Positions 1 through 64,000 of a DNA stretch of 64,000 bases are shown here, one piece after another. Source of the DNA: Melghirimyces algeriensis. GTDB lineage: Bacteria > Bacillota > Bacilli > Thermoactinomycetales > DSM-45169. Numbering within the stretch: the stretch's first letter is position 1; each line of letters begins with the position of its first letter. The position numbers were made by a program, and so were the translations under genes. The stretch spans positions 478,316-542,315 of the forward strand of contig NZ_FXTI01000001.1 in assembly GCF_900182565.1 (NCBI RefSeq), read 5' to 3'. Below the pieces are notes generated by a model. The model searched no databases. It worked only from the letters and a program-made list of their open reading frames with translations, and was not told the origin of the DNA.

Positions 1-276
1 GCGAGGCCGCCCAGAAAGAGAACCAATCCTCCAAGGAAGTGAAGCCAGTGGAATCCTTCTCCTGCCATGGCCTCAAAAATAATATCCTTCATTAAATTCC
101 AGCCATAAATCCCGGCAGCACCGGGAATGCATAGCAATAATATCGCAAGAAGCCGTTGATAGACCACAATATCCACCCCTTTATCTTTCCTTATAGTAAC
201 GCATTATTCTTTGAAACGCCACGTATGATCAGTGTATGGTAAGATAGTACCGGAGAATGGTGACGGGAGGACGGCT

Positions 277-2340
277 ATGAAACGCTTTCTGATCGTAGGC
301 GGCGGAAAGGGAGGAACGGTACTTCTCAAAACTCTCTTACAAATGGACCAGGATCGGGTGAAAGTAATCGGTGTGGTTGATGTAAACGGACAAGCCCCTG
401 CTGTTCTTAAAGCAAAAGAATATGGTATTCCCGTGAGTCAGGTTGTTTCTGACTTTATCAAAAAAGAACCGGAAGTGGTTTTGGAAGCTACAGGGCGGCC
501 TGATGTCTACCATCATCTTTGTAAGGTAAAGAAAGAGGGTACCTTGGTGGTATCCGGAGAAATGGCCAATCTGTTTATGCAATTGATCAAGGAAAAAGAA
601 CAGTGGTTTGAGGCTTGGAGAAGGCGACAACTGGAATTGGATGCCATTGTCAATTCCACCCATGATGGAATGATTGCGGTGAACCGAAAGGGGAGAATTA
701 CGCTTTTTAATCGGGCTGCCAAACGGCTGATCGGAATGGATGAGTCGAGAGCAATGGGCAAATCTGTCACCGGGGTTCTTCCCGATTTACGGCTGGATCG
801 TGTCCTAAACACCGGCCAACCGGAGTTGAATGTTTCTCTGGAACTGTCCAATGGGAAGAAGATTGTAACCAATCGAGAACCGGTGACCGACCGGAAGGGA
901 AATGTGATTGGAGCGGTTGCCGTATTCCGGGATATTACAGAAGTGACGACGCTTGCCCGACAGGTAACCGATTTGAAGAGTATGAAAAGCCAACTCTCAT
1001 CCATCATTGATTCATCCGATGATGCCATTTCGGTTGTGGATACGGAAGGGCGGGGAGTGCTGATCAATCCGGCCTATACGAGGTTGACAGGTCTTGCTCC
1101 TTCCGATGTGATCGGAAAACCGGCAGACACGGATATTTCCGAAGGGGAAAGTATGCACATGAAGGTGCTTAAAACCGGTAAACCCGTCCGGGGTGTGCAT
1201 ATGAAAGTAGGTCCTCATCGAAAAGATGTGGTAGTGAATGCCGCTCCGATCACAGCGGATGGAAAGCTGAAGGGAAGTGTCGCCATTATTCACGATATGT
1301 CAGAAATCAAAGAGCTGTATGGTGAACTGGAGCGGGTGCGTCGGATTATCCGAACGCTGGAAGCCAAATACACGTTTGATGATATTATCGGTGAAAGCGG
1401 TCAGATGAAAACCGCATTGGCAGAAGCGCGACGGGGAGCGCATACAAGAGCAACCATTCTTCTTCGGGGGGAGTCGGGTACCGGAAAAGAACTTTTTGCC
1501 CATGCGATACACAATGCCAGCAATCGAAAATATAATCAGTTTGTTCGCGTCAATTGTGCTTCCCTCCCTGAACATCTGCTGGAAAGCGAGCTGTTTGGCT
1601 ATGTGGAAGGAGCTTTTACCGGTGCTCGACGCGGGGGAAAAAAAGGCTTTTTTGAGGAAGCCAATGAAGGAACCATTTTTCTGGATGAAATTGGAGAGCT
1701 TTCCCCCTCGACACAAGCCAAACTTCTGCGAGTCCTTCAGGAAAAAGAAGTGACCCGTGTCGGGGGCACAAAACCGATTCCAATCGATGTCCGGGTGATC
1801 GCAGCCACCAATGTGGATTTGGAGAAAGCAATGCAGGAAAAGCGGTTTCGGGAAGATCTGTATTATCGGTTGAATGTATTGCCCATTTATATTCCCCCTC
1901 TCCGGAAACGCGTGGAAGACCTTTACCCCTTGTCTCTTCACTTGGTAAAAAAGTTTAACCAAGAATATGGTCGGTATGTGACAAGGATTCATCCTGAAGC
2001 GATCCGTGTTTTGGAGGCTTATTCCTGGCCCGGCAATGTGCGCGAGTTGGAAAATGTCTTGGGTCGAGCCATGATTCACATGCAGTATGATGAAAGGGAG
2101 ATCCGCAAAGACCATCTGTTACCCTTGCAACCCGTTCCGGATTTTTTTATTCCTGCCGATGAACCTGATTCTTCAGGGATAAAAAAACTTTCCGAAGTCG
2201 TTTCACGTGCCGAACGAACTCATATTCTCCGTATGTATCGGGAAGCGGATGGAAACAAAACGGAAACGGCCCGGAAGCTGGGGATTTCCGTACGAAATCT
2301 ATACTATAAACTGGAGAAATATGGGATTGAAAAACCTTGA
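277..2340 (+). CDS. bkdR: Sigma-54-dependent transcriptional activator BkdR-like (PAS domain + AAA+ sigma-54 interaction domain + C-terminal HTH)
   Basis: Translation contains a PAS-like region, a Walker A motif GESGTGKE, a GAFTGA motif (EGAFTGARRG) and a C-terminal HTH (ETARKLGISVRNLYYKL). The track ORF starts at 232; the preferred start is ATG 277, preceded by GGGAGGA at 8 nt. It sits immediately upstream of a sigma-54 promoter and the bkd genes. Confidence 0.85.
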   Translation: MKRFLIVGGGKGGTVLLKTLLQMDQDRVKVIGVVDVNGQAPAVLKAKEYGIPVSQVVSDFIKKEPEVVLEATGRPDVYHHLCKVKKEGTLVVSGEMANLFMQLIKEKEQWFEAWRRRQLELDAIVNSTHDGMIAVNRKGRITLFNRAAKRLIGMDESRAMGKSVTGVLPDLRLDRVLNTGQPELNVSLELSNGKKIVTNREPVTDRKGNVIGAVAVFRDITEVTTLARQVTDLKSMKSQLSSIIDSSDDAISVVDTEGRGVLINPAYTRLTGLAPSDVIGKPADTDISEGESMHMKVLKTGKPVRGVHMKVGPHRKDVVVNAAPITADGKLKGSVAIIHDMSEIKELYGELERVRRIIRTLEAKYTFDDIIGESGQMKTALAEARRGAHTRATILLRGESGTGKELFAHAIHNASNRKYNQFVRVNCASLPEHLLESELFGYVEGAFTGARRGGKKGFFEEANEGTIFLDEIGELSPSTQAKLLRVLQEKEVTRVGGTKPIPIDVRVIAATNVDLEKAMQEKRFREDLYYRLNVLPIYIPPLRKRVEDLYPLSLHLVKKFNQEYGRYVTRIHPEAIRVLEAYSWPGNVRELENVLGRAMIHMQYDEREIRKDHLLPLQPVPDFFIPADEPDSSGIKKLSEVVSRAERTHILRMYREADGNKTETARKLGISVRNLYYKLEKYGIEKP

Positions 2341-2352
2341 ACCTACGTTAAA

Positions 2353-2372
2353 ACCTGCAAAATTTTGCAGGT
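2353..2372. terminator. Perfect 20-bp palindrome ACCTGCAAAATTTTGCAGGT 13 nt after the bkdR stop; intrinsic-terminator-like hairpin or activator binding site
   Basis: The sequence reads ACCTGCAAAA/TTTTGCAGGT, a perfect inverted repeat. No strong downstream T-run follows, so a protein-binding role (UAS) is equally possible. Confidence 0.35.
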
Positions 2373-2478
2373 AATGATGATCATAGTGTCTGCATTTTTT
2401 TGCACATATTTGGTTGGATTGTTTTGGATCAAGCCGGTAATCCCTTGAGAAGCGGCTTTTCTTTGCTGATCTGTTATT

Positions 2479-2494
2479 TGGCATGGATTTTGCT
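2479..2494 (+). promoter_or_regulatory. Sigma-54 (-24/-12) promoter TGGCATGgattTTGCT
   Basis: The GG and GC elements are spaced exactly as in the consensus TGGCACG-N4-TTGCA. It lies about 200 nt upstream of ldh and downstream of the sigma-54 activator gene. Confidence 0.6.
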
Positions 2495-2694
2495 CAATCA
2501 TGTATGGTGAATCGGCAACTGAAGAAAAATAGATTTGCTATGAATCACTCTGTTCGGATAAGGTCTTATCCTTCCACTTTATAAAAGGATTGATGCAGTG
2601 AATCAAATCTAACATCGGCAAATTGCTTTATGAAACGGAGCCATTCTTTCCATATGGTATGGATGAGGCGACATACAAAGGAGGAATCTGTATA

Positions 2695-3795
2695 ATGAAG
2701 ATTTTTGATTATCTGAGCCAAGGTGATTATGAGCAACTCATGTTCTGCCAAGATGAAGATTCCGGGTTAAAGGCGATTATTGCGATTCATGATACCACTT
2801 TGGGTCCTGCATTAGGCGGGACACGCATGTGGACCTATGAATCGGAAGAGGATGCGATTGTGGATGCTTTGCGGTTGGCTCGTGGAATGACCTACAAGGC
2901 AGCAGCATCCGGGTTAAACTTGGGTGGGGGAAAAGCTGTTATCATCGGTGATCCGAAAAAAGACAAGAATGAAATGATGTTCCGCGCTTTTGGCCGGTTT
3001 ATTCAAGGGTTAAATGGGCGGTATATTACAGCGGAAGATGTTGGGACAACCGTTCAGGATATGGATATCATTCATGAAGAAACCCACTTTGTTACAGGAG
3101 TGTCTCCTGCCTTTGGTTCCAGCGGAAATCCGTCACCCGTCACAGCGTTTGGCGTCTATCACGGGATGAAAGCGGCAGCCAAAGAGGCATTTGGTGACGA
3201 TTCTCTCCGAGGGAAAACGGTAGCCGTTCAGGGCGTTGGGAGTGTTTCCTATCATCTTTGCAAGTTTTTGAATGATGAGGGTGTAAATTTGATTGTTACA
3301 GATATTAATCCGGAAAATGTAGAACGGGCTGTTCATGATTTTGGGGCAGAGACCGTTGAACCGGATGCGATTTATGATGTGGATTGTGATGTTTTTTCTC
3401 CCTGTGCGTTGGGTGCCATTATCAATGATGATACGATTGACCGTTTAAAGTGCAAAGTGATCGCAGGCTCTGCCAATAACCAACTAAAAGAAGAACGGCA
3501 CGGAGACATATTAAATGAAAAGGGAATCGTTTATGCGCCAGATTATGTCATTAATGCCGGTGGGCTGATCAATGTAGCAGATGAGCTTTTGGGGTATAAT
3601 CGGGAACGTGCAATGAAAAAAGTGGAAAATATCTATCATACAATTACCCGGATATTTGAAATTGCAAAGCGTGACCAGATTCCTACTTACAAAGCGGCAG
3701 ATCGCATGGCAGAAGAACGGATTCAGTCGATGCGTCATTGTCGGAGCAATTTTTTGTTAAATGAGCGAAATATCCTTAGTATGACCAATCGTTGA
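2695..3795 (+). CDS. bcd: Leucine dehydrogenase (Glu/Leu/Phe/Val dehydrogenase family)
   Basis: The N-terminus [46 protein letters not shown] matches B. subtilis Bcd. The start is moved to ATG 2695, preceded by AAAGGAGGA at 9 nt; the track ORF starts at 2623. Confidence 0.85.
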
Positions 3796-4012
3796 GGGTG
3801 GCTTTATGAGAAAAAAGGTGTCCGGTTTTGAATTCCTTATTTTTCCATACCCTGTGATGGACATATCCCCGCCTCATTTAGAAAGCGCTTTCATAAAAGG
3901 GGTTACACTACTTTTTGAAATTGCTGTGGACACCTCGTCCATCCAATGGAAAAATGGATAATGGGGAAAAAGTGATTGGGAATTGGTGGAGAAAAAGGAG
4001 CGGAACGAATCC

Positions 4013-5437
4013 ATGGCAGAAAATTACGATCTTGTCGTTTTGGGTGCCGGACCAGGGGGCTATGTCGCAGCCATCCGGGCAGCCCAGCTCGGTTTCAAAA
4101 CAGCAGTAGTGGAAAAGAGGAAAGTGGGAGGGGTTTGTCTGCATAAAGGATGTATCCCTTCCAAATCGCTGTTGAGAAGTGCGGAATTGTATCATGAGAT
4201 GAAACAGAGTAAGAACTATGGTATTCAAGCCGAGAATGTACATTTGGATTTTTCCTTGGTGCAATCCAGAAAGAATCAGGTGAAAGAGCAACTCTTTAAA
4301 GGAGTCAAGCACCTGTTGAAGAAAAACGGGGTGACCGTTGTGGAAGGGACTGGGCGGATTCTGGGTTCATCAATCTTTTCTCCACAGCCGGGCACGATTT
4401 CTGTGGAAAAAGAGGATGGCAGTGAGCCGGAGATGTTAGTTCCTCAATATGTGCTGATCGCTACCGGATCACGTCCTCGAACGTTACCTGGTCTCCATGT
4501 AGACGGAAAGTCCATTCTGTATTCCGATCATGCTCTGGAGATGGAAAAATTACCGGAGTCGATTGTGATCGTGGGGGGAGGTGTAATCGGAATAGAATGG
4601 GCATCGATGCTCAATGACTTTGGTGTCGATGTGACCGTTGTGGAATATATGGATCGAATATTGCCGTTGGAAGACTCCGATGTCAGTAAAGAGATGACCC
4701 GTTTGATGAAAAAACGAAAAGTGAAAATCCTTACCTCTGCGAAAGTATTGTCTGAATCAGTTCAGGTGGAGAATGGACAGGTTACGTTGCAGGTGGAAAA
4801 AGGCGGCACAACCCAATCACTAAAGGCTGAAAAGATGCTGGTTTCGGTTGGAAGACAACCCAACACGGAAGATATCGGCCTTCACAATACATCTATCAAG
4901 GAAGAAAAAGGATTTATCCAAGTGAATGAATATGGTCAAACGGCAGAATCCCACATTTATGCGATCGGGGATGTGACCGGGGGATATCAGCTGGCCCATG
5001 TTGCTTCTCACGAGGGGATTCTGGCAGTGGAACATATGGCCGGAAATCAGCCATATCCCCTGAATCCGACGATGATTCCGCGTTGTACATACAGTCGCCC
5101 CGAAATTGGAAGTATCGGTCTATCCGAAGAAGAAGCAAAAGAGCAGGGATATGAGTTGAAAGTTGGTAAATTTCCATTCCGGGGAGTGGGAAAATCCCTT
5201 GTATTCGGAGAGTCTGATGGCTTTATTAAATTGATTGCAGACAAGGAAACAGAAGATATTTTGGGGGTTCATATCATTGGTCCGCATGCGACAGATCTGA
5301 TATCCGAGGCAGGTTTGGCTAAAGTGATGGATGCTACCCCGTGGGAGATCAGTCAAGCGATTCATCCCCATCCGACCCTGTCGGAAGTTTACGGGGAAGT
5401 GGCGATGGGAATAGAAGGGGTTCCGATTCATTCGTAA
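4013..5437 (+). CDS. lpdV: Dihydrolipoyl dehydrogenase (E3) of the branched-chain 2-oxoacid dehydrogenase complex
   Basis: FAD-binding GAGPGGY motif, redox-active CLHKGCIPSK and a pyridine-nucleotide disulfide oxidoreductase fold. Start is ATG 4013 after AAGGAG. Confidence 0.85.
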   Translation: MAENYDLVVLGAGPGGYVAAIRAAQLGFKTAVVEKRKVGGVCLHKGCIPSKSLLRSAELYHEMKQSKNYGIQAENVHLDFSLVQSRKNQVKEQLFKGVKHLLKKNGVTVVEGTGRILGSSIFSPQPGTISVEKEDGSEPEMLVPQYVLIATGSRPRTLPGLHVDGKSILYSDHALEMEKLPESIVIVGGGVIGIEWASMLNDFGVDVTVVEYMDRILPLEDSDVSKEMTRLMKKRKVKILTSAKVLSESVQVENGQVTLQVEKGGTTQSLKAEKMLVSVGRQPNTEDIGLHNTSIKEEKGFIQVNEYGQTAESHIYAIGDVTGGYQLAHVASHEGILAVEHMAGNQPYPLNPTMIPRCTYSRPEIGSIGLSEEEAKEQGYELKVGKFPFRGVGKSLVFGESDGFIKLIADKETEDILGVHIIGPHATDLISEAGLAKVMDATPWEISQAIHPHPTLSEVYGEVAMGIEGVPIHS

Positions 5438-5484
5438 TCTTATGAAGAAGAAACCAATGGAAAAGGGATCGGAGGGATTGGTCA

Positions 5485-6477
5485 ATGGGTAACGAGCGAC
5501 ACAAAACACTGGGCCTGTCGGATGAGCAGGTTCTGGATATGTACCGTTACATGCTGTTGGCGCGCAAGATTGATGAGCGGATGTGGCTGTTAAATCGAGC
5601 GGGAAAAATCCCGTTTGTCATTTCTTGCCAAGGGCAGGAGGCGATCCAGGTGGGGGCTGCCTTTGCTCTGGATCGGGAAAAGGATTGGCTTTGCCCGTAT
5701 TACCGGGATCTAGGAATGGTGCTGGTCTTCGGGCAATCTGCACGGGATCAGATGCTGTCCGCTTTTGCCAAAGCGGAAGATCCGAACAGCGGAGGCCGGC
5801 AGATGCCAGGGCATTATGGAGATCGCCGGTTTCGGATTGTATCAGGTTCCAGCCCGGTAACGACCCAATTGTTGCATGCTGTGGGTGTAGCTTTAGCTGC
5901 CAAAATGGATCAGAAAGATATTGTTTCTTTTACTTCTTTCGGTGAGGGTTCCAGTAACCAGGGAGATTTTCATGAAGGTCTCAATTTTGCGGGTGTACAC
6001 AACCTCCCGGTGATTTTTATGTGCGAAAACAACAAGTACGCCATTTCCGTTCCGGTTGAAAAACAACTAGCTGGAGGAAGCGTGGCAGCACGGGCTCAAG
6101 GCTATGGCATGCCAGGTGTTCAGGTGGATGGAAATGATCCGCTGAAAGTGTTTGAAGCCGTGAAAACCGCTGCGGATCGCGCCCGTTGTGGTCAAGGTCC
6201 CACATTGATTGAAGCGTCTTCCTATCGGTTGGTGCCCCACTCCAGTGATGATGATGACCGTTCCTACAGAAGGACTGAAGAGGTGGAAGAAGCGAGAAAG
6301 AATGATCCTTTGGTGCAGTTTCAAAAGTATCTTCAGGAGACGGGTTTGTTGAACAAAGAAAAAGAGAAGCTTCTGGATCAGGAGATCAACAAAGAGGTGG
6401 ATGATGCGACGGATTATGCTGAACAGGCTCCTGATCCTGACCCGGCTCAAACCTATACTCACGTCTACGCGGAATAG
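5485..6477 (+). CDS. bkdAA: Branched-chain 2-oxoacid dehydrogenase E1 alpha subunit
   Basis: TPP-dependent E1 alpha homology, with the start preceded by GGAGGG. Confidence 0.85.
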   Translation: MGNERHKTLGLSDEQVLDMYRYMLLARKIDERMWLLNRAGKIPFVISCQGQEAIQVGAAFALDREKDWLCPYYRDLGMVLVFGQSARDQMLSAFAKAEDPNSGGRQMPGHYGDRRFRIVSGSSPVTTQLLHAVGVALAAKMDQKDIVSFTSFGEGSSNQGDFHEGLNFAGVHNLPVIFMCENNKYAISVPVEKQLAGGSVAARAQGYGMPGVQVDGNDPLKVFEAVKTAADRARCGQGPTLIEASSYRLVPHSSDDDDRSYRRTEEVEEARKNDPLVQFQKYLQETGLLNKEKEKLLDQEINKEVDDATDYAEQAPDPDPAQTYTHVYAE

Positions 6478-6488
6478 GAGGAGAAAAC

Positions 6489-7472
6489 ATGGCGGTTATA
6501 TCATATATCGATGCTGTAACTCAAGCACTGAGGGAAGAGATGCAGCGGGATGAACGCGTTTTCGTGCTGGGTGAAGATGTGGGTGTTCGCGGTGGAGTAT
6601 TCCGGGCGACGGATGGTCTGATTGACACATTTGGGCCTGAACGGGTACTGGATACACCACTTACCGAGTCAGCTATTGCAGGTGTTTCGATTGGGGCATC
6701 CGTTTACGGAAAACGTCCAGTCGCAGAAATGCAGTTTGCTGATTTTATTTTACCGGCAGTAAACCAAATTATCAGTGAGGCTGCCAAGATGCGTTACCGT
6801 TCAAATAATGCATGGAATTGCCCTCTGGTTATTCGGGCGCCATACGGTGGTGGAGTGCATGGTGCACTCTATCATTCACAAAGTGTGGAGAAAATTTTTA
6901 CGGGGGTCCCAGGGTTAAAGATTGTGATGCCCTCTACCCCATATGATGTAAAGGGACTGTTAAAGAGTTCCATCCGGGATGAAGATCCTGTTCTCTTTTT
7001 TGAACATAAACGCTGTTACCGATTGATCAAAGGGGAGGTTCCTGAGGAAGATTATACGGTTCCGATTGGAAAAGCTGAGGTCAAGCGGGAGGGAACGGAT
7101 GTAACCGTTATTTCCTATGGCTTAACCCTTCATTTTGCGCAGAAAGCGGCCGAGGAATTGGAAAAAGAGGGAATCAGTGTCCATATACTGGATCTTCGTA
7201 CCCTGGTTCCTTTGGATAAAGAAGCGATCCTTGAAGCGGTGGCAAAGACAGGTAAAGGTTTGATCATTCATGAGGATAACGTAACGGGTGGATTTGGAGG
7301 AGAAATATCGGCTGTTATTGCAGAGGAAGCCTTTTTTGAACTGGATGCTCCAGTTCGTCGGCTTTGTGGTCCCGATGTTCCATCCATGCCCTACAGTCCG
7401 TCATTGGAAAAAGAGTTTATGTTAAATCCTGAGAAAGTGACAAATGCCATTCGAGATCTAGCAGAATTTTAA
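6489..7472 (+). CDS. bkdAB: Branched-chain 2-oxoacid dehydrogenase E1 beta subunit
   Basis: Transketolase-like E1 beta homology, with the start preceded by GGAGGAG. Confidence 0.85.
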   Translation: MAVISYIDAVTQALREEMQRDERVFVLGEDVGVRGGVFRATDGLIDTFGPERVLDTPLTESAIAGVSIGASVYGKRPVAEMQFADFILPAVNQIISEAAKMRYRSNNAWNCPLVIRAPYGGGVHGALYHSQSVEKIFTGVPGLKIVMPSTPYDVKGLLKSSIRDEDPVLFFEHKRCYRLIKGEVPEEDYTVPIGKAEVKREGTDVTVISYGLTLHFAQKAAEELEKEGISVHILDLRTLVPLDKEAILEAVAKTGKGLIIHEDNVTGGFGGEISAVIAEEAFFELDAPVRRLCGPDVPSMPYSPSLEKEFMLNPEKVTNAIRDLAEF

Positions 7473-7524
7473 CGATATATGAAAATACGCCAAAACCATC
7501 AAATGCCTGGCGAGGAGGTTTAAG

Positions 7525-8781
7525 ATGGCAACGGATATTGCAATGCCCCAACTGGGTGAGAGTGTAACGGAAGGAACCATTACCAAATGGCTCAAAGAGC
7601 CAGGGGATTCCGTTTCCAAATATGAGCCTCTCTGTGAAGTGGCGACAGATAAAGTGAATGCGGAAGTTCCTGCCACGGTTAGTGGAAAGGTGACGGAGAT
7701 CGTGACTGAGGAAGGAAAGACCGTGGCTGTAGGTGAAGTGATTTGTCGTGTGGAGGAAGAAGGAAAAGAGAAGGATAAAGCGGCAGCTCCGGCAGAAAAA
7801 GCGCAGACGGATCAAAAGGTTACCAAGCCTGATGTTCCGAAAGATTCAATGAAGCGCCGGTATTCGCCAGCGGTTTTGCGGTTGGCTCAGGAACATGATA
7901 TTGATCTGGAACAAGTGGAGGGAACCGGAAAAGGTGGTCGGATTACCCGTAAAGATCTGCTGAAATTAATTGAATCAGGTGAAATGGTTCCAGTTCAGGA
8001 GAAAGCTTCTCCCATATCGGAAACAAAGGCGGAGCCGGCCTCAGTTGCGCAACCCAATGAGCAGAAGACAGCTATTCAAAGGGAAGAGGGAGATGAGGAA
8101 GTCCCGCTTACCAATGTCAGAAAAACGATTGCTCAGCGCATGGTGCAGAGCAAACACGAGGCTCCCCATGCTTGGACAATGATACAGGCGGATGTTACCG
8201 GTCTTGTCAAATTGCGCAATAAGCACAAGGATGCGTTTAAAAAAAGAGAAGGAATCAGTCTGACTTACATGCCGTTTTTCATCAAAGCGGTAGTGGATTC
8301 ACTAAAGGAATTTCCTTATCTCAATTCCGCCTGGGGTGTGGATAGGATTATCCTGAAAAAGCGGATCAATATCTCTATAGCCGTTGCCACGGAGGATGCG
8401 CTCTATGTACCCGTGATCCATGATGCCGATGAAAAAAGTGTTTTGGGTCTGGCCAAAGCGATTCATCATCTGGCCGAAAAAACGCGATCCGGAACATTAA
8501 CCATGGATGATTTGTCTGGAGGGACCTTTACCGTAAACAATACGGGCTCTTTTGGCTCCATTGCTTCACAACCGATTATTAACCATCCCCAGGCAGCGAT
8601 TCTCTCGATGGAGTCCATTGTAAAACAGCCAGTGATCAAAGATGAGATGATTGCGGTTCGGGATTTAGTCAATCTCTGTCTCTCACTGGATCACCGAATT
8701 TTGGACGGTTTAATGGCTGGACGGTTTTTGCAGCAGGTGAAGAAACGTCTGGAAGCTTACAGTCCCGATACACCATTCTAA
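7525..8781 (+). CDS. bkdB: Lipoamide acyltransferase E2 component
   Basis: Lipoyl domain (EVATDKV), a subunit-binding domain and a 2-oxoacid dehydrogenase catalytic domain (DHRILDG). Confidence 0.85.
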   Translation: MATDIAMPQLGESVTEGTITKWLKEPGDSVSKYEPLCEVATDKVNAEVPATVSGKVTEIVTEEGKTVAVGEVICRVEEEGKEKDKAAAPAEKAQTDQKVTKPDVPKDSMKRRYSPAVLRLAQEHDIDLEQVEGTGKGGRITRKDLLKLIESGEMVPVQEKASPISETKAEPASVAQPNEQKTAIQREEGDEEVPLTNVRKTIAQRMVQSKHEAPHAWTMIQADVTGLVKLRNKHKDAFKKREGISLTYMPFFIKAVVDSLKEFPYLNSAWGVDRIILKKRINISIAVATEDALYVPVIHDADEKSVLGLAKAIHHLAEKTRSGTLTMDDLSGGTFTVNNTGSFGSIASQPIINHPQAAILSMESIVKQPVIKDEMIAVRDLVNLCLSLDHRILDGLMAGRFLQQVKKRLEAYSPDTPF

Positions 8782-8789
8782 TCCATATA

Positions 8790-8832
8790 CAACAACCGGT
8801 TTCCATCAAGGGGAACCGGTTGTTCATTTTTG
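8790..8832 (+). terminator. Intrinsic terminator of the bkd operon
   Basis: Stem AACAACCGGTT...AACCGGTTGTT followed by CATTTTT. Confidence 0.6.
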
Positions 8833-8866
8833 GACGTCACCTTGTGAACGGATCGGATAAATAATC

Positions 8867-8896
8867 TTGATATCAAAGCATAACAGATGGTATAAT
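8867..8896 (+). promoter_or_regulatory. SigA-type promoter TTGATA-18-TGgTATAAT
   Basis: Near-consensus -35 element and an extended -10 about 70 nt upstream of the CarD-like gene. Confidence 0.45.
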
Positions 8897-8966
8897 ATTT
8901 ATTTTTTAACAAACTGCCGGATTTGTGGTATCCTTATATTAAGATTTGTACAGGGGAGTGGTGATC

Positions 8967-9452
8967 TTGTTCCAAGCTGGTGAGAAGATCGTATACCCTT
9001 TATTTGGTGCGGGTGTGATTCAATCCATTGATGAGAAAGAGATTTTGGGAAAAAAGCAGCTTTATTATATTTTGAAGATGTCGATTGGGAACATGGAAAT
9101 TATGATTCCATTGGATAAAATGGAATTGTTGGGAATTCGGAAGGTTGTGGATACCAATACAATGGAAGATGTGCTGTTTCTCATCAATGAAGGTGAAGTG
9201 GATGCATCCGTTGCGTGGAATCAACGGTATCGAGCCAATATGGAGAAGATGAAAACGGGTGACATTTTCAAAGGTACCGAAGTCATCCGCGATTTAACCC
9301 AGATCAATAGGCAAAGAACTCTTGGCGCCGGTGAAAAGAAAATGTTGGATGATGCCATGCAGATTTTGGCCAGTGAACTGGCGCTGGTAAAGGATATCGG
9401 AGAGGAAAAAGCGTCCGATCTTTTGAATCAGGTGATTTGTACAAAGGTTTAG
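8967..9452 (+). CDS. CarD/CdnL/TRCF-RID family transcription factor (YdeB-like)
   Basis: The N-terminal motif FQAGEKIVYPLFGAGVIQSIDEKEILGKKQLYYIL matches the RNAP-interacting domain of CarD/TRCF. Start is moved to TTG 8967, preceded by GGGGAGTGG at 8 nt. Confidence 0.6.
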   Translation: MFQAGEKIVYPLFGAGVIQSIDEKEILGKKQLYYILKMSIGNMEIMIPLDKMELLGIRKVVDTNTMEDVLFLINEGEVDASVAWNQRYRANMEKMKTGDIFKGTEVIRDLTQINRQRTLGAGEKKMLDDAMQILASELALVKDIGEEKASDLLNQVICTKV

Positions 9453-9535
9453 ACCATCGAGGAGTAATAAGACCTGCACCAACCGCTCCCTATTGAAATC
9501 TGGAGTCGTTGGATGATCGATCGATGGAAATTGAA

Positions 9536-9572
9536 GCGAAAGCTCTTCTCTTCCTAAAGGGAGAGCTTTTTT
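9536..9572 (+). terminator. Intrinsic terminator (AGCTCTTCTC...GGAGAGCT + T7)
   Basis: Hairpin followed by TTTTTTT, downstream of the CarD-like gene. Confidence 0.5.
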
Positions 9573-9578
9573 TATATC

Positions 9579-9611
9579 TTGTATTTTTTTGCAATATGCG
9601 ATATATTGCAT
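9579..9611 (+). promoter_or_regulatory. SigA-type promoter TTGTAT-17-TATATT overlapped by inverted repeat TTGCAATAT-N5-ATATTGCA (candidate GntR operator)
   Basis: The 9-bp inverted repeat spans the spacer and -10 element immediately upstream of the GntR gene, which is the typical layout for autoregulation. Confidence 0.4.
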
Positions 9612-9637
9612 ATAACTGTTAGTGGAGGAGGGAAATC

Positions 9638-10333
9638 ATGCCGATTCCCAGTGATTTTGAGAAATATTCGCGGATATCTGCAAAGGAGCGGGTATTCCGT
9701 CAAGTTCGAGATTGGATTACCGATGGAACACTTCAGCCTGGAGAAAAAATCATTGACAAGGAATTGGCGGAAGCGATCGGTGTAAGTCGAACCCCGGTCA
9801 GAGAAGCGCTTCAGATCCTTGAATATCAAGGGTTTGTGGAAATGCAGCCCGGAAAGGAGACCAAAGTAACACAACTGAGTGACCAGGATGTTTTTCAGCT
9901 GTATCCTCCATTGGCTGCACTGGATTCTCTGGCCGTGAAGCTTGCTGTTGATCGGATCAACGAGAAGACCCTTCAGGAATTGCGCCACATCAATGAGCAG
10001 TTTTCGATCGCTGTATCAAAAAAGAATCGCAATTTGGCGCTGGAATGGGATGAGCGTTTTCACAGGATGATCGTACAAACCTCAGCCAATCCATATATTG
10101 CGGAATTCACCTCACTGTTGCATCGTCATATCCGGCGAATGAAGTTCGTCTTTTTTAATCCCTCGATGATTCCGGCAAAAGCTTCCGTGGAAGAACACCG
10201 GAAGATTATTGAAGCGCTAAATGAGAGAGACGGTGAGTCTGCCGCGCAAATGATGAAGCAAAACTGGCTTCGAGCGATGGACATTGTGGTTAATGAAATC
10301 CGAAAATCCGATGAAGAGGAACGAGAGGGATGA
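9638..10333 (+). CDS. GntR family transcriptional regulator (FadR/FCD subfamily)
   Basis: N-terminal winged HTH (LAEAIGVSRTPVREAL) plus a C-terminal FCD-like helical domain. Start is preceded by GGAGGAGGG. Confidence 0.8.
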   Translation: MPIPSDFEKYSRISAKERVFRQVRDWITDGTLQPGEKIIDKELAEAIGVSRTPVREALQILEYQGFVEMQPGKETKVTQLSDQDVFQLYPPLAALDSLAVKLAVDRINEKTLQELRHINEQFSIAVSKKNRNLALEWDERFHRMIVQTSANPYIAEFTSLLHRHIRRMKFVFFNPSMIPAKASVEEHRKIIEALNERDGESAAQMMKQNWLRAMDIVVNEIRKSDEEEREG

Positions 10334-11265
10334 AAACAAAGCGTTGGACGTATCTGTCTTTGATCATGATGGCATTTTTTTGGGGAAGTGCTTTTGCGGG
10401 CTCCAAACTGGCGGTAAATGCTGTTCCCCCTGAGGTTGCGGCTTTTTTTCGATTTGGTTTGGGAGCCTTGTTTATGCTGTTGGTATTGTGGCTTGGAAAG
10501 GGTGAAGAAAGAAAATTGCCGCGTTCGCATTGGAGACAGGTGATCTTGCTTGGTCTCATCGGTGTTGCGGCTTACAATCTTTTGCTGTTTTCTGCCCTTT
10601 ACTTTTCCCAAGCCTCTGATGGCAGCATGATTATTCCCACAACAAGCCCATTAATCACAACGGTACTGGCTGTTCTTTTTCTTAAAGAGAAGCTTATGAA
10701 AAAACAGGTATTGGGATTGGTTTTGGCGTGTTTCGGTTCTTTGGTATTTTTTTCGCAAATGGTGGTTGGTCAGTTCTCAGGAGAGCGTTTGTTTGGTGAT
10801 TTTTTATTTTTATTGGCAGCTCTTTGTTGGTCGACTTATACATTGGTTGGAAATCGGGTGTTAAAACAACTGGACCCTTTTCCGGTAACTGCTTATGCGA
10901 TGTTGACGGGTGCCTTGGTCCTGGGAATCATCTCCCTTCCGAAAATGGGAGAGATCAGCTGGAGTAGTTTGAGTGTGGGGTTTTGGACACTTCAAATCTA
11001 TCTCGCTCTGTTTCCCAGTGTGTTGGCTAACTGGTTCTATTACCGGGGTGTACAGTCGATCGGTGCTTCCGGGTCGGCCATCTTTATGTATATCGTACCT
11101 GTTTCCGGAATTTTATTGGCGATTCTCCTTTTAAAGGAATCCTTTACGGTTGTACAGATCGTTGGTTCCTTTCTGATGGTTTTGGGGGTCTGGTTTGTAA
11201 GTCAAAAACAAAAAACGCCGGTGTTGCGTTCTGAGGATATTTCCCTTCAGCAAAAATCCTCGTAA
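10330..11265 (+). CDS. EamA/DMT family transporter (10 TM helices)
   Basis: Two EamA repeats with predicted hydrophobic helices. The start overlaps the GntR stop (ATGA), indicating an operon. Confidence 0.8.
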   Translation: MKTKRWTYLSLIMMAFFWGSAFAGSKLAVNAVPPEVAAFFRFGLGALFMLLVLWLGKGEERKLPRSHWRQVILLGLIGVAAYNLLLFSALYFSQASDGSMIIPTTSPLITTVLAVLFLKEKLMKKQVLGLVLACFGSLVFFSQMVVGQFSGERLFGDFLFLLAALCWSTYTLVGNRVLKQLDPFPVTAYAMLTGALVLGIISLPKMGEISWSSLSVGFWTLQIYLALFPSVLANWFYYRGVQSIGASGSAIFMYIVPVSGILLAILLLKESFTVVQIVGSFLMVLGVWFVSQKQKTPVLRSEDISLQQKSS

Positions 11266-11282
11266 ACATCCGTTTTACTTTT

Positions 11283-12293
11283 ATGGGAGGGATGGGGTTG
11301 GCGATCAGGATTCCAAATCGCGTAAAAGGGTTTCTAATGGTGTTGAGTGCAGCGGTGTTATGGGGATCATCAGGCACCCTTGCCCAGTATCTTTTTCATG
11401 AAGAAGGAATTGAATTCGGTTGGTTGGTGATGGTTCGTCTGTTGATTTCGGGCTTTCTGTTGCTTATGATGGCATATGTTCAAAGTGGTAGGAAGAAAGT
11501 GCTGTCGCTTTGGAAAGATTCTGTTGACAAAAAGCAGATTATCATTTTGGGTATTGCCGGTATGGTGGGGACACAATATACATTTTTCGCCTCGATCGAG
11601 GCTGGCAATGCAGCCACTGCCACATTGCTTCAATATCTAGGACCAGCTCTGCTCACTGTCTGGATCGCTTTTCGTTTGCGCCGGATGCCAAGAGCAGGGG
11701 AGTGGATGGCAGTAGGGTTTGCTTTGATCGGGACATTTTTCCTGGTGACAGGAGGCAATCCATCAACATTGTCCATTTCACTGCCCGCTCTTCTTTGGGG
11801 CTTGGCGTCCGCTGTGGGACTTGCTTTCTATACACTCTATCCATCCCGACTATTAAATCAGTGGGGAGCAGGGATGATTGTGGGGTGGGCCATGTTCATC
11901 GGTGGGCTGGCATTGATGTTTATTCACCCACCATGGTCCGTGGATCTGGCAGGGTGGGAGTTGAAGACCTATGTTTGGATCGCTGTGGTCGTATTTTTGG
12001 GAACATTGCTTCCTTTTTTTCTGTATTTGGACAGTCTTCGTTATCTTCGCCCCTCAGAGACGGCTCTTCTCTCCTGTGCAGAGCCTCTGACTGCGGCAAT
12101 AGTGGCTGTCTGGTGGCTGGGGGTTCCCTTTGGTTTCCCGGAATGGTTGGGAGCATCCTTTATCATTGGGACGGTGGTGCTTTTGTCCCTGATGGAAGAG
12201 CATTCGAAATCGGAGGTACCTGTATCTGACAATAGCAAGAAGCCATTTTGCAAAGAGAATGGGCAAGGGATTGAAGGATCAATGGACGTATAG
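11283..12293 (+). CDS. EamA/DMT family transporter, second paralog
   Basis: Same fold as the upstream EamA gene. The true start may be TTG 11298 after GGAGGG. Confidence 0.75.
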   Translation: MGGMGLAIRIPNRVKGFLMVLSAAVLWGSSGTLAQYLFHEEGIEFGWLVMVRLLISGFLLLMMAYVQSGRKKVLSLWKDSVDKKQIIILGIAGMVGTQYTFFASIEAGNAATATLLQYLGPALLTVWIAFRLRRMPRAGEWMAVGFALIGTFFLVTGGNPSTLSISLPALLWGLASAVGLAFYTLYPSRLLNQWGAGMIVGWAMFIGGLALMFIHPPWSVDLAGWELKTYVWIAVVVFLGTLLPFFLYLDSLRYLRPSETALLSCAEPLTAAIVAVWWLGVPFGFPEWLGASFIIGTVVLLSLMEEHSKSEVPVSDNSKKPFCKENGQGIEGSMDV

Positions 12294-12387
12294 GTGTCTC
12301 TAAAGAATTGTTGAATGGTTTTAAAGAAGCTGGGTTCCAGCTTATCTTTAGCGGAATGATTAAATATGTTGAGGCTGGTACATAAAA

Positions 12388-12411
12388 GTCGGCTTTCCAA
12401 GGAAAGTCGAT
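12388..12411. repeat. Copy 1 of a 24-nt hairpin element GTCGGCTTTCCAAGGAAAGTCGAT
   Basis: Direct repeat of copy 2 (12475-12498) with 23 of 24 identity. Each copy folds into a 10-bp stem with an AA loop. Confidence 0.6.
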
Positions 12412-12474
12412 GAGACTGCTGACAAAGATAAATAAGAGACGGATATCTCCCTTCACCACTTTGTCATGAACCTC

Positions 12475-12506
12475 GTCGGCTTTCCAAGGAAGGTCGATAT
12501 TTTTTT
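12475..12506 (+). terminator. Copy 2 of the hairpin element followed by T7: plus-strand intrinsic terminator
   Basis: GTCGGCTTTCCAAGGAAGGTCGAT followed by ATTTTTTT. Confidence 0.5.
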
Positions 12507-12507
12507 G

Positions 12508-12548
12508 ATAAAAAAAGTCCAAGGCTTGCTTTTAACTGCAAGCCTTGG
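12508..12548 (-). terminator. Minus-strand intrinsic terminator (CAAGGCTTGC-loop-GCAAGCCTTG + U-run on minus)
   Basis: Perfect 10-bp stem. The A-run at 12508-12516 on the plus strand gives a U-tract on the minus strand. It follows the 54-aa minus-strand ORF. Confidence 0.55.
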
Positions 12549-12561
12549 ATTGAATCCTGTT

Positions 12562-12726
12562 TTATTGGATTCCTACCAACTCGTCATAAATGGCGAGAAG
12601 GGTGACACCGATCGTGGCGATGGTGAACATACTGCTGAGTATGAAGCCGGATTTGTTACCCGACCGTTTGTTATTCAGGGTACCCACGACGGCAAGAATA
12701 CTGATAAAGATGAGGATAATGGTCAT
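12562..12726 (-). CDS. Small membrane protein, 54 aa (two predicted TM helices)
   Basis: Manual translation of the reverse complement gives MTIILIFISILAVVGTLNNKRSGNKSGFILSSMFTIATIGVTLLAIYDELVGIQ, followed by TAA. A terminator lies downstream and a TTGCCC-18-TATACT promoter-like element lies upstream on the minus strand. It is below the 60-aa track cutoff. Confidence 0.4.
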   Translation of the reverse strand: MTIILIFISILAVVGTLNNKRSGNKSGFILSSMFTIATIGVTLLAIYDELVGIQ

Positions 12727-12952
12727 GTACATTCTCTTTCACCTGCTTTCTGCATTTCACTGTGATTCCGCATTTACGCGGCAGGCAACAAGCAGGAGGA
12801 ACCGTACCTGCTTAGCCTTTCCGCTCTCCATGTTCAGTATACTGTCCGATTCTGAAGAAGGGCAAGACCCTAGTATGGGATCTTTGCGGATCAGGAGAGG
12901 AATGGGGAAAGAGCCTCATGGGAAAAAGGCAAATGGTACGGAATTGTGAACA

Positions 12953-13045
12953 TTAGAAGAAGGCGAGAGAACTCGTAATCAGCGTGGAAATCACCAGTGT
13001 AAAGATGATGACATAGACAACCATTTTGATCCATGTTGGTTGCAT
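12953..13045 (-). CDS. Hydrophobic 30-aa peptide (single TM helix; toxin-like or small membrane protein)
   Basis: The reverse complement reads GAGGTGAT-5nt-ATG CAA CCA..., encoding MQPTWIKMVVYVIIFTLVISTLITSSLAFF followed by TAA. It has a strong RBS and is below the ORF-track cutoff. Confidence 0.3.
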   Translation of the reverse strand: MQPTWIKMVVYVIIFTLVISTLITSSLAFF

Positions 13046-13275
13046 CAAAAATCACCTCTAAATGATTATTTTATCTGAGAGCGAATAGCCTGTCCATCGA
13101 CTTAAAAAGAAAATGGGAAATGGTGATGGTTATAGAATTGGCAACATTGCCTGTTTCTCACAGATGTATGATGAAAAGCGACTAAGGAGTGAATTTTTGA
13201 TATATTAAGTATGATAGCCCTTTTAATTTCTTTCTGTGGATTAGAAAAAATAGAATCGAATGGAGGGGAGAGCTG

Positions 13276-14922
13276 TTGAATAAATCATTTGACGAAATGT
13301 ACCGGGAATGGACAGAAAAAACCCTTCAGCTCCTTGAAAAATACCCGGAACAAAAAGATCGTTTTGAAACACTCTCCGGTATTGAAGTGAACCGTCTGTA
13401 TACATCACATAACGAACAGGATATGGAGAAAATCGGATTTCCGGGTGAATATCCTTATACCCGTGGAATCCGACCCACCATGTATCGTTCCCGCAACTGG
13501 ACCATGCGTCAGTATGCGGGTTTCGGTTCCGCTACGGAAACCAACAAACGCTTTCGGTATCTGTTGGAGCAAGGACAGACTGGGCTTTCCGTAGCCTTTG
13601 ATTTACCCACCCAAATTGGATACGACTCCGATGATCCCATGGCTCAAGGAGAAGTGGGTAAGGTTGGAGTCGCCATCGATTCCCTGGAGGATATGGAGCG
13701 CCTTCTAAAGGGGATTCCACTGGATCAAGTAAGCACTTCGATGACGATTAATGCTCCGGCTTCCGTTCTTTTGGCCATGTATATCGCGGTTGGAGAAAAG
13801 CAAGGGGTACCGGTGGAAAAACTGACCGGAACGATTCAGAATGACATACTGAAGGAATATATTGCACGGGGAACGTATATTTTCCCGCCGAAATCTTCTA
13901 TGCGATTGATTACGGACATTTTTGCCTATTGTGCAGAATGTGTTCCAAAGTGGAACACCATCAGTATCAGTGGATATCATATTCGTGAAGCAGGGTCGAC
14001 TGCGGTCCAGGAAGTCGCTTTCACCCTGGCAAACGGAATTGCTTATGTTCATGCTGCGATGAAAGCCGGATTGGAAGTGGAACGGTTTGCGCCAAGACTT
14101 TCGTTCTTTTTCAATGCCCACAACCATTTCTTTGAGGAAGTGGCCAAGTTTCGTGCATCCCGGCGTTTATGGGCCCGGATTATGAAGGAGAGATTTCAAG
14201 CATCCAGCCCCCGTTCCATGCAACTTCGCTTTCATACCCAAACCGGAGGGTCTACATTAACTGCACAGCAGCCGGATAACAATGTGGTTCGGGTAACCCT
14301 GCAGGCTTTGGCAGCGGTGTTGGGGGGAACGCAAAGTCTTCACACCAATGCAAGGGATGAAGCATTAGCGCTTCCAACCGAAGAATCCGCAAGGGTGGCT
14401 TTGCGCACGCAGCAAATCATCGCCCATGAAAGTGGTGTAACCCACACCGTGGACCCTTTGGGAGGGTCATGGTATGTGGAGTGGCTGACAGATGAGATTG
14501 AAAAGCGAGCGCTCTCTTATATTGAGCGAATTGATGAGATGGGAGGAGCAGTTGCAGCAGTGGAACAGGGTTATATGCAACGGGAGATTCAACATGCAGC
14601 ATTGGAAACCCAACGGAAAATTGAATCCGGGGAAGAGGTGTTGGTCGGGGTAAATCGCTATCGTTTGGAAAATGAACAACAGCCTGATTTATACCAAGTC
14701 GATCCCCTACTTGCCAAAGATCAGGTCAAACGGCTGAACGCTCTGCGTGGCAAACGTGACGGTGAAAAGGTAACAGATTGTCTTGCAGCGTTGAAACGGG
14801 GAGCGGAAAGCGATGAAAATTTGATGCCATATATCCTTGATGCTGTGCGAGCCTACGCGACAGTGGGAGAGATCTGTCATGCGCTTCGGGACGTTTTCGG
14901 TGAATATCGGCCATCAATATAA
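13276..14922 (+). CDS. mcmA: Methylmalonyl-CoA mutase, catalytic (large) subunit of a split enzyme
   Basis: The MCM/ICM family motif TMRQYAGF retains Tyr, and [13 protein letters not shown] retains Arg, which are the residues that separate MCM from isobutyryl-CoA mutase. TTG start after GGAGGGGAGAG. Confidence 0.8.
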
Positions 14923-14939
14923 TAAAGGAGTGAAAGAAT

Positions 14940-15350
14940 ATGGATCGACCGATACGTGTGTTGATTGCCAAACCTGGTCTTGACGGACATGATCGGGGAG
15001 CGTTGATCATCGCTCAGTCTTTGAGAGATGAAGGGATGGAAGTAATCTATACCGGTCTTCGCCAAACGCCCGCGCAAATCGTTTCCACAGCGATTCAGGA
15101 AGATGTGGATGTCATCGGGCTTTCTTGCTTGTCCGGCGCTCATAATGAACTGTTCCCAGAGGTGACACGTCTTTTAAAGGATGAACAAGCGGATGATATC
15201 ATTGTGGTGGGTGGCGGGGTGATCCCTCAATCGGATCTAGCTTTTTTGGAAAAACATGGAATAAAAAAAGTCTTTACACCCGGAACGTCAACCAAAGAAA
15301 CGGCCGACTTTATCCGTCAGGCGGTCAAGGAGCGGGAAAAAATCCAATGA
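14940..15350 (+). CDS. mcmB: Methylmalonyl-CoA mutase B12-binding subunit
   Basis: Cobalamin-binding motif LDGHDRG and a Rossmann-like B12-binding domain, 136 aa. Confidence 0.8.
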   Translation: MDRPIRVLIAKPGLDGHDRGALIIAQSLRDEGMEVIYTGLRQTPAQIVSTAIQEDVDVIGLSCLSGAHNELFPEVTRLLKDEQADDIIVVGGGVIPQSDLAFLEKHGIKKVFTPGTSTKETADFIRQAVKEREKIQ

Positions 15351-15790
15351 CAACAAGAGACAGGATTTCGCCGGAGCGGATTGAACATGTAGGCATCGCT
15401 GTTCAAAGTCTGGAACAGGCTGTTCCTTTATATCGAGACATTCTGGGATTAGAATGGCTTGGTGAAGAGATCGTGGAAAGTGAACAGGTTCGTGTTGCCT
15501 TTTTTCGATTGGGGGAAGTAAAAGTAGAACTTTTGGAACCGCTTTCTCCTGACAGTCCAATCGCCCGATTTCTGGAAAAAAGAGGGCAGGGAATTCATCA
15601 TATTGCATTGAAAGTGGAAGAAATTGAGGGAGAGTTGAAACGATTGTCAGACTCCGGAATTCAACTGATTCATGATCAGCCCAAACGAGGGGCGAAAGGT
15701 GCCAAGGTGGCATTTATTCATCCGCAATCGACAAAAGGTGTTCTTTATGAACTGTGTGAGCCCCGTACTGACAGGGAAACGGATCGGTGA
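15347..15790 (+). CDS. mce: Methylmalonyl-CoA epimerase (VOC/glyoxalase fold)
   Basis: VOC-domain motifs HVGIAV and HHIALKV. The start overlaps the mcmB stop. Confidence 0.75.
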   Translation: MTTRDRISPERIEHVGIAVQSLEQAVPLYRDILGLEWLGEEIVESEQVRVAFFRLGEVKVELLEPLSPDSPIARFLEKRGQGIHHIALKVEEIEGELKRLSDSGIQLIHDQPKRGAKGAKVAFIHPQSTKGVLYELCEPRTDRETDR

Positions 15791-15818
15791 ATAACGAAAA
15801 CATTGGATGGTGATTGAT

Positions 15819-17348
15819 ATGCATCATAAATTGGATGAATTGGAGGAACGTCGCCGTCGAGTTGAAATGGGTGGTGGCGAGCGAAGAATCCGTTCTCAAC
15901 ACGATAAGGGGAAATTGACTGCCAGAGAGCGAATTGACTTGCTGTTGGATGAAGACAGCTTTATGGAGCTGAATCCTTTTGTGGAAAATACCTCTACTGA
16001 TTTCGGTGAAGCTCCGGGAGAAGGAGTGGTAACTGGATACGGAAAAGTACATGGCCGACCGGTTTATGTTTTTGCTCAGGATTTTACTGTTTTTGGCGGA
16101 GCGTTGGGTGAGATGCATGCCCTGAAGATCGCCCGGCTGATGGATCTGGCGGCCAAAAATGGTGCTCCGATCATTGGACTGAACGATTCTGGAGGTGCCC
16201 GAATTCAAGAGGGGGTTGTCTCTTTGGATGGTTATGGGCACATTTTTTACCGAAACTCCATTTATTCCGGGGTGGTTCCCCAGATCTCTGTTATCATGGG
16301 TCCATGTGCCGGTGGAGCTGTCTACTCACCGGCAATCACCGATTTTGTATTTATGGTGGAGAAAAGCAGCCAAATGTTTATTACGGGACCCAAGGTGATT
16401 GAGACCGTGACTGGTGAAAAGATTTCCACTGAAAAACTGGGCGGTGCTGAAGTTCACTCCACGTTAAGTGGAAATGCGCATTTCACTGCCGAATCAGAAC
16501 CGGAAGTTCTCAATCAGGTTCGCAGACTTTTGAGTTTTCTGCCGCAAAACAATGTGGAAGATCCTGAACGGATCTTTGTCAAAGAGGATGAGGGCTGGGT
16601 GGAAGATTTGATGGAGGTGGTACCGGAAGAGGGAACAAAGGTGTATGATGTACGCAGGGTGATTGATCTTATTGTGGATCAAAATGATTTTATGGAAGTT
16701 CATCAAAAGTACGCTCGCAACATTGTTGTCGGGTTTGGTCGGATCAATGGTCAATCCGTGGGGATTGCTGCCAATCAGCCAAAAGTAATGGCAGGCGGAT
16801 TGGATATTGATTCATCGGATAAATTAAGTCGGTTTATCCGATTTTGTGACAGCTTTCATATTCCCATTATCACCTTCGTGGATGTGACCGGTTTTCTTCC
16901 CGGAGTCAATCAGGAACATCGAGGAATCATTCGTCATGGAGCCAAAATTCTCTATGCCTATTCGGAAGCAACAGTTCCCAAAATTACGGTGATTATCCGC
17001 AAAGCTTATGGAGGAGCCTATGTGGCACTAAACAGCAAGGCGATTGGAGCCGATATGGTCTATGCCTGGCCAGGGGCAGAGGTGGCAGTGATGGGACCGG
17101 AGGGAGCTGCCAATGTGATTTACAGCCGGGAGATTCAGGAAAGTGCTGATCCGGAATCCACCCGATCCGAAAAGATTGAAGAGTACCGAAAAAAGTTTGC
17201 TAACCCCTATGTGGCAGCGTCTAAGGGCATGATTGATGATGTGATCGATCCCAGGGAGACGAGACAACGACTGAAACAATCCTTGGAGATGTTGAAAGGA
17301 AAGCGGGAAAATCGACCCGTTAAAAAACATGGTAATATTCCTTTGTAA
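15819..17348 (+). CDS. Acyl-CoA carboxylase carboxyltransferase beta subunit (propionyl-CoA carboxylase beta / YqjD-like)
   Basis: Carboxyltransferase N- and C-terminal domains. The track ORF starts at 15807; the second ATG at 15819 has the better RBS. Confidence 0.8.
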   Translation: MHHKLDELEERRRRVEMGGGERRIRSQHDKGKLTARERIDLLLDEDSFMELNPFVENTSTDFGEAPGEGVVTGYGKVHGRPVYVFAQDFTVFGGALGEMHALKIARLMDLAAKNGAPIIGLNDSGGARIQEGVVSLDGYGHIFYRNSIYSGVVPQISVIMGPCAGGAVYSPAITDFVFMVEKSSQMFITGPKVIETVTGEKISTEKLGGAEVHSTLSGNAHFTAESEPEVLNQVRRLLSFLPQNNVEDPERIFVKEDEGWVEDLMEVVPEEGTKVYDVRRVIDLIVDQNDFMEVHQKYARNIVVGFGRINGQSVGIAANQPKVMAGGLDIDSSDKLSRFIRFCDSFHIPIITFVDVTGFLPGVNQEHRGIIRHGAKILYAYSEATVPKITVIIRKAYGGAYVALNSKAIGADMVYAWPGAEVAVMGPEGAANVIYSREIQESADPESTRSEKIEEYRKKFANPYVAASKGMIDDVIDPRETRQRLKQSLEMLKGKRENRPVKKHGNIPL

Positions 17349-17363
17349 GAAGGTGAAGCTGTT

Positions 17364-17654
17364 GTGAATCCATTCATCCGTCCCATTGCGATTCGTTTGG
17401 TGCAGGGAAGAAAGTTGTCCAAAATCCAATGGAAAGAGTGTTCCTTCCAACAGAAGGGGGTAGATTCCCGACACAAACTTCGGATGCTCCAGGCTTTTCA
17501 TGTCCGGTTTATCCGAGGTCCAAGGGATCGGTCTCTCTGGCGGGATGCAGGAAGACGAGAGCAGCTTGGTCGAACAATGACCATCGACCGCCCGGCATGG
17601 AATGATCGGGTAACAATGATGAGTCAGTCACCTTCAGGGATGGGAAAAAGGTGA
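17364..17654 (+). CDS. Hypothetical basic 96-aa protein (uncertain coding)
   Basis: GTG start after AAGGTGAAG. It fills a gap of about 350 bp but is Arg-rich and has no recognisable domain. Confidence 0.2.
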   Translation: MNPFIRPIAIRLVQGRKLSKIQWKECSFQQKGVDSRHKLRMLQAFHVRFIRGPRDRSLWRDAGRREQLGRTMTIDRPAWNDRVTMMSQSPSGMGKR

Positions 17655-17695
17655 ATGCATCTCTGTGTTGATGAACGTACATACAGGAGGCATCA

Positions 17696-18808
17696 ATGAT
17701 GATTAACAAAGAACGTTTGCTGAAAGAGTTTCTGGAACTGGTTCAGACGGATAGCCCGACGGGGGAAGAACGGGAAATTTGTGATCTGTTGAAGGTCAAA
17801 CTGAATGATCTTGGATTTGAGGTAACGGAAGACCATAGTGCCAAGGTGACCGGACATGGGGCCGGAAACATTGTCGCTACGCTGAAGGGAACACTGGATG
17901 CACCAACGATTTATTTTACCTGTCATATGGATACGGTTACGCCTGGAAAAGGGGTCAAGCCCAAGGTGGAGGATGGCTATGTCATGACGGATGGAACCAC
18001 GGTGTTGGGAGCGGATGATAAGGCAGGATTGGCCGCCTTGCTGGAAGGAGTTCGTACCATAAAGGAAAGAGATATGGAACATGGATCCATCCAATTCGTG
18101 TTTACCGTCGGGGAAGAATCGGGTTTGGTGGGATCGAAAAATCTTGATACAGATCTGTTGAAGGCGGATTTTGGCTATGCATTGGACTCCAATGGTCCCG
18201 TGGGGCATATTATTACCGAAGCGCCCGCTCAAGTTCGTCTCGATGTGAAAATCATCGGGAAAGCCGCTCATGCTGGAGTCAATCCGGAAGATGGTGTCAG
18301 TGCCATTCAGGTGGCCAGCCGTGCCATTTCCAAAATGCCATTGGGCCGTATTGATGAAGAGACAACCGCTAACATCGGCAAATTTTCCGGTGGATCCGCA
18401 TCAAATGTGATCCCGGAATTTGTGGAGCTCCTTGCAGAAGTCCGGAGTCGGGATGAAGCCAAGTTGGACGCTCAAGTAAACAGGATGGTGACCGGTTTTG
18501 AACAAACAGCGGCGGAGTTGAATGCAAAAGCAGAGGTAAAAGCAACCAAAATGTATCCGGCATATAAATATACGGATGCTGATCCAGTTGTGCAAAAAGC
18601 GATGGAAGCATTGGAAAAAGTGGGACGAAAACCGCAGTTGCTGTCCAGTGGAGGTGGCAGTGATGCCAATGTCATCGCTGGGCATGGGATTCCTTCAGTG
18701 AACTTGGGAATTGGGTATGAAGAGATTCATACAACCAATGAACGAATGCCGATTGCAGAGTTGGAGAAAGCAGCTGAGCTGGTGGTTGCTTTAGTCGAAC
18801 AGAGGTAA
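17696..18808 (+). CDS. M20 family metallopeptidase (YqjE-like)
   Basis: M20 motifs HMDTV and GADDKAG, plus a dimerisation domain. The RBS is AGGAGG. Confidence 0.75.
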   Translation: MMINKERLLKEFLELVQTDSPTGEEREICDLLKVKLNDLGFEVTEDHSAKVTGHGAGNIVATLKGTLDAPTIYFTCHMDTVTPGKGVKPKVEDGYVMTDGTTVLGADDKAGLAALLEGVRTIKERDMEHGSIQFVFTVGEESGLVGSKNLDTDLLKADFGYALDSNGPVGHIITEAPAQVRLDVKIIGKAAHAGVNPEDGVSAIQVASRAISKMPLGRIDEETTANIGKFSGGSASNVIPEFVELLAEVRSRDEAKLDAQVNRMVTGFEQTAAELNAKAEVKATKMYPAYKYTDADPVVQKAMEALEKVGRKPQLLSSGGGSDANVIAGHGIPSVNLGIGYEEIHTTNERMPIAELEKAAELVVALVEQR

Positions 18809-18823
18809 AGCAGGAAAGGAGAA

Positions 18824-18850
18824 GGACCCACGGAAAGTGGGTCTTTTTAT
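18824..18850 (+). terminator. Intrinsic terminator GGACCCAC-GGAAA-GTGGGTC + T5
   Basis: Perfect 7-8 bp stem followed by a T-run. Confidence 0.65.
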
Positions 18851-18905
18851 AGGCATAAACATATAGTTATCGGCATACCCCCTTTTTGAGAGAGGAAAGG
18901 GGGAT

Positions 18906-20048
18906 TTGGAGGTGGTGATTTGGGAGAAAGGAAGGGTGCTTCAGATCCTGGAAGAGGAGCCGCATATTCAGTGGTTGACCGTTAGGGAAGAGAGATCGGG
19001 TGAAAGGAAAAAGGCGGTTCATTACCCCGGTTTTTTTGGTGGTTTAGATCCCGGAGATCAAGTCTGGCTCAATACTACAGCTGTTCGCTTGCAATTGGGA
19101 ACGGGTGGGGTTCATTTTGTGGCAGGACGCATTGGGAAAGATCCAGCTCCAGCTCCGGTGAAGGGGCACATGATGAAGCTGCGTTACACCCCGTGGCAAG
19201 TGGCTCTGCCCACAGGAGAGGAACCGGGAAGCCCTTGGCATCAAACCCTTCAGAAAAAACGCTCCTTGGAGCAAACACCGGTTTGTATCGGTGAGTTACA
19301 CAGTATGCTTCCAATCGCTGCAACGGTTTGGCGCAGTTTATCTGAGGATCAATACCCACGGGTGGTGTATGTGATGACGGATGGGGGGGCTTTGCCAGCC
19401 CCATTCAGTCGGCATGTTCGCCGTTTGACATCCCTTGGCTGGTTGGCGGGAACGATTACCTGTGGTCATGCCTTTGGAGGGGACATGGAGGCGGTCAATC
19501 TGTATTCGGCTCTGTTGTTGGCCCGCCATGCCCTGAATGCTGATCTGATTTTTGTCTCCATGGGTCCGGGGATTGCAGGAACAGGTACACCCTATGGCTT
19601 TTCGGGAGTGGAGCAGGGGCAGGCCATTAACGCTGTGCATAGTCTTCAGGGGATTCCGGTGGCCGTTCCACGCATTCAGGGTAAAGATGTTCGGGAAAGG
19701 CATCAGGGAATCAGCCATCATACAGAGACGGTTTTGTGTTCCGTTGCGCTGGCTCCGGCCATCATTCCCCTTCCCAGCCGATTACCGGAACCGATTCAGG
19801 ATCAAGTGAAGCAACTGAAAAGAAATTGCTTGACGACCCATCACTGGGTGGAAGTTTCGATTACGGATCAAAAAGTGGAGGAATGGTTAAACGCTTATCC
19901 TGAAACCATACAAACGATGGGAAGGAAATGGAAAGAGGACCCTCTGTTTTTTCGAACCATATCCGTTTCTGCCTACCTGACGTTTCAATTGTGGCGTGGT
20001 ATTCAAAACGGTCGGAGTGTGGATCGAGCCATTCACGAAGGTTTGTAA
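18906..20048 (+). CDS. Conserved hypothetical protein (possibly DUF3866-like)
   Basis: 380-aa ORF with a TTG start after AGGAAAGGGGG. No recognisable catalytic motifs; the family assignment comes from memory only. Confidence 0.5.
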   Translation: MEVVIWEKGRVLQILEEEPHIQWLTVREERSGERKKAVHYPGFFGGLDPGDQVWLNTTAVRLQLGTGGVHFVAGRIGKDPAPAPVKGHMMKLRYTPWQVALPTGEEPGSPWHQTLQKKRSLEQTPVCIGELHSMLPIAATVWRSLSEDQYPRVVYVMTDGGALPAPFSRHVRRLTSLGWLAGTITCGHAFGGDMEAVNLYSALLLARHALNADLIFVSMGPGIAGTGTPYGFSGVEQGQAINAVHSLQGIPVAVPRIQGKDVRERHQGISHHTETVLCSVALAPAIIPLPSRLPEPIQDQVKQLKRNCLTTHHWVEVSITDQKVEEWLNAYPETIQTMGRKWKEDPLFFRTISVSAYLTFQLWRGIQNGRSVDRAIHEGL

Positions 20049-20199
20049 CAAGGATGGGTTTGTACGGGGAGCCGGGGTTGCAAAGATGGAAATCTGACTC
20101 TTCGTACGATGTAGTAAAAGCGCCCGCCATAACAGATGAATGATCCCTGTCCTTTATTCATGTATAATGGGGAAATGTAGGATACAGGAGGGGAATCCA

Positions 20200-20745
20200 A
20201 TGAGTGAACTGGAAGAAAAAACGATTCGGAGTAAAAATATTTTTGAGGGCAGGATCATTCGTGTTCAATTGGATGAAGTGGAGTTGCCCAATGGAAACAT
20301 TTCTACACGGGAGTTGGTCAAGCATCCAGGAGCGGTTGCCATTATGGCGATTACAGAAGAAGACAAAATGGTGTTTGTCCGGCAATACCGAAAGCCGTTG
20401 GAAAAAACCATTCTTGAACTCCCTGCTGGGAAGTTGGAACCGGGAGAAAATCCTGCTGTATGTGCGACCAGAGAGCTGGAAGAAGAGACAGGCTATCGGG
20501 CGGACGGGATTAATCATGTGGTTTCCGTGTATACGTCTCCCGGCTTTGCGGATGAGTTGCTGCATCTCTATGAAGTTCAGGGCTTGGTTCAGGGGGTCTA
20601 TCATCCAGATGCCGATGAGTTTGTAGAGACAGTGGAATTAACGTTAGAAAAGGCTTTTCAACGGATGGAAGCCGGTGAGATTTGCGATGCCAAAACGGTG
20701 ACGGCACTCCATATCTGGAAAAACCGGAAGGTTGACAGAAAGTGA
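20200..20745 (+). CDS. nudF: NUDIX hydrolase, ADP-ribose pyrophosphatase-like
   Basis: Nudix box GKLEPGENPAVCATRELEEETG. Start is moved to ATG 20200 after AGGAGGGG. Confidence 0.75.
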   Translation: MSELEEKTIRSKNIFEGRIIRVQLDEVELPNGNISTRELVKHPGAVAIMAITEEDKMVFVRQYRKPLEKTILELPAGKLEPGENPAVCATRELEEETGYRADGINHVVSVYTSPGFADELLHLYEVQGLVQGVYHPDADEFVETVELTLEKAFQRMEAGEICDAKTVTALHIWKNRKVDRK

Positions 20746-21917
20746 ACGTAAAACCTTTTTTTGCGGATCTACATATTCATATCGGACGAACAGAGAGAGG
20801 CTTGCCGGTAAAAATCACTGGAGCTCGCAATCTCACTTTTGATCACATCGTTCGGGAAGCATCCCTTCGCAAAGGGATGGATATGGTTGGTGTGATTGAT
20901 GCGCATTCCCCACCGGTTCAGCAGGAAATTGAACGAAATTTGTACCAGGGGCATTATCAAGAACTTGTCGGAGGTGGGATTGGCTATGGCCATACCACAG
21001 TGATTCTTGGGATGGAGATCGAAGTCCGGAAAAAGGGAACCGGACCCGCCCATCTTTTGGCTTATTTCCCCACATTGGATCATATCAGGGATTTCAGCGA
21101 CTGGATGACACCCTTTGTGAAAAACATGCAACTTTCCACGCAGCGCTTTCATGGAGAGATTTCTGCATTAGAGGAGAAGGTAATGGAGTTGGGAGGCCTT
21201 TTGATCCCTGCCCATATATTCACACCCTTTAAAAGTCTCTATGGCAGTGCTGCTGAACAAATTCCGGACCTTTTCCATCCGCATCGGTTGTCTGCTGTGG
21301 AGCTGGGCCTTTCTGCCGATTCGGAAATGGCTGACCATATAGCGGAATTGCAGGAAATTACATTTTTATCCAATTCCGATGCGCATTCTCTCGCTAAGAT
21401 CGGTCGCGAGTACAATGAGTTGATGATGGTTGAGCCCAACTTTCAGGAATTAAAGAAGGTGTTGGCTCGTCGGGAGGGACGTTATGTATCAGCCAATTAT
21501 GGATTAAATCCAAAGTTGGGAAAATATTATCGTACCCGTTGTCAGAAATGTTCTCAGATCTTGTCTCCCGACCGAGATCGATGTGATCGGTGTAAAAGCA
21601 CCAAAGTGATCCGAGGTGTGATGGATCGGATCAGCCAGATTGCTGACAGCAATGGAAAGCCTCCAAACCATCGCCCGCCATATATCTATCAGGTTCCGCT
21701 GGAATTTATCCCTGGGTTGGGTCCAAAAACCTTGGACCGTCTCTTGGAACGGTTTGGAACGGAGATGGATGTTCTTCACCGGGCTCCCATCCATGAAATT
21801 TCAAGTCTTGTCGGAGGTTCCATCGCCCATCAGATTCATTTGGCGCGGGAGCGTCGATTGGAATTTGAAGAAGGTGGAGGTGGAATCTATGGAAAGGTCA
21901 AATCGAAGAAAGTCTAG
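20742..21917 (+). CDS. EndoQ-like PHP-domain nuclease (YqxK family) with a C4 zinc finger
   Basis: N-terminal PHP signature DLHIHIGRT and a central CQKCSQ...CDRCKS zinc finger. The GTG start overlaps the nudF stop (GTGA), indicating translational coupling. Confidence 0.5.
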   Translation: MNVKPFFADLHIHIGRTERGLPVKITGARNLTFDHIVREASLRKGMDMVGVIDAHSPPVQQEIERNLYQGHYQELVGGGIGYGHTTVILGMEIEVRKKGTGPAHLLAYFPTLDHIRDFSDWMTPFVKNMQLSTQRFHGEISALEEKVMELGGLLIPAHIFTPFKSLYGSAAEQIPDLFHPHRLSAVELGLSADSEMADHIAELQEITFLSNSDAHSLAKIGREYNELMMVEPNFQELKKVLARREGRYVSANYGLNPKLGKYYRTRCQKCSQILSPDRDRCDRCKSTKVIRGVMDRISQIADSNGKPPNHRPPYIYQVPLEFIPGLGPKTLDRLLERFGTEMDVLHRAPIHEISSLVGGSIAHQIHLARERRLEFEEGGGGIYGKVKSKKV

Positions 21918-21973
21918 TATATTCTCTCCCTTTCCTTCATAGAGATCGATTAAGTGGACAAGGGGGGATTGAT

Positions 21974-22609
21974 TTGAAAAAGAAAGCGATTCGTCGAACG
22001 CTTCAATTTCATGTCCAGAATCAGATGTCGTTGTATTTGTTTGTCGGGGTTTTGTTTATCATGGGAGTGATTTTTGGTGCGTTTATTGTGAATACCTTAT
22101 CCCCTGTGCAAAAAGATAATCTCCTTGCTTACCTGGGTCACTTTTTCCAGGGGTTAAACGGGGAAGGGATTGCAGATCCAAAAATCTCCTTTCAGCATTC
22201 ACTCGGCGGGCACTTCAAGACATTGGGACTGATGTGGCTTCTCGGTATTTCTGTGATCGGTATGCCTTTCATTGTCGTGATGATCTTTTTAAAAGGATTG
22301 GTGATCGGATTTACAGTTGGTTTTTTGGTCAGTCAACTTTCCTGGGACGGGCTGTGGTTTTCATTTCTGGCCGTTGTTCCTCACAATCTGTTAACGGTTC
22401 CAGCGCTAATGATTGTAGCTGTCAGCGGAATTACATTTTCTGTATTATTAGCTAAAAACAGGTTGATTCAACGTCGGGGAACGATCTATCCGCAGTTTCT
22501 CTCCTATTCCGTTTTGGTGACTGCTATGGCGTGTGTATTGGTCGTTTCCTCCCTGCTTGAAGCATATCTTTCGCCCAAGCTGATGCAAATGGTCGTTCCG
22601 GAGTTGTAG
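21974..22609 (+). CDS. spoIIM: Stage II sporulation protein M
   Basis: Membrane protein with SpoIIM-like topology. TTG start after GGGGGGA. It sits next to fur, as in B. subtilis. Confidence 0.7.
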   Translation: MKKKAIRRTLQFHVQNQMSLYLFVGVLFIMGVIFGAFIVNTLSPVQKDNLLAYLGHFFQGLNGEGIADPKISFQHSLGGHFKTLGLMWLLGISVIGMPFIVVMIFLKGLVIGFTVGFLVSQLSWDGLWFSFLAVVPHNLLTVPALMIVAVSGITFSVLLAKNRLIQRRGTIYPQFLSYSVLVTAMACVLVVSSLLEAYLSPKLMQMVVPEL

Positions 22610-22651
22610 CTGTTTATAATGTTTATCATATGAGATTTGATATCAATTGAA

Positions 22652-22681
22652 TTGACTTCCCTTACCTGCCTCCCATATAAT
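22652..22681 (+). promoter_or_regulatory. SigA-type promoter TTGACT-18-TATAAT for fur, with a PerR/Fur-box-like sequence TTATAATGTTTATCA upstream (22614-22628)
   Basis: Consensus hexamers about 30 nt upstream of the fur start. The box matches TTATAATNATTATAA at 12 of 15 positions. Confidence 0.4.
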
Positions 22682-22709
22682 GATGTCAGGAGCGCAGGGG
22701 GGTGTGAAG

Positions 22710-23189
22710 ATGGAAGAGAGAGTCAAACAAATCAAGCAACAATTGTCTGCTCACAATTATAAATTGACCCCCCAACGGGAAGCGACCGTCCGCGTTTTAC
22801 TGGAAAATGAAGAGGATCATTTAAGCGCGGAAGATGTCTACCTGTTGGTAAAGGAAAAGGCGCCAGAAATTGGTCTGGCGACTGTTTACCGCACGTTGGA
22901 ACTTCTCAGCGACCTGACCATTATTCACAAACTCAATTTCGGCGATGGTGTAACCCGTTATGAATTTCGCGCTGAAGGAGCGGAGCACCATCATCATCAC
23001 CTGATCTGCCTAAATTGCGGAGCGGTGGATGAAATTATTGATGATTGGTTAGGGCCCATTGAGAAGAGGGTAGAAAAAGAATTTGACTTTCAGATTATTG
23101 ACCACCGGTTGACGTTTCACGGGATCTGTCACCGGTGTAAGGACCAAGTCAAAGATCCCGGAAAGTTGGTTGGTTCCAAAGTAACGTGA
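22710..23189 (+). CDS. fur: Ferric uptake regulator
   Basis: Highly similar to B. subtilis Fur (LTPQREATVRVLLENEEDHLSAEDVYLLVKEK...HHHHLICLNCG). Start is moved to ATG 22710. Confidence 0.85.
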   Translation: MEERVKQIKQQLSAHNYKLTPQREATVRVLLENEEDHLSAEDVYLLVKEKAPEIGLATVYRTLELLSDLTIIHKLNFGDGVTRYEFRAEGAEHHHHHLICLNCGAVDEIIDDWLGPIEKRVEKEFDFQIIDHRLTFHGICHRCKDQVKDPGKLVGSKVT

Positions 23190-23273
23190 GATCCAGAATG
23201 GTCTCGCGTTTTTCATTGTATGAAGATGCCAGGTCTAGTGGTATGATATAGGATGGAAAAGGAGGTGTACAGC

Positions 23274-24413
23274 GTGATTATCGGTGTTCCCAAAGAGGTG
23301 AAAGATAGTGAAAACCGTGTGGCGATCTCCCCGGCAGGTGTGGATGCCCTGATCGGAGCAGGGCACCGGGTTTTGATCGAAAAAGGTGCAGGAGAAGGAA
23401 GTGGTTTTCCGGATCAAGCACTTTCAAAACATGGTGCCAAGATCGTGGAGACGGCAGAAGAAGTATGGAGTACGTCGGAGATGATCTTAAAAGTAAAGGA
23501 GCCACAGGCGTCTGAATATCAATATTTCCGTAAAGGCCTCTGTCTTTTTACCTATCTGCATTTGGCACCTGAACCGGAATTGACCCGTGCGCTGATGGAA
23601 AACGAAGTGACAGCGATCGCTTATGAGACGATTCAGTTGGATAACGGCGCTTTGCCACTTCTTACACCAATGTCCGAAGTGGCAGGACGTATGTCGGTTC
23701 AAATCGGGGCGCAGTTTCTGGAAAAACCAAATGGCGGAAAAGGGGTTTTGTTGGGAGGAGTGCCAGGGGTTCTTCCGGGGGAAGTCGTGATTATTGGCGG
23801 CGGGGTGGTTGGAACAAATGCGGCAAAAATGGCTTTGGGTTTAGGAGCCAATGTGACCATTCTAGATCTAAATCCCGATCGTCTGCGTCAGTTGGATGAT
23901 ATCTTCCGAGGTCAGGTTCGTACGCTGATTTCCAATCCCTATCATATCAGTCAGGCTGTTGAAAAGGCAGATCTGTTGGTGGGAGCTGTTTTGATTCCTG
24001 GACACAGGGCTCCACGTCTGGTAACGGAAGAAATGGTAAAGTCCATGTCTCCCGGCTCTGTTATTGTAGATGTGGCCATTGATCAGGGAGGGTCGATTGA
24101 AACGATTGATCGGGTGACCACCCACAGTGAACCAAGCTATGTAAAACATGATGTGGTTCATTATGCCGTCGCCAATATCCCTGGGGCTGTACCGCGGACT
24201 TCCACTTATGCGTTGACCAACGTCACCATCCCTTATGCGCTCAATATTGCGAACAAAGGCTTGAAACAGTCATTGAGAGAGAGTGCTCCTCTCGCTCGCG
24301 GGGTGAATGTGATGAATGGGTATGTCACATACAAAGCAGTCGCTGAGGATTTGAATCTGCCTTATCGCTCCTTGAATGAAGTGATGGGAGAGTCGATTTT
24401 GGATCTGGCATAA
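23274..24413 (+). CDS. ald: Alanine dehydrogenase
   Basis: The N-terminus [23 protein letters not shown] matches Ald. GTG start after AAAAGGAGGTG. Confidence 0.85.
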
Positions 24414-24434
24414 CAGACCGTTCCTTTCCATAGA

Positions 24435-24710
24435 ATGTTCCTAACACCGGGAAAAGGACGGGTTATGATGATCGTCTCACTCCGACGATTGGCAGCTTGG
24501 GCCAGATTTCTCACGATGTTTGTCATATTAACGATGATCTTTTATCATGTTATTGCTTGGGTATCCCAATGGTTCGAGCCAGCTTACCGTTACGGGCAAC
24601 CAAAAGGACCAGCGGTGAAGGTTTTTGCTCCCAGTGGGAAGACCGATTACGGAAAAACCTGGATACAAATGAAAGATCGAGTTCTTCTGTATTATTGGCT
24701 GGGTGAGTAA
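24435..24710 (+). CDS. Small hypothetical membrane protein
   Basis: 91-aa ORF with one hydrophobic segment, followed by a weak hairpin and T-run. Confidence 0.3.
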   Translation: MFLTPGKGRVMMIVSLRRLAAWARFLTMFVILTMIFYHVIAWVSQWFEPAYRYGQPKGPAVKVFAPSGKTDYGKTWIQMKDRVLLYYWLGE

Positions 24711-24785
24711 AGTCTTTCAACCGCTTCTGGGTCTATCCTGAGCGGCCTTTTTTGTGAATAAACTGTGGATGGTGAGGTGATCTGA

Positions 24786-25970
24786 TTGGCATCATTTGAA
24801 CGCGTAGCATTAATTGTTTTGGACAGTGTAGGGATCGGAGCGTTGCCGGATGCAGAGGCATTTGGTGACCAAGGAGTTCATACACTGGGTCACATTGCGG
24901 AGAAGCGGGGGCTGAAGTTACCCAATTTGTCCCAGTTCGGTCTGTCCAACATTGAGCCGATCCCAGGCATTGAGCCTGTTGACCGACCCAAAGCCCATTA
25001 TGGGAAGATGGCTGAAGTTTCCGCAGGGAAAGATACCACGACAGGTCATTGGGAGTTGATGGGTGTACATACCTCAAAACCCTTTAAAACGTATCCGGAA
25101 GGCTTTCCAACAGAACTGATTCGTACCTTTGAAGAGCGGATTGGTCGGAACGTGTTGGGAAATAAAGTGGCTTCCGGCACGGAAATAATCAATGAGCTGG
25201 GAGAGGAACACATGGAAACAGGAGCGGTGATTGTCTACACCTCTGCTGACAGTGTGTTTCAAATAGCTGCCCATGAAGATGTCATCCCCCTGGATGAATT
25301 ATTCGATATTTGTGAAGTGGCCAGGGAATTGACTCTGGATGAGCGATTTGCCGTGGTTCGGGTCATTGCACGTCCATTTATAGGGGAGCCCGGCAGTTTC
25401 GAACGGACGGCCAACCGTCGGGATTATTCGGTTAAGCCGCCACATCCGACTGTTATGAATACCCTTAAAGACGAGGGGTTGGACTCCATTGCGGTTGGCA
25501 AAATTTCTGACATCTATGCCGGCGAAGGGGTGACCCACTCCATTAAGACAAAGGATAATATGGATGGAGTGGATCGTTTTATTGACGTTTTGAACAAGTC
25601 ATTTCGTGGGCTGGCTTTTGTCAACTTGGTTGATTTTGATTCCAAATTTGGACATCGAAGGGACCCGGAAGGTTATGGACAAGCCTTGGAGGCGTTTGAT
25701 CGTCGGCTTCCGGAGATTCTGCAGGCTGTGCGCCCTTCCGATTTGCTGATTATTACCGCGGATCACGGTAATGATCCCACATATAAAGGTTCGGATCACA
25801 CCCGTGAATATGTCCCATTATTTGTTTGGAGTCCTTCTCTATCTGAGCAAGGTGTTTCTCTTGGTGTGAGGGAGACGTTTTCTGATGTGGGTGCCACCAT
25901 TGCTGATAATTTTGGGGTACCATCTCCAGCGCACGGGACCAGCTTTCTAAATGAATTAAAATTTCGTTGA
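24786..25970 (+). CDS. deoB: Phosphopentomutase
   Basis: Alkaline-phosphatase-like metalloenzyme motifs ([15 protein letters not shown]). TTG start after GGTGAGGTGA. Confidence 0.85.
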
Positions 25971-25983
25971 AAGGAAGAGGATC

Positions 25984-26814
25984 ATGGAATCCAAGATTCA
26001 ACAAGCAGAACAGGCGGCTGAAACAATTCGTGAACGGATATCCACAAAGCCTGATATCGGTTTGGTATTGGGGTCCGGGTTGGGGATTCTGGCTGAAGAG
26101 ATTGAAAATAAAGAGGCGATCACTTACAGTGATATCCCTCATTTTCCCGTATCCACTGTGGAAGGACATGCCGGAAGATTGGTGATAGGGAAATTGGAAT
26201 CTCAGTCAGTTGTTGCCATGCAGGGGCGCTTTCATTTTTATGAAGGGTATAGTATGCAGGAGGTAACGTTCCCGATTCGGGTAATGAAATCCTTGGGAGT
26301 CAAGACATTGGTGGTGACCAATGCGGCAGGGGGGATCAATAAAACGTTTGATGCAGGAGATTTTATGTTGATCAATGATCATATCAATATGATGTTTACC
26401 AATCCCTTGATCGGTCCTAACCATCCGGAATGGGGTGTGCGCTTTCCGGATATGTCGGAGGCATATGATCCTGGATACCGTCAGTTGGCAAAACGGGTGG
26501 CGGCTTATCATCATATTCCGCTCAAGGAAGGTGTTTACCTAGGTTCGACAGGACCTTCCTATGAAACCCCGGCGGAAATCCGCATGTTTCGCACATTGGG
26601 AGCGGACGCCGTTGGGATGTCCACTGTGCCTGAAGTGATCGTGGCTCGCCATGCAGGAATGCGTACTCTCGGAATCTCCTGTATTACTAATCTCGCTGCG
26701 GGAATTCTTCCACAACCGTTAAGCCATGATGAAGTGATGGAAACTGCGGAGCGGGTAAAGCCCCGTTTTATTCAGCTGGTAAAGGGAATTGTCAAAGACA
26801 TTTTGTCCGTTTAA
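25984..26814 (+). CDS. punA: Purine nucleoside phosphorylase (PNP family 2, PunA-like)
   Basis: PNP/MTAP family motifs [17 protein letters not shown] and GMSTVPEV. Confidence 0.8.
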   Translation: MESKIQQAEQAAETIRERISTKPDIGLVLGSGLGILAEEIENKEAITYSDIPHFPVSTVEGHAGRLVIGKLESQSVVAMQGRFHFYEGYSMQEVTFPIRVMKSLGVKTLVVTNAAGGINKTFDAGDFMLINDHINMMFTNPLIGPNHPEWGVRFPDMSEAYDPGYRQLAKRVAAYHHIPLKEGVYLGSTGPSYETPAEIRMFRTLGADAVGMSTVPEVIVARHAGMRTLGISCITNLAAGILPQPLSHDEVMETAERVKPRFIQLVKGIVKDILSV

Positions 26815-26860
26815 GGTATTATCAGAACAGCGTGAAAACAAAAAAAGGGGCGACCTGGAA

Positions 26861-27688
26861 ATGACAGAAATCTATCAAAAGATGGAAGAAGCACGGAATT
26901 ATATACAAAAAAAGACCGCACATCATCCTGAGGTTGGAATGATACTCGGTTCTGGGTTGGGAGAGCTGGCTGATGATATTGAGGATGCGGTTACGATTCC
27001 TTATTCGGATATTCCCCACTTTCCTGTCTCCACTGTGGAAGGGCATGCCGGGCAGCTGGTGATTGGCCGTCTTTCCGGAAAAACAGTTGTTGCGATGCAG
27101 GGGCGTTTTCATTTTTATGAAGGGTATACCCAACAAGAGGTTGTATTCCCTGTTTATGTGATGAAAGCGCTTGGAATCCAATGGCTGATTGCCACCAATG
27201 CTTGTGGTGGCATGAATGAACGCTTTCAAGCAGGGGATCTGATGTTGATTGAAGATCATATCAATTTTACTGGAAGCAACCCCCTTATCGGACCGAATGA
27301 TTCCCGATTGGGACCACGGTTTCCGGATATGTCCACAGCATATGATCGTAAATTGATGGACTTGGCACATCATGTGGCGGGTGAGCAGGGAATTCGCCTG
27401 CAACAAGGGGTATATGCAGGAGTCAGTGGACCGGCATATATGACTCCTTCAGAGTTGATCATGCTTAGAAACCTGGGTGGAGATGCGGTTGGAATGTCTA
27501 CAGTACCTGAGGTGATCGTTGCTAGTTACATGGGTTTGAAAGTCCTGGGAATTTCCTGCATTACGGATATGGCGATCGGGGAAGACTTGGAACCGCTCAC
27601 CCATGAACAGGTTGTAGAAGTGGCCAATCAAACGAAACCTCGCTTTATCCGCCTGGTGAAGGGAGTTCTTGCCGAGGTGAAGGTGTAA
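26861..27688 (+). CDS. Purine nucleoside phosphorylase, tandem paralog
   Basis: Same motifs and roughly 60 percent identity to the upstream punA. Start is moved to ATG 26861. Confidence 0.75.
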
Positions 27689-27689
27689 A

Positions 27690-29015
27690 ATGAACACAGT
27701 GGAAATCATTCGGAAAAAACGGAATGGAGAAGTGCTGTCTTCAGAAGAGATACAATATCTGATTCAGGGATATGCCAAGGGAGAGATTCCGGATTACCAA
27801 ATGTCCGCTTTGGCAATGGCGATCTATTTCCGCGGAATGGACTCCCGTGAAACAGCAGATCTGACCATGGAGATGGTTCAGTCGGGTGAACGTGTGGATC
27901 TCTCCCGAATAAACGGTGTGAAAGTGGATAAGCACAGCACCGGAGGAGTGGGGGATACAACCACGTTGGTTTTGGCTCCCTTGGTGGCTGCAGCAGGGGT
28001 TCCGGTTGCCAAAATGTCCGGTCGGGGATTGGGGCATACCGGTGGTACGATTGATAAGTTGGAATCATTTCAGGGGTTTTCTACCTCACTAAGCCCTGAA
28101 TCCTTCGTTCAACAAGTGAATGGGATTGGCTTGGCTGTCATGGGGCAAACCGCAGATTTGACACCTGCTGACAAACAGTTGTATGCATTGCGGGACGTGA
28201 CAGCAACAGTGGATTCCATCCCGTTAATTTCCAGTTCGATTATGAGCAAAAAAATTGCGTCCGGAGCCGATGCCATTGTTTTGGATGTCAAGACTGGAAA
28301 TGGAGCGTTTATGAAAGAAGAAGCGCAAGCGATTCAACTTGCTCAGGCGATGGTTGCCATTGGCAATAGGGTGGGTCGACAAACAGTTGCTGTCATCAGT
28401 GATATGGAACAACCGTTGGGAATGGCGGTTGGCAATGCATTGGAGATAAAGGAAGCGATTGAAACCCTGCAAGGAAAGGGTCCACGAGATCTGACAGAAC
28501 TCTGTCTGGTGTTGGGAGCGCAAATGGTAGTGTTGGCCGGAAAAGCGGAAAGCATGGATCAGGCCAAAGAAACATTGCAAAGAGCCATCTCTGATGGGTC
28601 TGCGTTAGACCGGTTCCGGCAATTTGTAAAGGCGCAAGGTGGTGATCCCCGTGCAGTGGATCATCCTGAGTTGCTTCCCGTTGCAAAATATGTACAAGAG
28701 GTGAAAGCACCGGATGATGGTGTTATTACCGGATTGATTGCGGAAGAGATCGGTCTTTGTGCAATGGAATTGGGAGCCGGGAGAAAGACAAAGGATGCAG
28801 TGATTGACCATGGCGTGGGCGTCGTTTTGCGTAAAAAAATCGGTGATACCGTCCGTCAGGGAGAAGCATTGGCCAATCTTTATGTAAACGACCTTGAAAA
28901 GGCGAAACAGGTTGAGAAACGCTTTCTCCAAGCAGTTAGAATTTCTAAGGAATCTGTGGACGCACCCCGTTTAATCCGGGCTTTGGTAACGGAAAACGGT
29001 GTGGAAAGGATATAG
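27690..29015 (+). CDS. pdp: Pyrimidine-nucleoside (thymidine) phosphorylase
   Basis: Glycosyl transferase family 3 motifs ([10 protein letters not shown]). Confidence 0.85.
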
Positions 29016-29023
29016 GAGAGCTT

Positions 29024-29058
29024 AAAAAACTGGGCATCGTGGGCCCAGTTTTTTTATT
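29024..29058 (+). terminator. Intrinsic terminator (AAAAAACTGGGC...GCCCAGTTTTTTT)
   Basis: 6-bp GC stem flanked by an A-run and a T-run, downstream of pdp. Confidence 0.6.
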
Positions 29059-29211
29059 TCTCAATATAGCGATGAGATCGTGGTTTTCAGGTTCTACTTC
29101 TCTATCGCCGATCGGCAAGGGGTTAGACGAATCACAGTAGGTTGGAGTAAAATAATCTCGTTCACCATATGCTTGACAGCAATCAGTGTGATCAATGGGG
29201 AGTGTGAAAGC

Positions 29212-30069
29212 ATGAACATAGAATACTGGTATCATTTTATGGAAACCGCACGACAAAAAAGTATATTGAAAGCCAGTGCAAAACTGCAGATGACTCACCC
29301 CGCCTTGAGTAAACAAATACGCGCTTTGGAGCAGTATTATGGGGTTACATTGTTCCGACGCTCTTCAACCGGCGTACAACTGACAGAGGCGGGCAATTGT
29401 TTGTTTCAGAGGTTGGAGGTTTTAATAGCAGAGCATGAAATGCTTCGCACTGATTTGCAAAAATATGCAGCTACAGACCCCAAGCCGATTACTTTAGGAA
29501 CCCTTCCAAGTATTGCGATGTTTCATTTACCAGCGAAGGTATTGCGCCTGCAGGCGAATGGGTTCCGGATGAAAGTGGTGGTGCGTCATACGACAAAAGA
29601 ATTGGTGGAGTTACTGCAAAACGATATACTTCACGCTGTATTGATAGAGAAAACACCGCTTCATAAATCGGTATGGACGACAGAGTTGTTTCGGGAGGTA
29701 TATTACGCGATTTTGCCCACTGATCACCCTTTGTCCTGCCAAAGTGAATTGAGCAAAAAGGAAATGGTTCAGGAACCCTTAGTGGTACACCCGAATGCTT
29801 GCGTGATTCGAAAAACGATCGTTCGACAGTTTGAAAGGTCGGGACTGGTACCCCAGATCGGAAAAGAGATCGATTTTGGAGAGTCTATTCTTGCTTACGT
29901 AGCAGCCGGAGCTGGTATCACCATCATGCCACTGTCCTCCACTGCTGAACAGGTAACAGATCCACGGCTTAAGGTGATACCGCTCATCGATTTCGATGCA
30001 GAACGTGTCATCATTCTTGCTACCCGTTCCTCCTTGGAAGGAAAGCATTTGCTTCGATATCTTAAATAA
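29212..30069 (+). CDS. LysR family transcriptional regulator
   Basis: N-terminal HTH (LKASAKLQMTHPALSKQIRALE) plus a LysR substrate-binding domain. Start is moved to ATG 29212 after GGGGAG. Confidence 0.8.
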   Translation: MNIEYWYHFMETARQKSILKASAKLQMTHPALSKQIRALEQYYGVTLFRRSSTGVQLTEAGNCLFQRLEVLIAEHEMLRTDLQKYAATDPKPITLGTLPSIAMFHLPAKVLRLQANGFRMKVVVRHTTKELVELLQNDILHAVLIEKTPLHKSVWTTELFREVYYAILPTDHPLSCQSELSKKEMVQEPLVVHPNACVIRKTIVRQFERSGLVPQIGKEIDFGESILAYVAAGAGITIMPLSSTAEQVTDPRLKVIPLIDFDAERVIILATRSSLEGKHLLRYLK

Positions 30070-30706
30070 CGTACTCATCCATTCCGAACAGACGATATGA
30101 GACATATGGATAATTGCCGTACCGAATGGCAAGCTCGCGTTCAAATAACGTCATACGCTCGATGGTTCGATTGTTTTCTAAATTTCCACTATCCCATGCT
30201 CTAAAGGGCAAGGGTTTCAGTAAATTTAATACGGTCCGGCGAGCCTCCCCGTCGTCTCCTGTTACGAATATATCGCTTTTTTCCCCCTGATGTAGTGGTT
30301 GCTCCAACACTTGGAAGAATGTGTTTTTAAACGCGCCGACAACAGCTGTATGAGGAAGCATTTTTTGCAACTCTTCGGCGGCTGACTGCCCCCAATCCAG
30401 CGTGAAATCACTGAAATCTTCTGTGAATGGATTGGCGATATCGACAAGGATTCTTCCGGCTAACCTCTTTTCATTTTTTTGCGCCCAAGGAATCAGATCC
30501 CGAAACCAAAAAGAGTGAAAAATGATATCGGCATTTAATGCTTCCCGGTATGAAGACGTCATTACCCCGGTCCATCCTCGCTTGCGACATATCCCTTCGG
30601 CTTTTTCCGGTGTACGGGAAGCCCAGACTAATCCGCTATAGTGTGGTGCAAGCACATTTACCAATCCTTGTCCCATCCGTCCGGTTCCTAAGACACTGAT
30701 ATTCAT
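30062..30706 (-). CDS. NAD(P)-binding oxidoreductase (F420-dependent NADP reductase-like / P5CR-like Rossmann protein)
   Basis: N-terminal GTGRMG dinucleotide-binding motif. Its 3' end is convergent with the LysR gene and overlaps it by 8 nt. Confidence 0.6.
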   Translation of the reverse strand: MNISVLGTGRMGQGLVNVLAPHYSGLVWASRTPEKAEGICRKRGWTGVMTSSYREALNADIIFHSFWFRDLIPWAQKNEKRLAGRILVDIANPFTEDFSDFTLDWGQSAAEELQKMLPHTAVVGAFKNTFFQVLEQPLHQGEKSDIFVTGDDGEARRTVLNLLKPLPFRAWDSGNLENNRTIERMTLFERELAIRYGNYPYVSYRLFGMDEYVI

Positions 30707-30881
30707 CACAAAATCCCTCCTTTGATCTCATCATAGCAACGCAACATCTCGTATGGAAGAACGACATGGTTAGAAGGTTGTAATCTAAAGTTTTACCCTG
30801 ACATTGATTATGTATTGCATTCACTATGAATATATGGCTTTGCACCGAGACATTCGCTTAGGGTCCGGTTTTTATCATTTG

Positions 30882-30910
30882 TTGACAGAATTATTTATCT
30901 GTTTTAAAAT
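30882..30910 (+). promoter_or_regulatory. Consensus SigA promoter TTGACA-17-TAAAAT
   Basis: Perfect -35 element, 17-nt spacer and a TAAAAT -10 element. The next annotated gene, an SPFH protein, is about 520 nt downstream, and the region between them contains tRNA-like sequence. Confidence 0.5.
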
Positions 30911-31032
30911 AATAAAGTTTGTTTCCTACGCAGGAATTTCTGAATAATTCCGCAGTGCTTGGTCCTAGTTGGATTTAAGTATACTGGAAACAAGTGACAC
31001 CATGGCAAGCTGGTGTCTTATAAACCGTGATG

Positions 31033-31120
31033 TCGGAGGTTCGACTCCTCCATCGCCAGCCGGCGATTAGCTCAGTTGGTAGAGCACACGTGATACTGAG
31101 GTTCGATTCCTCAATTGTCT
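31033..31120 (+). pseudogene. tRNA-like relics: a 3' fragment (T-arm + acceptor 3' strand, 31033-31058) directly followed by a truncated tRNA-like sequence (acceptor-D-arm-T-arm without an anticodon arm, 31061-31120)
   Basis: The first piece is GTCGGAGGTTCGACTCCTCCATCGCCA. The second is CGGCGAT-TA-GCTCAGTTGGTAGAGC followed by 10 nt then TGAGGTTCGATTCCTCA. The second piece has no anticodon stem-loop and its 3' acceptor strand does not pair with its 5' end. Confidence 0.3.
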
Positions 31121-31438
31121 AGTGGACAATGCTTGGCAGCTCCTTTGTTTTTTGGGCTTTTTTAGTGGAATCCTCAGTAAATCTGCGGTGGAAAGTATTC
31201 CATCGATTTACACTGAAGGTTCGGCCTCGAAGGTTGGTGGATACCGGGGTGGTTGATTACTTGATCGTCTGAACTGACAGAAGTTTGAATCAATAGAGGA
31301 GAGGGTTTTTTTCTTTTTTGTTTCATCTTCGGGTACAGAAGGCTTGGAAAGACCGTTCCTTAAGCCAAGCTCCGCCGGTTCTTTGGGAGGGTTCCACAAA
31401 AAGCTTCATTGATTTTACGTTAGGAATGAGGAAATGAT

Positions 31439-32563
31439 ATGATACATATTCGAAATGACCAGCGCGGCTTGCTGTTTAAACGGGGAAACTATGTGAAGCA
31501 TTTGAAACCGGGAAAACACTTTTCTCCTTTGATCAAAAACAGTCCTTTCAGCAGTTATCAGGTCATTGTGATGGATGTTCACCAGCCGTTTTTCCACCCC
31601 GATTATCCACTCCATATGTTTCTACATGATGAGGAGTTGCTCAAAGAACTGACCATCCTTGATGTAAAAGACCATGAGCTCGCTCTTCATTTTGAGGATG
31701 GGAAGTTTACCGAGGTCTATACATCAGGTACATACGCTTTTTGGAATATATACAAGAAGCATACATTTACTGTTGTGGATAAAAGAAAACCGGCGGTTTC
31801 AGAGGAAATTGACTGTTCCATCTTTTCCGATCCTGAATTGAGGAATTTTTTGAAAGAGGTTCATGTAGGAACACATGAACGGGGAATTCTTTATTACAAC
31901 CATCAATTCCAGGAAGAATTGAAGCCAGGGAATTACTATTTCTGGAAGGGTCCTGTAACCGTCGATGTTCAGATGGTTGATATGCGACAACAACAATTGG
32001 ATATGACGGGACAGGAAATGATGACCGCCGATAAAGTTACCCTTCGGCTCAACTTTGTCTGTCAGTATCAGGTGGTTAACCCACGAAGGGTATTGGAAGT
32101 GCGATCATTTGACCAACAGGTGTATATTTATCTGCAATTGGTATTGAGAGAGCACATTGGAGCCTTTCGACTGGATGATCTGTTAAAACAGAAACAGAAG
32201 GTCGGTTCCCTTGTGCTTCAACGATTGAAAGAGAAGGAAGATGACTTTGGCGTTCGCTTTATGGATGCAGGGGTGAAAGACATTATACTGCCCGGTGATG
32301 TCAAGGAAATCCTGAATACGGTTCTCATTGCGGAAAAGAAGGCTCAAGCCAACATTATCACCCGACGGGAGGAGACCGCGTCAACGCGAAGTCTTTTAAA
32401 TACGGCCAAACTGATGGATCAAAACCAGACCTTATATCGGCTGAAAGAGTTGGAATTTATGGAGCGGATCTGTGAAAAGATCGGCACGATTTCCATTTCC
32501 GGGGGCGGAAATCTCTTGGAACAGTTAAACTCTCTTCTTCTTCGGGAACATCAAAAAAAGTAA
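31439..32563 (+). CDS. SPFH/band-7 domain protein
   Basis: The C-terminal half has canonical SPFH motifs (RFMDAGVKDIILPGDVKEILNTVLIAEKKAQANIITRREETAS). No N-terminal TM helix. Confidence 0.65.
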   Translation: MIHIRNDQRGLLFKRGNYVKHLKPGKHFSPLIKNSPFSSYQVIVMDVHQPFFHPDYPLHMFLHDEELLKELTILDVKDHELALHFEDGKFTEVYTSGTYAFWNIYKKHTFTVVDKRKPAVSEEIDCSIFSDPELRNFLKEVHVGTHERGILYYNHQFQEELKPGNYYFWKGPVTVDVQMVDMRQQQLDMTGQEMMTADKVTLRLNFVCQYQVVNPRRVLEVRSFDQQVYIYLQLVLREHIGAFRLDDLLKQKQKVGSLVLQRLKEKEDDFGVRFMDAGVKDIILPGDVKEILNTVLIAEKKAQANIITRREETASTRSLLNTAKLMDQNQTLYRLKELEFMERICEKIGTISISGGGNLLEQLNSLLLREHQKK

Positions 32564-32830
32564 ACCGTAAAGGGAAAGCTTTCAGGTGATTACCAAGTGG
32601 CGTCAAAGTTCCAGCTTCCGCTTTTGTTTGCCTGTCTTCATTTTAAGTTTGGATGTGTATTGGAATCCTTGACCATATACATCCTGTTTTTATGGCTTTC
32701 CTATAGTAAACTCCAGGGGATCATATAAAACAGACTGGATTTCTTCTGTTTTGAAGCCGTACTTGATAATTGGAATAATTTCCTTCCCCCTGTTCACAAT
32801 AAGGGTATGATGAATAGGAGGGAAGCCTTG

Positions 32831-34003
32831 ATGCGATGGCGTGTATGTATATGGGCTGTCATGCTTTGTTTGCCTTTTTCTGTGCTGTCTAAGCCGGCTT
32901 GGGCATCAGAAGGTGGTTTGGCTCCTGAAGCCAAGTCGGCGATTCTGATGGATATGGACACGGGAACCGTTCTATATGAAAAAAACAGCAATGAAAAACT
33001 CCCGCCTGCCAGTATTACCAAGATTATGACCATGCTGTTGGTTATGGAGGCCTTGGAACAAGGAAAAATTTCCTATCATGATAAGGTACGAGTAAGTGAA
33101 AGAGCCGCATCGATGGGAGGCTCTCAAGTGTACTTGGAGCCGGGAGAAGTGATGAATTTGCGGGATATGTTGAAAGCCGTTGCAGTGGGAAGCGCCAATG
33201 ATGCTTCGGTTGCTTTGGCAGAACATATTGCCGGAACAGAGGAAGATTTTGTTCAAATGATGAATCGTCGGGCAGAAAAACTTGGAATGAAAAATACCCG
33301 ATTTCAAAACCCCAATGGGCTCCCGGCCGATGACCATTATACGACGGCCGGAGATATAGCCATCATGTCCAGGGAATTATTGAAACACCCTGAAATCACA
33401 AGGTTTACTCGTATTTATGAGGATCATTTAAGAAAGGAAAGTGAAAATCCCTTTTGGTTGGTCAACACCAACCGCCTGGTTAAGTTTTATAAAGGGATGG
33501 ATGGTTTGAAAACGGGGTTTACGGCTAAAGCCAAATATTGTTTATCTGCTACAGCAAAACGAGGAAATCTCCGCGTGATCGCTGTTGTTATGGGAGAACC
33601 GGATGCAAAAGCAAGGAACCGTGAGATCACCAGGATGATAGATTATGCCTTTAATCGGTATACCAATCATGTAATCTATCGACAGGGACAACCGATCAGT
33701 CAGTTGCCTGTGGATAAAGGGAAGAAACCGATCATCACGGTACGTTCTCCTCAACAGTTCAGTGTTTTGGTCCCAAGAGGTGAAAATACGGCGGACTATC
33801 AATCTGAGATTGAATGGAAACGACTGGTTTCTCCGGTGAAGAAGGGGGATGAAATCGGGAAAATCAAGGTGATTAAAGACGGAGAGACAGTGTCGGAAAT
33901 GCGTTTGATTTCCGATGAGGATATTCCCAAAGCGGGGTTATGGTTACTGATTAAGCGGACAACCCGGAATATGTTCTTTCTGCCGGAGGAAAAAGCCGTA
34001 TAA
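32831..34003 (+). CDS. dacF: Sporulation-specific D-alanyl-D-alanine carboxypeptidase (S11)
   Basis: Signal peptide, SITK and SGN motifs, and a position upstream of spoIIAA-spoIIAB-sigF as in B. subtilis. Start is moved to ATG 32831 after AGGAGGGAAG. Confidence 0.8.
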   Translation: MRWRVCIWAVMLCLPFSVLSKPAWASEGGLAPEAKSAILMDMDTGTVLYEKNSNEKLPPASITKIMTMLLVMEALEQGKISYHDKVRVSERAASMGGSQVYLEPGEVMNLRDMLKAVAVGSANDASVALAEHIAGTEEDFVQMMNRRAEKLGMKNTRFQNPNGLPADDHYTTAGDIAIMSRELLKHPEITRFTRIYEDHLRKESENPFWLVNTNRLVKFYKGMDGLKTGFTAKAKYCLSATAKRGNLRVIAVVMGEPDAKARNREITRMIDYAFNRYTNHVIYRQGQPISQLPVDKGKKPIITVRSPQQFSVLVPRGENTADYQSEIEWKRLVSPVKKGDEIGKIKVIKDGETVSEMRLISDEDIPKAGLWLLIKRTTRNMFFLPEEKAV

Positions 34004-34018
34004 TTTGCAGACGATACA

Positions 34019-34062
34019 CTGGAAAGGCCCATGCCGGCTTTTCCAGTTTTCTTCTTCTTTTA
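34019..34062 (+). terminator. Intrinsic terminator after dacF (CTGGAAAGGCC...GGCTTTTCCAG + T-rich)
   Basis: Roughly 10-bp stem followed by TTTTCTTCTTCTTTT. Confidence 0.5.
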
Positions 34063-34141
34063 CCAAAAAGAAGGAAGAGGCTTTCGTGTTGTAGAACTTT
34101 AAAACAAACCGGATTTTTCAGTCCAACAGAGGTGAGTTGAA

Positions 34142-34495
34142 ATGAGTTTACATGTAGATGTTTCCCATTACCATAATGTTCTTTTGGTTCGTCTGTCCGG
34201 TGAATTGGATCATCATACAGCGACAGATGTAAGGGAACGGATTGACCGCGAATTGTCCAAAGGGATCTATGCTCATTTGGTATTAAACCTCTCAGATCTC
34301 ACCTTCATGGACAGTTCCGGTCTGGGAGTGATACTTGGGCGGTACCGTCAGGTGACACAGATGGGTGGGAAGATGGTTCTTTGTTCCGTGCAACCATCTG
34401 TTTACCGTTTGTTTGAGCTGTCAGGCATGCTTAAAATTTTGCCGTTTTGTGAAGATGAGCAAAGAGCGCTTCATGTTTGCGGGGTGGCTTCATGA
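34142..34495 (+). CDS. spoIIAA: Anti-sigma-F factor antagonist (STAS domain)
   Basis: STAS domain with the phosphorylatable Ser motif ([12 protein letters not shown]). Confidence 0.85.
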
Positions 34496-34947
34496 TGAGT
34501 GTACATAATAACTTTATGGAACTGAAATTTTCCAGTCAGTCAGAAAATGAATCCTTTGCGCGGGTTGCTGTGGCTTCTTTTATATCCCAGCTTGATCCGA
34601 CCGTAGATGAATTGACGGATATTAAAACCGTCGTTTCAGAAGCGGTTACCAATGCGGTGATACATGGTTATGAAGAAAGACCGGATGGGATTATCACGAT
34701 TCGGACAGAGATTCGCGGGAGTCAAGTAAGCATTGTTGTGGAAGATGAGGGAATAGGTATTTCCAATGTTGAGGAAGCCCGTCAACCGCTGTACACTTCC
34801 AAACCACAAATGGAACGATCAGGTATGGGGTTTACAATTATGGAAAATTTCATGGATCAAGTGGAGATTCTTTCTTCGGAGGGGAAAGGGACTCAGGTTC
34901 GCTTGGTCAAAGATTTAAAAACACACCGACAGACCATAGGAAACTGA
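34492..34947 (+). CDS. spoIIAB: Anti-sigma-F factor (GHKL-type Ser kinase)
   Basis: Very similar to B. subtilis SpoIIAB ([43 protein letters not shown]). The start overlaps the spoIIAA stop (ATGATGA). Confidence 0.85.
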
Positions 34948-34956
34948 GGGTTGCCC

Positions 34957-35727
34957 ATGGAATCCGATGTGCGCAATTCCAGACACAAACATTTGTCTGA
35001 TAAGGAAGTTAAGGAGCTAATTGAGAAGAGTCAAAAAGGGGACGTCGCTTCCCGCGATCGATTGGTTAATCATAATATTCGCCTGGTTTGGTCGGTTGTA
35101 CAACGTTTTCTGAATCGGGGTTACGAGGCGGAGGATCTTTTTCAGATTGGTTGTATCGGGCTGTTAAAGGCAGTGGACAAATTTGATTTAACCTATGATG
35201 TTAAATTTTCCACTTATGCGGTTCCAATGATTATTGGAGAAATTCAGCGATTTCTCAGGGATGATGGAGTTATGAAAGTGAGTCGTTCCCTGAAAGAACT
35301 GTCCAATCGAATTCGCAAAAGCAAAGATGAACTTACCAAAATGTTGGGTCGGAGTCCCACCGTATACGAGTTGGCGGAAGAGATGGATGTTCCGGTGGAA
35401 GAAATTATCTTTGCGCAAGAAGCGAATCGTGCTCCTACATCCATTCATGAGACGGTATATGAAAATGATGGGGACCCGATTACCTTGATGGATCAGATTG
35501 CGGATCGTTCGGAAGAGAGTTGGTTTGATAAAATTGCTTTAAATGAAGCGATTAACCAATTGAGCGAGCGTGAAAAATTGATTGTCTACCTTCGTTTTTT
35601 TAAAGATCAAACCCAATCAGAGGTTGCTGAGCGTTTGCAGATTTCACAGGTTCAGGTTTCCCGGTTGGAAAAGAAGATAATTCGTCGGATGAGAAGCTCC
35701 ATCGACGAATATGAAAACGACCGTTGA
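34957..35727 (+). CDS. sigF: RNA polymerase sporulation sigma factor F
   Basis: Regions 2-4 are nearly identical to B. subtilis SigF (MRLVWSVVQRFLNRGYE...DLFQIGCIGLLK). ATG 34957 after GAGGG. Confidence 0.9.
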   Translation: MESDVRNSRHKHLSDKEVKELIEKSQKGDVASRDRLVNHNIRLVWSVVQRFLNRGYEAEDLFQIGCIGLLKAVDKFDLTYDVKFSTYAVPMIIGEIQRFLRDDGVMKVSRSLKELSNRIRKSKDELTKMLGRSPTVYELAEEMDVPVEEIIFAQEANRAPTSIHETVYENDGDPITLMDQIADRSEESWFDKIALNEAINQLSEREKLIVYLRFFKDQTQSEVAERLQISQVQVSRLEKKIIRRMRSSIDEYENDR

Positions 35728-35786
35728 TGTCTTCCTCCTCTGTTCTGCGTTGGAGTAAAAGAAATAAAGACAAAATGATATCCTTT

Positions 35787-35813
35787 AGCTCTCCTTCAGG
35801 AGAGCCTTTTTTG
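35787..35813 (+). terminator. Intrinsic terminator AGCTCTCC-TTCA-GGAGAGC + T6
   Basis: Perfect stem followed by CTTTTTTG, downstream of sigF. Confidence 0.65.
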
Positions 35814-35875
35814 CATGGTTGATGCAATGGTATCGCATACTAGGAAGGGCAGGGCTTGTTGAAGGAGGATGATCA

Positions 35876-36499
35876 ATGGCTACCAAGCAAATATTTCTTC
35901 AAATGAGGAAAAGAATACAGATACGGCCGGGTCAAAACCTCCGGGTAAAGGATGTAGCGGATATATTGGCTGAAAACAAGGAGGAAATAGAAAATCTTCC
36001 CATTAACCGATTTGGGAAACATGAAGGAAAGTTGGCTGTTGTGGAATTAATGGATGTTCTCCAGGTGATTCAGAGAGCCGGGTGTCCTGCCGATATACGT
36101 ACAATCGGTCCTCCGCAAACATTAGTGGAGTTTAAAACACCTGCACCTATTCCTGGTTGGCTGGCTGTTGCCGGAGTTTGGTCCATTTTGTTTGTGGGGT
36201 CAGGACTGGCCATTATGAATTTCCATACGGATGTCAGTATGAAGGAAGTTCATGAACGGATATTTTATCTGATGACGGGTGTAAAAAAGTCAAAGCCGCT
36301 GATTTTGCAAATCCCCTATTCTTTTGGGATTGGTCTAGGTATGGTTCTTTTTTTTAACCATGTTTTTCGCAAAAAATTTAATGATGAACCGACTCCTCTT
36401 GAACTGGAAGTATTTTTATATCAGGAAAACATTGATCAATATGTGATTGATCATGAAAAGTCACAGAAACGGAGAGATTCAGGTGGCCCTTCTGGATAG
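35876..36499 (+). CDS. spoVAA: Stage V sporulation protein AA
   Basis: Position immediately after sigF, SpoVAA-like length and a C-terminal TM segment. The RBS is GAAGGAGG. Confidence 0.65.
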   Translation: MATKQIFLQMRKRIQIRPGQNLRVKDVADILAENKEEIENLPINRFGKHEGKLAVVELMDVLQVIQRAGCPADIRTIGPPQTLVEFKTPAPIPGWLAVAGVWSILFVGSGLAIMNFHTDVSMKEVHERIFYLMTGVKKSKPLILQIPYSFGIGLGMVLFFNHVFRKKFNDEPTPLELEVFLYQENIDQYVIDHEKSQKRRDSGGPSG

Positions 36500-36908
36500 C
36501 CTGCTTTTGGTCATGATTGGATTGGCAGGGGGAATCGCAGTCGGCAGTGGTCTGGTGGCTTTTCTGACCGTATTGGATATTGTACCGCGATTAACGGTTC
36601 TGACTCAAACCCGTCGACAGATCCACTGGTATGAATGGGCTTTTGTTCTGGGGGCTCTGTTGTATACATGGGCTGACTTTGGGGAATGGGTTGCTTTTTT
36701 CTCCCCTGTATCCACAGCCATTGTGGGGTTTCTTTCCGGTATTTTTACGGGATTGTTAGCTGCTGCTTTAACTGAGGTGATTAATGTTCTGCCGATTCTT
36801 GCGAAACGAATTCGTATGGAGTCCCGAATTCTTTGGCTGTTAATGGCTATGGTGATGGGAAAAGTGGTTGGTTCTTTGTTTCAATGGCTTATCTTTATTA
36901 CGGATTAA
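36483..36908 (+). CDS. spoVAB: Stage V sporulation protein AB
   Basis: 141-aa membrane protein (TEVINVLPILAKR) matching the SpoVAB length. GTG start after GGAGAG. Confidence 0.65.
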   Translation: MALLDSLLLVMIGLAGGIAVGSGLVAFLTVLDIVPRLTVLTQTRRQIHWYEWAFVLGALLYTWADFGEWVAFFSPVSTAIVGFLSGIFTGLLAAALTEVINVLPILAKRIRMESRILWLLMAMVMGKVVGSLFQWLIFITD

Positions 36909-36934
36909 CGATGAATCATAAGGAGTGAGGAAAT

Positions 36935-37288
36935 ATGGGTTCTGTTTGGTCTGCATTTCTGGTGGGAGGTTTAATCTGTGTAATCGGTCAATTGCTGATG
37001 GATCTAACAGCGATGACACCAGCGCATGTTTTGAGTACCTTGGTGGTGGGTGGAGCTGTATTTGATGGACTGGGGCTATATGAGCCTTTGATTAAATTTG
37101 CCGGAGCCGGCGCTACAGTCCCGATTACCAGTTTTGGAAATTCATTGGTTCATGGGGCTTTGTCCGAAGCAAAGTCAAGTGGGTTAATCGGGGTTCTTTC
37201 TGGAATATTTGAGGTGACCAGTGCAGGTATATCTGCAGCGATTATATTTGGATTTCTGACAGCTCTGGTATTTCGTCCTAAGGGTTGA
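36935..37288 (+). CDS. spoVAEB: Stage V sporulation protein AEB (SpoVAC/AEB family, short form)
   Basis: 117 aa with the motifs FLVGGLICVIGQLLMD and FAGAGATVPITSFGNS and no N-terminal extension, which marks it as AEB rather than AC. Confidence 0.6.
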   Translation: MGSVWSAFLVGGLICVIGQLLMDLTAMTPAHVLSTLVVGGAVFDGLGLYEPLIKFAGAGATVPITSFGNSLVHGALSEAKSSGLIGVLSGIFEVTSAGISAAIIFGFLTALVFRPKG

Positions 37289-37293
37289 ATCCG

Positions 37294-37857
37294 GTGAGGA
37301 AACGAAAAGTGATCTTAATTACGGACGGAGATCGGTTGGCCAAAGAAACAGTGGAAGAGGTGGCACGGTACATAGGTGGCCGGTGTATATCCGCTTCCGC
37401 CGGAAATCCGACTCCCATAAACGGGGAAGAGCTGGTAAAACTGATTCAGCAAGCGCCAAACGATCCGGTGCTTGTTATGTTTGATGACTGTGGATCGATA
37501 CGAAAGGGGAGAGGCGAACAGGCTTTGGAATACGTCATAAACCACAGAAATGTGGAAGTATTGGGCGTTGTAGCAGTCGCTTCCAACAGCCCGAATGTAG
37601 CTGGAACTCCAGTTCATATTGCCCTTGATCGAAATGGAAATATGGTTGAACATCAAGTGGACAAAAACGGGATGGAAGTTGATGGTGCCCCTCTGCGGAT
37701 ATTCGGAGACACAGTGGATGTTCTTAACGCTTATCAACTTCCGTTGGTGGTGGGAATAGGGGATATAGGAAAGATGGATCACTATGATGATCCGCTCTGG
37801 GGAGCCCCTGTGACCAAAAAAGCGGTACAACTCATCCTGGATAACGCTGGATACTAA
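37294..37857 (+). CDS. spoVAEA: Stage V sporulation protein AEA
   Basis: ILITDGD...GGRCIS...LVMFDDCG matches SpoVAEA. GTG 37294 is preferred over the track start at 37285. Confidence 0.6.
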   Translation: MRKRKVILITDGDRLAKETVEEVARYIGGRCISASAGNPTPINGEELVKLIQQAPNDPVLVMFDDCGSIRKGRGEQALEYVINHRNVEVLGVVAVASNSPNVAGTPVHIALDRNGNMVEHQVDKNGMEVDGAPLRIFGDTVDVLNAYQLPLVVGIGDIGKMDHYDDPLWGAPVTKKAVQLILDNAGY

Positions 37858-37886
37858 GTTTGGAAACCTCTTCCCTTGGCAGAGAG

Positions 37887-37915
37887 TTGAGGAATGTGGT
37901 AGTCTGATTTAAACT
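37887..37915 (+). promoter_or_regulatory. Candidate SigA promoter TTGAGG-17-TAAACT for the lysA leader
   Basis: About 40 nt upstream of the riboswitch 5' end. Confidence 0.3.
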
Positions 37916-37952
37916 TATATGTGCTCTGTAGGGAATGTTCCATTGTTTTCCT

Positions 37953-38178
37953 GTGAGTAGAGGTGCGGTCCGCATGAATACCTTCCTGGAGAATCGGCAT
38001 CGAAGAAAGGTTGGGAAAGGGCGTTTCGCCGAAGTAGGAGGGGGTGCCGAAACCCCTCTTGCTGGTCGATTTGCTGAATAAGGAGTCGACTGTCGCGGCT
38101 CTGTCGCGGAGTGCTACATGAGGAGGACTGTTCTGAATGAAAAGCAACAGACGTCTTCGTCCGTTGCTTTTTCTGTTT
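37953..38178 (+). ncRNA. Lysine riboswitch (L-box) with a terminator expression platform
   Basis: Conserved L-box elements are present: GTAGAGGTGCGG, CTGGAGA, GAAAGGGCG, TCGCCGAAGTAGGAGGGG and TGCTGGTCG. They are followed by the hairpin AAAGCAACAGACG-TCTT-CGTCCGTTGCTTTTTCTGTTTTG directly before the lysA RBS. Confidence 0.7.
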
Positions 38179-38206
38179 TGAAGAAACGTTGAGAGGGGTG
38201 CCCAGT

Positions 38207-39532
38207 ATGCGGCTAAGAGGAACCAGTCAGTTTAACGATCAGGGACACTTGGAAATCGGGGGATGTGATACGGTTGAGCTTGCGGAACAGTTTGGAACCC
38301 CCCTATATATAATGGATGAATGGATGATTCGCCAACGGATGCGTGAATATATGCAAGCGTTCCAAAAAACCGGTTTAGCTTTCCAGGTGGCATATGCCAG
38401 TAAAGCCTTTAGTACATTGGCCATGTGTCGTTTGGTGGCGGAAGAAGGGTTGCATCTGGATGTTGTTTCGGATGGGGAGTTGTTTACTGCGTTAAAAGCG
38501 GGCTTTCCTGCAGAAAGAATTTATTTTCATGGAAATAACAAGACACGTGAAGAGTTGGAAATGGGTTTGGATGCTGGAATTGGCTGGTTTGTGGTGGATA
38601 ATTTTAATGAGTTGTCCATGCTGAGTTCCCTTGCATACAAAAAGGGGCTAACCGCGCGTGTATTGCTCCGTACGACTCCTGGAGTGGAAGCTCATACTCA
38701 TACGTATATTCAGACTGGTCAGGAGGATTCCAAGTTTGGTTTTAATCTGGCGAGTGGGCAAGTTCATAAAGCAGTGGAGCGCTGCTTGCAATATAAAGGT
38801 TTGAAAGTGGACGGGTTTCATTGTCATATCGGTTCCCAGATTTTTGAGACAGACGGTTTTCGTCTAGCTGTACAGAAGCTTGTCACTCTTTCTGAGGAAT
38901 GCCGGAATTTATTCGGTTTTCAGACCCGGATTCTCAATCTGGGAGGAGGGTTTGGAATTCGATACAATGAAGAGGATCGTCCCATGTCTGTGGATCAATA
39001 TATTTTTGCCATTGCGGAAGAGATCCGGTCCGGTTTTTCCGAGAAGGACATTCCCCAGGTTGTTGTGGAACCGGGGCGCAGTATCGTGGGAGAAGCCGGA
39101 ACTACGTTATATCGTGTGGGGACCATTAAACAAATCCCAGGCGTAAGGAAGTATATCTCTGTGGATGGCGGAATGAATGATAATCCTCGTCCAGCTCTGT
39201 ACCGTGCATCTTATGAGGCTATATTAGCCAACCGGACCTCGGAACAGCCGGAAGAGACGGTTTCCGTAGCGGGTAAATTGTGTGAGTCCGGGGATATGTT
39301 AATCTGGGATATTGACCTTCCTCATGTGAAAAGCGGTGATTTGTTGGCTGTAACCTGCACAGGAGCCTATAACTATTCCATGGCAAACAATTACAATCGT
39401 TTGCGTCGACCTGCGGTTGTTTTTGTGCGTGATGGATATTCAGATGTGGTAGTCCGCCGTGAAAGTATGGAAGACCTGATTAAAAATGACCGGATTCCGA
39501 ATCGTTTACTGACACCGAACGGTCAATGCTGA
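38207..39532 (+). CDS. lysA: Diaminopimelate decarboxylase
   Basis: PLP-dependent fold III decarboxylase with an N-terminus similar to B. subtilis LysA (GTSQFNDQGHLEIGG...YASKAF). ATG 38207 after GAGGGG. Confidence 0.85.
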   Translation: MRLRGTSQFNDQGHLEIGGCDTVELAEQFGTPLYIMDEWMIRQRMREYMQAFQKTGLAFQVAYASKAFSTLAMCRLVAEEGLHLDVVSDGELFTALKAGFPAERIYFHGNNKTREELEMGLDAGIGWFVVDNFNELSMLSSLAYKKGLTARVLLRTTPGVEAHTHTYIQTGQEDSKFGFNLASGQVHKAVERCLQYKGLKVDGFHCHIGSQIFETDGFRLAVQKLVTLSEECRNLFGFQTRILNLGGGFGIRYNEEDRPMSVDQYIFAIAEEIRSGFSEKDIPQVVVEPGRSIVGEAGTTLYRVGTIKQIPGVRKYISVDGGMNDNPRPALYRASYEAILANRTSEQPEETVSVAGKLCESGDMLIWDIDLPHVKSGDLLAVTCTGAYNYSMANNYNRLRRPAVVFVRDGYSDVVVRRESMEDLIKNDRIPNRLLTPNGQC

Positions 39533-39728
39533 ACCGATTATCCTCCGTTCTGTTAGAGGCTTTGCTTGATCGGTGAGTTAATCCGGAAAAACAGCACCGA
39601 AGGACCACCATTGTGGAGGTTCTGCCAGGGATGCTACATGAAAGATTGGTTGATTTTACTAATAAATTAGGTCTTATGGAGTAGTGCACTTCTAATCGAT
39701 GGTTTAAAGAGATCGGATGTTTACATTA

Positions 39729-39758
39729 TTGAAGAAGAGGATTTGTTTTCTGTATACT
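39729..39758 (+). promoter_or_regulatory. Candidate SigA promoter TTGAAG-18-TATACT
   Basis: About 100 nt upstream of the M23 peptidase gene. Confidence 0.25.
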
Positions 39759-39864
39759 ACCAATGAGGCTTAATCTCTTTACATAAAGGGATAAGCGTTG
39801 TGATAGAGGCAATTTTTGCAGTTTTGGACGTTGCCTATTCCCTGACCGGAAAGGGTGAATAATT

Positions 39865-40941
39865 TTGAAAATAGCGGGAGATGGTGGATGGAAGCGAACG
39901 CTGATTACTGTAGCGGTATCTTTTGGATTGGTGATCTCTGTTTGGCCGCCGATTCTCGTTGAGGCCAATAAAGAGGATGAGGTGAAAAATAATCTGAAAG
40001 ATGTGGAAGAGGATCAGAAAAAGACCAAAAACGAGATTGAAAAGCTGAAAAAAAAGGTGGATTCTCTCAAAGAAGATCTTCGCAAGTTGGAAAAGGATTT
40101 GGAGAAAGAGAAAAAAGAGGAGGAAAAGGCTGAAAAGAAGCTGAAAAAAGCCGAAGAAACCTTGGATCAGCAGGCTGATCGGTATAAAACCAGTGTTCGT
40201 TCCATGTATTTAAACGGTGGGACCAACCAAATGGCATCCCTTTTAGCTGCGGAATCTTTTGATGAATTTTTGGCTCGATTTGAAATGATGCGTCTCATTA
40301 TCAAGAAGGATTATAAGGTTGTTGAAAAGTATTATCAAGCCAAGAGCAAAGCGGAAAAAGCAAAGAAAGAGGTTGAGAAGTCGAGAAAAGAGGTAGAAGA
40401 GAAGACCGAAGAGGCTGAAAAAGAGTACAAAAAAATGGTCGACTTATTGAAGGAGAACCGCTCTACCCTGCATCAGTTGGAAGAGAAGGAACAAGATTAC
40501 CGTCAAACATTGTCCCAGTTAAACCTGGAACACTTAAAAGCAGGGAATTTTCCCTATCAAGGCCCGCTTCAAAGACCAGTGAACGGTCCGGTTACGTCCG
40601 GTTATGGTCCTCGTGGGGGAGAATTTCACACTGGGGTTGATTTTGATGGCACCACCAGCACGCCCATTCGCGCTGCTGCCAATGGCCGGGTCATTCGGGC
40701 GCAGAGCTGTTCGTGCGGGTATGGTTACTACATTATGATTGATCACGGAGGCGGTGTCTTTTCCTTATACGCGCATATGTGGTCTTGGCAGTCCAAGGTG
40801 TCTGTCGGCCAGGTGGTCAAAAAAGGACAATTGATCGCTTATGTTGGAAATAATGGTCGGTCCACCGGATCACACCTTCACTTTGAAGTACATAAGGGAC
40901 GGCCTGGAAATTATACCAACCCGTGGTCCTATATTCAATAA
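39865..40941 (+). CDS. M23 family metallopeptidase with an N-terminal signal/TM segment and a long coiled-coil (EnvC-like architecture)
   Basis: The coiled-coil region is K/E-rich and the C-terminal LytM domain has HTGVDFD and HLHFEV motifs. Confidence 0.7.
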   Translation: MKIAGDGGWKRTLITVAVSFGLVISVWPPILVEANKEDEVKNNLKDVEEDQKKTKNEIEKLKKKVDSLKEDLRKLEKDLEKEKKEEEKAEKKLKKAEETLDQQADRYKTSVRSMYLNGGTNQMASLLAAESFDEFLARFEMMRLIIKKDYKVVEKYYQAKSKAEKAKKEVEKSRKEVEEKTEEAEKEYKKMVDLLKENRSTLHQLEEKEQDYRQTLSQLNLEHLKAGNFPYQGPLQRPVNGPVTSGYGPRGGEFHTGVDFDGTTSTPIRAAANGRVIRAQSCSCGYGYYIMIDHGGGVFSLYAHMWSWQSKVSVGQVVKKGQLIAYVGNNGRSTGSHLHFEVHKGRPGNYTNPWSYIQ

Positions 40942-40950
40942 TTTGCTTAC

Positions 40951-40979
40951 CCCTTCCCTTTGGTGGAAGGGTTTTTTTA
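40951..40979 (+). terminator. Intrinsic terminator CCCTTCC...GGAAGGG + T7
   Basis: 7-bp GC-rich stem followed by TTTTTTT. Confidence 0.65.
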
Positions 40980-41079
40980 TGAAGAATTTGTGCCTGATCA
41001 AGCAGTTAGGGTTGGATTTTTTCGATCTGTGGTAGAATGAACAAGGAAACCCGTACACAGAGAGGGGGATGCTACAGAA

Positions 41080-42027
41080 ATGAATCGTTTTCATAAAGGG
41101 CTTGCTGTGCTGGGGGTTATCGGGACGTTTCTGATTCTCCTCATGGGAGCTTTGGTGACAAAAACCGGTTCTCAGGCGGGGTGTGGTAATACATGGCCCT
41201 TCTGTCATGGGGAAGTGTTTCCCAGTTATCATACCCTGGAGTTGTGGATTGAATATAGTCACAGAATTGTAGCCGGCTTGGTAGGCTTGATCGTTTTGAT
41301 CCTGTCGGTGTGGTCCTGGCGGGATTATCCAGATAATGGGAAGATGAAGTTGTTTGCTTTCAGCAGTAGTTTTTTTGTGGTCCTGCAAGGATTGATTGGA
41401 GCGGCAGCCGTTGTGTGGGGACAGTCAGATGCTGTTTTAGCCCTGCATTTCGGTTTTTCGCTGCTTTCTTTTTCCAGTGTGGTTCTTCTATTGATCTTGT
41501 TATTGCAGATGGATGAAAAACAGAGAGGGCGGCCAAATCAAGGGGATACGGCTGTCACTCCTAAAATGAAAGCGGCGATTTGGGGACTGGCTGTATATAC
41601 CTATATCGTGGTTTATACTGGGGCTTATGTCCGCCACACGGGTTCCAGTCTGGGATGTACCGATTGGCCACTTTGTGGTGGTCAGTGGATTCCCGATATG
41701 ACCAGCCAAGTTGGAATCCAACTTACTCACCGTCTATTTGCGGGCCTTCTCCTTTTCTTCACCATATGGCTTTTATGGGCTATAAAGAAGCATCATCCAA
41801 ATCGAAAGGATTTGATTCGCGGTGCTTGGTGGTCCGTTGTCCTCATTCTCCTTCAAGTGGTGACAGGAGGAGCGATTGTACTAACCAAACTGGAATTGAT
41901 GATTGCGTTGATTCATGCTGCGCTGGTATCTGCCTATTTTTCAGCTCTCTGTTATCTCTGTATGCAGGTAGGTCCTCCATGGAAAAAAAGGACAGATATG
42001 AAAGCAAAACCGCAGCTATCCCAATAA
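41080..42027 (+). CDS. ctaA: Heme A synthase
   Basis: Eight predicted TM helices, conserved Cys pairs (CGNTWPFC, CTDWPLC) and heme-ligand His residues. Confidence 0.8.
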   Translation: MNRFHKGLAVLGVIGTFLILLMGALVTKTGSQAGCGNTWPFCHGEVFPSYHTLELWIEYSHRIVAGLVGLIVLILSVWSWRDYPDNGKMKLFAFSSSFFVVLQGLIGAAAVVWGQSDAVLALHFGFSLLSFSSVVLLLILLLQMDEKQRGRPNQGDTAVTPKMKAAIWGLAVYTYIVVYTGAYVRHTGSSLGCTDWPLCGGQWIPDMTSQVGIQLTHRLFAGLLLFFTIWLLWAIKKHHPNRKDLIRGAWWSVVLILLQVVTGGAIVLTKLELMIALIHAALVSAYFSALCYLCMQVGPPWKKRTDMKAKPQLSQ

Positions 42028-42139
42028 TCATATAAAAAGTATGAACATCGATTTATTTTTTGTGTTAAGATAAGGGTAAGGATTGGATCATGTCCCTCAC
42101 TGTGGTGAGGGTATTTTCAAAAAAGCATATAGAAACTGC

Positions 42140-42337
42140 ACAATCCTTCGGGGCTGGGTGAAATTCCCGACCGGCGGTGATGGAGAGTACTCCTCAGTCC
42201 GTGACCCGCGCAAGCGGTGGATCCGGTGAAACTCCGGGGCCGACAGTGAAAGTCTGGATGGGAGAAGGATGAATGTTTCATACTCGTGCGTAGTAATCGG
42301 GAAACCCTCTCTATGAATGAAGGAGGGTTTGGTTCCG
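42140..42337 (+). ncRNA. FMN riboswitch (RFN element) with a terminator hairpin
   Basis: CCTTCGGGGCTGGGTGAAATTCCCGACCGGCGGTGA...CCGTGACCCG...CGGTGGATCCGGTGAAACTCCGGGGCCGACAGTGAAAGTCTGGATGGGAGAAGGATGAA matches the RFN consensus nearly position by position. The terminator GAAACCCTC...GAGGGTTTGGTT follows. Confidence 0.75.
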
Positions 42338-42606
42338 ATTGGACATATTTGCGGACAGAGCTTCCCAGGGAGACGTGTGTCCATATCGTTTTCTTGGATT
42401 TGTCCTAAAATCGTCGCACATAGACGGGTACGTTTTTTGGCAGTACCCTTTATAAGTCGTGCCGTATCGCTGTTTACCGTTTGGCTATTGACCCGACCAC
42501 CCAGGTGGAAGGGGAAGGGACGGAGAAGAATGAACGTTCCTTCTGCTGTTACGGACTGTGATGGATCAGAGATACGTTGCGCATGTTTTGTATATCTCCC
42601 ACAGTA

Positions 42607-42640
42607 AAAGCCCTGAAGGTCTAGACAGGGCTTTTTTTGA
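42607..42640 (+). terminator. Second intrinsic terminator just upstream of ribD (AAAGCCCTG...CAGGGCTTTTTTT)
   Basis: 9-bp stem followed by T7. It lies between the RFN aptamer and the ribD start. Confidence 0.55.
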
Positions 42641-42665
42641 TGCCGTATGAAAAGGGGGGGATGAT

Positions 42666-43787
42666 GTGAAAGAGAAGGATCAAGCCTACGATAAACATTG
42701 GATGGAGTTAGCGTTGCAACTTGCGGGATCGGCCAAGGGACAGACATCTCCCAATCCGATGGTTGGAGCGGTTGCAGTAAAAAAGGGGGAGTTAATTGGT
42801 TCAGGTGCGCACCTGAAGGCGGGTACTCCCCATGCAGAAGTGCATGCTCTTCAGATGGCTGGAGACATGGCCAAAGGGAGCACGCTCTATGTCACCTTGG
42901 AGCCTTGCAATCATATGGGATGCACCCCTCCCTGCACCGAAAGGATTATTCAATCCGGTGTAAAAAGGGTTGTGATCGGGAGTAAAGATCCGGACCCCCG
43001 TGTTTCCGGTGAAGGGATTCGTCGTCTGCAAAATGCAGGAATCGAAGTGGAACTGGGAGTTTTAGCTGAACCATGTGATCGATTGAATGAAGCGTATTTT
43101 CACCATCGCAGGACAGGGACCCCTTTTGTATGTTTAAAGGCAGCGATCACTTTGGATGGGAAGATTGCAACCCCAACAGGAGACAGTCGCTGGGTGACGG
43201 GGAAAGCAGCACGGGAGGAGGTCCATCGGCTTCGTCATCAGTATGATGCAATTCTCGTCGGTTCCAAAACGGTTCTTAACGATCACCCCCGTTTAACTGC
43301 TCGCGTTCCTGGAGGTGGAAAAAACCCGCTTCGTGTCATATTGGACAGTTATCTGCGCCTGCCGATCGAGACTCCAGTGACAGATGTAGAAACAGCTCCG
43401 ACTTGGATATTTTGTACCAATCATGCAGATCAGGAGAAAGAAAGAATCTTGCTGCAAAAGGGAGTGCGGGTGATTCGGACAGGAAATGGGCCAAGGGTTC
43501 ATTTGGCTGAGGTTTTTAAACGTCTGGGGAATGAAGGGGTTATTTCTGTTTTGGCGGAAAGCGGTGGAGAGTTAAATGCCTCCCTGCTTCGGGAAGGTTG
43601 GGTAAATAAAGTGATCTTTTTTATTGCCCCCAAAATTCTGGGAGGAAAAGAGAGTCCCACAGCCGTTGAAGGTGATGGACCGCAAAGGATGGGGGATGCA
43701 TGGGCGCTTCAGGATGTCTCTTTCCGTTCTTTTGGGGAAGACTTATGTTTGATCGGATATCCTAGGCGAGGAAAAGAGGAGGGATAG
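42666..43787 (+). CDS. ribD: Bifunctional riboflavin biosynthesis deaminase/reductase
   Basis: Cytidine-deaminase zinc motif (HAEVHAL...PCNHMGCTPPC) plus a C-terminal reductase domain. GTG start after G7. Confidence 0.85.
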   Translation: MKEKDQAYDKHWMELALQLAGSAKGQTSPNPMVGAVAVKKGELIGSGAHLKAGTPHAEVHALQMAGDMAKGSTLYVTLEPCNHMGCTPPCTERIIQSGVKRVVIGSKDPDPRVSGEGIRRLQNAGIEVELGVLAEPCDRLNEAYFHHRRTGTPFVCLKAAITLDGKIATPTGDSRWVTGKAAREEVHRLRHQYDAILVGSKTVLNDHPRLTARVPGGGKNPLRVILDSYLRLPIETPVTDVETAPTWIFCTNHADQEKERILLQKGVRVIRTGNGPRVHLAEVFKRLGNEGVISVLAESGGELNASLLREGWVNKVIFFIAPKILGGKESPTAVEGDGPQRMGDAWALQDVSFRSFGEDLCLIGYPRRGKEEG

Positions 43788-43788
43788 G

Positions 43789-44427
43789 ATGTTTACCGGT
43801 TTGGTGGAAGAGGTGGGGTCCATTCGTTCGATGCATCGTACCGGCAATGCCATGAAGGTTACCGTTACGTGTCACCAAATATTGAAGGGCTTAAAGAAAG
43901 GGGACAGTATTGCGGTTAATGGTGTCTGTTTAACAGTGACATCATTTGGTTCCGATTTTTTTACAGCAGATATTATGCCGGAGACGGTTAAGAAAACAAA
44001 TTTCAAAAGCCTGAGTCCGCGTTCCCTTGTAAACTTGGAACGCGCGCTGGCTGTGGGTGAGCGGATGGGAGGGCACTTTGTTCAGGGACATGTGGACGGT
44101 GAGGGAAAGATTCTTTCCCGGATTCCATATGATAATGCGGTTCTGTTTACGATCCAGGTTCCAGAAGAGCTCACAGACTGGATGGTGGATCAAGGATCTG
44201 TGGCAGTGAATGGGATCAGCTTGACCATTGTAAAGGTCGAATCAGAATCTTTTTCCGTTTCAATCATTCCACATACCCTTGAGGCTACACAACTGAAAGA
44301 AGCTCGAACGGGCGATTCAGTCAATATTGAATGTGACTTGGTGGGTAAATATGTTGCCAAGCTGGCACACGGTTATTCATCGGTTGGAGTTACCGAAAAT
44401 GTTTTAAGAAAACATGGTTTTTCATAA
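43789..44427 (+). CDS. ribE: Riboflavin synthase alpha chain
   Basis: Two lumazine-binding repeats (MFTGLVEEVG... and VQGHVDGEG). Confidence 0.85.
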   Translation: MFTGLVEEVGSIRSMHRTGNAMKVTVTCHQILKGLKKGDSIAVNGVCLTVTSFGSDFFTADIMPETVKKTNFKSLSPRSLVNLERALAVGERMGGHFVQGHVDGEGKILSRIPYDNAVLFTIQVPEELTDWMVDQGSVAVNGISLTIVKVESESFSVSIIPHTLEATQLKEARTGDSVNIECDLVGKYVAKLAHGYSSVGVTENVLRKHGFS

Positions 44428-44440
44428 GGAGGTGTGATGT

Positions 44441-45640
44441 ATGTCTGGGTTTCATTCCATTGAAGAAGCGATCTATGCCTTAATGGAAGGGCAAATTATT
44501 ATTGTGGTGGATGATGAAGACCGGGAGAATGAAGGAGATTTTGTTGTTCTGGCCGAGAAAGCCTCTCCCGAAGCCATTAATTTTATGATTAAACATGGAC
44601 GGGGGTTGGTATGTGTTCCCATTACGGAAAGTCGGGCCAAGGAATTAGATTTGCCCCTGATGGTTCAAAAGAATACGGAAGCCCACGAGACGGCTTTTAC
44701 GGTATCCGTGGATAGTGTAGACTGTACAACGGGCATTTCTGCACATGAGCGTTCCAAAACGGTAAAGTCTTTGATTGATCCCGATGCCTGCGGTGAAGAT
44801 TTTCGTCGTCCTGGTCATATCTTTCCTTTGGTCGCCAAGGAAGGAGGGGTTCTTCGGCGGGCGGGGCATACCGAAGCGGGAGTGGATCTTGCACGGTTAT
44901 GCGGAGCGTATCCTGCTGCTGTCATCTGTGAAGTGATCAAAGAAAATGGAGAAATGGCACGGGTTCCGGATTTAATGGAGATTGCAAAAAAAGAAGATCT
45001 TAAAATCATTACCATCCAAGATCTGATCCATTACCGCAACCGAAAGGATCAATTGGTGGAGCGGGTGGTGTCCACACGTCTTCCGACCGAGTTTGGGGAG
45101 TTTACGGCATGCGGCTATCAAAATGAAGTGGATGACAAGGAGCATGTTGCCTTGGTAAAAGGCAAGATTGATCCGGAAAAACCGGTAATGGTTCGCGTTC
45201 ATTCGGAATGTCTGACAGGGGATGTATTTGGTTCCCACCGTTGTGACTGTGGACCCCAACTTCATGCAGCACTTCAACAAATTGAAAGGGAAGGAACAGG
45301 AGTGCTTCTCTATATGCGGCAGGAAGGTCGGGGGATTGGGCTTCTAAACAAACTGAAGGCTTACAAGTTGCAGGAAGAGGGATTGGATACGGTAGAGGCC
45401 AACCAGAAACTGGGGTTTCGTTCGGATCTCAGAGATTATGGAATCGGTGCCCAGATACTGAGGGATCTCGGTGTTCGTAAGATGCGTCTGTTGACAAATA
45501 ACCCACGCAAAATCAAAGGATTGAAAGGTTATGGCCTGGAAGTGACGGAAGTACTGCCGATCCAAATGCCAGTGATTCCGGATAACGAAAAGTACTTAAG
45601 GACGAAACAGAGCAAACTGGGACATATGCTTCATTTCTAG
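44441..45640 (+). CDS. ribBA: Bifunctional DHBP synthase / GTP cyclohydrolase II
   Basis: The N-terminal half resembles RibB and the C-terminal half resembles RibA, including the CxxC zinc site ([15 protein letters not shown]). Confidence 0.85.
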
Positions 45641-45659
45641 TCAAAAAGGAGAGAGAAAT

Positions 45660-46142
45660 ATGGGCAGAATTTTTGAAGGGAATTTGACCGGAGAAGGTCT
45701 TTCATTTGGTATTGTGGTGAGCCGGTTTAATGAATTGATTACTTCCAAATTGTTGGAAGGAGCCAAAGATGCCTTAAGACGACATGGAGTAAATGAACAA
45801 GGGGTTGATGTGGCTTGGGTGCCGGGCGCATTTGAGATTCCCCTGATTGCGGATCAAATGGCCGGGTCTAAAAAGTATGATGCAGTGATTGCTCTAGGTG
45901 CAGTGATTCGTGGCTCTACACCCCACTTTGATTATGTGTGTGGTGAATCGGCTAAAGGAATTGCTGCCGCATCTCTTAAACATTCCCTTCCGGTGATTTT
46001 TGGGGTGATTACGGTGGACACCATTGAGCAGGCGATAGAACGTGCCGGAACCAAAGCGGGAAACAAGGGCTGGGAGGCAGCCATGTCCGCGATCGAAACC
46101 GCCAATTTGCAACGCTCATTGAAGCAGGCTTGGGACAATTAA
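45660..46142 (+). CDS. ribH: 6,7-dimethyl-8-ribityllumazine synthase
   Basis: Lumazine synthase fold of the typical 160-aa length. Confidence 0.85.
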
Positions 46143-46167
46143 ATGAGTGGAAAGGGAGACAAGCGGC

Positions 46168-46953
46168 ATGAAAATGAATATTAAGTTGGATATGTTTGAA
46201 GGACCGCTGGATCTCCTCCTTCATCTGATTGATACATCCGAATTGGATGTATGCGATATCCCCATTTCCCGAATTACAGATCAATATATGGAATATTTAG
46301 AAGCGATGCAAGAATTTCGATTGGAGATTGCCAGTGAATTTCTTGTGATGGCCGCTACACTGCTTTCGATCAAAAGTCAAATGCTCCTTCCCAGGCCGGA
46401 ACCTGCTGATGTTTCAGAAGTACTGGAGGATGAAGAAGGTTTTGATCCCAGGGAAGAACTGATTCAGCGGCTGTTGGAATACAAACGGTATAAACGTCTC
46501 GCGGATACATTGCGAGAACGTGAAGAACAGAGAAGTCAGGTCTACACTCGGATGCCGATGGACTTTACTCCTTATGTTCCGGAAGAAAATCCATTGGAAG
46601 GAATCACACCGGATGATCTTCTTCAGATATTTGTTGATGTCATGGCAGAACAGGAGGAAGAGGAAGAATCTCTGACTCACATGACCCGTGAAGAGGTTTC
46701 TGTGAGTGACCGCATGGAGGAAATTCACAGTTTTTTGTTACAAAAAGGGCAGGTCCACTTTTCTGAGCTGCTTCATTGGAACCGCATCACCAGGGAAAGG
46801 GTCGTTACTACCTTTTTGGCCCTGTTGGAGTTGTTAAAATTAAGGCGGATTCGTATCCAGCAGGGAGAATTATTTGAGGATATCCGCGTGGAAGCTTTTT
46901 CAGAGGAAGGAGGAGAGGAGACTGGACAGCCAACAGCTGAAGCCGGTTATTGA
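46168..46953 (+). CDS. scpA: Segregation and condensation protein A
   Basis: ScpA N-terminal motif FEGPLDLLLHLI. ATG 46168 after GGGAGA. Confidence 0.8.
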   Translation: MKMNIKLDMFEGPLDLLLHLIDTSELDVCDIPISRITDQYMEYLEAMQEFRLEIASEFLVMAATLLSIKSQMLLPRPEPADVSEVLEDEEGFDPREELIQRLLEYKRYKRLADTLREREEQRSQVYTRMPMDFTPYVPEENPLEGITPDDLLQIFVDVMAEQEEEEESLTHMTREEVSVSDRMEEIHSFLLQKGQVHFSELLHWNRITRERVVTTFLALLELLKLRRIRIQQGELFEDIRVEAFSEEGGEETGQPTAEAGY

Positions 46954-47557
46954 AGGTCTTCTGTTTGCAGCTGGGGAGGACGGACTTCGTCCGGCGGAAA
47001 TTGCAGAAGTAACCGGAGTGAATACCAGAGAAGTACGAAAACTGTTAAATGAGATGAAAGAGGATTGGAAGACGGCGGGCCGGGGGATTCAGATTGTGGA
47101 AGTGGCTCAGGTCTACCAATTGACGACGCTTCCAGAACACCGTACTTATTTTGAACAGTTGGCCAAATCCCCCTCTCGTTCCCGACTTTCCCGTGCGGCT
47201 TTGGAGACATTGGCAATTATTGCATACCGTCAACCCATTATCCGGGCGGAGTTGGAGGAGATTCGGGGGGTAAAAAGTGAAAAGGCGATCTACTATTTAA
47301 AGCGAAAAGGTCTGATTCGGGAAGTTGGAAGAGCGGAAGGAGTGGGTCGGCCCATTCTGTATGGAACGACCCGTGAATTTCTTGATTATTTCGGATTGAC
47401 GAGCTTAAAGGAACTTCCACCGGCGGATTCTATCTTTGAATGGGCAGAGTGGGAGCGAGAGAAAAATGAACTTTATGAACGCCTGGGTGTGGACCCTTTA
47501 GCTGCAGAAGAGTCAGTGGATGATGCTCCTATAGATGAAGATGAATCCAATATTTGA
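46874..47557 (+). CDS. scpB: Segregation and condensation protein B
   Basis: ScpB winged-helix motifs (IEGLLFAAGEDGL, PIIRAELEEIRGVKSE). The only standard start is TTG 46874 after GGGAGA, which overlaps the 3' end of scpA by 80 nt. Confidence 0.7.
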   Translation: MRISAWKLFQRKEERRLDSQQLKPVIEGLLFAAGEDGLRPAEIAEVTGVNTREVRKLLNEMKEDWKTAGRGIQIVEVAQVYQLTTLPEHRTYFEQLAKSPSRSRLSRAALETLAIIAYRQPIIRAELEEIRGVKSEKAIYYLKRKGLIREVGRAEGVGRPILYGTTREFLDYFGLTSLKELPPADSIFEWAEWEREKNELYERLGVDPLAAEESVDDAPIDEDESNI

Positions 47558-47559
47558 TT

Positions 47560-47590
47560 TTCCGCGGGTGATTCCCGCGGTTTTTTAGTA
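47560..47590 (+). terminator. Intrinsic terminator CCGCGGG-TGATT-CCCGCGG + T6
   Basis: Perfect 7-bp GC stem followed by TTTTTT. Confidence 0.65.
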
Positions 47591-47593
47591 TGT

Positions 47594-48334
47594 TTGGGGG
47601 AAGAACAGACGATAATATCAGATATTGGAACAGGTATCGCCGGATGGGTGATGGATGTGATCTGGAAACTTCTTCTCGGAGCGATTCTTATCATACTGAT
47701 GATCTTTCCGCTTACTTCAGTTCGGATTCAAGTACGGTACTGGAGAAAAGAGGAAAAGGATCACTTAGAGGTGTATGTTCGGCTATTCTGGGGGCTGATC
47801 CGTTTTAAGTCGACGTTGCCTTCCTTCCGATTGGATCAAACCGGAGTCTCTTTTTGGCGGGAACAGGATACCCGTCAAGTATCTGATGCAAAAAAAAAGG
47901 GAAGGATCAGCCTCAAAAATATCAAACAGTTTCGAGCGAAATTATCCCGTATACGCCGACAAATCGCCTCCTTTAATCATATTACATTGGAAGTTAGCCG
48001 TCGATTTCTCCGACATGTCGTGTGTGAACGGCTAAGGTGGGATACATCTGTGGGAACAGGAGATGCGGCTTCCACCGGTGTCCTTACAGGAGTGATCTGG
48101 GGAGTCAAAACGAGTTTGGTCGGGTTTGCAGGGTCTTATATTCGTTGGGCTTGTCCCCCCCGTTTAAATGTTCAACCCCTCTTTAACAATGACAAAGTGG
48201 AAACCACATTGGACAGTATAATCCGTTTCCGGATCGGGTACGCTATAGTTGCTGTTATTCGCCTGTTGATTCGATTTGTGCGAAATAACAAAGGGGGTGA
48301 AGAAGGTTGGCAGAGCACCCAATTCAAGGCCTGA
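47594..48334 (+). CDS. YtfI-like (DUF2953-like) sporulation membrane protein
   Basis: N-terminal TM segment and adjacency to a YtfJ/GerW-like gene. The start is uncertain because the TTG at 47594 has no RBS; a start at 47651 or the GTG at 47657 is possible. Confidence 0.4.
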   Translation: MGEEQTIISDIGTGIAGWVMDVIWKLLLGAILIILMIFPLTSVRIQVRYWRKEEKDHLEVYVRLFWGLIRFKSTLPSFRLDQTGVSFWREQDTRQVSDAKKKGRISLKNIKQFRAKLSRIRRQIASFNHITLEVSRRFLRHVVCERLRWDTSVGTGDAASTGVLTGVIWGVKTSLVGFAGSYIRWACPPRLNVQPLFNNDKVETTLDSIIRFRIGYAIVAVIRLLIRFVRNNKGGEEGWQSTQFKA

Positions 48335-48759
48335 TGACCACTGCCATGGAAAATATCAAAGAAATGGTGGATGTGAACACGATTATTGGTGATCCAGTGG
48401 AGACACCGGACGGAAGTGTGATCATTCCCGTTTCCAGAGTAGGTTTTGGTTTTGCGGCGGGAGGCAGTGAATTTCATGGGGTCAAAGCGGATGGGATGGA
48501 TGAAAGCCCAAAACGGAGAAATGACGAACCACCGGAGTTACCGTTTGGAGGAGGTAGTGGGGGTGGTGTTTCCATTACTCCTATAGGCTTTTTGGTTGTA
48601 AATGAGAAAGGGATTCGCATGTTAAATATGGATGGCAATACTCATATGTTTGATCGTCTGTTGGATCTGGCTCCCAATTTAATGGAGCGACTTCAGCAAC
48701 TTACAAAAAAGGGACAGGAAAAAGATCCTTGCAAGCAAAAAAACGATACGGAAATCTGA
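48307..48759 (+). CDS. YtfJ/GerW family sporulation protein
   Basis: MAEHPIQGLMTTAMENIKEMVDVNTIIGDPVETPDGSVIIPVSRVGFGFAAGGSEF is characteristic of the YtfJ family. Confidence 0.6.
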   Translation: MAEHPIQGLMTTAMENIKEMVDVNTIIGDPVETPDGSVIIPVSRVGFGFAAGGSEFHGVKADGMDESPKRRNDEPPELPFGGGSGGGVSITPIGFLVVNEKGIRMLNMDGNTHMFDRLLDLAPNLMERLQQLTKKGQEKDPCKQKNDTEI

Positions 48760-48767
48760 TGAAAATA

Positions 48768-48822
48768 TAGAAACAACACTGTTCTTGGAAAAACAACGGA
48801 ACAGTGTTGTTTGTGTTTTTCA
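48768..48822 (+). terminator. Intrinsic terminator with a 13-bp stem (AACAACACTGTTC...GAACAGTGTTGTT) + T-run
   Basis: Long perfect stem followed by TGTGTTTTT. Confidence 0.65.
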
Positions 48823-48848
48823 TAACCTTGTCTTTCCAGCATATAAAT
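48820..48848 (+). promoter_or_regulatory. SigE-like sporulation promoter candidate (TCATAA-14-CATATAAAT)
   Basis: Resembles the SigE consensus (-35 ATATT-like, 14-nt spacer, -10 CATACA-T). B. subtilis dacB is SigE-dependent. Confidence 0.3.
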
Positions 48849-48878
48849 TGTACAAACAAGCCCTAAGGTGGAAAAGTT

Positions 48879-50027
48879 ATGTGGTGGATACGTTCTTTGC
48901 TTATCATCAGTGTCGTTGGATGTTGGTCGATTTTCCCTTCAAAGGTTTATGGGCATCACGGATTGCCACAGCCGGAATTAAGTGCCAAAGCAGCAGCCGT
49001 CATTGATGTAAAGTCGGGTAGAATGCTGTTTGAAAAACAGGCTGGAAAAAGGATGCCGATTGCCAGTATTACCAAAATTATGACAGCCATTATCGCGATT
49101 GAACATGGGAACTTGGACCAAAAGGTAAAAGTAAGCTCCAGGGCAGAAGGAGTTGAAGGGTCATCCATCTATCTGAAGCAAGGGGAAAGCATCCCGCTGA
49201 AATACCTGTTGTATGGGTTGATGCTCCGTTCCGGAAATGATGCTGCGGTTGCCATTGCAGAGCACATTGGCGGTTCTGTAGAAGGGTTTGTTTACAAAAT
49301 GAATGAAAAAGCACGCTATTTGGGAATGGAGAATACTCATTTTGAAAACCCGCATGGTTTGGATGGCTCAAAGCATTATTCCACTGCAGAAGATATGGCA
49401 CAATTGGCGGCGTATGCTTTGAAAAATCCCGTTTTTCAAAAGATTGTCCAATCTAGTGTGATTACTGTTCCTTGGCCGAAAGAGAAATGGAAGAGAAAGT
49501 GGTACAACAAAAATAAAATGCTTCGTCTTTATCCGGGGGCAGACGGTGTAAAAACCGGCTATACGAAACGATCCAAACGAACGCTGGTTTCTTCAGCGAC
49601 ACGTGATGGAAGACAGATTGCCACTGTTACCCTGAATGCGCCTGATGATTGGAATGATTCCATGCATCTGTTGGAGTATGGTTTCAATCATTTTCAAGAG
49701 GAAAAATTGGTAAGCAAAGGAGAGGTGATGAAACCCGTTTCAAACAGCAACAATCTACAGATGCGAGTGGTGGCTTCCCGGCATTTTACTTATCCCATTA
49801 CCAAAGAAGAACGGGATCGTGTGAACGTGAAACCGATCATTACCCATCCTTTGTCCAATGTCCGGGAAGAAGGGGTGCAGGTAGGCTTTGCCCGCATCTT
49901 GATCGACGGACAAGTGGTTGGCTCAGTTCCTCTGGAAACACAGGTCGTTGTTCAAAATTCCCAAGAGGATACGATGTTTTACGAGTGGGTCAATCTATTA
50001 GCTTCAGTTTTTGAAAGAGGAGAATAA
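48879..50027 (+). CDS. dacB: Sporulation-specific D-alanyl-D-alanine carboxypeptidase (PBP5*)
   Basis: Signal peptide, SITK and SGN motifs, followed by spmA-spmB as in B. subtilis. Confidence 0.8.
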   Translation: MWWIRSLLIISVVGCWSIFPSKVYGHHGLPQPELSAKAAAVIDVKSGRMLFEKQAGKRMPIASITKIMTAIIAIEHGNLDQKVKVSSRAEGVEGSSIYLKQGESIPLKYLLYGLMLRSGNDAAVAIAEHIGGSVEGFVYKMNEKARYLGMENTHFENPHGLDGSKHYSTAEDMAQLAAYALKNPVFQKIVQSSVITVPWPKEKWKRKWYNKNKMLRLYPGADGVKTGYTKRSKRTLVSSATRDGRQIATVTLNAPDDWNDSMHLLEYGFNHFQEEKLVSKGEVMKPVSNSNNLQMRVVASRHFTYPITKEERDRVNVKPIITHPLSNVREEGVQVGFARILIDGQVVGSVPLETQVVVQNSQEDTMFYEWVNLLASVFERGE

Positions 50028-50030
50028 AAC

Positions 50031-50624
50031 GTGGTTAACTATATTTGGCTATTTATGATCCTTAGCGGAGTGATTGCTGGAATCGTTCAGGGGGAGATGA
50101 ATGTGGTAACCCAGGCCGCTTTAAAAGGGGCAAAGGAAGGAGTGGCTGTTTGCATTGGTTTGATCAGTGTTTTGGTATTCTGGTTGGGAATGATGCGAAT
50201 CGCCCAAGATGCAGGATTATTAAAAAAATTGGCTTCTGTTTTACATCCAGTGGCCCGTTTTCTCTTTCCGAATATTCCAAGGGATCACCCAGCTATGGGC
50301 TATATTCTGTCCAACATGAGTGCCAACCTGTTTGGTTTGGGAAATGCAGCTACCCCGATGGGATTGAAAGCGATGGAGGAGCTTCAGAAGTTAAATCCGG
50401 ATAAAAAGACAGCAACACCCGCAATGTGTACATTGTTGGCTTTGAATACATCCAGTTTAACACTGATCCCCACGACGATCATTGGAATTCGGATGGAATA
50501 TGGGTCAGTCAATCCCACAGAAATTATTGGAACCACCATATTTGCCACCTGTTGTTCCACCGTCATGGCCATCCTTTTGGATCGTTGGTTTCGTAGACGG
50601 GAAGCCTCCAAAAAGAGAATTTAG
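50031..50624 (+). CDS. spmA: Spore maturation protein A
   Basis: Nucleoside-transporter-like membrane protein. GTG start 4 nt after the dacB stop. Confidence 0.75.
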   Translation: MVNYIWLFMILSGVIAGIVQGEMNVVTQAALKGAKEGVAVCIGLISVLVFWLGMMRIAQDAGLLKKLASVLHPVARFLFPNIPRDHPAMGYILSNMSANLFGLGNAATPMGLKAMEELQKLNPDKKTATPAMCTLLALNTSSLTLIPTTIIGIRMEYGSVNPTEIIGTTIFATCCSTVMAILLDRWFRRREASKKRI

Positions 50625-50653
50625 GGTCCAGAGGTGCGGTAAGGAGGGATCGG

Positions 50654-51190
50654 ATGTACGATGCAGTATTGTTTCTATCCAAGGTGATGATTCCGGCTGT
50701 CTTGGCATTTATTCCGCTTTATGCCGCATTTCGTAACGTTCCTGTCTATGAAAGTTTTATTGAGGGAGCAAAAGAAGGGTTTCCCACTGCCATACAGATT
50801 ATTCCTCACTTGGTCGGTATGATGGTGGCCGTCTCCATCTTTCGTGAAACCGGGGCGCTTGATTTTTATCTGGGGCTCTGTAGACCGCTTTTCAGTTGGA
50901 TTCATTTTCCGGAAGAGATTCTTCCGCTTGCTCTTTTGCGGCCGATCACTGGAACCGGCGCCTTGGCATTTGCCGAGAGTATTTTCCATACGGAAGGTCC
51001 GGATTCTTTCCTCGGACGAATGGCTTCTACGATGCAGGGAAGCACCGATACCACGTTGTATGTATTGACGGTCTATTTTGGAGCGGTGGGGGTTCGCCGT
51101 TCTCTGTATGCGGCTAAAGTGGGCCTGCTGGCTGATTTGACAGGAGTTTTGGCTTCATGGTTTATTGTTTGCTGGGTATTTGGTATTTAA
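50654..51190 (+). CDS. spmB: Spore maturation protein B
   Basis: Paralogous membrane protein downstream of spmA. Confidence 0.75.
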   Translation: MYDAVLFLSKVMIPAVLAFIPLYAAFRNVPVYESFIEGAKEGFPTAIQIIPHLVGMMVAVSIFRETGALDFYLGLCRPLFSWIHFPEEILPLALLRPITGTGALAFAESIFHTEGPDSFLGRMASTMQGSTDTTLYVLTVYFGAVGVRRSLYAAKVGLLADLTGVLASWFIVCWVFGI

Positions 51191-51295
51191 GGGAAGAAGC
51201 TGTACTTGATATGGGAGCGGCTTTGTTGTCATTACGAAGCCGTTTTTGTTGTGTAGGGAGAGTCCGCTTTGATTGTGAAAAGCATGTGGCTTTTC

Positions 51296-51324
51296 TTGTA
51301 TCCCTGTTCCAAGATGGTTAAGAT
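51296..51324 (+). promoter_or_regulatory. Candidate SigA promoter TTGTAT-17-TAAGAT
   Basis: About 20 nt upstream of the rluB RBS. Confidence 0.3.
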
Positions 51325-51342
51325 GATGAATGAGGTGAAATC

Positions 51343-52053
51343 ATGGAACGGTTACAAAAAGTGATGGCTCAGGCAGGCATCGCATCCCGACGAAAAAGTG
51401 AGGAATGGATTAGGGAAGGGAGGGTTCGGGTAAACGGGGAGAAGGTGACAGAATTGGGCCGTCGAGTAGATCCTGATTTTGATGTGATTGAAGTAAATGG
51501 TTCTCAAATCCACGCCGAAAATAAACGATATTTTCTCTTTTACAAGCCGAAAGGCGTCATTACCAGTATGTCTGATCCGAAAGGAAGACCTGTGGTGGCC
51601 GACTTTTTTCGGGAAGTGAAAGAACGGGTATATCCGGTAGGGCGTCTTGACTATGATACGGAAGGACTTCTCCTTTTAACCAATGATGGTGAAATGGCTC
51701 ATGGCTTGACGCATCCCCGTCATGAAGTGAACAAAGTGTATCAGGCGCGCGTAAAAGGGATTCCAAAGCAGAGGGATCTTCAGCGACTGATGTCAGGAGT
51801 AAAGCTGTCTGACGGCTGGACGGCACCTGCCAAAGCCAGAATGATCAAAGCATTCAAGGGAGAGTCCCTCATTGAACTCAGTCTACATGAAGGACGCAAT
51901 CGTCAGGTGCGGCGTATGTGTGATGCTGTGGGCCATCCTGTGATTCATTTAAAACGGATTCGCCTGGCTTTTCTGACGTTAGATGGATTGTCATCAGGAG
52001 GTTATCGGGAATTGAAAGCAAGGGAAGTAGCTCGATTAAAGCAATTCATCTAG
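51343..52053 (+). CDS. rluB: 23S rRNA pseudouridine synthase (RsuA/RluB family) with an S4 domain
   Basis: N-terminal S4 domain (QKVMAQAGIASRRKSEEWIREGRVRVNG) and catalytic motif VGRLDYDTEGLLLLTNDG. Confidence 0.8.
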   Translation: MERLQKVMAQAGIASRRKSEEWIREGRVRVNGEKVTELGRRVDPDFDVIEVNGSQIHAENKRYFLFYKPKGVITSMSDPKGRPVVADFFREVKERVYPVGRLDYDTEGLLLLTNDGEMAHGLTHPRHEVNKVYQARVKGIPKQRDLQRLMSGVKLSDGWTAPAKARMIKAFKGESLIELSLHEGRNRQVRRMCDAVGHPVIHLKRIRLAFLTLDGLSSGGYRELKAREVARLKQFI

Positions 52054-52193
52054 TTTTTTGCCGGAAAGCTTTCAAACAATCTTCAAACTGATTTTTTAAT
52101 GGAGGTTGGAAGCCACGTTATAATAGTATCGAAGAGTTACGCTCTTTTTCATTGGTATGTAAATGAGTACGGTGACCGAACGGGAGTGAAACG

Positions 52194-53807
52194 ATGGAAA
52201 ATACCAAGTGCGAATGCGGGCACAATAACCCTGTTGGTACGGTTTTGTGCGAGCATTGTGGAAAGCCTTTGGATGAAAGGGGCGATCGGCCGGATCAACC
52301 ATTGGATATGCGCTATGAAGGTAAGGCCCGGCGATCTCAGACAAAAAAGGCTTCGTTAGTTGACCGGGTATGGAACTTTTTCTCCTCGGTAAAAGTGGCT
52401 ATTTGGTTGATCTTGATTACATTGGTGCTCTCTGCATTGGGGACCGTTTTTCCTCAAAAACAATTTATTCCTTCCAACCGTCCAGAAGTGTATTATGCCC
52501 AAGAATATGGATTTTGGGGAGATCTATATTACAAGCTTGGCTTATACGATGTATACGAGTCACCTGTATATATCGCTTTGCTGGCAAGTATTGGGATCTC
52601 CTTGGTCATATGCAGTCTGGATCGGGTACTTCCTCTTTACAAGGCGCTAAAAAACCAGCAAGTAAAGAAAAGTCCGGTGTTTATTGCCCGCCAGCGAGTC
52701 ACTCGTACGGAAACAGTATCCAGTGAAGAGAAAGAAGCGCTCTTGGATCGGCTCGCAGAACAATTAAGCCGAAAATATTACAACATCCGTCGGGATGGCG
52801 ATTCCATTCTGGCGGAAAAAGGGCGCTTCAGCCGTTGGGGTCCGTATATTAATCATATCGGTCTGATTCTGTTTCTTTTCGGTGTATTATTGCGCCATTC
52901 GATCCCTGGTTGGTATCTGGATGAGACGGTTTTTGTCCGGGAAGGGGAAACAAAAAAACTGCCTGGATTAAATTATTATATTGAGAACAAGAAAGCGTCG
53001 GCAGAACTTTACGACTCCGAGGAAATACCGATGGGCTCAAAAAATGGGCAGAATGTCGTGAAAAAGTATGAGACACAGGCAGTTCTTTATGAGAAAAACA
53101 AGGATACGGGAGAATTGAAAGAAGTAAAAAAAGGGTCCATTATTGTCAATCATCCCATGAAATACGATGATGTAGAGCTGTTTCAGTCTGATTTCAGCAC
53201 GGAGACGAGGGCGATTGTCCTGAATGTCAGGGATCAGAAAAAAGACCGGATTGTGGATACCTTTAAGGTAAATCTGTTTGACCCCAAAGAAGAGTACCGT
53301 TTAAAAGAGGGGCTGAAGGTGACGGTTCTGGATTATTTTCCTGACTTTGCATTGGAGAATAAACGTCTGGAAAACGGAAAAAAAGTGAGTATACCGATCA
53401 CCAAGTCGGAATATCCCAATCGTCCCGCATTTATTTTTAAAGTGAATGCTCCGGGTCTAAAGAAACCGGAAAAATCTTGGATGATTTCAGGTACAAATTT
53501 GGATGACGTAAACAAAGAAAACCGATTTGCGATGGAGCTAAAGACGTTGAAAACCGTCAATGTTTCCGGATTGATGGTTCGGGTTGATAAAAGCCTTCCA
53601 ATCATCTTTCTGGGTGGAATCATTTCAATGATTGGTCTGGTCATGGGCTTCTTTTGGCATCATCGAAGGGTCTGGGTTCGTTGGGAAGAAGGAACGTTAT
53701 ACATTGGAGCTCATACCAATAAAAACTGGTTCGGATTGAGAAGGGAATTGGAGGATGCTTCCAAGAAGGCAGAGTATCCGCTGTCTTTCAGTCCTGAACA
53801 ACGTTAG
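52194..53807 (+). CDS. resB: Cytochrome c biogenesis protein ResB (Ccs1) with an N-terminal Cys4 zinc-ribbon-like extension
   Basis: ResB/Ccs1 membrane topology plus a large extracytoplasmic domain. The N-terminus is CECGHNNPVGTVLCEHCGKPL. Confidence 0.8.
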   Translation: MENTKCECGHNNPVGTVLCEHCGKPLDERGDRPDQPLDMRYEGKARRSQTKKASLVDRVWNFFSSVKVAIWLILITLVLSALGTVFPQKQFIPSNRPEVYYAQEYGFWGDLYYKLGLYDVYESPVYIALLASIGISLVICSLDRVLPLYKALKNQQVKKSPVFIARQRVTRTETVSSEEKEALLDRLAEQLSRKYYNIRRDGDSILAEKGRFSRWGPYINHIGLILFLFGVLLRHSIPGWYLDETVFVREGETKKLPGLNYYIENKKASAELYDSEEIPMGSKNGQNVVKKYETQAVLYEKNKDTGELKEVKKGSIIVNHPMKYDDVELFQSDFSTETRAIVLNVRDQKKDRIVDTFKVNLFDPKEEYRLKEGLKVTVLDYFPDFALENKRLENGKKVSIPITKSEYPNRPAFIFKVNAPGLKKPEKSWMISGTNLDDVNKENRFAMELKTLKTVNVSGLMVRVDKSLPIIFLGGIISMIGLVMGFFWHHRRVWVRWEEGTLYIGAHTNKNWFGLRRELEDASKKAEYPLSFSPEQR

Positions 53808-53819
53808 GAGGATGGGATT

Positions 53820-55022
53820 ATGGTTCAGCTTATGGAGTACTCTCTTTTCACCACGTTCTTCTGCTACCTTCTGTCCACCATCGCCTTTGTGACAGCGGTG
53901 ACAGGAAAAGGGTCCCGTGTGGGAAAAGAGGTTCATACCCGGATCTGGGGACGGCGGGGGATTGTCTTGGCCATGATCGGGGTAGCATTGCATGTTGTAT
54001 TTATTGTGGTTCGTGTAATGATCGGTGGCCATTTTACAAGCAATATGTTTGAGTTTATCGCCTTTTTGTGCTTTACCATTGTGGCGTCGTTTATCGTGAT
54101 TTTCTTCCTGTACCGAACGGTAACGCTTGGAGCATTTGTAATGCCGTTGTCAGTCATTATGCTGGGATATGCTTCCGTCTTTCCACGAGAGGTAGAGCCT
54201 TTGATTCCCGCTCTGCAAAGTTATTGGCTTCATATTCACGTAACGACCGTGGCTTTGGGAGAAGGAGCTCTGGCTGTCGGTTTTGTGGCGGGTTTGGTTT
54301 ATCTGATCCGATGGGTTGGGGATAACCGTATGTCGCGGACAGCTACTTGGCTGGAAGTGATTATGGCTGTCATTCTGATGGTCGTTGGATTTGTATTAAC
54401 GTCCTTTATTTTTGGGGCAATGGACTATCAAGCCTCTTTCCGGCACAGTGTTGAAGGGAAAGCGGTCGTTCAGGAATATCATATGCCTGCGATTGCAGGA
54501 CCTTATGAAGGAAAAACGGTGCAAGCTGATTCATTCCTGGGAATGAAGGAACCGCTATTTGCAATCCCTTCCTGGATGGAGGGAAAAGAGGCGGCGAGGA
54601 AACTGAATTCTGTAATCTGGTCGGTCTTGTCGGGCTTATTACTGTATACCGTGTTGCGCCTCACCATCCGCAAGCGGATCTATGAGATGCTTTATCCTTT
54701 GGTGAAACATCTCAACCTGGAAACAGTGGATGAAATCAGTTATCGGGCGATCGCCATCGGATATCCGATTTTTACCCTGGGTGGACTGGTTTTCGCCATG
54801 ATCTGGGCCCATGAAGCTTGGGGGCGGTTTTGGGGGAATGATCCCAAAGAAATCTGGGCGCTTGTAACCTGGCTGTTTTACAGTGCCTATCTTCATTTTC
54901 GTCTATCCAAAGGATGGCATGGTTTGAAGTCTTCCTGGATGGCTGTGGGAGGATTTGTGGTCATCCTGATCAATACCATCTTTGTCAATTTGGTCATTGC
55001 CGGGCTCCACTCCTATGCGTAA
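53820..55022 (+). CDS. resC: Cytochrome c-type biogenesis protein ResC (CcsA)
   Basis: CcsA-like polytopic membrane protein carrying a W-rich heme-handling motif (WGRFWGNDPKEIWALVTW). Confidence 0.8.
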   Translation: MVQLMEYSLFTTFFCYLLSTIAFVTAVTGKGSRVGKEVHTRIWGRRGIVLAMIGVALHVVFIVVRVMIGGHFTSNMFEFIAFLCFTIVASFIVIFFLYRTVTLGAFVMPLSVIMLGYASVFPREVEPLIPALQSYWLHIHVTTVALGEGALAVGFVAGLVYLIRWVGDNRMSRTATWLEVIMAVILMVVGFVLTSFIFGAMDYQASFRHSVEGKAVVQEYHMPAIAGPYEGKTVQADSFLGMKEPLFAIPSWMEGKEAARKLNSVIWSVLSGLLLYTVLRLTIRKRIYEMLYPLVKHLNLETVDEISYRAIAIGYPIFTLGGLVFAMIWAHEAWGRFWGNDPKEIWALVTWLFYSAYLHFRLSKGWHGLKSSWMAVGGFVVILINTIFVNLVIAGLHSYA

Positions 55023-55040
55023 TTATGAAGTAAGCAGAAT

Positions 55041-55050
55041 ATGGTATAAT
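55041..55050 (+). promoter_or_regulatory. Extended -10 element TGgTATAAT upstream of resD
   Basis: ATGGTATAAT lies 45 nt upstream of the resD GTG. A weak -35 element (TTATGA) is present. Confidence 0.35.
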
Positions 55051-55094
55051 AATACAAGTTGTTCTAACGTTTGTTTACCAGAGAGGTGAATCGG

Positions 55095-55811
55095 GTGGGA
55101 CTACAGGAACGAATTCTGGTTGTGGATGACGAAGATCGAATTCGCCGTCTGTTACGTATGTATTTGGAACGGGAAGGCTACCAGATCGATGAAGCAGAGG
55201 ACGGCGAAACTGCGTTGACAAAAGCGCTTGAAACCGATTATGATCTAATCCTTTTGGATTTAATGCTCCCTGGTATGGACGGACTGGAAGTTTGCCAGGA
55301 GATTCGAAACAAAAAAGCCACGCCGGTAATTATGTTGACAGCGCGAGGAGAAGAAACCAATCGGGTGGAAGGGTTTGAGGTTGGAACGGATGATTATGTG
55401 GTGAAACCTTTCAGTCCAAGGGAATTGGTTCATCGCGTCAAGGCCGTAATCCGGCGCTCCTCCGCCACAGCTTTTTTATCAACGGAAGTGGATACACATA
55501 ACGTCATTGTTTTCCCCAATCTTACAATCGACCATGATGCCCATGAAGTCCGGGCAGATGGCGTGGAAGTGACACTGACGCCAAAGGAATATGAACTCCT
55601 TCATTACCTGGCCTCTTCTCCGGACAAAGTGTTCACAAGGGAAGAGCTCCTCAAGGATGTATGGCACTATGAATTCTTTGGTGATCTTCGGACGGTGGAT
55701 ACCCATATTAAACGGCTTCGGGAAAAGCTGAACCGTGCTTCCCCGGAGGCTGCCTCCATGATTCATACCGTTTGGGGAGTCGGCTATAAACTTGAGGTGC
55801 CAAAGGATTGA
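55095..55811 (+). CDS. resD: Response regulator ResD (OmpR family)
   Basis: About 70 percent identity to B. subtilis ResD over the entire length. GTG start after GAGGTGA. Confidence 0.85.
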   Translation: MGLQERILVVDDEDRIRRLLRMYLEREGYQIDEAEDGETALTKALETDYDLILLDLMLPGMDGLEVCQEIRNKKATPVIMLTARGEETNRVEGFEVGTDDYVVKPFSPRELVHRVKAVIRRSSATAFLSTEVDTHNVIVFPNLTIDHDAHEVRADGVEVTLTPKEYELLHYLASSPDKVFTREELLKDVWHYEFFGDLRTVDTHIKRLREKLNRASPEAASMIHTVWGVGYKLEVPKD

Positions 55812-57601
55812 TCTGGCGAAGTATTGTTGGCAAGCTGTGGTTAACAATTATTGGTTTGGTTGCTGTGGTGCTTGTCGTTCTCAGTATTTTTTTATCTGAA
55901 CAGATTATCTCCACCTACTATAATGCAGAATTGAAAAACATGGAGCAATTGGCTAATTTGGTCCGGGATACCCTGAAGCAACCGGAGAACGGAGACCGGG
56001 CGGATTATCTCCGCTCGGTTTTAAAAGTGGCGGAATTGAATGAAACCTATACGATTGTGCTCGGTCCGGATGGATCTGTAGAACCTTTGGGAACCTCCCC
56101 CAACGTTCCGGATATTCCTTGGCAGGATATTCTTGAGCAGACAGAGGTGGATCAGGTATTGCAAGGAAAGCCACAATCCCTGCGAACAAGAGTGATTGTG
56201 GGAGAAGAAGGGGAGACGCCGTACCCCTTGTTTAAAGATGAAGTGATGATGGTGGCTCTTCCGTTGAAGAAGAATGGGGAAGTAACCGGGGCTGTCGTCA
56301 TGTACCGAACGCAGGGACAGCTTTCTGAAGATCAGGTGAAAAAGCTGATCTTCATTTCTGCGGTGATCGGTATTGTGCTGGCTACGATTTTTGCCTTTTT
56401 CCTGTCAACCCGGATTACGCAACCGTTGATTCAGATGAAAAGAGCGGCAGAACGCATGGCTGAAGGGGAGTTTTCAGCGCGTGTTCGCGTTCGTTCACAT
56501 GAACGGGATGAAATGAGTGATCTCGCAGTGGCCTTTAACCGAATGGCTGCCCAGTTGGAAGAGTCGGTTTATGCGTTATCACAAGAGAAGGAAACGCTGG
56601 CCAGCATTCTTCGCAGTATGGCTGACGGTGTGATTACAATGAATGCGCAAGGGCAAATTATCGTCACCAATCCGCTTGCAGATCAACTCTTGAAAGAGTG
56701 GCATGAAGAAGGGGGAGAGTCGGAACTCCCTCCCCAGTTGAATCAGTATTTTTGCCAAGTGTTGGAGGAAGAGAAAGAGGTATTTGATGATATTACTGTA
56801 CATGGCCGAATATGGGCTTTAGTGATCACTCCTTTATATGCAAAAAATCAAGTCCGGGGAGCGGTGGCTGTTTTACGGGATGTGACGGAGGAACGGCGAA
56901 TGGATAAGCTGCGCAAGGATTTTGTAGCCAATGTTTCCCATGAACTTCGAACACCGCTGTCCATGTTGCAGGGTTACAGTGAAGCATTGGTGGATGGGGT
57001 TGCCTCATCGCCGGAGGATCAGAAGGAAATTGCCCAAGTGATTCATGATGAGTCGTTACGCATGGGACGTTTGGTTCGGGAACTGTTGGATCTGGCGAGA
57101 ATGGAATCGGGTCATATTCGATTGGAACCTTCCAAGGTGGATATTCCGGACCTGGTGCTCCGGGTGGGAAGAAAATTTAATACGATTGCCAAAGAACAAG
57201 GAATCCGTTTGAATGTAGAGGTTCCCAATCAACTTCCTGTGGCTTGGTGGGATGAGGACAAAGTGGAGCAGGTGTTGACCAATTTGACCGACAATGCGAT
57301 CCGTCATACACAGGAAGGCGGGGAGGTTAAGCTCACGGTTGTCGATGAAGAAAATGAGATTCAGTTAACAGTGGAAGATACGGGAAGTGGAATTCCTGAA
57401 GAAGACTTGCCCTTTATCTTTGAACGCTTTTACAAAGCGGATAAAGCCCGAACCAGGGGGCAAAGCGGAACCGGGTTGGGCTTGGCAATTGTGAAACATA
57501 TTGTGGAAGCACATGGTGGATCTGTTAATGTGAGAAGCAAAGAGGGAGAAGGCACGCGTTTTCAGGTACAAATGCCTTTAGACAACAGAGAAAAAACGTA
57601 A
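55808..57601 (+). CDS. resE: Sensor histidine kinase ResE
   Basis: Two TM segments, HAMP and PAS domains, and a HisKA/HATPase region (SHELRTPL). The start overlaps the resD stop. Confidence 0.85.
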   Translation: MIWRSIVGKLWLTIIGLVAVVLVVLSIFLSEQIISTYYNAELKNMEQLANLVRDTLKQPENGDRADYLRSVLKVAELNETYTIVLGPDGSVEPLGTSPNVPDIPWQDILEQTEVDQVLQGKPQSLRTRVIVGEEGETPYPLFKDEVMMVALPLKKNGEVTGAVVMYRTQGQLSEDQVKKLIFISAVIGIVLATIFAFFLSTRITQPLIQMKRAAERMAEGEFSARVRVRSHERDEMSDLAVAFNRMAAQLEESVYALSQEKETLASILRSMADGVITMNAQGQIIVTNPLADQLLKEWHEEGGESELPPQLNQYFCQVLEEEKEVFDDITVHGRIWALVITPLYAKNQVRGAVAVLRDVTEERRMDKLRKDFVANVSHELRTPLSMLQGYSEALVDGVASSPEDQKEIAQVIHDESLRMGRLVRELLDLARMESGHIRLEPSKVDIPDLVLRVGRKFNTIAKEQGIRLNVEVPNQLPVAWWDEDKVEQVLTNLTDNAIRHTQEGGEVKLTVVDEENEIQLTVEDTGSGIPEEDLPFIFERFYKADKARTRGQSGTGLGLAIVKHIVEAHGGSVNVRSKEGEGTRFQVQMPLDNREKT

Positions 57602-57603
57602 CA

Positions 57604-57640
57604 AGAGAAACCCAAGTGAAGAGTCACTTGGGTTTCTCTT
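57604..57640. terminator. Bidirectional intrinsic terminator GAGAAACCCAAGTG-AAGAGT-CACTTGGGTTTCTC
   Basis: 14-bp perfect stem flanked by an A/T run on each side. It lies between convergent resE (+) and the SDR gene (-). Confidence 0.7.
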
Positions 57641-58342
57641 TTATTTTTGCAACTCAGGCGGAACTTGTGGACGCATGATAATCTGATTGTAGATTACGCC
57701 TTCCGGTGCGGTTACCATATGCCATACGGCTTCAGTCACCTGTTCTGCCGTAAGGGCGTATGATGGAGCGGTCTCAAAAAATTCCGTTTGGATGGAGCCA
57801 GGACATATCGTGTTTACTTTGACTTCATCCTTTTTCAACTCCTGACTCAGAACATCAGACAAAGCCATTAACCCAAATTTGGAAGCACAATAGCCACTTC
57901 CCTTGGGAAAAGTGACGGTGCCGGCTACACTGGAGATATTGACGATATGTCCTTTTGTTTGTTGCAAATGTGGAATGGCAAATTTGGAGGTGAGAAACGC
58001 TCCTTTCAAATTGACATCCATCATTTGATCCCAATCTTCCTCCGACAAATCCTGAACTGTTCCAAAACGTCCAATTCCCGCATTGTTGACCAAAATATCC
58101 AGTTGACCAAACTGATTGACTGTTTTCTCAATCAACGTTTTCACTTGATCCGAACAGGTGACATCACAGGGAACCGGAAGGATTTGATCCGGGTATTCTT
58201 TTGCCTGTTTCTCCAACTGTGCCTTGCTGCGAGCAGCAATGGCGACATGGGCACCTCCTTCGACAAAGCGCCGGGCCAGGGCTGCTCCCAAGCCTTTACT
58301 GGCACCGGTGATAATCGCCGTTTTTCCTTTCAAATCGGCCAT
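57641..58342 (-). CDS. Short-chain dehydrogenase/reductase (SDR) family oxidoreductase
   Basis: TGASKGLG NAD(P)-binding motif and a YxxxK catalytic motif (YCASK). Start is moved to the ATG at 58342 after AGGGGG. Confidence 0.75.
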   Translation of the reverse strand: MADLKGKTAIITGASKGLGAALARRFVEGGAHVAIAARSKAQLEKQAKEYPDQILPVPCDVTCSDQVKTLIEKTVNQFGQLDILVNNAGIGRFGTVQDLSEEDWDQMMDVNLKGAFLTSKFAIPHLQQTKGHIVNISSVAGTVTFPKGSGYCASKFGLMALSDVLSQELKKDEVKVNTICPGSIQTEFFETAPSYALTAEQVTEAVWHMVTAPEGVIYNQIIMRPQVPPELQK

Positions 58343-58430
58343 AAAACGACCCCCTGCGTTCGTTGTATCGTCCCAATGGTTCATTTACCCGGTATATTGG
58401 TAAGATAAAACGTTTTTTCGGTGAACAACA

Positions 58431-60011
58431 TTAAAGGTCGATTGCAGTCACTCGATGGATTTCATCCAATGCCTCCAATGACTCCAATAACGTTTCTGAA
58501 ACTTGTTTATCCACATGTAACATCATAATCGCCCGTCCGCCGATGTTTTTCCTGCCAACCTGCATAGTGGCAATATTTACGCCGTGGTCGCCCAGAATGG
58601 TTCCTACACGGCCGATTGCACCGGGACGGTCATAGTGATGGATCAATAGCAGGTGACCTTCTGGTTGGACATCGACCGGATATTGATCAATTTTTACAAT
58701 TCTTGTCCCCAAGCCATTTAGGAGGGTACCGGACACTATAAACTCTCCTTGATCGGTTCGAATCCCCACATGGATAAGATGTGTAAAGCCGTGGCTTTGG
58801 GAAGTTTTTTGCTCAGTTACCTTGATGCCCCGTTCCTTGGCCAAATAGGGAGCACTGACGTAGTTCACATCAGACAAATAGTGGGACAGTGTTCCTTTCA
58901 GGATGATTCTGCTGAGTGGAGCGGTGTCCATTTCAGCCAGTTCTCCGGAAAAGGTAATGGTTATTTCCTCCAGAGCTCCTTCAGCCGATTGAATAGAGAA
59001 GCTGCCCAGCCTTTCGGCCAAGATTTGGTAGGGACGGAGTTTTTCTTGAAGTTCCGCCGGTATAGAAGGTAAATTAACGGCATTTTTAAACGGTTCATCC
59101 CGGAGGATGTGAAGAATCTCTTGGGAAACATCGATGGCTACATTTTCTTGAGCTTCGCGAGTGGACGCTCCCAGATGAGGAGTGGCGATCACTTGTGGAA
59201 GGGTGAACAATGGATGCTCACCGGGTGGCTCGGTTTCAAAGACATCAAGTGCAGCCCCAGCGACCTTTCCACTCTGGATCGCATCAAACAAGGCATTTTC
59301 ATCAATGATTCCGCCCCGCGCACAGTTGAGTATACGGACACCGTTTTTCATCTGGCTGAAGGCTTTTGCATCGATCAGATGCCGGGTTTCCTTTGTAAGG
59401 GGAGTGTGAACCGTAATGAAGTCGGATGCAGCGATGACATGATCCAGTGATGCTTTTTGTACACCGATTTTTTTTGCCCGATCTTCTGTGAGATAGGGAT
59501 CAAAAGCCATGACATTCATGTGAAAAGCCCTAGCCCGTTTGGCAAGCTCTGTTCCGATTCTACCCAGGCCGAGAATACCGAGCGTTTTGTTGTTTAATTC
59601 CACTCCGACATACGCTTTTCGGTTCCATTCTCCCCGAACGATGGATCGGTATCCCTGGGGAATGTTTCGAGCCAACGAAATCAACATGGCAAAGGTATGC
59701 TCCGCAGTGGAAATGGTATTGCCATCCGGGGCATTTACGACGATGATTCCCTGGGCAGTGGCAGCGGGAATATCGATGTTATCCACTCCCACCCCAGCAC
59801 GTCCGATCACCTTTAGTTTTTTGGCATGTTGGATAAGCTCGGCGGTTACCTGGGTCTGACTGCGGACGATTAAGGCGTCTGCATCAGCGATTTCAGTCAG
59901 TAGCTCTTCTTTGGATAAATCGGTTTTTTGAACGACCTTTACATCGGTTGCATCCAACAACTGTTCAATTCCCAGCTTGCTGAGAGGGTCAGTGATCAAT
60001 ACGCGAAACAC
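58431..60011 (-). CDS. serA: D-3-phosphoglycerate dehydrogenase with a C-terminal ACT domain
   Basis: High similarity to B. subtilis SerA (KVIGRAGVGVDNIDIPAATAQGIIVVNAPDGNTISTAEHTFAM). GTG start at 60011 (VFRVLITD) after GAGGAGGAA. The track ORF extends spuriously to 60083. Confidence 0.85.
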   Translation of the reverse strand: MFRVLITDPLSKLGIEQLLDATDVKVVQKTDLSKEELLTEIADADALIVRSQTQVTAELIQHAKKLKVIGRAGVGVDNIDIPAATAQGIIVVNAPDGNTISTAEHTFAMLISLARNIPQGYRSIVRGEWNRKAYVGVELNNKTLGILGLGRIGTELAKRARAFHMNVMAFDPYLTEDRAKKIGVQKASLDHVIAASDFITVHTPLTKETRHLIDAKAFSQMKNGVRILNCARGGIIDENALFDAIQSGKVAGAALDVFETEPPGEHPLFTLPQVIATPHLGASTREAQENVAIDVSQEILHILRDEPFKNAVNLPSIPAELQEKLRPYQILAERLGSFSIQSAEGALEEITITFSGELAEMDTAPLSRIILKGTLSHYLSDVNYVSAPYLAKERGIKVTEQKTSQSHGFTHLIHVGIRTDQGEFIVSGTLLNGLGTRIVKIDQYPVDVQPEGHLLLIHHYDRPGAIGRVGTILGDHGVNIATMQVGRKNIGGRAIMMLHVDKQVSETLLESLEALDEIHRVTAIDL

Positions 60012-61152
60012 GAATCCATTCCTCCTCTGCTGCTTTGGTGCCGGCTCCGGTTTCAACCGGGGCGCCGATCCGTGCCAGTGCAACTTCTAATGCGGATAAA
60101 GCGGTCAGTACATCCAATGGATCGGCATAACCCATGTGTCCAATACGGAAGATTTTCCCCTTCAAATGTTGCTGTCCACCGGCCACTCGCAATCCAAGAT
60201 ATCGGAGTTCTGAACGCAAGCTTTCGACGGACCACTGTTCTCCACCCATAATGGATGTCACCGTTGGGGAAGCATCTCGGTGGTTCGCCAGCAACTCTAG
60301 ACCAAGGGCTTTAACGCCTGCACGTGCCATGTCTCGCATCAAGCGATGGCGATGAAAGACATGCTCCAGGCCTTCTTCCTCCAACATATCAAGAACTTCC
60401 TCCAATCCAAACAGTAGGGAAACTGCCGGAGTGAATGGAGTGGTGGATTGTTCCAGACTGTTTTGGTATTTGCGAAAATCCAAGTAAAAGCGTGGATGGG
60501 AGTTGGATTGAATTGTTGTCCAGGCTCGCTCGCCAACAGCCGCAAAAGAGAGACCGGCGGGTAACATCAATGCTTTCTGCGAACCGGAGACCAGTATATC
60601 AACCCCCCACTCATCCAGACCCGCCGGAACACCACCGATACAGCTGACTCCATCCACGATGGTTAAGGCATCCGTATGTTCCCGGATCGTTTCGGCTAGT
60701 GTTTTAATGGGATTTAAAACGCCTGTGGATGTTTCGCAATAGGTGAGAAAGACGGCTTTGATTTTGGGATGTTTTTTCAAAAAGGTTTTTAATTCTTCTG
60801 GATGGCACGCCTTTCCCCATTCAATATCCAAGCGATGGGTTTGAACATTCATGGAATTGAGGATTTTGGCAAAACGATCCCCGAAAGCTCCAGTTACAAT
60901 AACTGCTGCTTCATCGCCTTCAGTCAGGGTGTTGGCTGCAGCGGCTTCCAAGGCGGATGTACCACTTCCAGTCAAAATCAGTACGGGATTTTGAGTTCCA
61001 AACACCGGTCCAAGGCGAAGACTCAGATTGTGTACAAGTTTGGAACAATCCGGGTCGCGATGACCGATCATCGGTCGATTCATCGCCTGCTGAACCCGAG
61101 GGGGAATCGGTGTGGGTCCAGGGATTTGAAGACGAAATTTGTCTTTTAACAC
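59989..61152 (-). CDS. Class V (AGXT-family) aminotransferase, a candidate phosphoserine aminotransferase forming an operon with serA
   Basis: PLP-lysine motif SGSQKALMLPAG. GTG start at 61152 after GAGGAGGAGAG; the track ORF extends spuriously to 61245. It overlaps the serA start by 23 nt. Confidence 0.7.
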   Translation of the reverse strand: MLKDKFRLQIPGPTPIPPRVQQAMNRPMIGHRDPDCSKLVHNLSLRLGPVFGTQNPVLILTGSGTSALEAAAANTLTEGDEAAVIVTGAFGDRFAKILNSMNVQTHRLDIEWGKACHPEELKTFLKKHPKIKAVFLTYCETSTGVLNPIKTLAETIREHTDALTIVDGVSCIGGVPAGLDEWGVDILVSGSQKALMLPAGLSFAAVGERAWTTIQSNSHPRFYLDFRKYQNSLEQSTTPFTPAVSLLFGLEEVLDMLEEEGLEHVFHRHRLMRDMARAGVKALGLELLANHRDASPTVTSIMGGEQWSVESLRSELRYLGLRVAGGQQHLKGKIFRIGHMGYADPLDVLTALSALEVALARIGAPVETGAGTKAAEEEWIRVSRIDH

Positions 61153-61182
61153 GGTTTCTCTCCTCCTCTGTAAAATGTAAAA

Positions 61183-61465
61183 AAGCCTTTCATCCCACAC
61201 CACTGTCCAGCGGTGAGGGACGAAAGGCCGTGTTGCCACCCTCATTCACTCCGACCTCACAGCCGGAGTCTCATTGGGTCTATTGAAGACCCTGGGATAA
61301 CGGTTCACCGATTCGACCTACTGTGATTCAGCCGAATGACTCAGGAGTGCTCCGCAGCGGTTGGAACACCGATTCGCAGCTACCATCGGCTCTCTGCAGT
61401 TCCGTTTTTCGCCACTTGGCTCCGTCATTGTCTTTTCCTGATCAGTATTTCAAAAAAGATTGTAA
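61183..61465 (-). ncRNA. T-box riboswitch leader (candidate serine-specific) upstream of the aminotransferase-serA operon
   Basis: On the minus strand there is an AGAGAG AG-box, the T-box sequence AATGAGGGTGGCAACACGG, and a terminator GCCTTTCGTCCCTCACC...GGTGTGGGATGAAAGGC + T6 immediately before the aminotransferase RBS. A TTGACA -35 element lies about 290 nt upstream. Confidence 0.55.
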
Positions 61466-61647
61466 TCACTCTAACACGTTAAAGTTATGGGTGTCAACCG
61501 GGAAGGCATTGAAAAATTGTAATCGATTGATTCGGTTTCCTATTGGATATGAAAGAGGCCCATATTTTTAATCCAGCCGTTCCGGGTATCCAATGTGGTG
61601 AATATACCTATGTTTGAGTAACTATGTAAAAGAGAGGATGAGACTGT

Positions 61648-64000
61648 TTGAACCGGAAAAGAAGAAGGAAGCGCACTCTGTCTCGTACATTTCAGCCCGA
61701 AGACGAATGGCTCCTTGACCAGATTACCCGGGAAGAACAACAGGAACTCCATTCCAACCAGTCGGTGGATCATACGGATAAAAATGAAAAAAAAGATCCG
61801 GGAAAAAACCCCTCTGTTTCCGAAGATATTGCAAAGTTAAAAAGAAACCGAGTTGGGGGCCGTTCTGAAAAACCGTTTATTTACACTGGAGATATTGTAG
61901 ACCGGTCGATCACGCATGAAAAGTTGGAAAACAACTGTGTGGACAGTTCCAGCATCCGAACAGGAGCTGTGGAAGGCAAGCATCTCAAAAAAGAGAGCGT
62001 GAATACTTCCAAACTTTCCCGTCATGCGGTTACATCGTCCAAACTGGCAGATAAAGCGGTAAAAAGACATCATCTTTCCGATGGATGTGTCGGATCGGAG
62101 CAAATTGAAAAAGAAGCAATCAAAGGTGATCATTTTGCCGACAATAGCATTGAAGGAGATTGTTTAAAAGACAGCAGTGTGGACAGCCACAAGTTGAAAG
62201 ATCGCTCCATCCATGCATGGCATATTGCACCGGAACAGATCCAAGAAGAACATCTGGAAAATACAGCCATTACTGCGGACAAGATCAAAAGTGGATCGAT
62301 CACCACCCATCATTTAGCGAATGAAGCCATCAATCAATCCAAACTGGCCAGCAAAGCTGTCGCTACTGAAAACCTGCAAAATCGAGCGGTGACAGACCAA
62401 AAATTGGCTGAAGGTGCCATCGACAGCAAACATATTCGTTCCGGGAGCATCGGGGAGGAACATCTGGAAGATTCATCCGTACACTCCCATCATCTGCATC
62501 ACAACAGTGTAACGGAAAAAAAGTTGGCACCCAATTCAGTTGGAAGTTCAACCATCAAGAAAAAATCCATCCGAGAAGAACACTTGCTTCCTCAGGCAGT
62601 GAAAGAGGAACATATTCGGGATGGTGCAGTCACACGAAACAAAGTGGCGCCACGTTCCATCCAATCCAAGATGCTTGATTTGGGAAGTATCCGGCCGGAA
62701 CATCTGACTGATCAGGTGATTCGAGAGCAGCATCTCGGCATGCAATGTCTGGACAGTCGGCATATTCAAAACAATGCCGTAAAGGAACAGCACCTTTCCG
62801 AGAATGCGATCACTGGCAACAAACTGGTTGACCATTCCGTAACCACTTCCAAACTTTCTCCAGAATGTGTATCTACAGACAAAATGATCGACCTGTCGGT
62901 TACCACCTCCAAGTTGGCTGATGAATCCGTTACGGAGGATAAACTCTCTCCCCAGAGTGTGGGAGAACGGCAACTGCGGAAAGAGTCTGTTGCCTCTTAT
63001 CACTTGCAGCATCATATTGTGCAAAATCAACATTTAGACATCAATGCCGTCACATCGGAAAAAATCATGAATGAATCCATCTGCTCCCGTCACATCCAAG
63101 CCAACCAGATCTCAGGGAAACATGTGGCTGAAAAAAACATCTCCAACAACCATCTTTGCTCCGGAAGTGTTCATGGGGAACAGATTGCCGAAAAAGCTGT
63201 CAAAAGAGAGCACTTGGCCGACCAATCGGTTGATTCGGAGCATGTGGCTGAAGGTGCTATTGATTCTAGGCACCTTCGAAAAGGGAGCATTAATCAGGCT
63301 CATCTTACAGAGAAGTCGGTTTCATCCAATCATCTCGGAGATACAGTGATTCAGAATCATCATATAGAAAATCATTCTATCACCTCAGAAAAAATCGCTG
63401 ATGGGTCCATCCAACCGGAAAAACTGTCCTTTAATCCATCCTCATTATTTAGTGCCACCGTTCGTTCCGGTGTAACTCCTTTTACGATCAGCAGAGAAGA
63501 GCCGGAAATTTTAATCACAATTCCCTTGGATAAACCTTTTCCTGACTCCCATTTTGTTCCTGTGGCGATGACCGATCAACCTTCCTGCCAGATTCATTTG
63601 GAAAACCGGGTTAGCAATGCCTTTACCCTTCGGATTCAGTTGCTGGACTCACAGACCGGATCTACGGTTTTAGGGTTTCTGTTTTGGATTGCTGTTCCTT
63701 GCCAAACGGATGCATCTCAGTCTCGGAATGTAGCAGTAATCGAGCCTTTGAAACAAAAGGAAGAAGATTTACATGAGTCATTAAAGAGGGAGGATGATGG
63801 GGAGAAGGCCATCATTCCAAAGACGGATGTGGAAAGTGAGGAAACAAACGAAGTCCCTCTGAACCATTCTCCTTTGTCCAGTGTTCAGATCGAGGAAGAT
63901 CCCACTTCAATGGATGGAGCAGAAGGAGACGACGAAACCACCCAGGAAGAAGAAACCGAAGGGGAAAAAACCTTGGATGACTTTTTGCACAATGAAAAAA
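61648..64000 (+). CDS. Large tandem-repeat protein, 5' partial view (at least 784 codons, no stop before the window end): about 103 consecutive 5-residue units with a 10-residue superperiod [H/K]-[L/I]-x-x-x-[S/A]-[V/I]-x-x-x, followed by a non-repetitive domain and an acidic tail
   Basis: Manual translation from TTG 61648 (RBS AGAGAGGATGAG; an in-frame TGA lies 9 nt upstream) stays open to position 64000. The frame was verified at anchors 61921, 63067 and 63961. Repeats are conserved at the protein level and diverged at the DNA level. The ORF is absent from the track because no in-window stop exists. Confidence 0.6.
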   Translation, partial: MNRKRRRKRTLSRTFQPEDEWLLDQITREEQQELHSNQSVDHTDKNEKKDPGKNPSVSEDIAKLKRNRVGGRSEKPFIYTGDIVDRSITHEKLENNCVDSSSIRTGAVEGKHLKKESVNTSKLSRHAVTSSKLADKAVKRHHLSDGCVGSEQIEKEAIKGDHFADNSIEGDCLKDSSVDSHKLKDRSIHAWHIAPEQIQEEHLENTAITADKIKSGSITTHHLANEAINQSKLASKAVATENLQNRAVTDQKLAEGAIDSKHIRSGSIGEEHLEDSSVHSHHLHHNSVTEKKLAPNSVGSSTIKKKSIREEHLLPQAVKEEHIRDGAVTRNKVAPRSIQSKMLDLGSIRPEHLTDQVIREQHLGMQCLDSRHIQNNAVKEQHLSENAITGNKLVDHSVTTSKLSPECVSTDKMIDLSVTTSKLADESVTEDKLSPQSVGERQLRKESVASYHLQHHIVQNQHLDINAVTSEKIMNESICSRHIQANQISGKHVAEKNISNNHLCSGSVHGEQIAEKAVKREHLADQSVDSEHVAEGAIDSRHLRKGSINQAHLTEKSVSSNHLGDTVIQNHHIENHSITSEKIADGSIQPEKLSFNPSSLFSATVRSGVTPFTISREEPEILITIPLDKPFPDSHFVPVAMTDQPSCQIHLENRVSNAFTLRIQLLDSQTGSTVLGFLFWIAVPCQTDASQSRNVAVIEPLKQKEEDLHESLKREDDGEKAIIPKTDVESEETNEVPLNHSPLSSVQIEEDPTSMDGAEGDDETTQEEETEGEKTLDDFLHNEK

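Follow-up and report, generated by a model that had tools for sequence, protein, structure and literature searches.

The window, a 64,000-nucleotide (64-kb) stretch of the Melghirimyces algeriensis genome, contains a gene for a slipin, a protein of the SPFH/Band-7 type, with punA-pdp-LysR and dacF-spoIIA as flanking genes. A gap without ORFs at 30710-31438 precedes the gene; the preliminary description had put it at about 700 bp, and it measures 729 nt, with only spurious ORFs of up to 69 aa. The consensus SigA promoter reported in this gap holds up, since it matches 11 of 12 consensus positions and was the top-scoring site when 30500-31600 was scanned for promoters. Transcription is predicted to start at about 30917, directly 5' of the first helix (P1) of a structured RNA. 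The locus is laid out as follows.

30882-30910, + strand: SigA-type promoter TTGACA-17-TAAAAT (-35 at 30882-30887, -10 at 30905-30910)
30917-31406, + strand: the whole structured RNA, about 490 nt, joined without a break to the slipin 5' UTR
31428-31432, + strand: slipin RBS, GAGGA, with the ATG at 31439
31439-32563, + strand: slipin (SPFH/Band-7) gene, 374 aa, Pfam Band_7 at residues 143-312

The two closest relatives, loci L004 and L006, possess a TTGACA -35 and a -10 element at the same spacing to P1 as in the window, and a survey of 49 loci commonly placed the best -10 about 40-60 nt 5' of a CRGUGC motif in the 5' part of the RNA. At its other end the RNA stops 24 nt 5' of the slipin RBS. 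A scan of the + strand from the promoter to the slipin gene returned no terminator-like site, and no second plausible promoter was seen between the RNA and slipin, the other + strand match overlapping the start codon. From P1 to the long-range helix LR1, the RNA is a run of conserved blocks and covarying helices. Its unconstrained minimum free energy (MFE) structure has an energy of -165.6 kcal/mol (z = -3.1 against shuffles) and recovers P1, P2, T1, AS1, D, T2 and LR1, which are described below. We conclude that a conserved structured RNA of about 490 nt is encoded here and reads into the slipin mRNA; its transcription is predicted, and its ends and processing are likewise predicted from sequence.

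The helices covary in a comparison with 80 slipin loci from Thermoactinomycetaceae, Paenibacillus, Clostridia and other bacteria, with alignments and duplex tests performed on subsets of 16, 19 or 49 sequences or loci. Logan contigs L001-L003, which encode an identical slipin, share more than 99.8% identity with the window and were uninformative for this purpose. Column pair counts from MAFFT alignments were left unused for P1, LR1 and LR2 because indels shift the register. An nhmmer search with a 14-nt block from the LR1 5' strand gave a single match because 14 nt is too short, and the energies of cognate and non-cognate duplexes were used instead.

The middle of the RNA contains a permuted tRNA-like cloverleaf, recognised through its fold, its covariation and its Rfam match, with the following parts.

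31026-31090, + strand: permuted tRNA-like cloverleaf, YrlA-type
31026-31029 with 31087-31090, + strand: closing stem of the cloverleaf
31030-31034, + strand: variable loop
31035-31051, + strand: T-arm T1, GGAGG-TTCGACT-CCTCC, followed by ATCGCC
31052-31067, + strand: loop-closed acceptor-like hairpin AS1, with GGCGAT at 31062-31067
31068-31069, + strand: UA, resembling U8-A9
31070-31085, + strand: D-arm GCTC-AGTTGGTA-GAGC

The sequences singled out in the preliminary description (T1, the GGCGAT strand, the D-arm and a second T-arm, T2) are all present, and the pairing it noticed between ATCGCC and GGCGAT is AS1, the closed "acceptor" hairpin of the cloverleaf. The segment is a circularly permuted cloverleaf in which the closing stem occupies the place of the anticodon stem, and its architecture is that of the tRNA-like domain of the bacterial Y RNA YrlA. 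In Rfam, the YrlA model (RF02553) aligns over model positions 23-85 with 40.3 bits against a gathering score of 69, and the relatives L004 (39.0 bits) and L006 (30.3 bits) also fall below that score. The tRNA model (RF00005) matches 31061-31121 with 40.9 bits against a gathering score of 29, a score that comes from the T-arm and D-arm alone. It places 0 nt at the 11 anticodon-arm positions, with CAC/GUG as all that is left, in line with the earlier remark that only 10 nt replace this arm. These two partial matches were the sole significant ones in Rfam, with none to tmRNA. ARAGORN found neither a tRNA nor a tmRNA in the 64-kb window, so the statement that an ordinary intact tRNA is absent also stands.

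In an alignment of 19 sequences, 91.2% of the cells of the cloverleaf are paired, compared with about 41% (39-45%) when the partners are slid, and compensatory changes are seen at 15 of its 20 pairs. R1, a covariance model built for the tRNA-like domain, scores 78.3 bits on the window (E ~1e-18) and matches at the same place and on the same strand 5' of slipin in about 70 of the 80 related loci, exceeding 50 bits in 21. The D-arm is absent or degenerate in many loci.

Directly downstream, the T-arm is found a second time.

31097-31113, + strand: second T-arm T2, TGAGG-TTCGATT-CCTCA
31114-31119 with 31125-31130, + strand: AS2, the hairpin of T2, which completes the T2 unit (31097-31130)

The T2 unit is a direct repeat of GUGAU..-T-arm-AUYGYC, and R1 gives a weak second match at 31096-31138. 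AS2 reads ATTGTC/GACAAT in the window, ATCGTC/GACGAT in L004 and ATGGTA/TACCAT in L016, and the hairpin is kept in 10 of the 11 loci having T2; T2 itself is missing from L006 and many further loci. Since both the D-arm and T2 are often missing or degenerate, a full tRNA shape is not needed everywhere. The strand CGGCGAT (31061-31067) had been said to lack a 3' acceptor partner. This was mistaken, as ATTGTCT (31114-31120) pairs with it at 6 of 7 positions, although the pairing is not conserved: L004 retains 5 of 7 pairs and 8 of the 11 loci only 1-4 of 7, the ATTGTCT strand being engaged instead in AS2. The standard-order "tRNA" at 31061-31121 is therefore not a conserved structure, and the supposed two relics are one functional domain and a second T-arm hairpin.

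Upstream of the cloverleaf, the RNA folds into a three-way junction and a variable hairpin.

30918-30994, + strand: 5' three-way-junction domain (RNAalifold, covariation)
30918-30926 with 30986-30994, + strand: helix P1
30930-30953, + strand: P2 hairpin
30954-30958 with 30979-30985, + strand: conserved bulged helix C-R-G-U-G-C / G-U-[AU]-R-C-Y-G, with the AU bulge at 30981-30982
30959-30978, + strand: helix P3
30996-31017, + strand: variable hairpin GACACCA-N8-TGGTGTC, separating the 5' domain from the tRNA-like domain (RNA folds)

RNAalifold on 16 sequences showed compensatory changes in 22 of the 32 pairs of the 5' domain. The strands of P1 form more stable duplexes with their cognate partners (mean -11.5 kcal/mol) than with non-cognate ones (-6.8 kcal/mol), and none of 5000 permutations was as good. 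The pair 30954-30985 is A-U in 23, G-C in 24 and G-U in 2 of 49 loci, with no mismatch. At the position of the variable hairpin, L004 and L086 carry hairpins of other sequence. The variable hairpin scored as terminator-like on the opposite strand in the terminator scan.

Downstream of the T2 unit, two long-range helices organise the 3' domain.

31154-31175, + strand: LR1 5' strand GGGCUUUUUUAGUGGAAUCCUC, which holds a T-tract (MFE structure and duplex test)
about 31231-31237, + strand: LR2 5' strand, then the near-universal motif GGAUACCGG at 31239-31247
about 31365-31370, 31370-31376 and 31387-31406, + strand: 3' end of the RNA, consisting of the LR2 3' strand, CUCCGCC and the LR1 3' strand (alignment, duplex tests and folds)

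In the MFE structure LR1 comprises 20 bp with its partner at 31387-31406. Its cognate duplexes average -21.8 kcal/mol and the non-cognate ones -17.0 kcal/mol, and those of LR2 -5.8 and -2.7 kcal/mol, respectively; for both helices 0 of 5000 permutations was as good. Covarying versions of LR1 are GAGUCCC/GGGACUC in L050 and AGAGCAUCCC/GGGAUGCUCU in L039, and one of LR2 is GCAGGGC/GCCCUGC in L017. GGATACCG-like motifs are present 130-230 nt 5' of the start codon in about 65 of the 80 loci. The 3' domain with GGAUACCGG, closed by the 20-bp LR1, is a conserved module. A conserved CUCCGC..GGGAG hairpin and LR1 are rivals for the GAG of GGGAGG, and this competition could constitute a switch. The preliminary description had proposed that T-rich tracts at 31141-31166 terminate the transcript. 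This is unsupported because the conserved structure extends to 31406, and the T-tract at 31158-31162 belongs to the LR1 5' strand, where it pairs with A31398-31402. Three further candidates were rejected. A pairing of GGAUACCG with the 5' CRGUGC motif is without covariation because the window has CAGUGC but GGAUACCGG; a pairing of CUCCG with CGGA clashes in strand order with LR2; and the T-rich stretch at 31303-31324, considered as a terminator, lies within a local hairpin in a variable region and is not conserved.

The RNA keeps its place beside slipin. Of the 74 loci with enough flank, about 68 have a T-loop 250-590 nt 5' of slipin, and the window element lies 350-410 nt 5' of the gene on the same strand. 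Tex and an ABC2 transporter are the flanking genes in Desmospora activa and in a metagenome relative, and the RNA is beside slipin there too. The RNA and slipin are inherited as one unit through differing gene neighbourhoods. A search of viral_contigs with a pattern of the 5'-domain motif and T-loop gave 35 matches, a total near chance expectation; none was accompanied by slipin, RtcB, RlaP or WYL, most fell within or next to ordinary phage tRNA genes or tRNA arrays, and no phage-borne copy of the slipin RNA was found in these scans. In a metagenome scan with a T-loop / gap / D-arm pattern, 75 of the 90 matches were ordinary tRNA genes lying close together, and the Bacillota slipin RNA was not retrieved. 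The scan also gave classical YrlA adjoining Ro60 (L138, L152, L193) and a distant slipin locus, L146, with two abutting complete tRNA-like cloverleaves. The scan was blind to gene context, and it thereby recovered the core of T-arm, closed acceptor-like hairpin and D-arm directly upstream of Ro60 genes.

RtcB is an RNA ligase and RlaP a nucleotidyltransferase, and operons with RtcB, RlaP and WYL regulators are RNA-repair systems. In Clostridia, Erysipelotrichia and some Paenibacillus, the RNA-slipin unit lies within operons of RtcB, RlaP and WYL-domain regulators; by Pfam, RtcB and RlaP are downstream and WYL/WCX regulators upstream, and at least one of the RtcB, RlaP and WYL-regulator genes occurs in about 45 of the 80 related loci. 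The sequence AGTTCGCA(G/A)C may be a WYL operator. RtcB, RlaP and WYL genes are absent from the 64-kb window and from L004 and L006, so any RNA-repair role in M. algeriensis is extrapolated from these relatives. The rtc locus of Pseudomonas aeruginosa has an SPFH gene within it (PMC13086221).

A Band-7 protein with a predicted tRNA-like RNA, adjoining RtcB, and YrlA occasionally adjoining Band-7 have been noted by Wang et al. 2018 (10.1101/312249, citing Burroughs and Aravind 2016), whose text summarises the "b7a-tRNA" prediction of Burroughs and Aravind (Nucleic Acids Res 2016;44:8525). As the RNA-slipin unit occurs in RtcB/RlaP/WYL operons of relatives, we therefore equate it with this Band-7-cognate tRNA-like RNA; the window RNA is a match to it as given in the summary of Wang et al. 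Both are non-coding tRNA-like RNAs encoded beside a Band-7/SPFH gene, with RtcB and RlaP beside many relatives. The b7a-tRNA is said in that summary to "strongly resemble an authentic tRNA", a form represented by L146, and a probable difference is that the window element is permuted, lacks an anticodon arm and is embedded in an RNA of about 490 nt with extra 5' and 3' domains. No RtcB lies near it in the window. In the full-text literature searched, a slipin/SPFH RNA of this type was described only in Wang et al. 2018, and no experimental test of a Band-7/slipin tRNA-like RNA was found. Rfam has no family for the Band-7-associated tRNA-like RNA.

YrlA shares with the window RNA the order of closing stem, variable loop, T-arm, closed acceptor-like stem-loop, UA and D-arm, the modular build of a tRNA mimic and a presumed protein-binding module, and, in relatives, a location in or beside RtcB operons. 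The window RNA differs in being much larger, with a second T-arm hairpin, a three-way junction and a 3' domain with GGAUACCGG. TruB and DusA introduce tRNA modifications into YrlA, and the YrlA of Mycobacterium smegmatis is cleaved by RNase P and has CCA added (PMC4201824). In common with canonical tRNAs, the window RNA has T-arm and D-arm sequences (GGTTCGANTCC; TAGCTCAGTTGGTAGAGC) and linkers resembling U8/A9 and the variable loop, but it lacks an anticodon arm, free acceptor ends and CCA. Unlike in canonical or circularly permuted tRNAs, a loop closes the acceptor stem, and the stem at the anticodon position runs on into the remainder of the RNA.

The closest named homologue of the slipin is that of Desmospora activa (74% identity), and no hydrophobic membrane segment was found on inspection of its sequence. 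PADLOC gave no match to the protein, and NCBIfam only a sub-threshold one to HflK/HflC. Its AlphaFold2 model combines N-terminal beta domains with an SPFH domain and a long helix, and is similar in fold to the major vault protein, stomatin and HflK/C. The Foldseek alignments spanned about 430 columns for the major vault protein and about 240 for stomatin and HflK/C. TM-scores were ~0.35, low for the vault-like match, and sequence identity was 11-13%. The major vault protein has an SPFH-like shoulder domain, and stomatin, HflK/C and flotillin form SPFH rings or cages. The locus thus resembles these systems in the slipin model layout and in combining an SPFH-type protein with a dedicated structured RNA. 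The likeness of the slipin is structural only, and a cage that packages RNA is here a conjecture from the model; to our knowledge, vault RNAs are not tRNA-like in the manner of the slipin RNA.

Taken as a whole, the data are probably best explained by a conserved unit of a ~490-nt RNA and slipin that works by a Y-RNA-like mechanism. By analogy, the RNA is likely to serve a soluble slipin assembly as a scaffold of the Y-RNA kind or as a tRNA decoy. A soluble slipin oligomer that forms a ring or cage would be bound by the slipin-specific 5' and 3' modules, much as Ro60 binds Y RNA, and the T-loop/D-loop elbow, shaped like that of a tRNA, would be shown to tRNA-recognising proteins, with RtcB, RlaP, tRNA-modifying enzymes and tRNA-cleaving toxins as candidate binders. 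The RNA might tether repair enzymes in this way or act as a decoy for toxins. The consensus -35 element and the absence of WYL/RtcB neighbours suggest a constitutive, stand-alone RNA-slipin pair in M. algeriensis. We offer as a tentative and, in its full form, doubtful proposal that the RNA and soluble slipin form a bacterial RNP ring or cage whose tRNA decoy helps to survey or repair damaged tRNA, here constitutive and uncoupled from RtcB/WYL. Because the slipin layout resembles that of the major vault protein, such a particle is proposed to be the prokaryotic equivalent of vaults and of Ro-Y RNA particles.

The RNA could instead be a purely cis-acting leader, a ~490-nt 5' UTR that senses a signal (a tRNA-binding protein, an enzyme of tRNA processing or modification, or toxin cleavage) and sets the stability or translation of the slipin mRNA, and of RtcB where present, without being an RNP partner. 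Its invariable position directly 5' of slipin on the same strand, and the lack of a detected terminator-like site or plausible second promoter before slipin, speak for such a leader; the short distance from the RNA end to the RBS fits it equally well, and the alternative CUCCGC..GGGAG hairpin and LR1 could make its switch. However, the RBS and start codon lie outside all conserved or covarying helices, a terminator/antiterminator pair is missing, the size and modular build are those of trans-acting Y RNAs, which are also operon-encoded (PMC4201824; 10.1101/312249), and the same core occurs 5' of Ro60 genes as part of a protein-bound ncRNA. We regard a purely cis-acting role as unlikely, although acting as a leader and as an RNP partner are compatible roles rather than mutually exclusive ones.

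It is far less probable that the RNA is a genuine Ro60-partner YrlA with its rsr gene elsewhere in the genome and slipin as an incidental neighbour. The Rfam YrlA match does span the entire tRNA-like domain, but at 40.3 bits it is well short of the gathering score. In the published cases YrlA is encoded on the same strand as rsr and no more than 4 kb away, and its Ro60-binding motif, located near the 5' end, is GNCGAAN0-1G (Chen et al., RNA 2014, PMC4201824). This motif is missing from 30917-31406 and present in only 4 of 49 related loci; the nine genes inspected between 26789 and 35727 (4 kb either side) include no TROVE gene, and tblastn with two Ro60 proteins found no Ro60 in the window or in 82 slipin loci. 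The partner gene here is slipin, and the linkage to it survives a change of neighbourhood.

The remaining explanations in the preliminary description, a decayed tRNA gene or tandem pair and an att-site scar of a tRNA-targeting integrative element, either now functionless, find some support in the directly repeated T-arm and acceptor 3' strand and in the standard-order acceptor pairing of the window and L004, but are effectively refuted, because the same arrangement recurs beside slipin in many genera and unrelated neighbourhoods with every helix, and the repeat itself, kept by compensatory changes; position, strand and promoter are conserved as well, and no tRNA gene was found in the 64 kb and no integrase in the nine-gene interval 26789-35727. 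The two abutting complete cloverleaves of L146 make descent from tRNA genes plausible. The third option of that description, a structured RNA with tRNA mimicry 5' of the SPFH gene, was the correct one.

The tRNA mimic is merely one module of a large, strongly covarying RNA found across the 80 loci, and this slipin RNA is spread widely through the Bacillota, among them Paenibacillus, Thermoactinomycetaceae and gut Clostridia. The window provides a clean example of the Band-7/slipin tRNA-like RNA with a textbook promoter, and the large conserved architecture outside the tRNA-like part may be previously undescribed. The defined helices and motifs could underpin an Rfam-style family, with which annotation pipelines would stop calling such loci pseudo-tRNAs or empty intergenic gaps. 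What soluble SPFH proteins do, and why tRNA mimics occur in RNA-repair operons, can now be tested.

The SigA-type promoter proposed in the preliminary description is present, with TTGACA (30882-30887) and TAAAAT (30905-30910) separated by 17 nt; it agrees at 11 of 12 positions and is the top sigma-70-type match in 30500-31600. The gap, earlier put at about 700 bp, measures 729 nt (30710-31438) and separates a divergent NADP/F420-type oxidoreductase gene from the SPFH/Band-7 gene, here called slipin. The tRNA-like pieces were also recovered: a T-arm GGAGG-TTCGACT-CCTCC (31035-31051) followed by ATCGCC, GGCGAT, a canonical D-arm (31070-31085) and a second T-arm (31097-31113). As had been claimed, no intact tRNA is among them, because ARAGORN found neither tRNA nor tmRNA in the entire window and the Rfam tRNA model matched 31061-31121 (40.9 bits) with the anticodon arm deleted. 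A canonical tRNA was rejected, the anticodon arm being missing and the open acceptor stem not conserved.

At permissive thresholds, the Rfam model of YrlA, a bacterial Y RNA-like family, matched 31027-31089 (model positions 23-85 of 114) at 40.3 bits, below its gathering score of 69. The structure aligned to YrlA is a circularly permuted cloverleaf.

Features of the permuted cloverleaf, from the YrlA alignment
31026-31029 with 31087-31090, + strand: closing stem CGUG/CACG
31030-31034, + strand: variable-loop-like linker, 5 nt
31035-31051, + strand: T-arm
31052-31067, + strand: acceptor-like stem closed by a loop, ATCGCC-AGCC-GGCGAT
31068-31069, + strand: UA
31070-31085, + strand: D-arm

The 3' fragment and the first half of the "second tRNA", previously read as parts of two relics, therefore belong to one domain; what remains is a second T-arm with its own hairpin, in which the trailing strand ATTGTC pairs with GACAAT (31125-31130). 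Among 11 loci with a second T-arm, this private hairpin occurs in 10 and covaries, and the standard-order acceptor pairing reaches 6/7 in the window, 5/7 in Desmospora and 1-4/7 in eight others. A direct repeat of about 30 nt, at 31027-31057 (GTGATGTCGGAGGTTCGACTCCTCCATCGCC) and 31090-31119 (GTGATACTGAGGTTCGATTCCTCAATTGTC), would fit duplication of a tRNA 3' half, each copy corresponding to the anticodon-stem 3' strand, variable loop, T-arm and acceptor-stem 3' strand.

Among named homologues of slipin (374 aa), the one in Desmospora activa ranks first (74% identity); next come other Thermoactinomycetaceae, Brevibacillus, Paenibacillus and Clostridia. The slipin neighbourhood in D. activa (L004) and a metagenome relative (L006) is unlike that of the window, with Tex upstream and an ABC2 transporter downstream, yet in both a similar non-coding stretch of about 550 nt persists, with the TTGACA promoter and the YrlA-like module in it. 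Compensatory changes in the acceptor-like stem distinguish the three (ATCGCC/GGCGAT in the window, ATCCCT/AGGGAT and ATCGCG/CGCGAT in the relatives). A genome-collection scan with a slipin alignment provided 80 loci, from Thermoactinomycetaceae, about 35 Paenibacillus species, Saccharibacillus, Pelosinus, Acetivibrio, Ruminococcus, Oscillospiraceae, Lachnospiraceae and Erysipelotrichaceae, plus one Treponemataceae and one Bacteroidetes MAG. Of the 74 loci whose flank was long enough, about 68 have a GTTCGANTCC T-loop 250-590 nt upstream of slipin, and a closed hairpin nearly always follows it. In a 19-sequence alignment, the four cloverleaf helices were 91.2% paired versus 39-45% with partners slid, and 15 of 20 pairs carried compensatory changes. 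The covariance model from this alignment scored the window at 78.3 bits and matched about 70 loci upstream of slipin on the same strand, 21 of them above 50 bits. The D-arm and second T-arm vary by lineage; the T-arm and closed hairpin form the near-universal core. About 16 extra matches in Paenibacillus xanthanilyticus (L044, 1-1545), 0.6-2.1 kb upstream of the usual pre-slipin match, are probably ordinary tRNA genes.

Judged from these alignments and predicted folds, the tRNA mimic is one module within a much larger RNA, whose 5' domain is a three-way junction directly 3' of the promoter and whose 3' domain is closed by a long-range helix.

Helices of the 5' and 3' domains
30918-30926 with 30986-30994, + strand: P1 (RNAalifold, cognate-strand test)
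30930-30953, + strand: P2 hairpin
5' domain, + strand: conserved bulged helix C-R-G-U-G-C / G-U-[AU]-R-C-Y-G, running on into P3
31154-31175 with 31387-31406, + strand: LR1, covarying long-range helix (cognate vs non-cognate duplex energies)
about 31231-31237 with 31365-31370, + strand: LR2, covarying long-range helix (same comparison)

RNAalifold reported compensatory changes in 22 of 32 pairs of the 5' domain, and the R:Y pair of the bulged helix is A-U in 23 loci, G-C in 24, G-U in 2 and mismatched in none. Cognate strands formed more stable duplexes than non-cognate strands for P1 (-11.5 vs -6.8 kcal/mol), LR1 (-21.8 vs -17.0) and LR2 (-5.8 vs -2.7), with 0 of 5000 permutations as good in each case. 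The conserved blocks of the 3' domain are GGAAUCCUC, GGAUACCGG (about 65 of 80 loci) and CUCCGC..GGGAGGAUUCC. Folding 30917-31410 without constraints gave -165.6 kcal/mol (z = -3.1); LR1 formed spontaneously, and P1, P2, both T-arms, the acceptor-like hairpin and the D-arm were also recovered. The suggestion that a T-rich tract terminates the transcript did not hold, since the U-run 31158-31162 pairs with A31398-31402 within LR1. Because of this pairing, and because a scan found no terminator-like site on the + strand, the structured RNA is placed at about 30917-31406. Its predicted end is 24 nt upstream of the slipin RBS (GAGGA, 31428-31432; ATG at 31439), most simply read as co-transcription of slipin with the RNA.

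The RNA and slipin together resemble an insertion that separates the nucleoside phosphorylase genes from the dacF-spoIIA operon. The gene order (punA-like, pdp, LysR and the divergent oxidoreductase at 26789-30709; dacF, spoIIAA, spoIIAB and sigF at 32807-35727) indicates a spore-former close to Thermoactinomycetaceae. Three near-identical Logan assemblies (L001-L003) differ from window 30001-31500 by one mismatch, to which two of the alignments add a 1-nt gap; the predicted oxidoreductase has 166 aa in L001 and L002 but 214 aa in L003, possibly a frameshift variant or an assembly error. Elsewhere in the window, a lysine riboswitch (37950-38124, +, 104.8 bits), an FMN riboswitch (42140-42273, +, 110.7 bits) and a T-box leader (61213-61437, -, 95.5 bits) reach their Rfam gathering scores.

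Loci of Clostridia and Erysipelotrichia carry, in order, two WYL/WCX regulators, the RNA, slipin, RtcB and in some cases RlaP (Pfam), and tblastn placed RtcB, RlaP or WYL genes within 2.5 kb in about 45 of 80 loci. None of the three lies within 2.5 kb in the window, D. activa or the metagenome relative, and tblastn detected no gene for RtcB, RlaP, a WYL protein or Ro60 anywhere in the 64 kb of the window. The setting in relatives is the RNA-repair context of the literature: Burroughs and Aravind (2016), as cited by Wang et al. (10.1101/312249), described RtcB as a neighbour, in some bacteria, of a Band-7 protein together with an ncRNA predicted to be tRNA-like ("b7a-tRNA"), and YrlA as occasionally next to the Band-7 protein, associations that Wang et al. 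call experimentally unvalidated. The Pseudomonas aeruginosa rtc locus also contains an SPFH gene (2026 study, PMC13086221). Loci without WYL genes (window, L004, L006, L017, L045, L067) carry a -35 box at or near consensus, whereas the WYL-linked promoter has no recognisable one (GTGAAA-17-TAAAAT) and is immediately preceded by a conserved AGTTCGCA(G/A)C, a difference suggesting that expression went from regulated to constitutive. This motif, found in 14 of 49 loci, in those with two WYL/WCX regulator genes (upstream of the RNA in L054, L057-L060, L064, L066, L072, L076, L078, L079 and L087), often makes up one half of an inverted repeat with a T-run behind it, and may serve as a WYL operator or terminate transcription of the regulator genes.

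A context-blind pattern scan found the core of T-arm, closed acceptor-like hairpin and D-arm just upstream of Ro60 (TROVE + vWA) genes in L138, L152 and L193. Two YrlA-type copies about 260 nt apart lie immediately upstream of the Ro60 (TROVE + vWA_Ro60) gene in L152 (1525-1836) and L193 (3181-3495), in the latter adjoined by RtcB (one case). By sequence pattern, these two are classical Y RNA loci with the same core as the window element. The scan also brought up L146 (5408-5553 and 5610-5835), a GC-rich metagenome contig encoding a 33%-identical slipin. About 360 nt upstream of that gene, two complete tRNA-like cloverleaves directly abut each other (ARAGORN, Tyr-gta and Ile-aat; Rfam, 50.1 and 42.8 bits), and by eye the contig has an LR1-like helix GGAAUUCGAGGGG / CCCUUCGGAUUUC. 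This arrangement is probably a b7a-tRNA form resembling authentic tRNA, and points to a tRNA dimer as the ancestor of the permuted domain.

YrlA in the strict sense was rejected, with a sub-threshold score, the Ro60-binding motif GNCGAAN0-1G missing and no rsr gene within 4 kb. The window domain has YrlA architecture and probably works like that of YrlA, an RNA that TruB and DusA modify and that RNase P and the CCA-adding enzyme can process (PMC4201824). By its linkage to a Band-7 gene, the defining feature as summarised by Wang et al., the window RNA fits b7a-tRNA, although RtcB is adjacent in the cases described there and not here.

Y RNAs join a protein-binding module to a tRNA-like effector module. 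By analogy with Ro60/Y RNA, the slipin-specific 5' and 3' modules would hold the RNA to slipin, and the tRNA-shaped domain would recruit or decoy tRNA-recognising proteins during RNA-damage responses. The slipin sequence has no membrane segment, and its AlphaFold2 model (pLDDT 77.6) combines N-terminal beta domains with the SPFH domain and a long helix. Stomatin, HflK/C and prohibitin cages resemble the model, as does major vault protein, to whose repeat, shoulder and cap-helix layout the model aligns over about 430 columns, though with low TM-scores; this is compatible with a soluble oligomeric scaffold. Within the N-terminal 140 residues is a second copy of the beta-strand motif with which the SPFH domain begins (IRNDQRGLLFKRGNYVKHLKPGKHF vs VGTHERGILYYNHQFQEELKPGNYYFW). 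Alternatively, the leader may be purely cis-regulatory, a function that could coexist with a scaffold role.

The comparisons show a conserved, covarying, promoter-equipped RNA of predicted structure inherited together with slipin, and the proposal of a structured, tRNA-mimicking RNA upstream of the SPFH gene was right. On this evidence we take the element to be real and functional, of a kind already known but unvalidated and without an Rfam family. What the analysis adds is a defined architecture of about 490 nt with strong covariation support.

Follow-up and report, generated by a model that had tools for sequence, protein, structure and literature searches.

A spoVA system divided over two loci in Melghirimyces algeriensis: spoVAC and spoVAD lie apart from the sigF-linked operon

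Introduction

In Bacillus subtilis-type spore formers the spoVA operon is heptacistronic (spoVAA-AB-AC-AD-AEB-AEA-AF), sigma-G-dependent and located between sigF and lysA. The corresponding interval of M. algeriensis lies within the 64-kb stretch of DNA analyzed here (the window, to which all coordinates refer) and is far shorter. SpoVAC, SpoVAD and SpoVAEB have been described as the necessary and sufficient set (PMC9186386). The locus raises the question of whether this organism lacks part of the core of its dipicolinic acid (DPA) channel, or encodes it elsewhere.

Results

The sigF-linked operon contains four genes

The interval between sigF and lysA (35876-37857, forward strand) holds four consecutive open reading frames, spoVAA, spoVAB, spoVAEB and spoVAEA. 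All four have profile matches, which bears out the reduced four-cistron operon after sigF proposed in a first-pass annotation of this DNA. In the comparisons that follow, the locus of Tepidibacillus infernus (L010) represents the heptacistronic operon. The 5' neighbors are dacF, spoIIAA, spoIIAB and sigF; spoVAA and spoVAB stand at the operon head after sigF, and the gene order matches that of Tepidibacillus.

The first gene, spoVAA (35876..36499, +), encodes a 207-residue protein that matches PF12164 (SporV_AA) with 57.3 bits (cut-off 25), shares 46% identity with its Tepidibacillus counterpart over 199 residues, and has exactly the sequence of SMO41150.1 in NCBI, annotated as "stage V sporulation protein AA [Melghirimyces algeriensis]". 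The longest reading frame of spoVAB (36447..36908, +) encodes 153 residues (PF13782 SpoVAB, 121.1 bits, cut-off 25); its likely start at 36483 gives 141 residues, as in the gene call of a near-identical contig (L001), and the product is 57% identical to Tepidibacillus SpoVAB. A gap of 26 nt containing a ribosome-binding site (AAGGAGTGAGG) separates spoVAB from spoVAEB (36935..37288, +). The latter is the sole gene for a DPA channel core subunit at this locus. Its 117-residue product matches PF03862, is 79% identical to SpoVAEB from the seven-gene operon of Tepidibacillus, and shows 100% identity to SMO41178.1 in NCBI, annotated as "stage V sporulation protein AE [M. algeriensis]". The last gene, spoVAEA (37285..37857, +; 190 residues), matches PF14097 with 245 bits over profile positions 1-178 of 180, scores above the cut-off of NF052647 (239.4 bits versus 200), and encodes a product 57% identical to Tepidibacillus SpoVAEA. 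The 190-residue form starts at a TTG that overlaps the spoVAEB stop codon, and an exact-sequence look-up of this form returned no match. This is probably a matter of start-codon choice, as the alternative start at 37309 gives the 182 residues of both the public call and the call in L001. An antisense reading frame (37315-37830, 171 residues) lies wholly inside the well-supported spoVAEA and was disregarded.

The Pfam family of the 117-residue protein is shared by SpoVAC and SpoVAEB. SpoVAEB proteins are expected to have about 116-117 residues, and SpoVAC proteins about 150-160 with an N-terminal extension. The protein passes the SpoVAE equivalog model TIGR02839 (spore_V_AE; 165.7 versus a cut-off of 131.1) and fails the SpoVAC model TIGR02838 (spore_V_AC; 65.8 versus 164). 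It is only 33% identical to Tepidibacillus SpoVAC and is without the N-terminal ~35 residues. SpoVAC was rejected as its identity on the TIGR02838 score, and the earlier assignment to SpoVAEB stands.

A six-frame tblastn search of the entire 64 kb with Tepidibacillus queries yielded no match for SpoVAD (best E 0.22) or SpoVAF (best E 0.6), in agreement with the earlier statement that neither precedes lysA. The sole match to SpoVAC in the window was a 33% cross-match to spoVAEB. No GerA-like (PF03323) reading frame of about 500 residues was found in the window after spoVAEA, where a riboswitch and lysA come directly next. The contiguous spoVAC-spoVAD-spoVAEB arrangement that characterizes the canonical operon does not occur at this locus.

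Regulatory elements delimit the operon

On the 3' side of sigF is a hairpin resembling an intrinsic terminator (35788..35805, +; GCTCTCC-TTCA-GGAGAGC followed by the T-run CTTTTTTG), which would divide the spoIIA-sigF unit from spoVA. Shortly downstream is a site resembling a forespore promoter of the sigma-G type (35813..35842, +; GCATG-N18-CATACTA), with 33 nt between its end and the start codon (ATG) of spoVAA. The sigma-G consensus is GHATR-N18-CATWHTA; counting both strands, the window has two exact matches, where 0.21 would be expected by chance. The same motif precedes spoVAA in Polycladomyces (L011) and Tepidibacillus, and the CATACTA element before spoVAA is kept in Thermoactinomyces. 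As judged from the motif, the site may act as the spoVA promoter. At the other end, a full-length lysine riboswitch (L-box; 37950..38124, +; Rfam RF00168, 104.8 bits versus a gathering score of 30) forms the leader of lysA (diaminopimelate decarboxylase; 38207..39532, +; TIGR01048, 507.8 bits), which begins with an ATG at 38207 and is called with 441 residues in L001. The riboswitch and lysA are a separate regulatory unit that marks where the spoVA operon ends on its 3' side.

spoVAC and spoVAD are encoded on another contig

M. algeriensis SpoVAC (SMO61621.1, 160 residues) and SpoVAD (SMO61666.1, 339 residues) are encoded on a contig of 287,541 bp, distinct from the 637,619-bp contig that contains the window. 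Five proteins encoded in the window are exact matches to NCBI entries for M. algeriensis on the latter contig. A scan of genome contigs with Salinithrix SpoVAD and six peptide patterns matched none from M. algeriensis; it returned M. thermohalophilus (L043), which led to the M. algeriensis protein. The order at this second locus is a CBS gene, a yhjD-like gene, spoVAC, spoVAD and the gene for a GDSL esterase (SMO61733.1, same contig). One retrieved locus (L051) encodes SMO61621.1, SMO61666.1 and SMO61733.1 exactly. In another that is 99.8% identical (L050), SpoVAC scores 199.1 with TIGR02838 (cut-off 164) and SpoVAD 502.1 with TIGR02845 (cut-off 411.8). SpoVAD has 334 residues in RefSeq and 339 in GenBank. 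The genome thus encodes SpoVAC, SpoVAD and SpoVAEB, the full gene set of the DPA channel. The first-pass annotation had reasoned that the missing genes implied either a second spoVA locus or an unusual channel composition; the former is what we found, and the latter is not needed.

In the region examined around the second locus, about 8 kb on its upstream side and about 4 kb on its downstream side, we detected no SpoVAEB, and the Pfam listing of the same region contains neither a DUF1657 gene nor a transposase. Upstream of spoVAC, a relaxed motif (G[ACT]ATA-N17-18-[ACG]ANNNTA) occurs in 21 of 22 family loci compared with 1.7% of background 240-nt windows, a pattern partly derived from the same loci that were later counted. 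The spoVAC motif deviates from the sigma-G -10 consensus (AAACCTA versus CATWHTA).

The split is shared by the Thermoactinomycetaceae

An operon of spoVAA, spoVAB and spoVAEB, with or without spoVAEA, also follows sigF in Thermoactinomyces (L002-L009) and Polycladomyces abyssicola (L011). A second locus with spoVAC-spoVAD and no spoVAEB is present in every one of the 21 Thermoactinomycetaceae species examined; the three genes are contiguous in all 14 loci from outside the family. Both loci are present in a single Thermoactinomyces assembly, ERR13764468. The CBS, spoVAC, spoVAD, GDSL esterase and S8 peptidase genes keep a stable synteny throughout the family, pointing to vertical inheritance of the second locus. 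In the literature on spoVA or spoVAD in Thermoactinomyces or Thermoactinomycetaceae we found no account of the split, which offers a simple synteny marker for the family.

In most Thermoactinomycetaceae genera, spoVAD and the esterase gene directly adjoin or overlap one another. One could read this as a sign that the split goes beyond gene-order drift, with spoVAC-spoVAD forming an independent module that has gained a lineage-specific esterase partner and in which dependence on SpoVAC is perhaps relaxed; we consider this unlikely.

In Laceyella sacchari and L. tengchongensis spoVAC has apparently been deleted from the second locus, where spoVAD, the esterase gene and the promoter motif are all retained. 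If neither genome encodes SpoVAC elsewhere, DPA would enter the spores of both species through a SpoVAC-less channel. Such a channel, which belongs to the same unlikely reading, would go against the rule that none of C, D and Eb is ever missing. This loss lies outside the window and is the only lead from the present analysis with real potential.

Origin of the second locus and alternative explanations

The SpoVAD proteins of the family form one clade beside SpoVAD of the seven-gene Tepidibacillus operon (63-66% identity) and are separate in the tree from those of stand-alone C-D-Eb loci (42-57% identity). The tree was built by quick neighbor-joining with a single canonical-operon reference, and it weakly favors a translocation of spoVAC-spoVAD from the canonical operon over a duplication followed by reciprocal loss.

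A different origin would be the acquisition of a spoVA2- or spoVA2mob-type module that replaced the native spoVAC and spoVAD, so that a hybrid channel would combine foreign C and D with native Eb. Melghirimyces has two genes of the DUF421/YetF family 0.9-2.9 kb upstream of spoVAC, and DUF421 genes directly flank stand-alone C-D-Eb genes in Desulforadius and in two MAGs, one from Limnochordia and one labeled "Bacillus sp." However, CBS and yhjD-like genes together with terminator-like hairpins intervene between the DUF421 genes and spoVAC, and most other family members have no DUF421 genes at the locus. The absence of spoVAEB, DUF1657 and transposase genes from the Pfam listing, the clustering of SpoVAD with the canonical Tepidibacillus type and the stable family-wide synteny also speak against acquisition. 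We regard such a replacement as quite improbable, and the suggestion in the first-pass annotation that a second cluster might be spoVA2mob-like was not upheld.

Could M. algeriensis instead have dispensed with SpoVAC and SpoVAD, moving DPA through an unusual channel of SpoVAEB alone, together with SpoVAA, SpoVAB and SpoVAEA? Such a reduction finds support only in the set of genes that the window itself carries. Against it stand equivalog-level SpoVAC and SpoVAD on another contig of the same species and assembly, as well as the conservation of the second locus across the family. Unless the second-locus contig were contamination, this reading is refuted for M. algeriensis, and we give it very little credence.

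That the window conceals spoVAC or spoVAD at 36900-37300 in frameshifted, fused or mis-called form, as the first-pass annotation had allowed, or that the 117-residue protein is SpoVAC, can be dismissed as having next to no likelihood: the 26-nt gap between spoVAB and spoVAEB is too short to accommodate a frameshifted or mis-called gene, SpoVAD gave no tblastn signal in any frame, both TIGR scores identify SpoVAEB, and the identical gene order recurs in separate assemblies from three genera as well as in an independent contig with 99.8% identity.

Discussion

A proposed DPA channel assembled from two transcription units

Very probably, the spoVA system is split over two loci, of which the window contains the one next to sigF, and the C/D/Eb channel is drawn from two units. 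We propose that an ancestral spoVAA-AB-AC-AD-AEB-AEA(-AF) operon lost exactly spoVAC-spoVAD, and spoVAF, in the Thermoactinomycetaceae generally. This loss would have left spoVAA-spoVAB-spoVAEB-spoVAEA between sigF and lysA, with spoVAC-spoVAD of the canonical (spoVA1) type residing at the second, family-conserved locus. SpoVAEB from the window would be produced in the forespore together with SpoVAC and SpoVAD from the second locus, and the three may assemble into the usual DPA channel, in which C and Eb would form the membrane channel and D the plug. The channel would import DPA during sporulation and release it at germination, with SpoVAA, SpoVAB and SpoVAEA as accessory factors. Forespore-type (sigma-G/sigma-F-like) motifs precede both units, from which we infer the standard mechanism. 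The spoVAEB of the window is probably the only gene for an Eb subunit and would therefore be essential.

C, D and Eb also function if they are supplied in trans or placed at an ectopic locus, and physical linkage is therefore not required (PMC9186386). The split provides natural support for the view that the three genes need not be co-transcribed (PMC9186386). It is a quirk of gene order rather than an unusual channel, and opens no new mechanism. It also carries a caution, namely that a sigF-linked spoVA operon without spoVAC and spoVAD does not imply that the core of the DPA channel is missing.

Comparison with known spoVA systems

Like the heptacistronic operon, the window locus is preceded by dacF-spoIIAA-AB-sigF and followed by lysA, keeps the order of A, B, Eb and Ea, encodes proteins that are 46-79% identical to those of Tepidibacillus, and has a sigma-G-type motif before spoVAA. 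It differs in that spoVAC-spoVAD are absent precisely between spoVAB and spoVAEB, as is spoVAF, and in that M. algeriensis C-D occupy a separate locus with a promoter-like motif of their own and a downstream GDSL esterase gene. With the clostridial tricistronic spoVAC-spoVAD-spoVAE operon, for example that of Clostridioides difficile, M. algeriensis shares the same three core proteins. The clostridial genes are contiguous, however, whereas Eb of M. algeriensis is apart from C-D and remains with A, B and Ea. Stand-alone C-D-Eb loci were also found among the loci that we retrieved (L035-L049).

The second spoVA loci of the B. cereus group (spoVA2 with NJ2) and the Tn1546 spoVA2mob operon of B. 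subtilis are additional complete C2-D2-Eb2 sets, whose products are about 53% identical to the SpoVA1 paralogs (PMC13059800). Loci of this type combine C, D and Eb with DUF1657/2Duf (or NJ2) genes and are either carried on a mobile element or present as an extra paralogous set. M. algeriensis resembles these organisms in having more than one spoVA-related locus per genome, and a further resemblance is the presence of DUF421/YetF-family genes close to the second locus in Melghirimyces. Unlike those loci, its second locus is without Eb, DUF1657 and mobile-element genes and encodes a SpoVAD of the canonical type. Where spoVA2 and spoVA2mob are extra sets, the two loci of M. algeriensis are complementary halves of a single one.

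The sigF-linked spoVA operon lacks spoVAC, spoVAD and spoVAF

Four spoVA open reading frames, tightly packed and all in one orientation, lie between sigF (34951-35727) and lysA: spoVAA (35876-36499, +; PF12164), spoVAB (36447-36908, +; PF13782), spoVAEB (36935-37288, +; PF03862, TIGR02839) and spoVAEA (37285-37857, +; PF14097, NF052647). The 117-aa product of the third gene reached the curated equivalog cut-off of the SpoVAE profile TIGR02839 (165.7 versus 131.1 bits) but fell far short of that of the SpoVAC profile TIGR02838 (65.8 versus 164 bits), and is therefore SpoVAEB, as the first-pass annotation had proposed. When SpoVAC, SpoVAD and SpoVAF from the complete seven-gene operon of Tepidibacillus infernus (L010) were used as tblastn queries, SpoVAD and SpoVAF had no match in any of the six frames of the 64-kb window, and SpoVAC matched only the spoVAEB gene there, in a 33% cross-match. 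Only 26 nt, with a ribosome-binding site among them, separate spoVAB from spoVAEB; this gap and the tblastn result rule out a hidden, fused or frameshifted spoVAC or spoVAD at the junction. The profile scores and the six-frame search bear out the earlier reading of a reduced operon: it corresponds to the canonical sigF-lysA-linked spoVA operon without spoVAC, spoVAD and spoVAF.

A terminator-like hairpin follows sigF (35788-35805), and the last base of a sigma-G-type promoter-like motif, GCATG-N18-CATACTA (35813-35842), lies 33 nt 5' of the spoVAA ATG. The motif fits the Bacillus subtilis sigma-G consensus, GHATR-N17-18-CATWHTA, exactly. Two exact occurrences of this pattern were found on both strands of the window, versus 0.21 expected by chance. 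The same motif precedes spoVAA in Polycladomyces and Tepidibacillus, and Thermoactinomyces keeps CATACTA. The other exact match, GCATG-N18-CATTTTA (29210-29239, +), lies within an ORF for a LysR-family regulator (29080-30069), in its 5' part, and is probably due to chance. Downstream, a full-length lysine riboswitch (37950-38124, +; RF00168, 104.8 bits) has a terminator-like hairpin with a T-run on its 3' side, at ~38140-38180. As the riboswitch is directly 5' of lysA, the spoVA operon stops at spoVAEA, and lysA is a separate, lysine-regulated unit outside the logic of the spoVA transcript.

Other elements were noted in the window. A 61-nt Rfam tRNA match (31061-31121, +; 40.9 bits versus a gathering score of 29) sits in a 730-bp gap that has a minus-strand F420-oxidoreductase-like gene on one side and a Band 7/SPFH gene on the other. 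No tRNA was called anywhere in the window by ARAGORN, and the match may represent a tRNA fragment or tRNA-like element. An FMN riboswitch (42140-42273, +) precedes the ribD-led riboflavin operon, and a T-box leader (61213-61437, -) precedes the ORF at 59989-61245.

SpoVAC and SpoVAD are encoded on another contig

Searching with the Tepidibacillus SpoVAD identified SpoVAD in several Thermoactinomycetaceae; the gene order in Salinithrix and Thermoactinomyces was a CBS gene, a yhjD-like gene, spoVAC, spoVAD and a GDSL esterase gene, without spoVAEB. A genome scan recovered this C-D locus from ~20 species of the family, among them M. thermohalophilus, whose SpoVAD matched 'stage V sporulation protein AD [Melghirimyces algeriensis]' (SMO61666.1 / WP_142505330.1). 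SpoVAD, SpoVAC (SMO61621.1) and the GDSL esterase (SMO61733.1) are encoded on a 287,541-bp contig, separate from the 637,619-bp contig that carries the window operon. Five window proteins (SpoVAEB, SpoVAA, SpoIIAA, CtaA and an M23 peptidase) are identical to NCBI proteins of M. algeriensis encoded on the latter contig. Sequence L051 of the second locus encodes SpoVAD, SpoVAC and the esterase exactly; in L050, 99.8% identical to it, SpoVAC scored 199.1 against TIGR02838 (cut-off 164) and SpoVAD 502.1 against TIGR02845 (cut-off 411.8). SpoVAEB was not found in the flanks covered, ~8 kb on the upstream side and ~4 kb on the downstream side. With spoVAEB in the window and spoVAC and spoVAD here, M. 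algeriensis has the full core set over two loci, and these equivalog-level matches confirm the second spoVA locus that had been suggested to lie elsewhere in the genome. The genes carry correct names in public annotation.

The split is conserved across the family

The spoVAA-spoVAB-spoVAEB(-spoVAEA) arrangement directly follows dacF-spoIIAA-AB-sigF in two Thermoactinomyces lineages and in Polycladomyces abyssicola. The sigF-linked operon of the Thermoactinomyces lineage with P0028 (L002-L005) is even shorter; spoVAA-spoVAB-spoVAEB runs directly into ctaA, and spoVAEA and lysA are absent from that position. At the second locus, spoVAD occurred without spoVAEB in 21/21 species examined (L012-L034, L043, L050/L051), with spoVAC directly upstream in all but two; spoVAC, spoVAD and spoVAEB were contiguous in 14/14 non-family loci from the same scan (L035-L042, L044-L049). 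The Thermoactinomyces assembly ERR13764468 holds both loci (L007 and L013). The flanking order of CBS, spoVAC, spoVAD, GDSL and S8 peptidase genes is kept in most genera. Family SpoVADs form one clade next to the SpoVAD of the Tepidibacillus seven-gene operon (63-66% identity), distinct from the SpoVADs of stand-alone C-D-Eb loci. These sequence relationships fit a single, ancestral move of the canonical C-D pair. The tree, a quick neighbour-joining one with one canonical reference, leaves room for duplication with later reciprocal loss as a possible alternative. No published description of a spoVA split in Thermoactinomycetaceae was found in the literature.

The second loci of Laceyella sacchari DSM 43356 (L017 9815-10007) and L. 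tengchongensis DSM 45262 (L018 9815-10007) keep spoVAD and a promoter-like motif, GCATAAAG...CACGATA, ~170 bp apart, with no SpoVAC similarity between them. L. putida has an intact spoVAC at this position (L019 9447-9978), and the final ~25 bp 5' of spoVAD in the other two species still resemble its 3' end. At this locus spoVAC appears to have been internally deleted in both.

Promoter motif and neighbours of the second locus

The pattern G[ACT]ATA-N17-18-[ACG]ANNNTA, relaxed and refined on the very loci in which it was counted, lies upstream of spoVAC in 21/22 family loci and in just 1.7% of background 240-nt windows from them. The L050 instance, GAATA-N18-AAACCTA (7475-7504), ends 32 nt before the spoVAC ATG. 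The -35 part agrees with the sigma-G/sigma-F consensus and the -10 part does so partly. Given this partial fit and the tuning, the motif points to conservation and, short of proof, hints at forespore expression.

A GDSL/SGNH esterase gene (PF13472; L050 9053-9727, L051 9052-9702), whose product has no apparent signal peptide, touches or overlaps the spoVAD stop codon in most family genera (L012-L022, L024-L028, L043). No such gene follows spoVAD in Shimazuella, Baia, Croceifilum, two unnamed Thermoactinomyces sp. strains, the family MAG L023 or any non-family locus. The esterase gene may be co-transcribed with the C-D pair as a partner specific to this lineage. In Melghirimyces and Marininema, DUF421/YetF-family genes are located upstream of spoVAC-spoVAD at a distance of 0.9-2.9 kb (L050 4596-5267 and 5985-6671 in M. 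algeriensis; also L043, L016 and L028); they were not found at the second locus in most other family members. Other genes and terminator-like hairpins stand between the two Melghirimyces genes and spoVAC. The 2Duf protein of spoVA2mob belongs to the same DUF421/YetF family.

A probable standard channel from two loci

B. subtilis needs SpoVAC, SpoVAD and SpoVAEb to accumulate dipicolinic acid (DPA), and these three suffice for it; within the complex that they form, SpoVAC and SpoVAEb make up the channel and SpoVAD is its cytoplasmic plug (PMC9186386). SpoVAA and SpoVAB have milder roles, and SpoVAEA and SpoVAF are dispensable for DPA uptake (PMC9186386). Each of the three core genes complements in trans, and spoVAC-spoVAD-spoVAEB functions from an ectopic locus (PMC9186386), so their linkage is not required. 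In M. algeriensis, SpoVAEB from the window operon and SpoVAC and SpoVAD from the second locus, all made in the forespore, would assemble into a standard DPA channel. We observed the gene content and its conservation across the family directly; a standard channel from two loci, with co-expression and assembly inferred, is the most likely reading. The unusual channel composition offered as the other possibility gives way to an ordinary, complete spoVA system, as all three core genes are in the genome. The split arrangement, conserved across the Thermoactinomycetaceae examined, is unusual but functionally unremarkable.

Comparison with spoVA2-type loci

The first-pass annotation had also raised a spoVA2mob-like second cluster. 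Loci of the spoVA2 type carry full C2-D2-Eb2 sets, which share ~53% identity with the SpoVA1 paralogs, together with accessory genes of their own (PMC13059800). We reject this assignment: whereas spoVA2 and spoVA2mob are complete extra sets, the M. algeriensis second locus has no spoVAEB, DUF1657 or mobile-element gene within the flanks covered, and its SpoVAD is of the canonical type.

Follow-up and report, generated by a model that had tools for sequence, protein, structure and literature searches.

The window, by which we mean the whole 64-kb stretch of Melghirimyces algeriensis DNA that was analysed, carries on its minus strand a class V aminotransferase gene running into serA, and ahead of the pair lies a leader of ~310 nt. 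The locus raises the question of whether this leader is a working T-box riboswitch and, if so, which amino acid it monitors and what the aminotransferase does in the pathway that it would control. A sequence-only reading had proposed a T-box governing serine biosynthesis, with a UCG serine codon as its candidate specifier. We arrive at a related answer: with a probability of about 0.93, the leader is a class I (transcription-attenuating) tRNA-Ser(GCU) T-box that controls an operon for a phosphoserine aminotransferase of the SerC2/SerC3 type and SerA, the two enzymes with which the phosphorylated serine pathway begins.

The leader of the aminotransferase-serA operon is an intact T-box

Scanning the window with Rfam covariance models returned a full-length match to the T-box family RF00230 on the minus strand at 61437..61213, covering model positions 1-219 of 219 with 95.5 bits (E 1.1e-19). 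The curated gathering score of this family is 93 bits, so that the leader exceeds it by a margin of only 2.5 bits. The proposal of a T-box at this site was thereby upheld, and the range for which it had been made, 61183..61465, extends approximately from the predicted transcription start to the U tract and so takes in essentially the whole leader (table 1). The hallmarks that it had listed were also found on the minus strand: an AGAGAG AG-box at 61395..61390, the conserved T-box or antiterminator sequence AATGAGGGTGGCAACACGG at 61246..61228, and a terminator hairpin with its T6 run, which ends 13 nt ahead of the ribosome binding site.

The T-box leader is intact from Stem I to the terminator. 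The base of Stem I carries AUGA and GAG, the AGAGA of the AG bulge is invariant in 20/20 leaders, and the distal loop is of the GGUNGNUG type. Further downstream, the CCGUUA of the F-box lies within the region that aligns to RF00230, where the Stem IIA/B pseudoknot is predicted. An insert of 13 nt separates Stem IIA/B from Stem III and folds into an additional small hairpin, and the Stem III helix is present in relatives as well, built there from different sequences.

Table 1. Features of the T-box leader and of the transcription unit behind it, in window coordinates.
Feature	Position	Strand	Basis or remark
Predicted sigma-A promoter	61497..61468	-	TTGACA-18-TGnTAGAGT; consensus scan, 10/12 matches, extended -10 TG
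Promoter -35, TTGACA	61497..61492	-	18-nt spacer ending in TGn
Promoter -10, TAGAGT	61473..61468	-	
Predicted transcription start	near 61461	-	placed by sigma-A promoter prediction
Stem I	61431..61339	-	Rfam alignment and comparative covariation
K-turn 5' strand, AUGA	61428..61425	-	Rfam alignment
AG bulge, AGAGA	61395..61391	-	Rfam alignment
Stem I distal loop, GGUAGCUGCGAA	61384..61373	-	Rfam alignment
Specifier codon, AGC (Ser)	61351..61349	-	Rfam alignment position; conserved purine A next at 61348
Stem II	61336..61312	-	Rfam alignment; AGUA at 61322..61319
Stem IIA/B region	61310..61298	-	Rfam alignment; F-box CCGUUA at 61303..61298
Stem III (ACUCCGG ... UCGGAGU)	61269..61248	-	Rfam alignment and MFE fold
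Antiterminator	61242..61216	-	Rfam alignment
T-box 14-mer, AGGGUGGCAACACG	61242..61229	-	Rfam alignment
Antiterminator 7-nt bulge, UGGCAAC	61238..61232	-	UGGC at 61238..61235
Antiterminator 3' strand, UCGUCCCU	61223..61216	-	Rfam alignment
Intrinsic terminator	61229..61179	-	hairpin 61229..61184 and U6 at 61184..61179; MFE fold
Ribosome binding site, GGAGGAG	61166..61160	-	GTG start of the aminotransferase at 61152
Class V (AGXT-like) aminotransferase, 387 aa, GTG start	61152..59989	-	PF00266
serA, D-3-phosphoglycerate dehydrogenase, long form, 526 aa, GTG start	60011..58431	-	TIGR01327
SDR-family oxidoreductase	58384..57641	-	adh_short 1.3e-61
Bidirectional terminator hairpin	57603..57640	both	17-bp stem found on each strand

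Stem I is conserved and covaries among related loci

We collected 80 loci through relatives of the downstream aminotransferase, using contigs at one genome per species. The loci span Thermoactinomycetaceae, Brevibacillus, Planococcaceae, Virgibacillus and related Bacillales. The closest aminotransferase relative, from Melghirimyces profundicolus, shares 78% identity with the enzyme of the window, while those of the Brevibacillus aminotransferase-serA loci are 57-60% identical to it. When 20 loci were scanned with Rfam, 15 had an RF00230 match ahead of the homologous operon. A Stem I covariance model, built from a MAFFT alignment of 20 leaders, detected Stem I ahead of the operon in the window as well as in 64 of the 80 loci, giving 67 copies in total. 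A T-box is present at 65 of the aminotransferase-serA loci when the window is counted together with the 80, and every one of them has a serine specifier. Among the 16 loci that lack a T-box, L015 and L022 were checked for another known riboswitch, and neither gave an Rfam match.

Covariation supports the Stem I structure. In the RNAalifold structure of the unfitted MAFFT alignment of 20 leaders, compensatory changes occur in 14 of the 17 pairs. We regard this as the fairer test, because the larger alignment of 71 sequences is fitted to the model. In that model-fitted alignment, which comprises the 67 operon leaders and four unrelated T-boxes, 94.4% of cells pair, compared with 21-50% when the partners are slid; double changes are seen at all 17 pairs and none of 500 shuffles reached the observed values. 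Minimum free energy folding did not reproduce the canonical Stem I, either when the leader was folded in full or when Stem I was folded by itself, which is usual for this element given its non-canonical motifs. Because single-sequence folding missed it, the specifier was placed from the Rfam and comparative alignments.

The specifier is the serine codon AGC

At the specifier position of the Rfam alignment the leader reads AGC, followed by a purine. The 3' side of the specifier loop is GG-AGC-A, with GG where the consensus has GAA, and the CUCC strand of the basal helix follows it immediately. Alignment with homologous leaders left the amino acid unchanged: the specifier column contains AGC in 59 and UCC in 8 of the 67 leaders, both of them serine codons, and the base that follows is a purine in 60/67 and C in 7/67. 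The claim of serine specificity is therefore supported in 67/67 orthologous leaders, the one studied here included. Four unrelated T-boxes, located in the flanks of other loci, have ACC or AUC in the same column, which indicates that this column tracks amino-acid identity.

The codon, as opposed to the amino acid, had been read differently. Two UCG triplets, in GUCGA and GAAUCGG, had been singled out as candidate specifiers, which would make tRNA-Ser(CGA) the tRNA that is read. UCG is indeed a serine codon and in this single sequence both triplets are followed by a purine, but the alignment rules them out. GAAUCGG forms the 3' side of the distal helix of Stem I, where its bases pair and covary: relatives have AAUCGG, AACCGG, AAUCAG or AAUUAG at this strand, so that UCG turns into CCG, UCA or UUA. 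The Rfam alignment assigns GUCGA to Stem II, as its 3' strand. Both triplets thus fall outside the specifier loop, whereas AGC and its A occupy the canonical, conserved position, and the chance that a UCG serves as the specifier is vanishingly small.

The unusual GG in the specifier loop could in principle mean that the register was misjudged. A shift by one base would give GAG (Glu) or GCA (Ala), and a specifier located elsewhere might likewise confer a specificity other than serine. Across the 67 leaders, AGC/UCC is the sole register that encodes a single amino acid, since the registers shifted by one base switch amino acid between AGC and UCC leaders (GAG to GUC or UUC; GCA to CCA). The variable base of the antiterminator bulge is always C or U, matching a G discriminator, and the genes under control make serine. 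Mutagenesis of the Paenibacillus polymyxa serA leader also picked AGC, in what is apparently the same sequence context (PMC8002221). Taken against these observations, a non-serine specificity is extremely unlikely, and we retain AGC, read by tRNA-Ser(GCU), as the specifier.

A weak antiterminator competes with a strong terminator

The canonical antiterminator has a folding energy of -3.8 to -6.7 kcal/mol, and its bulge, UGGCAAC, departs from the consensus UGGNACC. The terminator hairpin, with a minimum free energy of -35.1 to -35.4 kcal/mol, sequesters the 3' strand of the antiterminator, hence the two structures are mutually exclusive. In T-boxes the terminator normally wins unless the antiterminator is stabilised by tRNA.

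The same arrangement was followed through the related leaders. Their 3' domains gave a MAFFT alignment whose terminator arm was too uneven for pairs to be counted by column, and we used per-sequence folding and a motif-anchored count instead. In the motif-anchored count across 63 leaders, one pair of the inner antiterminator helix is G-C in 40, A-U in 12 and G-U in 11, and is unpaired in none. Per-sequence folding recovered a hairpin and T run that passed an automated check in 55/63 homologous T-boxes. The eight failures comprise five in which an earlier T run was picked, two with a degenerate or interrupted T run (L001 and L012) and one that fell narrowly below the pairing cut-off (L014). The N of the UGGN bulge, in 61 homologous T-boxes, is U in 35 and C in 26, never A or G. 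Bacterial tRNA-Ser has G73 as its discriminator base, and the restriction of N to C or U fits a predicted pairing with this G.

No tRNA gene was found within the 64-kb window, and thus no tRNA-Ser gene lies there. As an observation in its own right, a tRNA-like element at ~31027..31121 matches the tRNA-like module of the bacterial Y RNA-like YrlA below the curated threshold, with no Rsr/Ro or RtcB gene nearby.

A simple terminator scan detected no terminator in the leader. Its rules (loop of 3-8 nt, at most 20 pairs counted) exclude a long bulged hairpin such as this one, and folding recovers it. The silence of the scan, together with an Rfam score barely over the threshold, might be taken as signs of a decayed or non-regulatory remnant, or of a T-box that acts on translation. 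Either is very unlikely, given that folding of the excluded hairpin yields -35 kcal/mol followed by U6 and that all conserved motifs are intact here and kept in relatives. The ribosome binding site, moreover, lies past the terminator, unsequestered and free of its pairing, contrary to what is found in translational T-boxes; its position therefore argues that the switch is transcriptional.

Proposed mechanism of the switch

By analogy with the T-box family and with the experiments in P. polymyxa, this transcriptional T-box would bind tRNA and be induced by serine starvation. Transcription would begin near 61461, and Stem I would be the first element to fold. Its AGC specifier would read the GCU anticodon of tRNA-Ser, while the AG bulge and the distal loop would form a platform on which the tRNA elbow could dock and stack. 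When serine is scarce and tRNA-Ser(GCU) is uncharged, the free 3' GCCA end of the tRNA is expected to pair with the UGGC of the bulge. This acceptor pairing would stabilise the weak antiterminator and allow readthrough into the aminotransferase gene and serA. A charged tRNA would make no contact through its acceptor end, leaving the antiterminator unsupported; the stronger terminator and its U6 would then form, and transcription would stop 13 nt before the ribosome binding site.

The aminotransferase and SerA are encoded as a tight pair

The second gene of the operon is assigned at equivalog level, as SerA scores 724.3 bits against TIGR01327 (cutoff 454). Pfam recognises the 2-Hacid_dh, intervening (PGDH_inter) and ACT domains in it. 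The two genes had been described as overlapping, and this is what we find: the aminotransferase stop at 59989 lies beyond the serA GTG at 60011, giving an overlap of 23 nt. Both boundaries are identical in an independent gene call made on a Logan contig that encodes an identical protein. The linkage is general, with serA directly downstream of the aminotransferase gene in 80/80 related Bacillales loci.

Behind serA lies the gene for an SDR-family oxidoreductase, whose translation probably begins at the second Met, near 58342. A terminator scan found no terminator between serA and this gene, and the two may be co-transcribed. Past the SDR gene, a bidirectional hairpin closes the transcription unit; a histidine kinase gene converges on it from the other side. 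An SDR gene follows serA only in the Thermoactinomycetaceae loci L001, L002 and L004-L008, at variable distance, and is absent at the other 73 loci. That the Ser T-box unit of Thermoactinomycetaceae extends into the SDR gene is doubtful in our estimation. If it did, the regulon that answers to serine starvation would include an uncharacterised SDR dehydrogenase, which would then act in serine or 3-carbon metabolism.

The class V enzyme is a probable phosphoserine aminotransferase

The sequence-only reading had suggested that the class V enzyme serves as the phosphoserine aminotransferase of the operon. The protein matches PF00266 with 84.9 bits (6.9e-24) in Pfam, and no NCBIfam equivalog model reaches its cutoff on it. 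The canonical serC models (serC_1 and serC_3) have cutoffs above 400 and give it 31-40 bits, which places this enzyme of class V fold outside the canonical SerC family. Its best matches among solved structures are serine- or alanine-glyoxylate and serine-pyruvate aminotransferases.

Aminotransferases of this kind have been linked to serA before. Ashniev et al. 2022 named serA-linked PF00266 aminotransferases SerC2 (in Staphylococcus) and SerC3 (in Clostridium, Akkermansia and Brevibacillus), related both to Synechocystis P74281/sll1559, and listed serC3-serA operons of Brevibacillus by name (PMC9026213). SerC3 of Clostridium botulinum complements an Escherichia coli serC mutant, and a mutant in SAUSA300_1669, which encodes SerC2, is a serine auxotroph (GapMind 2026 preprint, bioRxiv 10.1101/2024.10.14.618325). 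The Synechocystis protein sll1559 has likewise been cited as a non-orthologous phosphoserine transaminase (PMC9997740). On the basis of PMC9026213 and bioRxiv 10.1101/2024.10.14.618325 we infer that the enzyme of the window is a probable phosphoserine aminotransferase of the SerC2/SerC3 type.

The serine T-box would also be compatible with a serine-glyoxylate or serine-pyruvate aminotransferase, which would act from hydroxypyruvate or in glycine/glyoxylate metabolism. The best curated matches of the protein do point that way, being aspartate-glyoxylate, serine-glyoxylate and serine-pyruvate aminotransferases, all of them below their cutoffs. Against this stands the partner gene. It encodes a 3-phosphoglycerate dehydrogenase at equivalog level (724 bits; cutoff 454), overlaps the aminotransferase gene by 23 nt and adjoins it at 80/80 loci. 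Moreover, the serA-linked PF00266 enzymes named SerC3 include those of Brevibacillus, the 57-60% identical relatives, and for members of both SerC2 and SerC3 the phosphoserine aminotransferase function has been confirmed. We therefore consider the glyoxylate or pyruvate enzyme unlikely and prefer the phosphoserine aminotransferase.

Comparison with known systems

Earlier work has already described the mechanism, the AGC specifier, the control of serA by a T-box and the enzyme family, and has tested analogues by experiment. The main value of the leader is for annotation, since it assigns serine specificity via tRNA-Ser(GCU). From the regulatory side, the survey adds support for the view that the class V aminotransferase linked to serA in Bacillales is a phosphoserine aminotransferase. 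The leader opens no new question.

The enzyme resembles SerC2 and SerC3 in belonging to PF00266, in its adjacency to serA and in its position outside the canonical SerC family. Its link to the confirmed members (A5I0W7, Q2FXK2/SAUSA300_1669 and P74281) runs only through the Brevibacillus loci, at 57-60% identity.

With the archetypal class I T-boxes of B. subtilis tyrS, glyQS and serS (RF00230), the leader shares a Stem I composed of K-turn, specifier loop, AG bulge and distal loop, as well as Stem II, Stem IIA/B, Stem III and a competing antiterminator and terminator. Unlike tyrS, glyQS and serS, the genes controlled here are biosynthetic and do not encode an aminoacyl-tRNA synthetase. The leader also differs from the archetypes in having a specifier loop and a bulge that deviate slightly from consensus, and in the hairpin formed by the 13-nt insert.

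T-boxes in front of serine-synthesis genes have been catalogued computationally. Genes annotated as 'soluble hydrogenase, 42 kDa subunit' are presumably AGXT-like class V aminotransferases under a legacy name. One gene so annotated, CHY_2699 of Carboxydothermus hydrogenoformans, is listed by Wels et al. 2008 (PMC2494555) as the opening gene of an operon of three genes that a Ser-type T-box precedes; going by this annotation, through which we liken it to our locus, our gene order would have been recorded there already. The same catalogue, which is computational only, places a Ser-type T-box before B. halodurans BH1602, a D-3-phosphoglycerate dehydrogenase (PMC2494555 supplement), and counts B. 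clausii ABC1843 among the Ser T-boxes before serine-synthesis genes (PMC2494555). [quoted passage not shown] B. subtilis serA is reported there to be under CodY control (PMC8002221), which fits the earlier remark that it has no such leader.

The closest experimental counterpart is the serA T-box of P. polymyxa WLY78, which is induced by serine starvation (PMC8002221). In that leader, mutation of AGC (+85..87) abolishes regulation, mutations of UCC (+90..92) and AGU (+95..97) do not, and deletion of the terminator or of the T tract makes expression constitutive (PMC8002221). The three Ser triplets of P. polymyxa are spaced exactly as in AGCACUCCUGAGU here, apparently in the same context. Common to both leaders are the AGC specifier, the AGAGA bulge, the 14-nt T-box, a terminator with its T run and the control of serA. 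The two differ in layout: P. polymyxa has a monocistronic serA behind a 508-nt leader, a separate serC without a T-box and UGGU in the bulge, whereas the leader studied here, of ~310 nt, precedes a class V aminotransferase gene with an overlapping serA and carries UGGC followed by AAC rather than ACC.

T-boxes around the aminotransferase-serA operon in related Bacillales

No T-box was found directly upstream of the aminotransferase-serA operon in 16 of the 80 related loci (L015, L017, L022, L030, L033-L036, L038, L047, L049, L051, L061, L065, L076 and L078), which belong mostly to Lentibacillus, Virgibacillus, Oceanobacillus, Paucisalibacillus, Halobacillus and Thalassobacillus. For L015 and L022, the Rfam scan returned no match of any kind. 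L047, L033, L065 and L076 carry the Stem I of another T-box on the opposite strand, approximately 2.2-3 kb upstream of the operon, with ACC (Thr) or AUC (Ile) in the specifier column. These opposite-strand T-boxes are a useful internal control for the specifier column.

Two Sporosarcina loci each contain two complete Ser(AGC) T-boxes in tandem 5' of the operon, all four above the Rfam gathering score. In S. contaminans (L021), Stem I was located at 2307 and 2711 and the T-box sequence at 2489 and 2903; the corresponding positions in S. cyprini (L050) are 2442 and 2716, and 2635 and 2900.

Features in the window and opposite-strand T-boxes in related loci
Feature	Sequence	Position	Strand	Remark
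Other T-box Stem I	L047	660..783	-	
Other T-box Stem I	L033	474..597	-	
Other T-box Stem I	L065	38..163	-	
Other T-box Stem I	L076	75..200	-	
SDR-family oxidoreductase gene	window	57641..58384	-	directly 3' of serA
Long ORF	window	61648..64000	+	at least 784 aa; runs past window edge
tRNA-like element	window	31027..31121	+	Rfam tRNA and RF02553 YrlA matches
FMN riboswitch	window	42140..42273	+	Rfam 110.7 bits, far above gathering score
Lysine riboswitch	window	37950..38124	+	Rfam 104.8 bits, far above gathering score

Genes flanking the operon

A terminator scan between serA and the SDR gene found none, and conservation of the SDR gene 3' of serA is confined to Thermoactinomycetaceae (L001, L002 and L004-L008). 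The ATG annotated for the SDR gene probably lies too far 5'; the probable true start is a second Met near 58342, which fits the SDR family better. On the other side, the long ORF is divergent from the T-box promoter and was called at 790 aa on a Logan contig. Its N-terminus is low-complexity and charged, and Pfam at E 1e-5 gave no domain in it.

A tRNA-like element elsewhere in the window

The tRNA-like element lies in a 730-nt gap between the end of one ORF (30709, minus strand) and the start of another (31439, plus strand). The Rfam tRNA match (31061..31121, 40.9 bits) lacks the entire anticodon arm, and ARAGORN called no tRNA at the element. Under a permissive threshold, 31027..31089 matched positions 23-85 of the 114-position model of YrlA, a bacterial Y RNA-like family, at 40.3 bits, below the gathering score of 69 (E 2.4e-7, computed for a 751-nt search). 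The matched part corresponds to the permuted tRNA-like module, comprising T arm, loop-closed acceptor stem and D arm. The fold z-score of the element was only -1.5. The neighbourhood includes genes for a LysR regulator, an F420-type oxidoreductase, an SPFH protein and a DD-carboxypeptidase; after these come genes whose products have a kinase domain of the anti-sigma-factor type and sigma-70 domains, which we take to be spoIIAB/sigF-like. No Rsr/Ro or RtcB gene adjoins the element. The element could represent either a free-standing tRNA-mimic sRNA or what is left of a decayed tRNA.

A bulge variant of the T-box

The T-boxes of L001, L002 and L044 contain every motif, yet score below the Rfam gathering score. 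In the window (61238..61232, minus strand), Melghirimyces and Marininema, the bulge reads UGGCAAC (at 2902 in L001 and 2847 in L002). The difference from the usual UGGNACC, with A in place of C at position six of the bulge, is specific to this clade.
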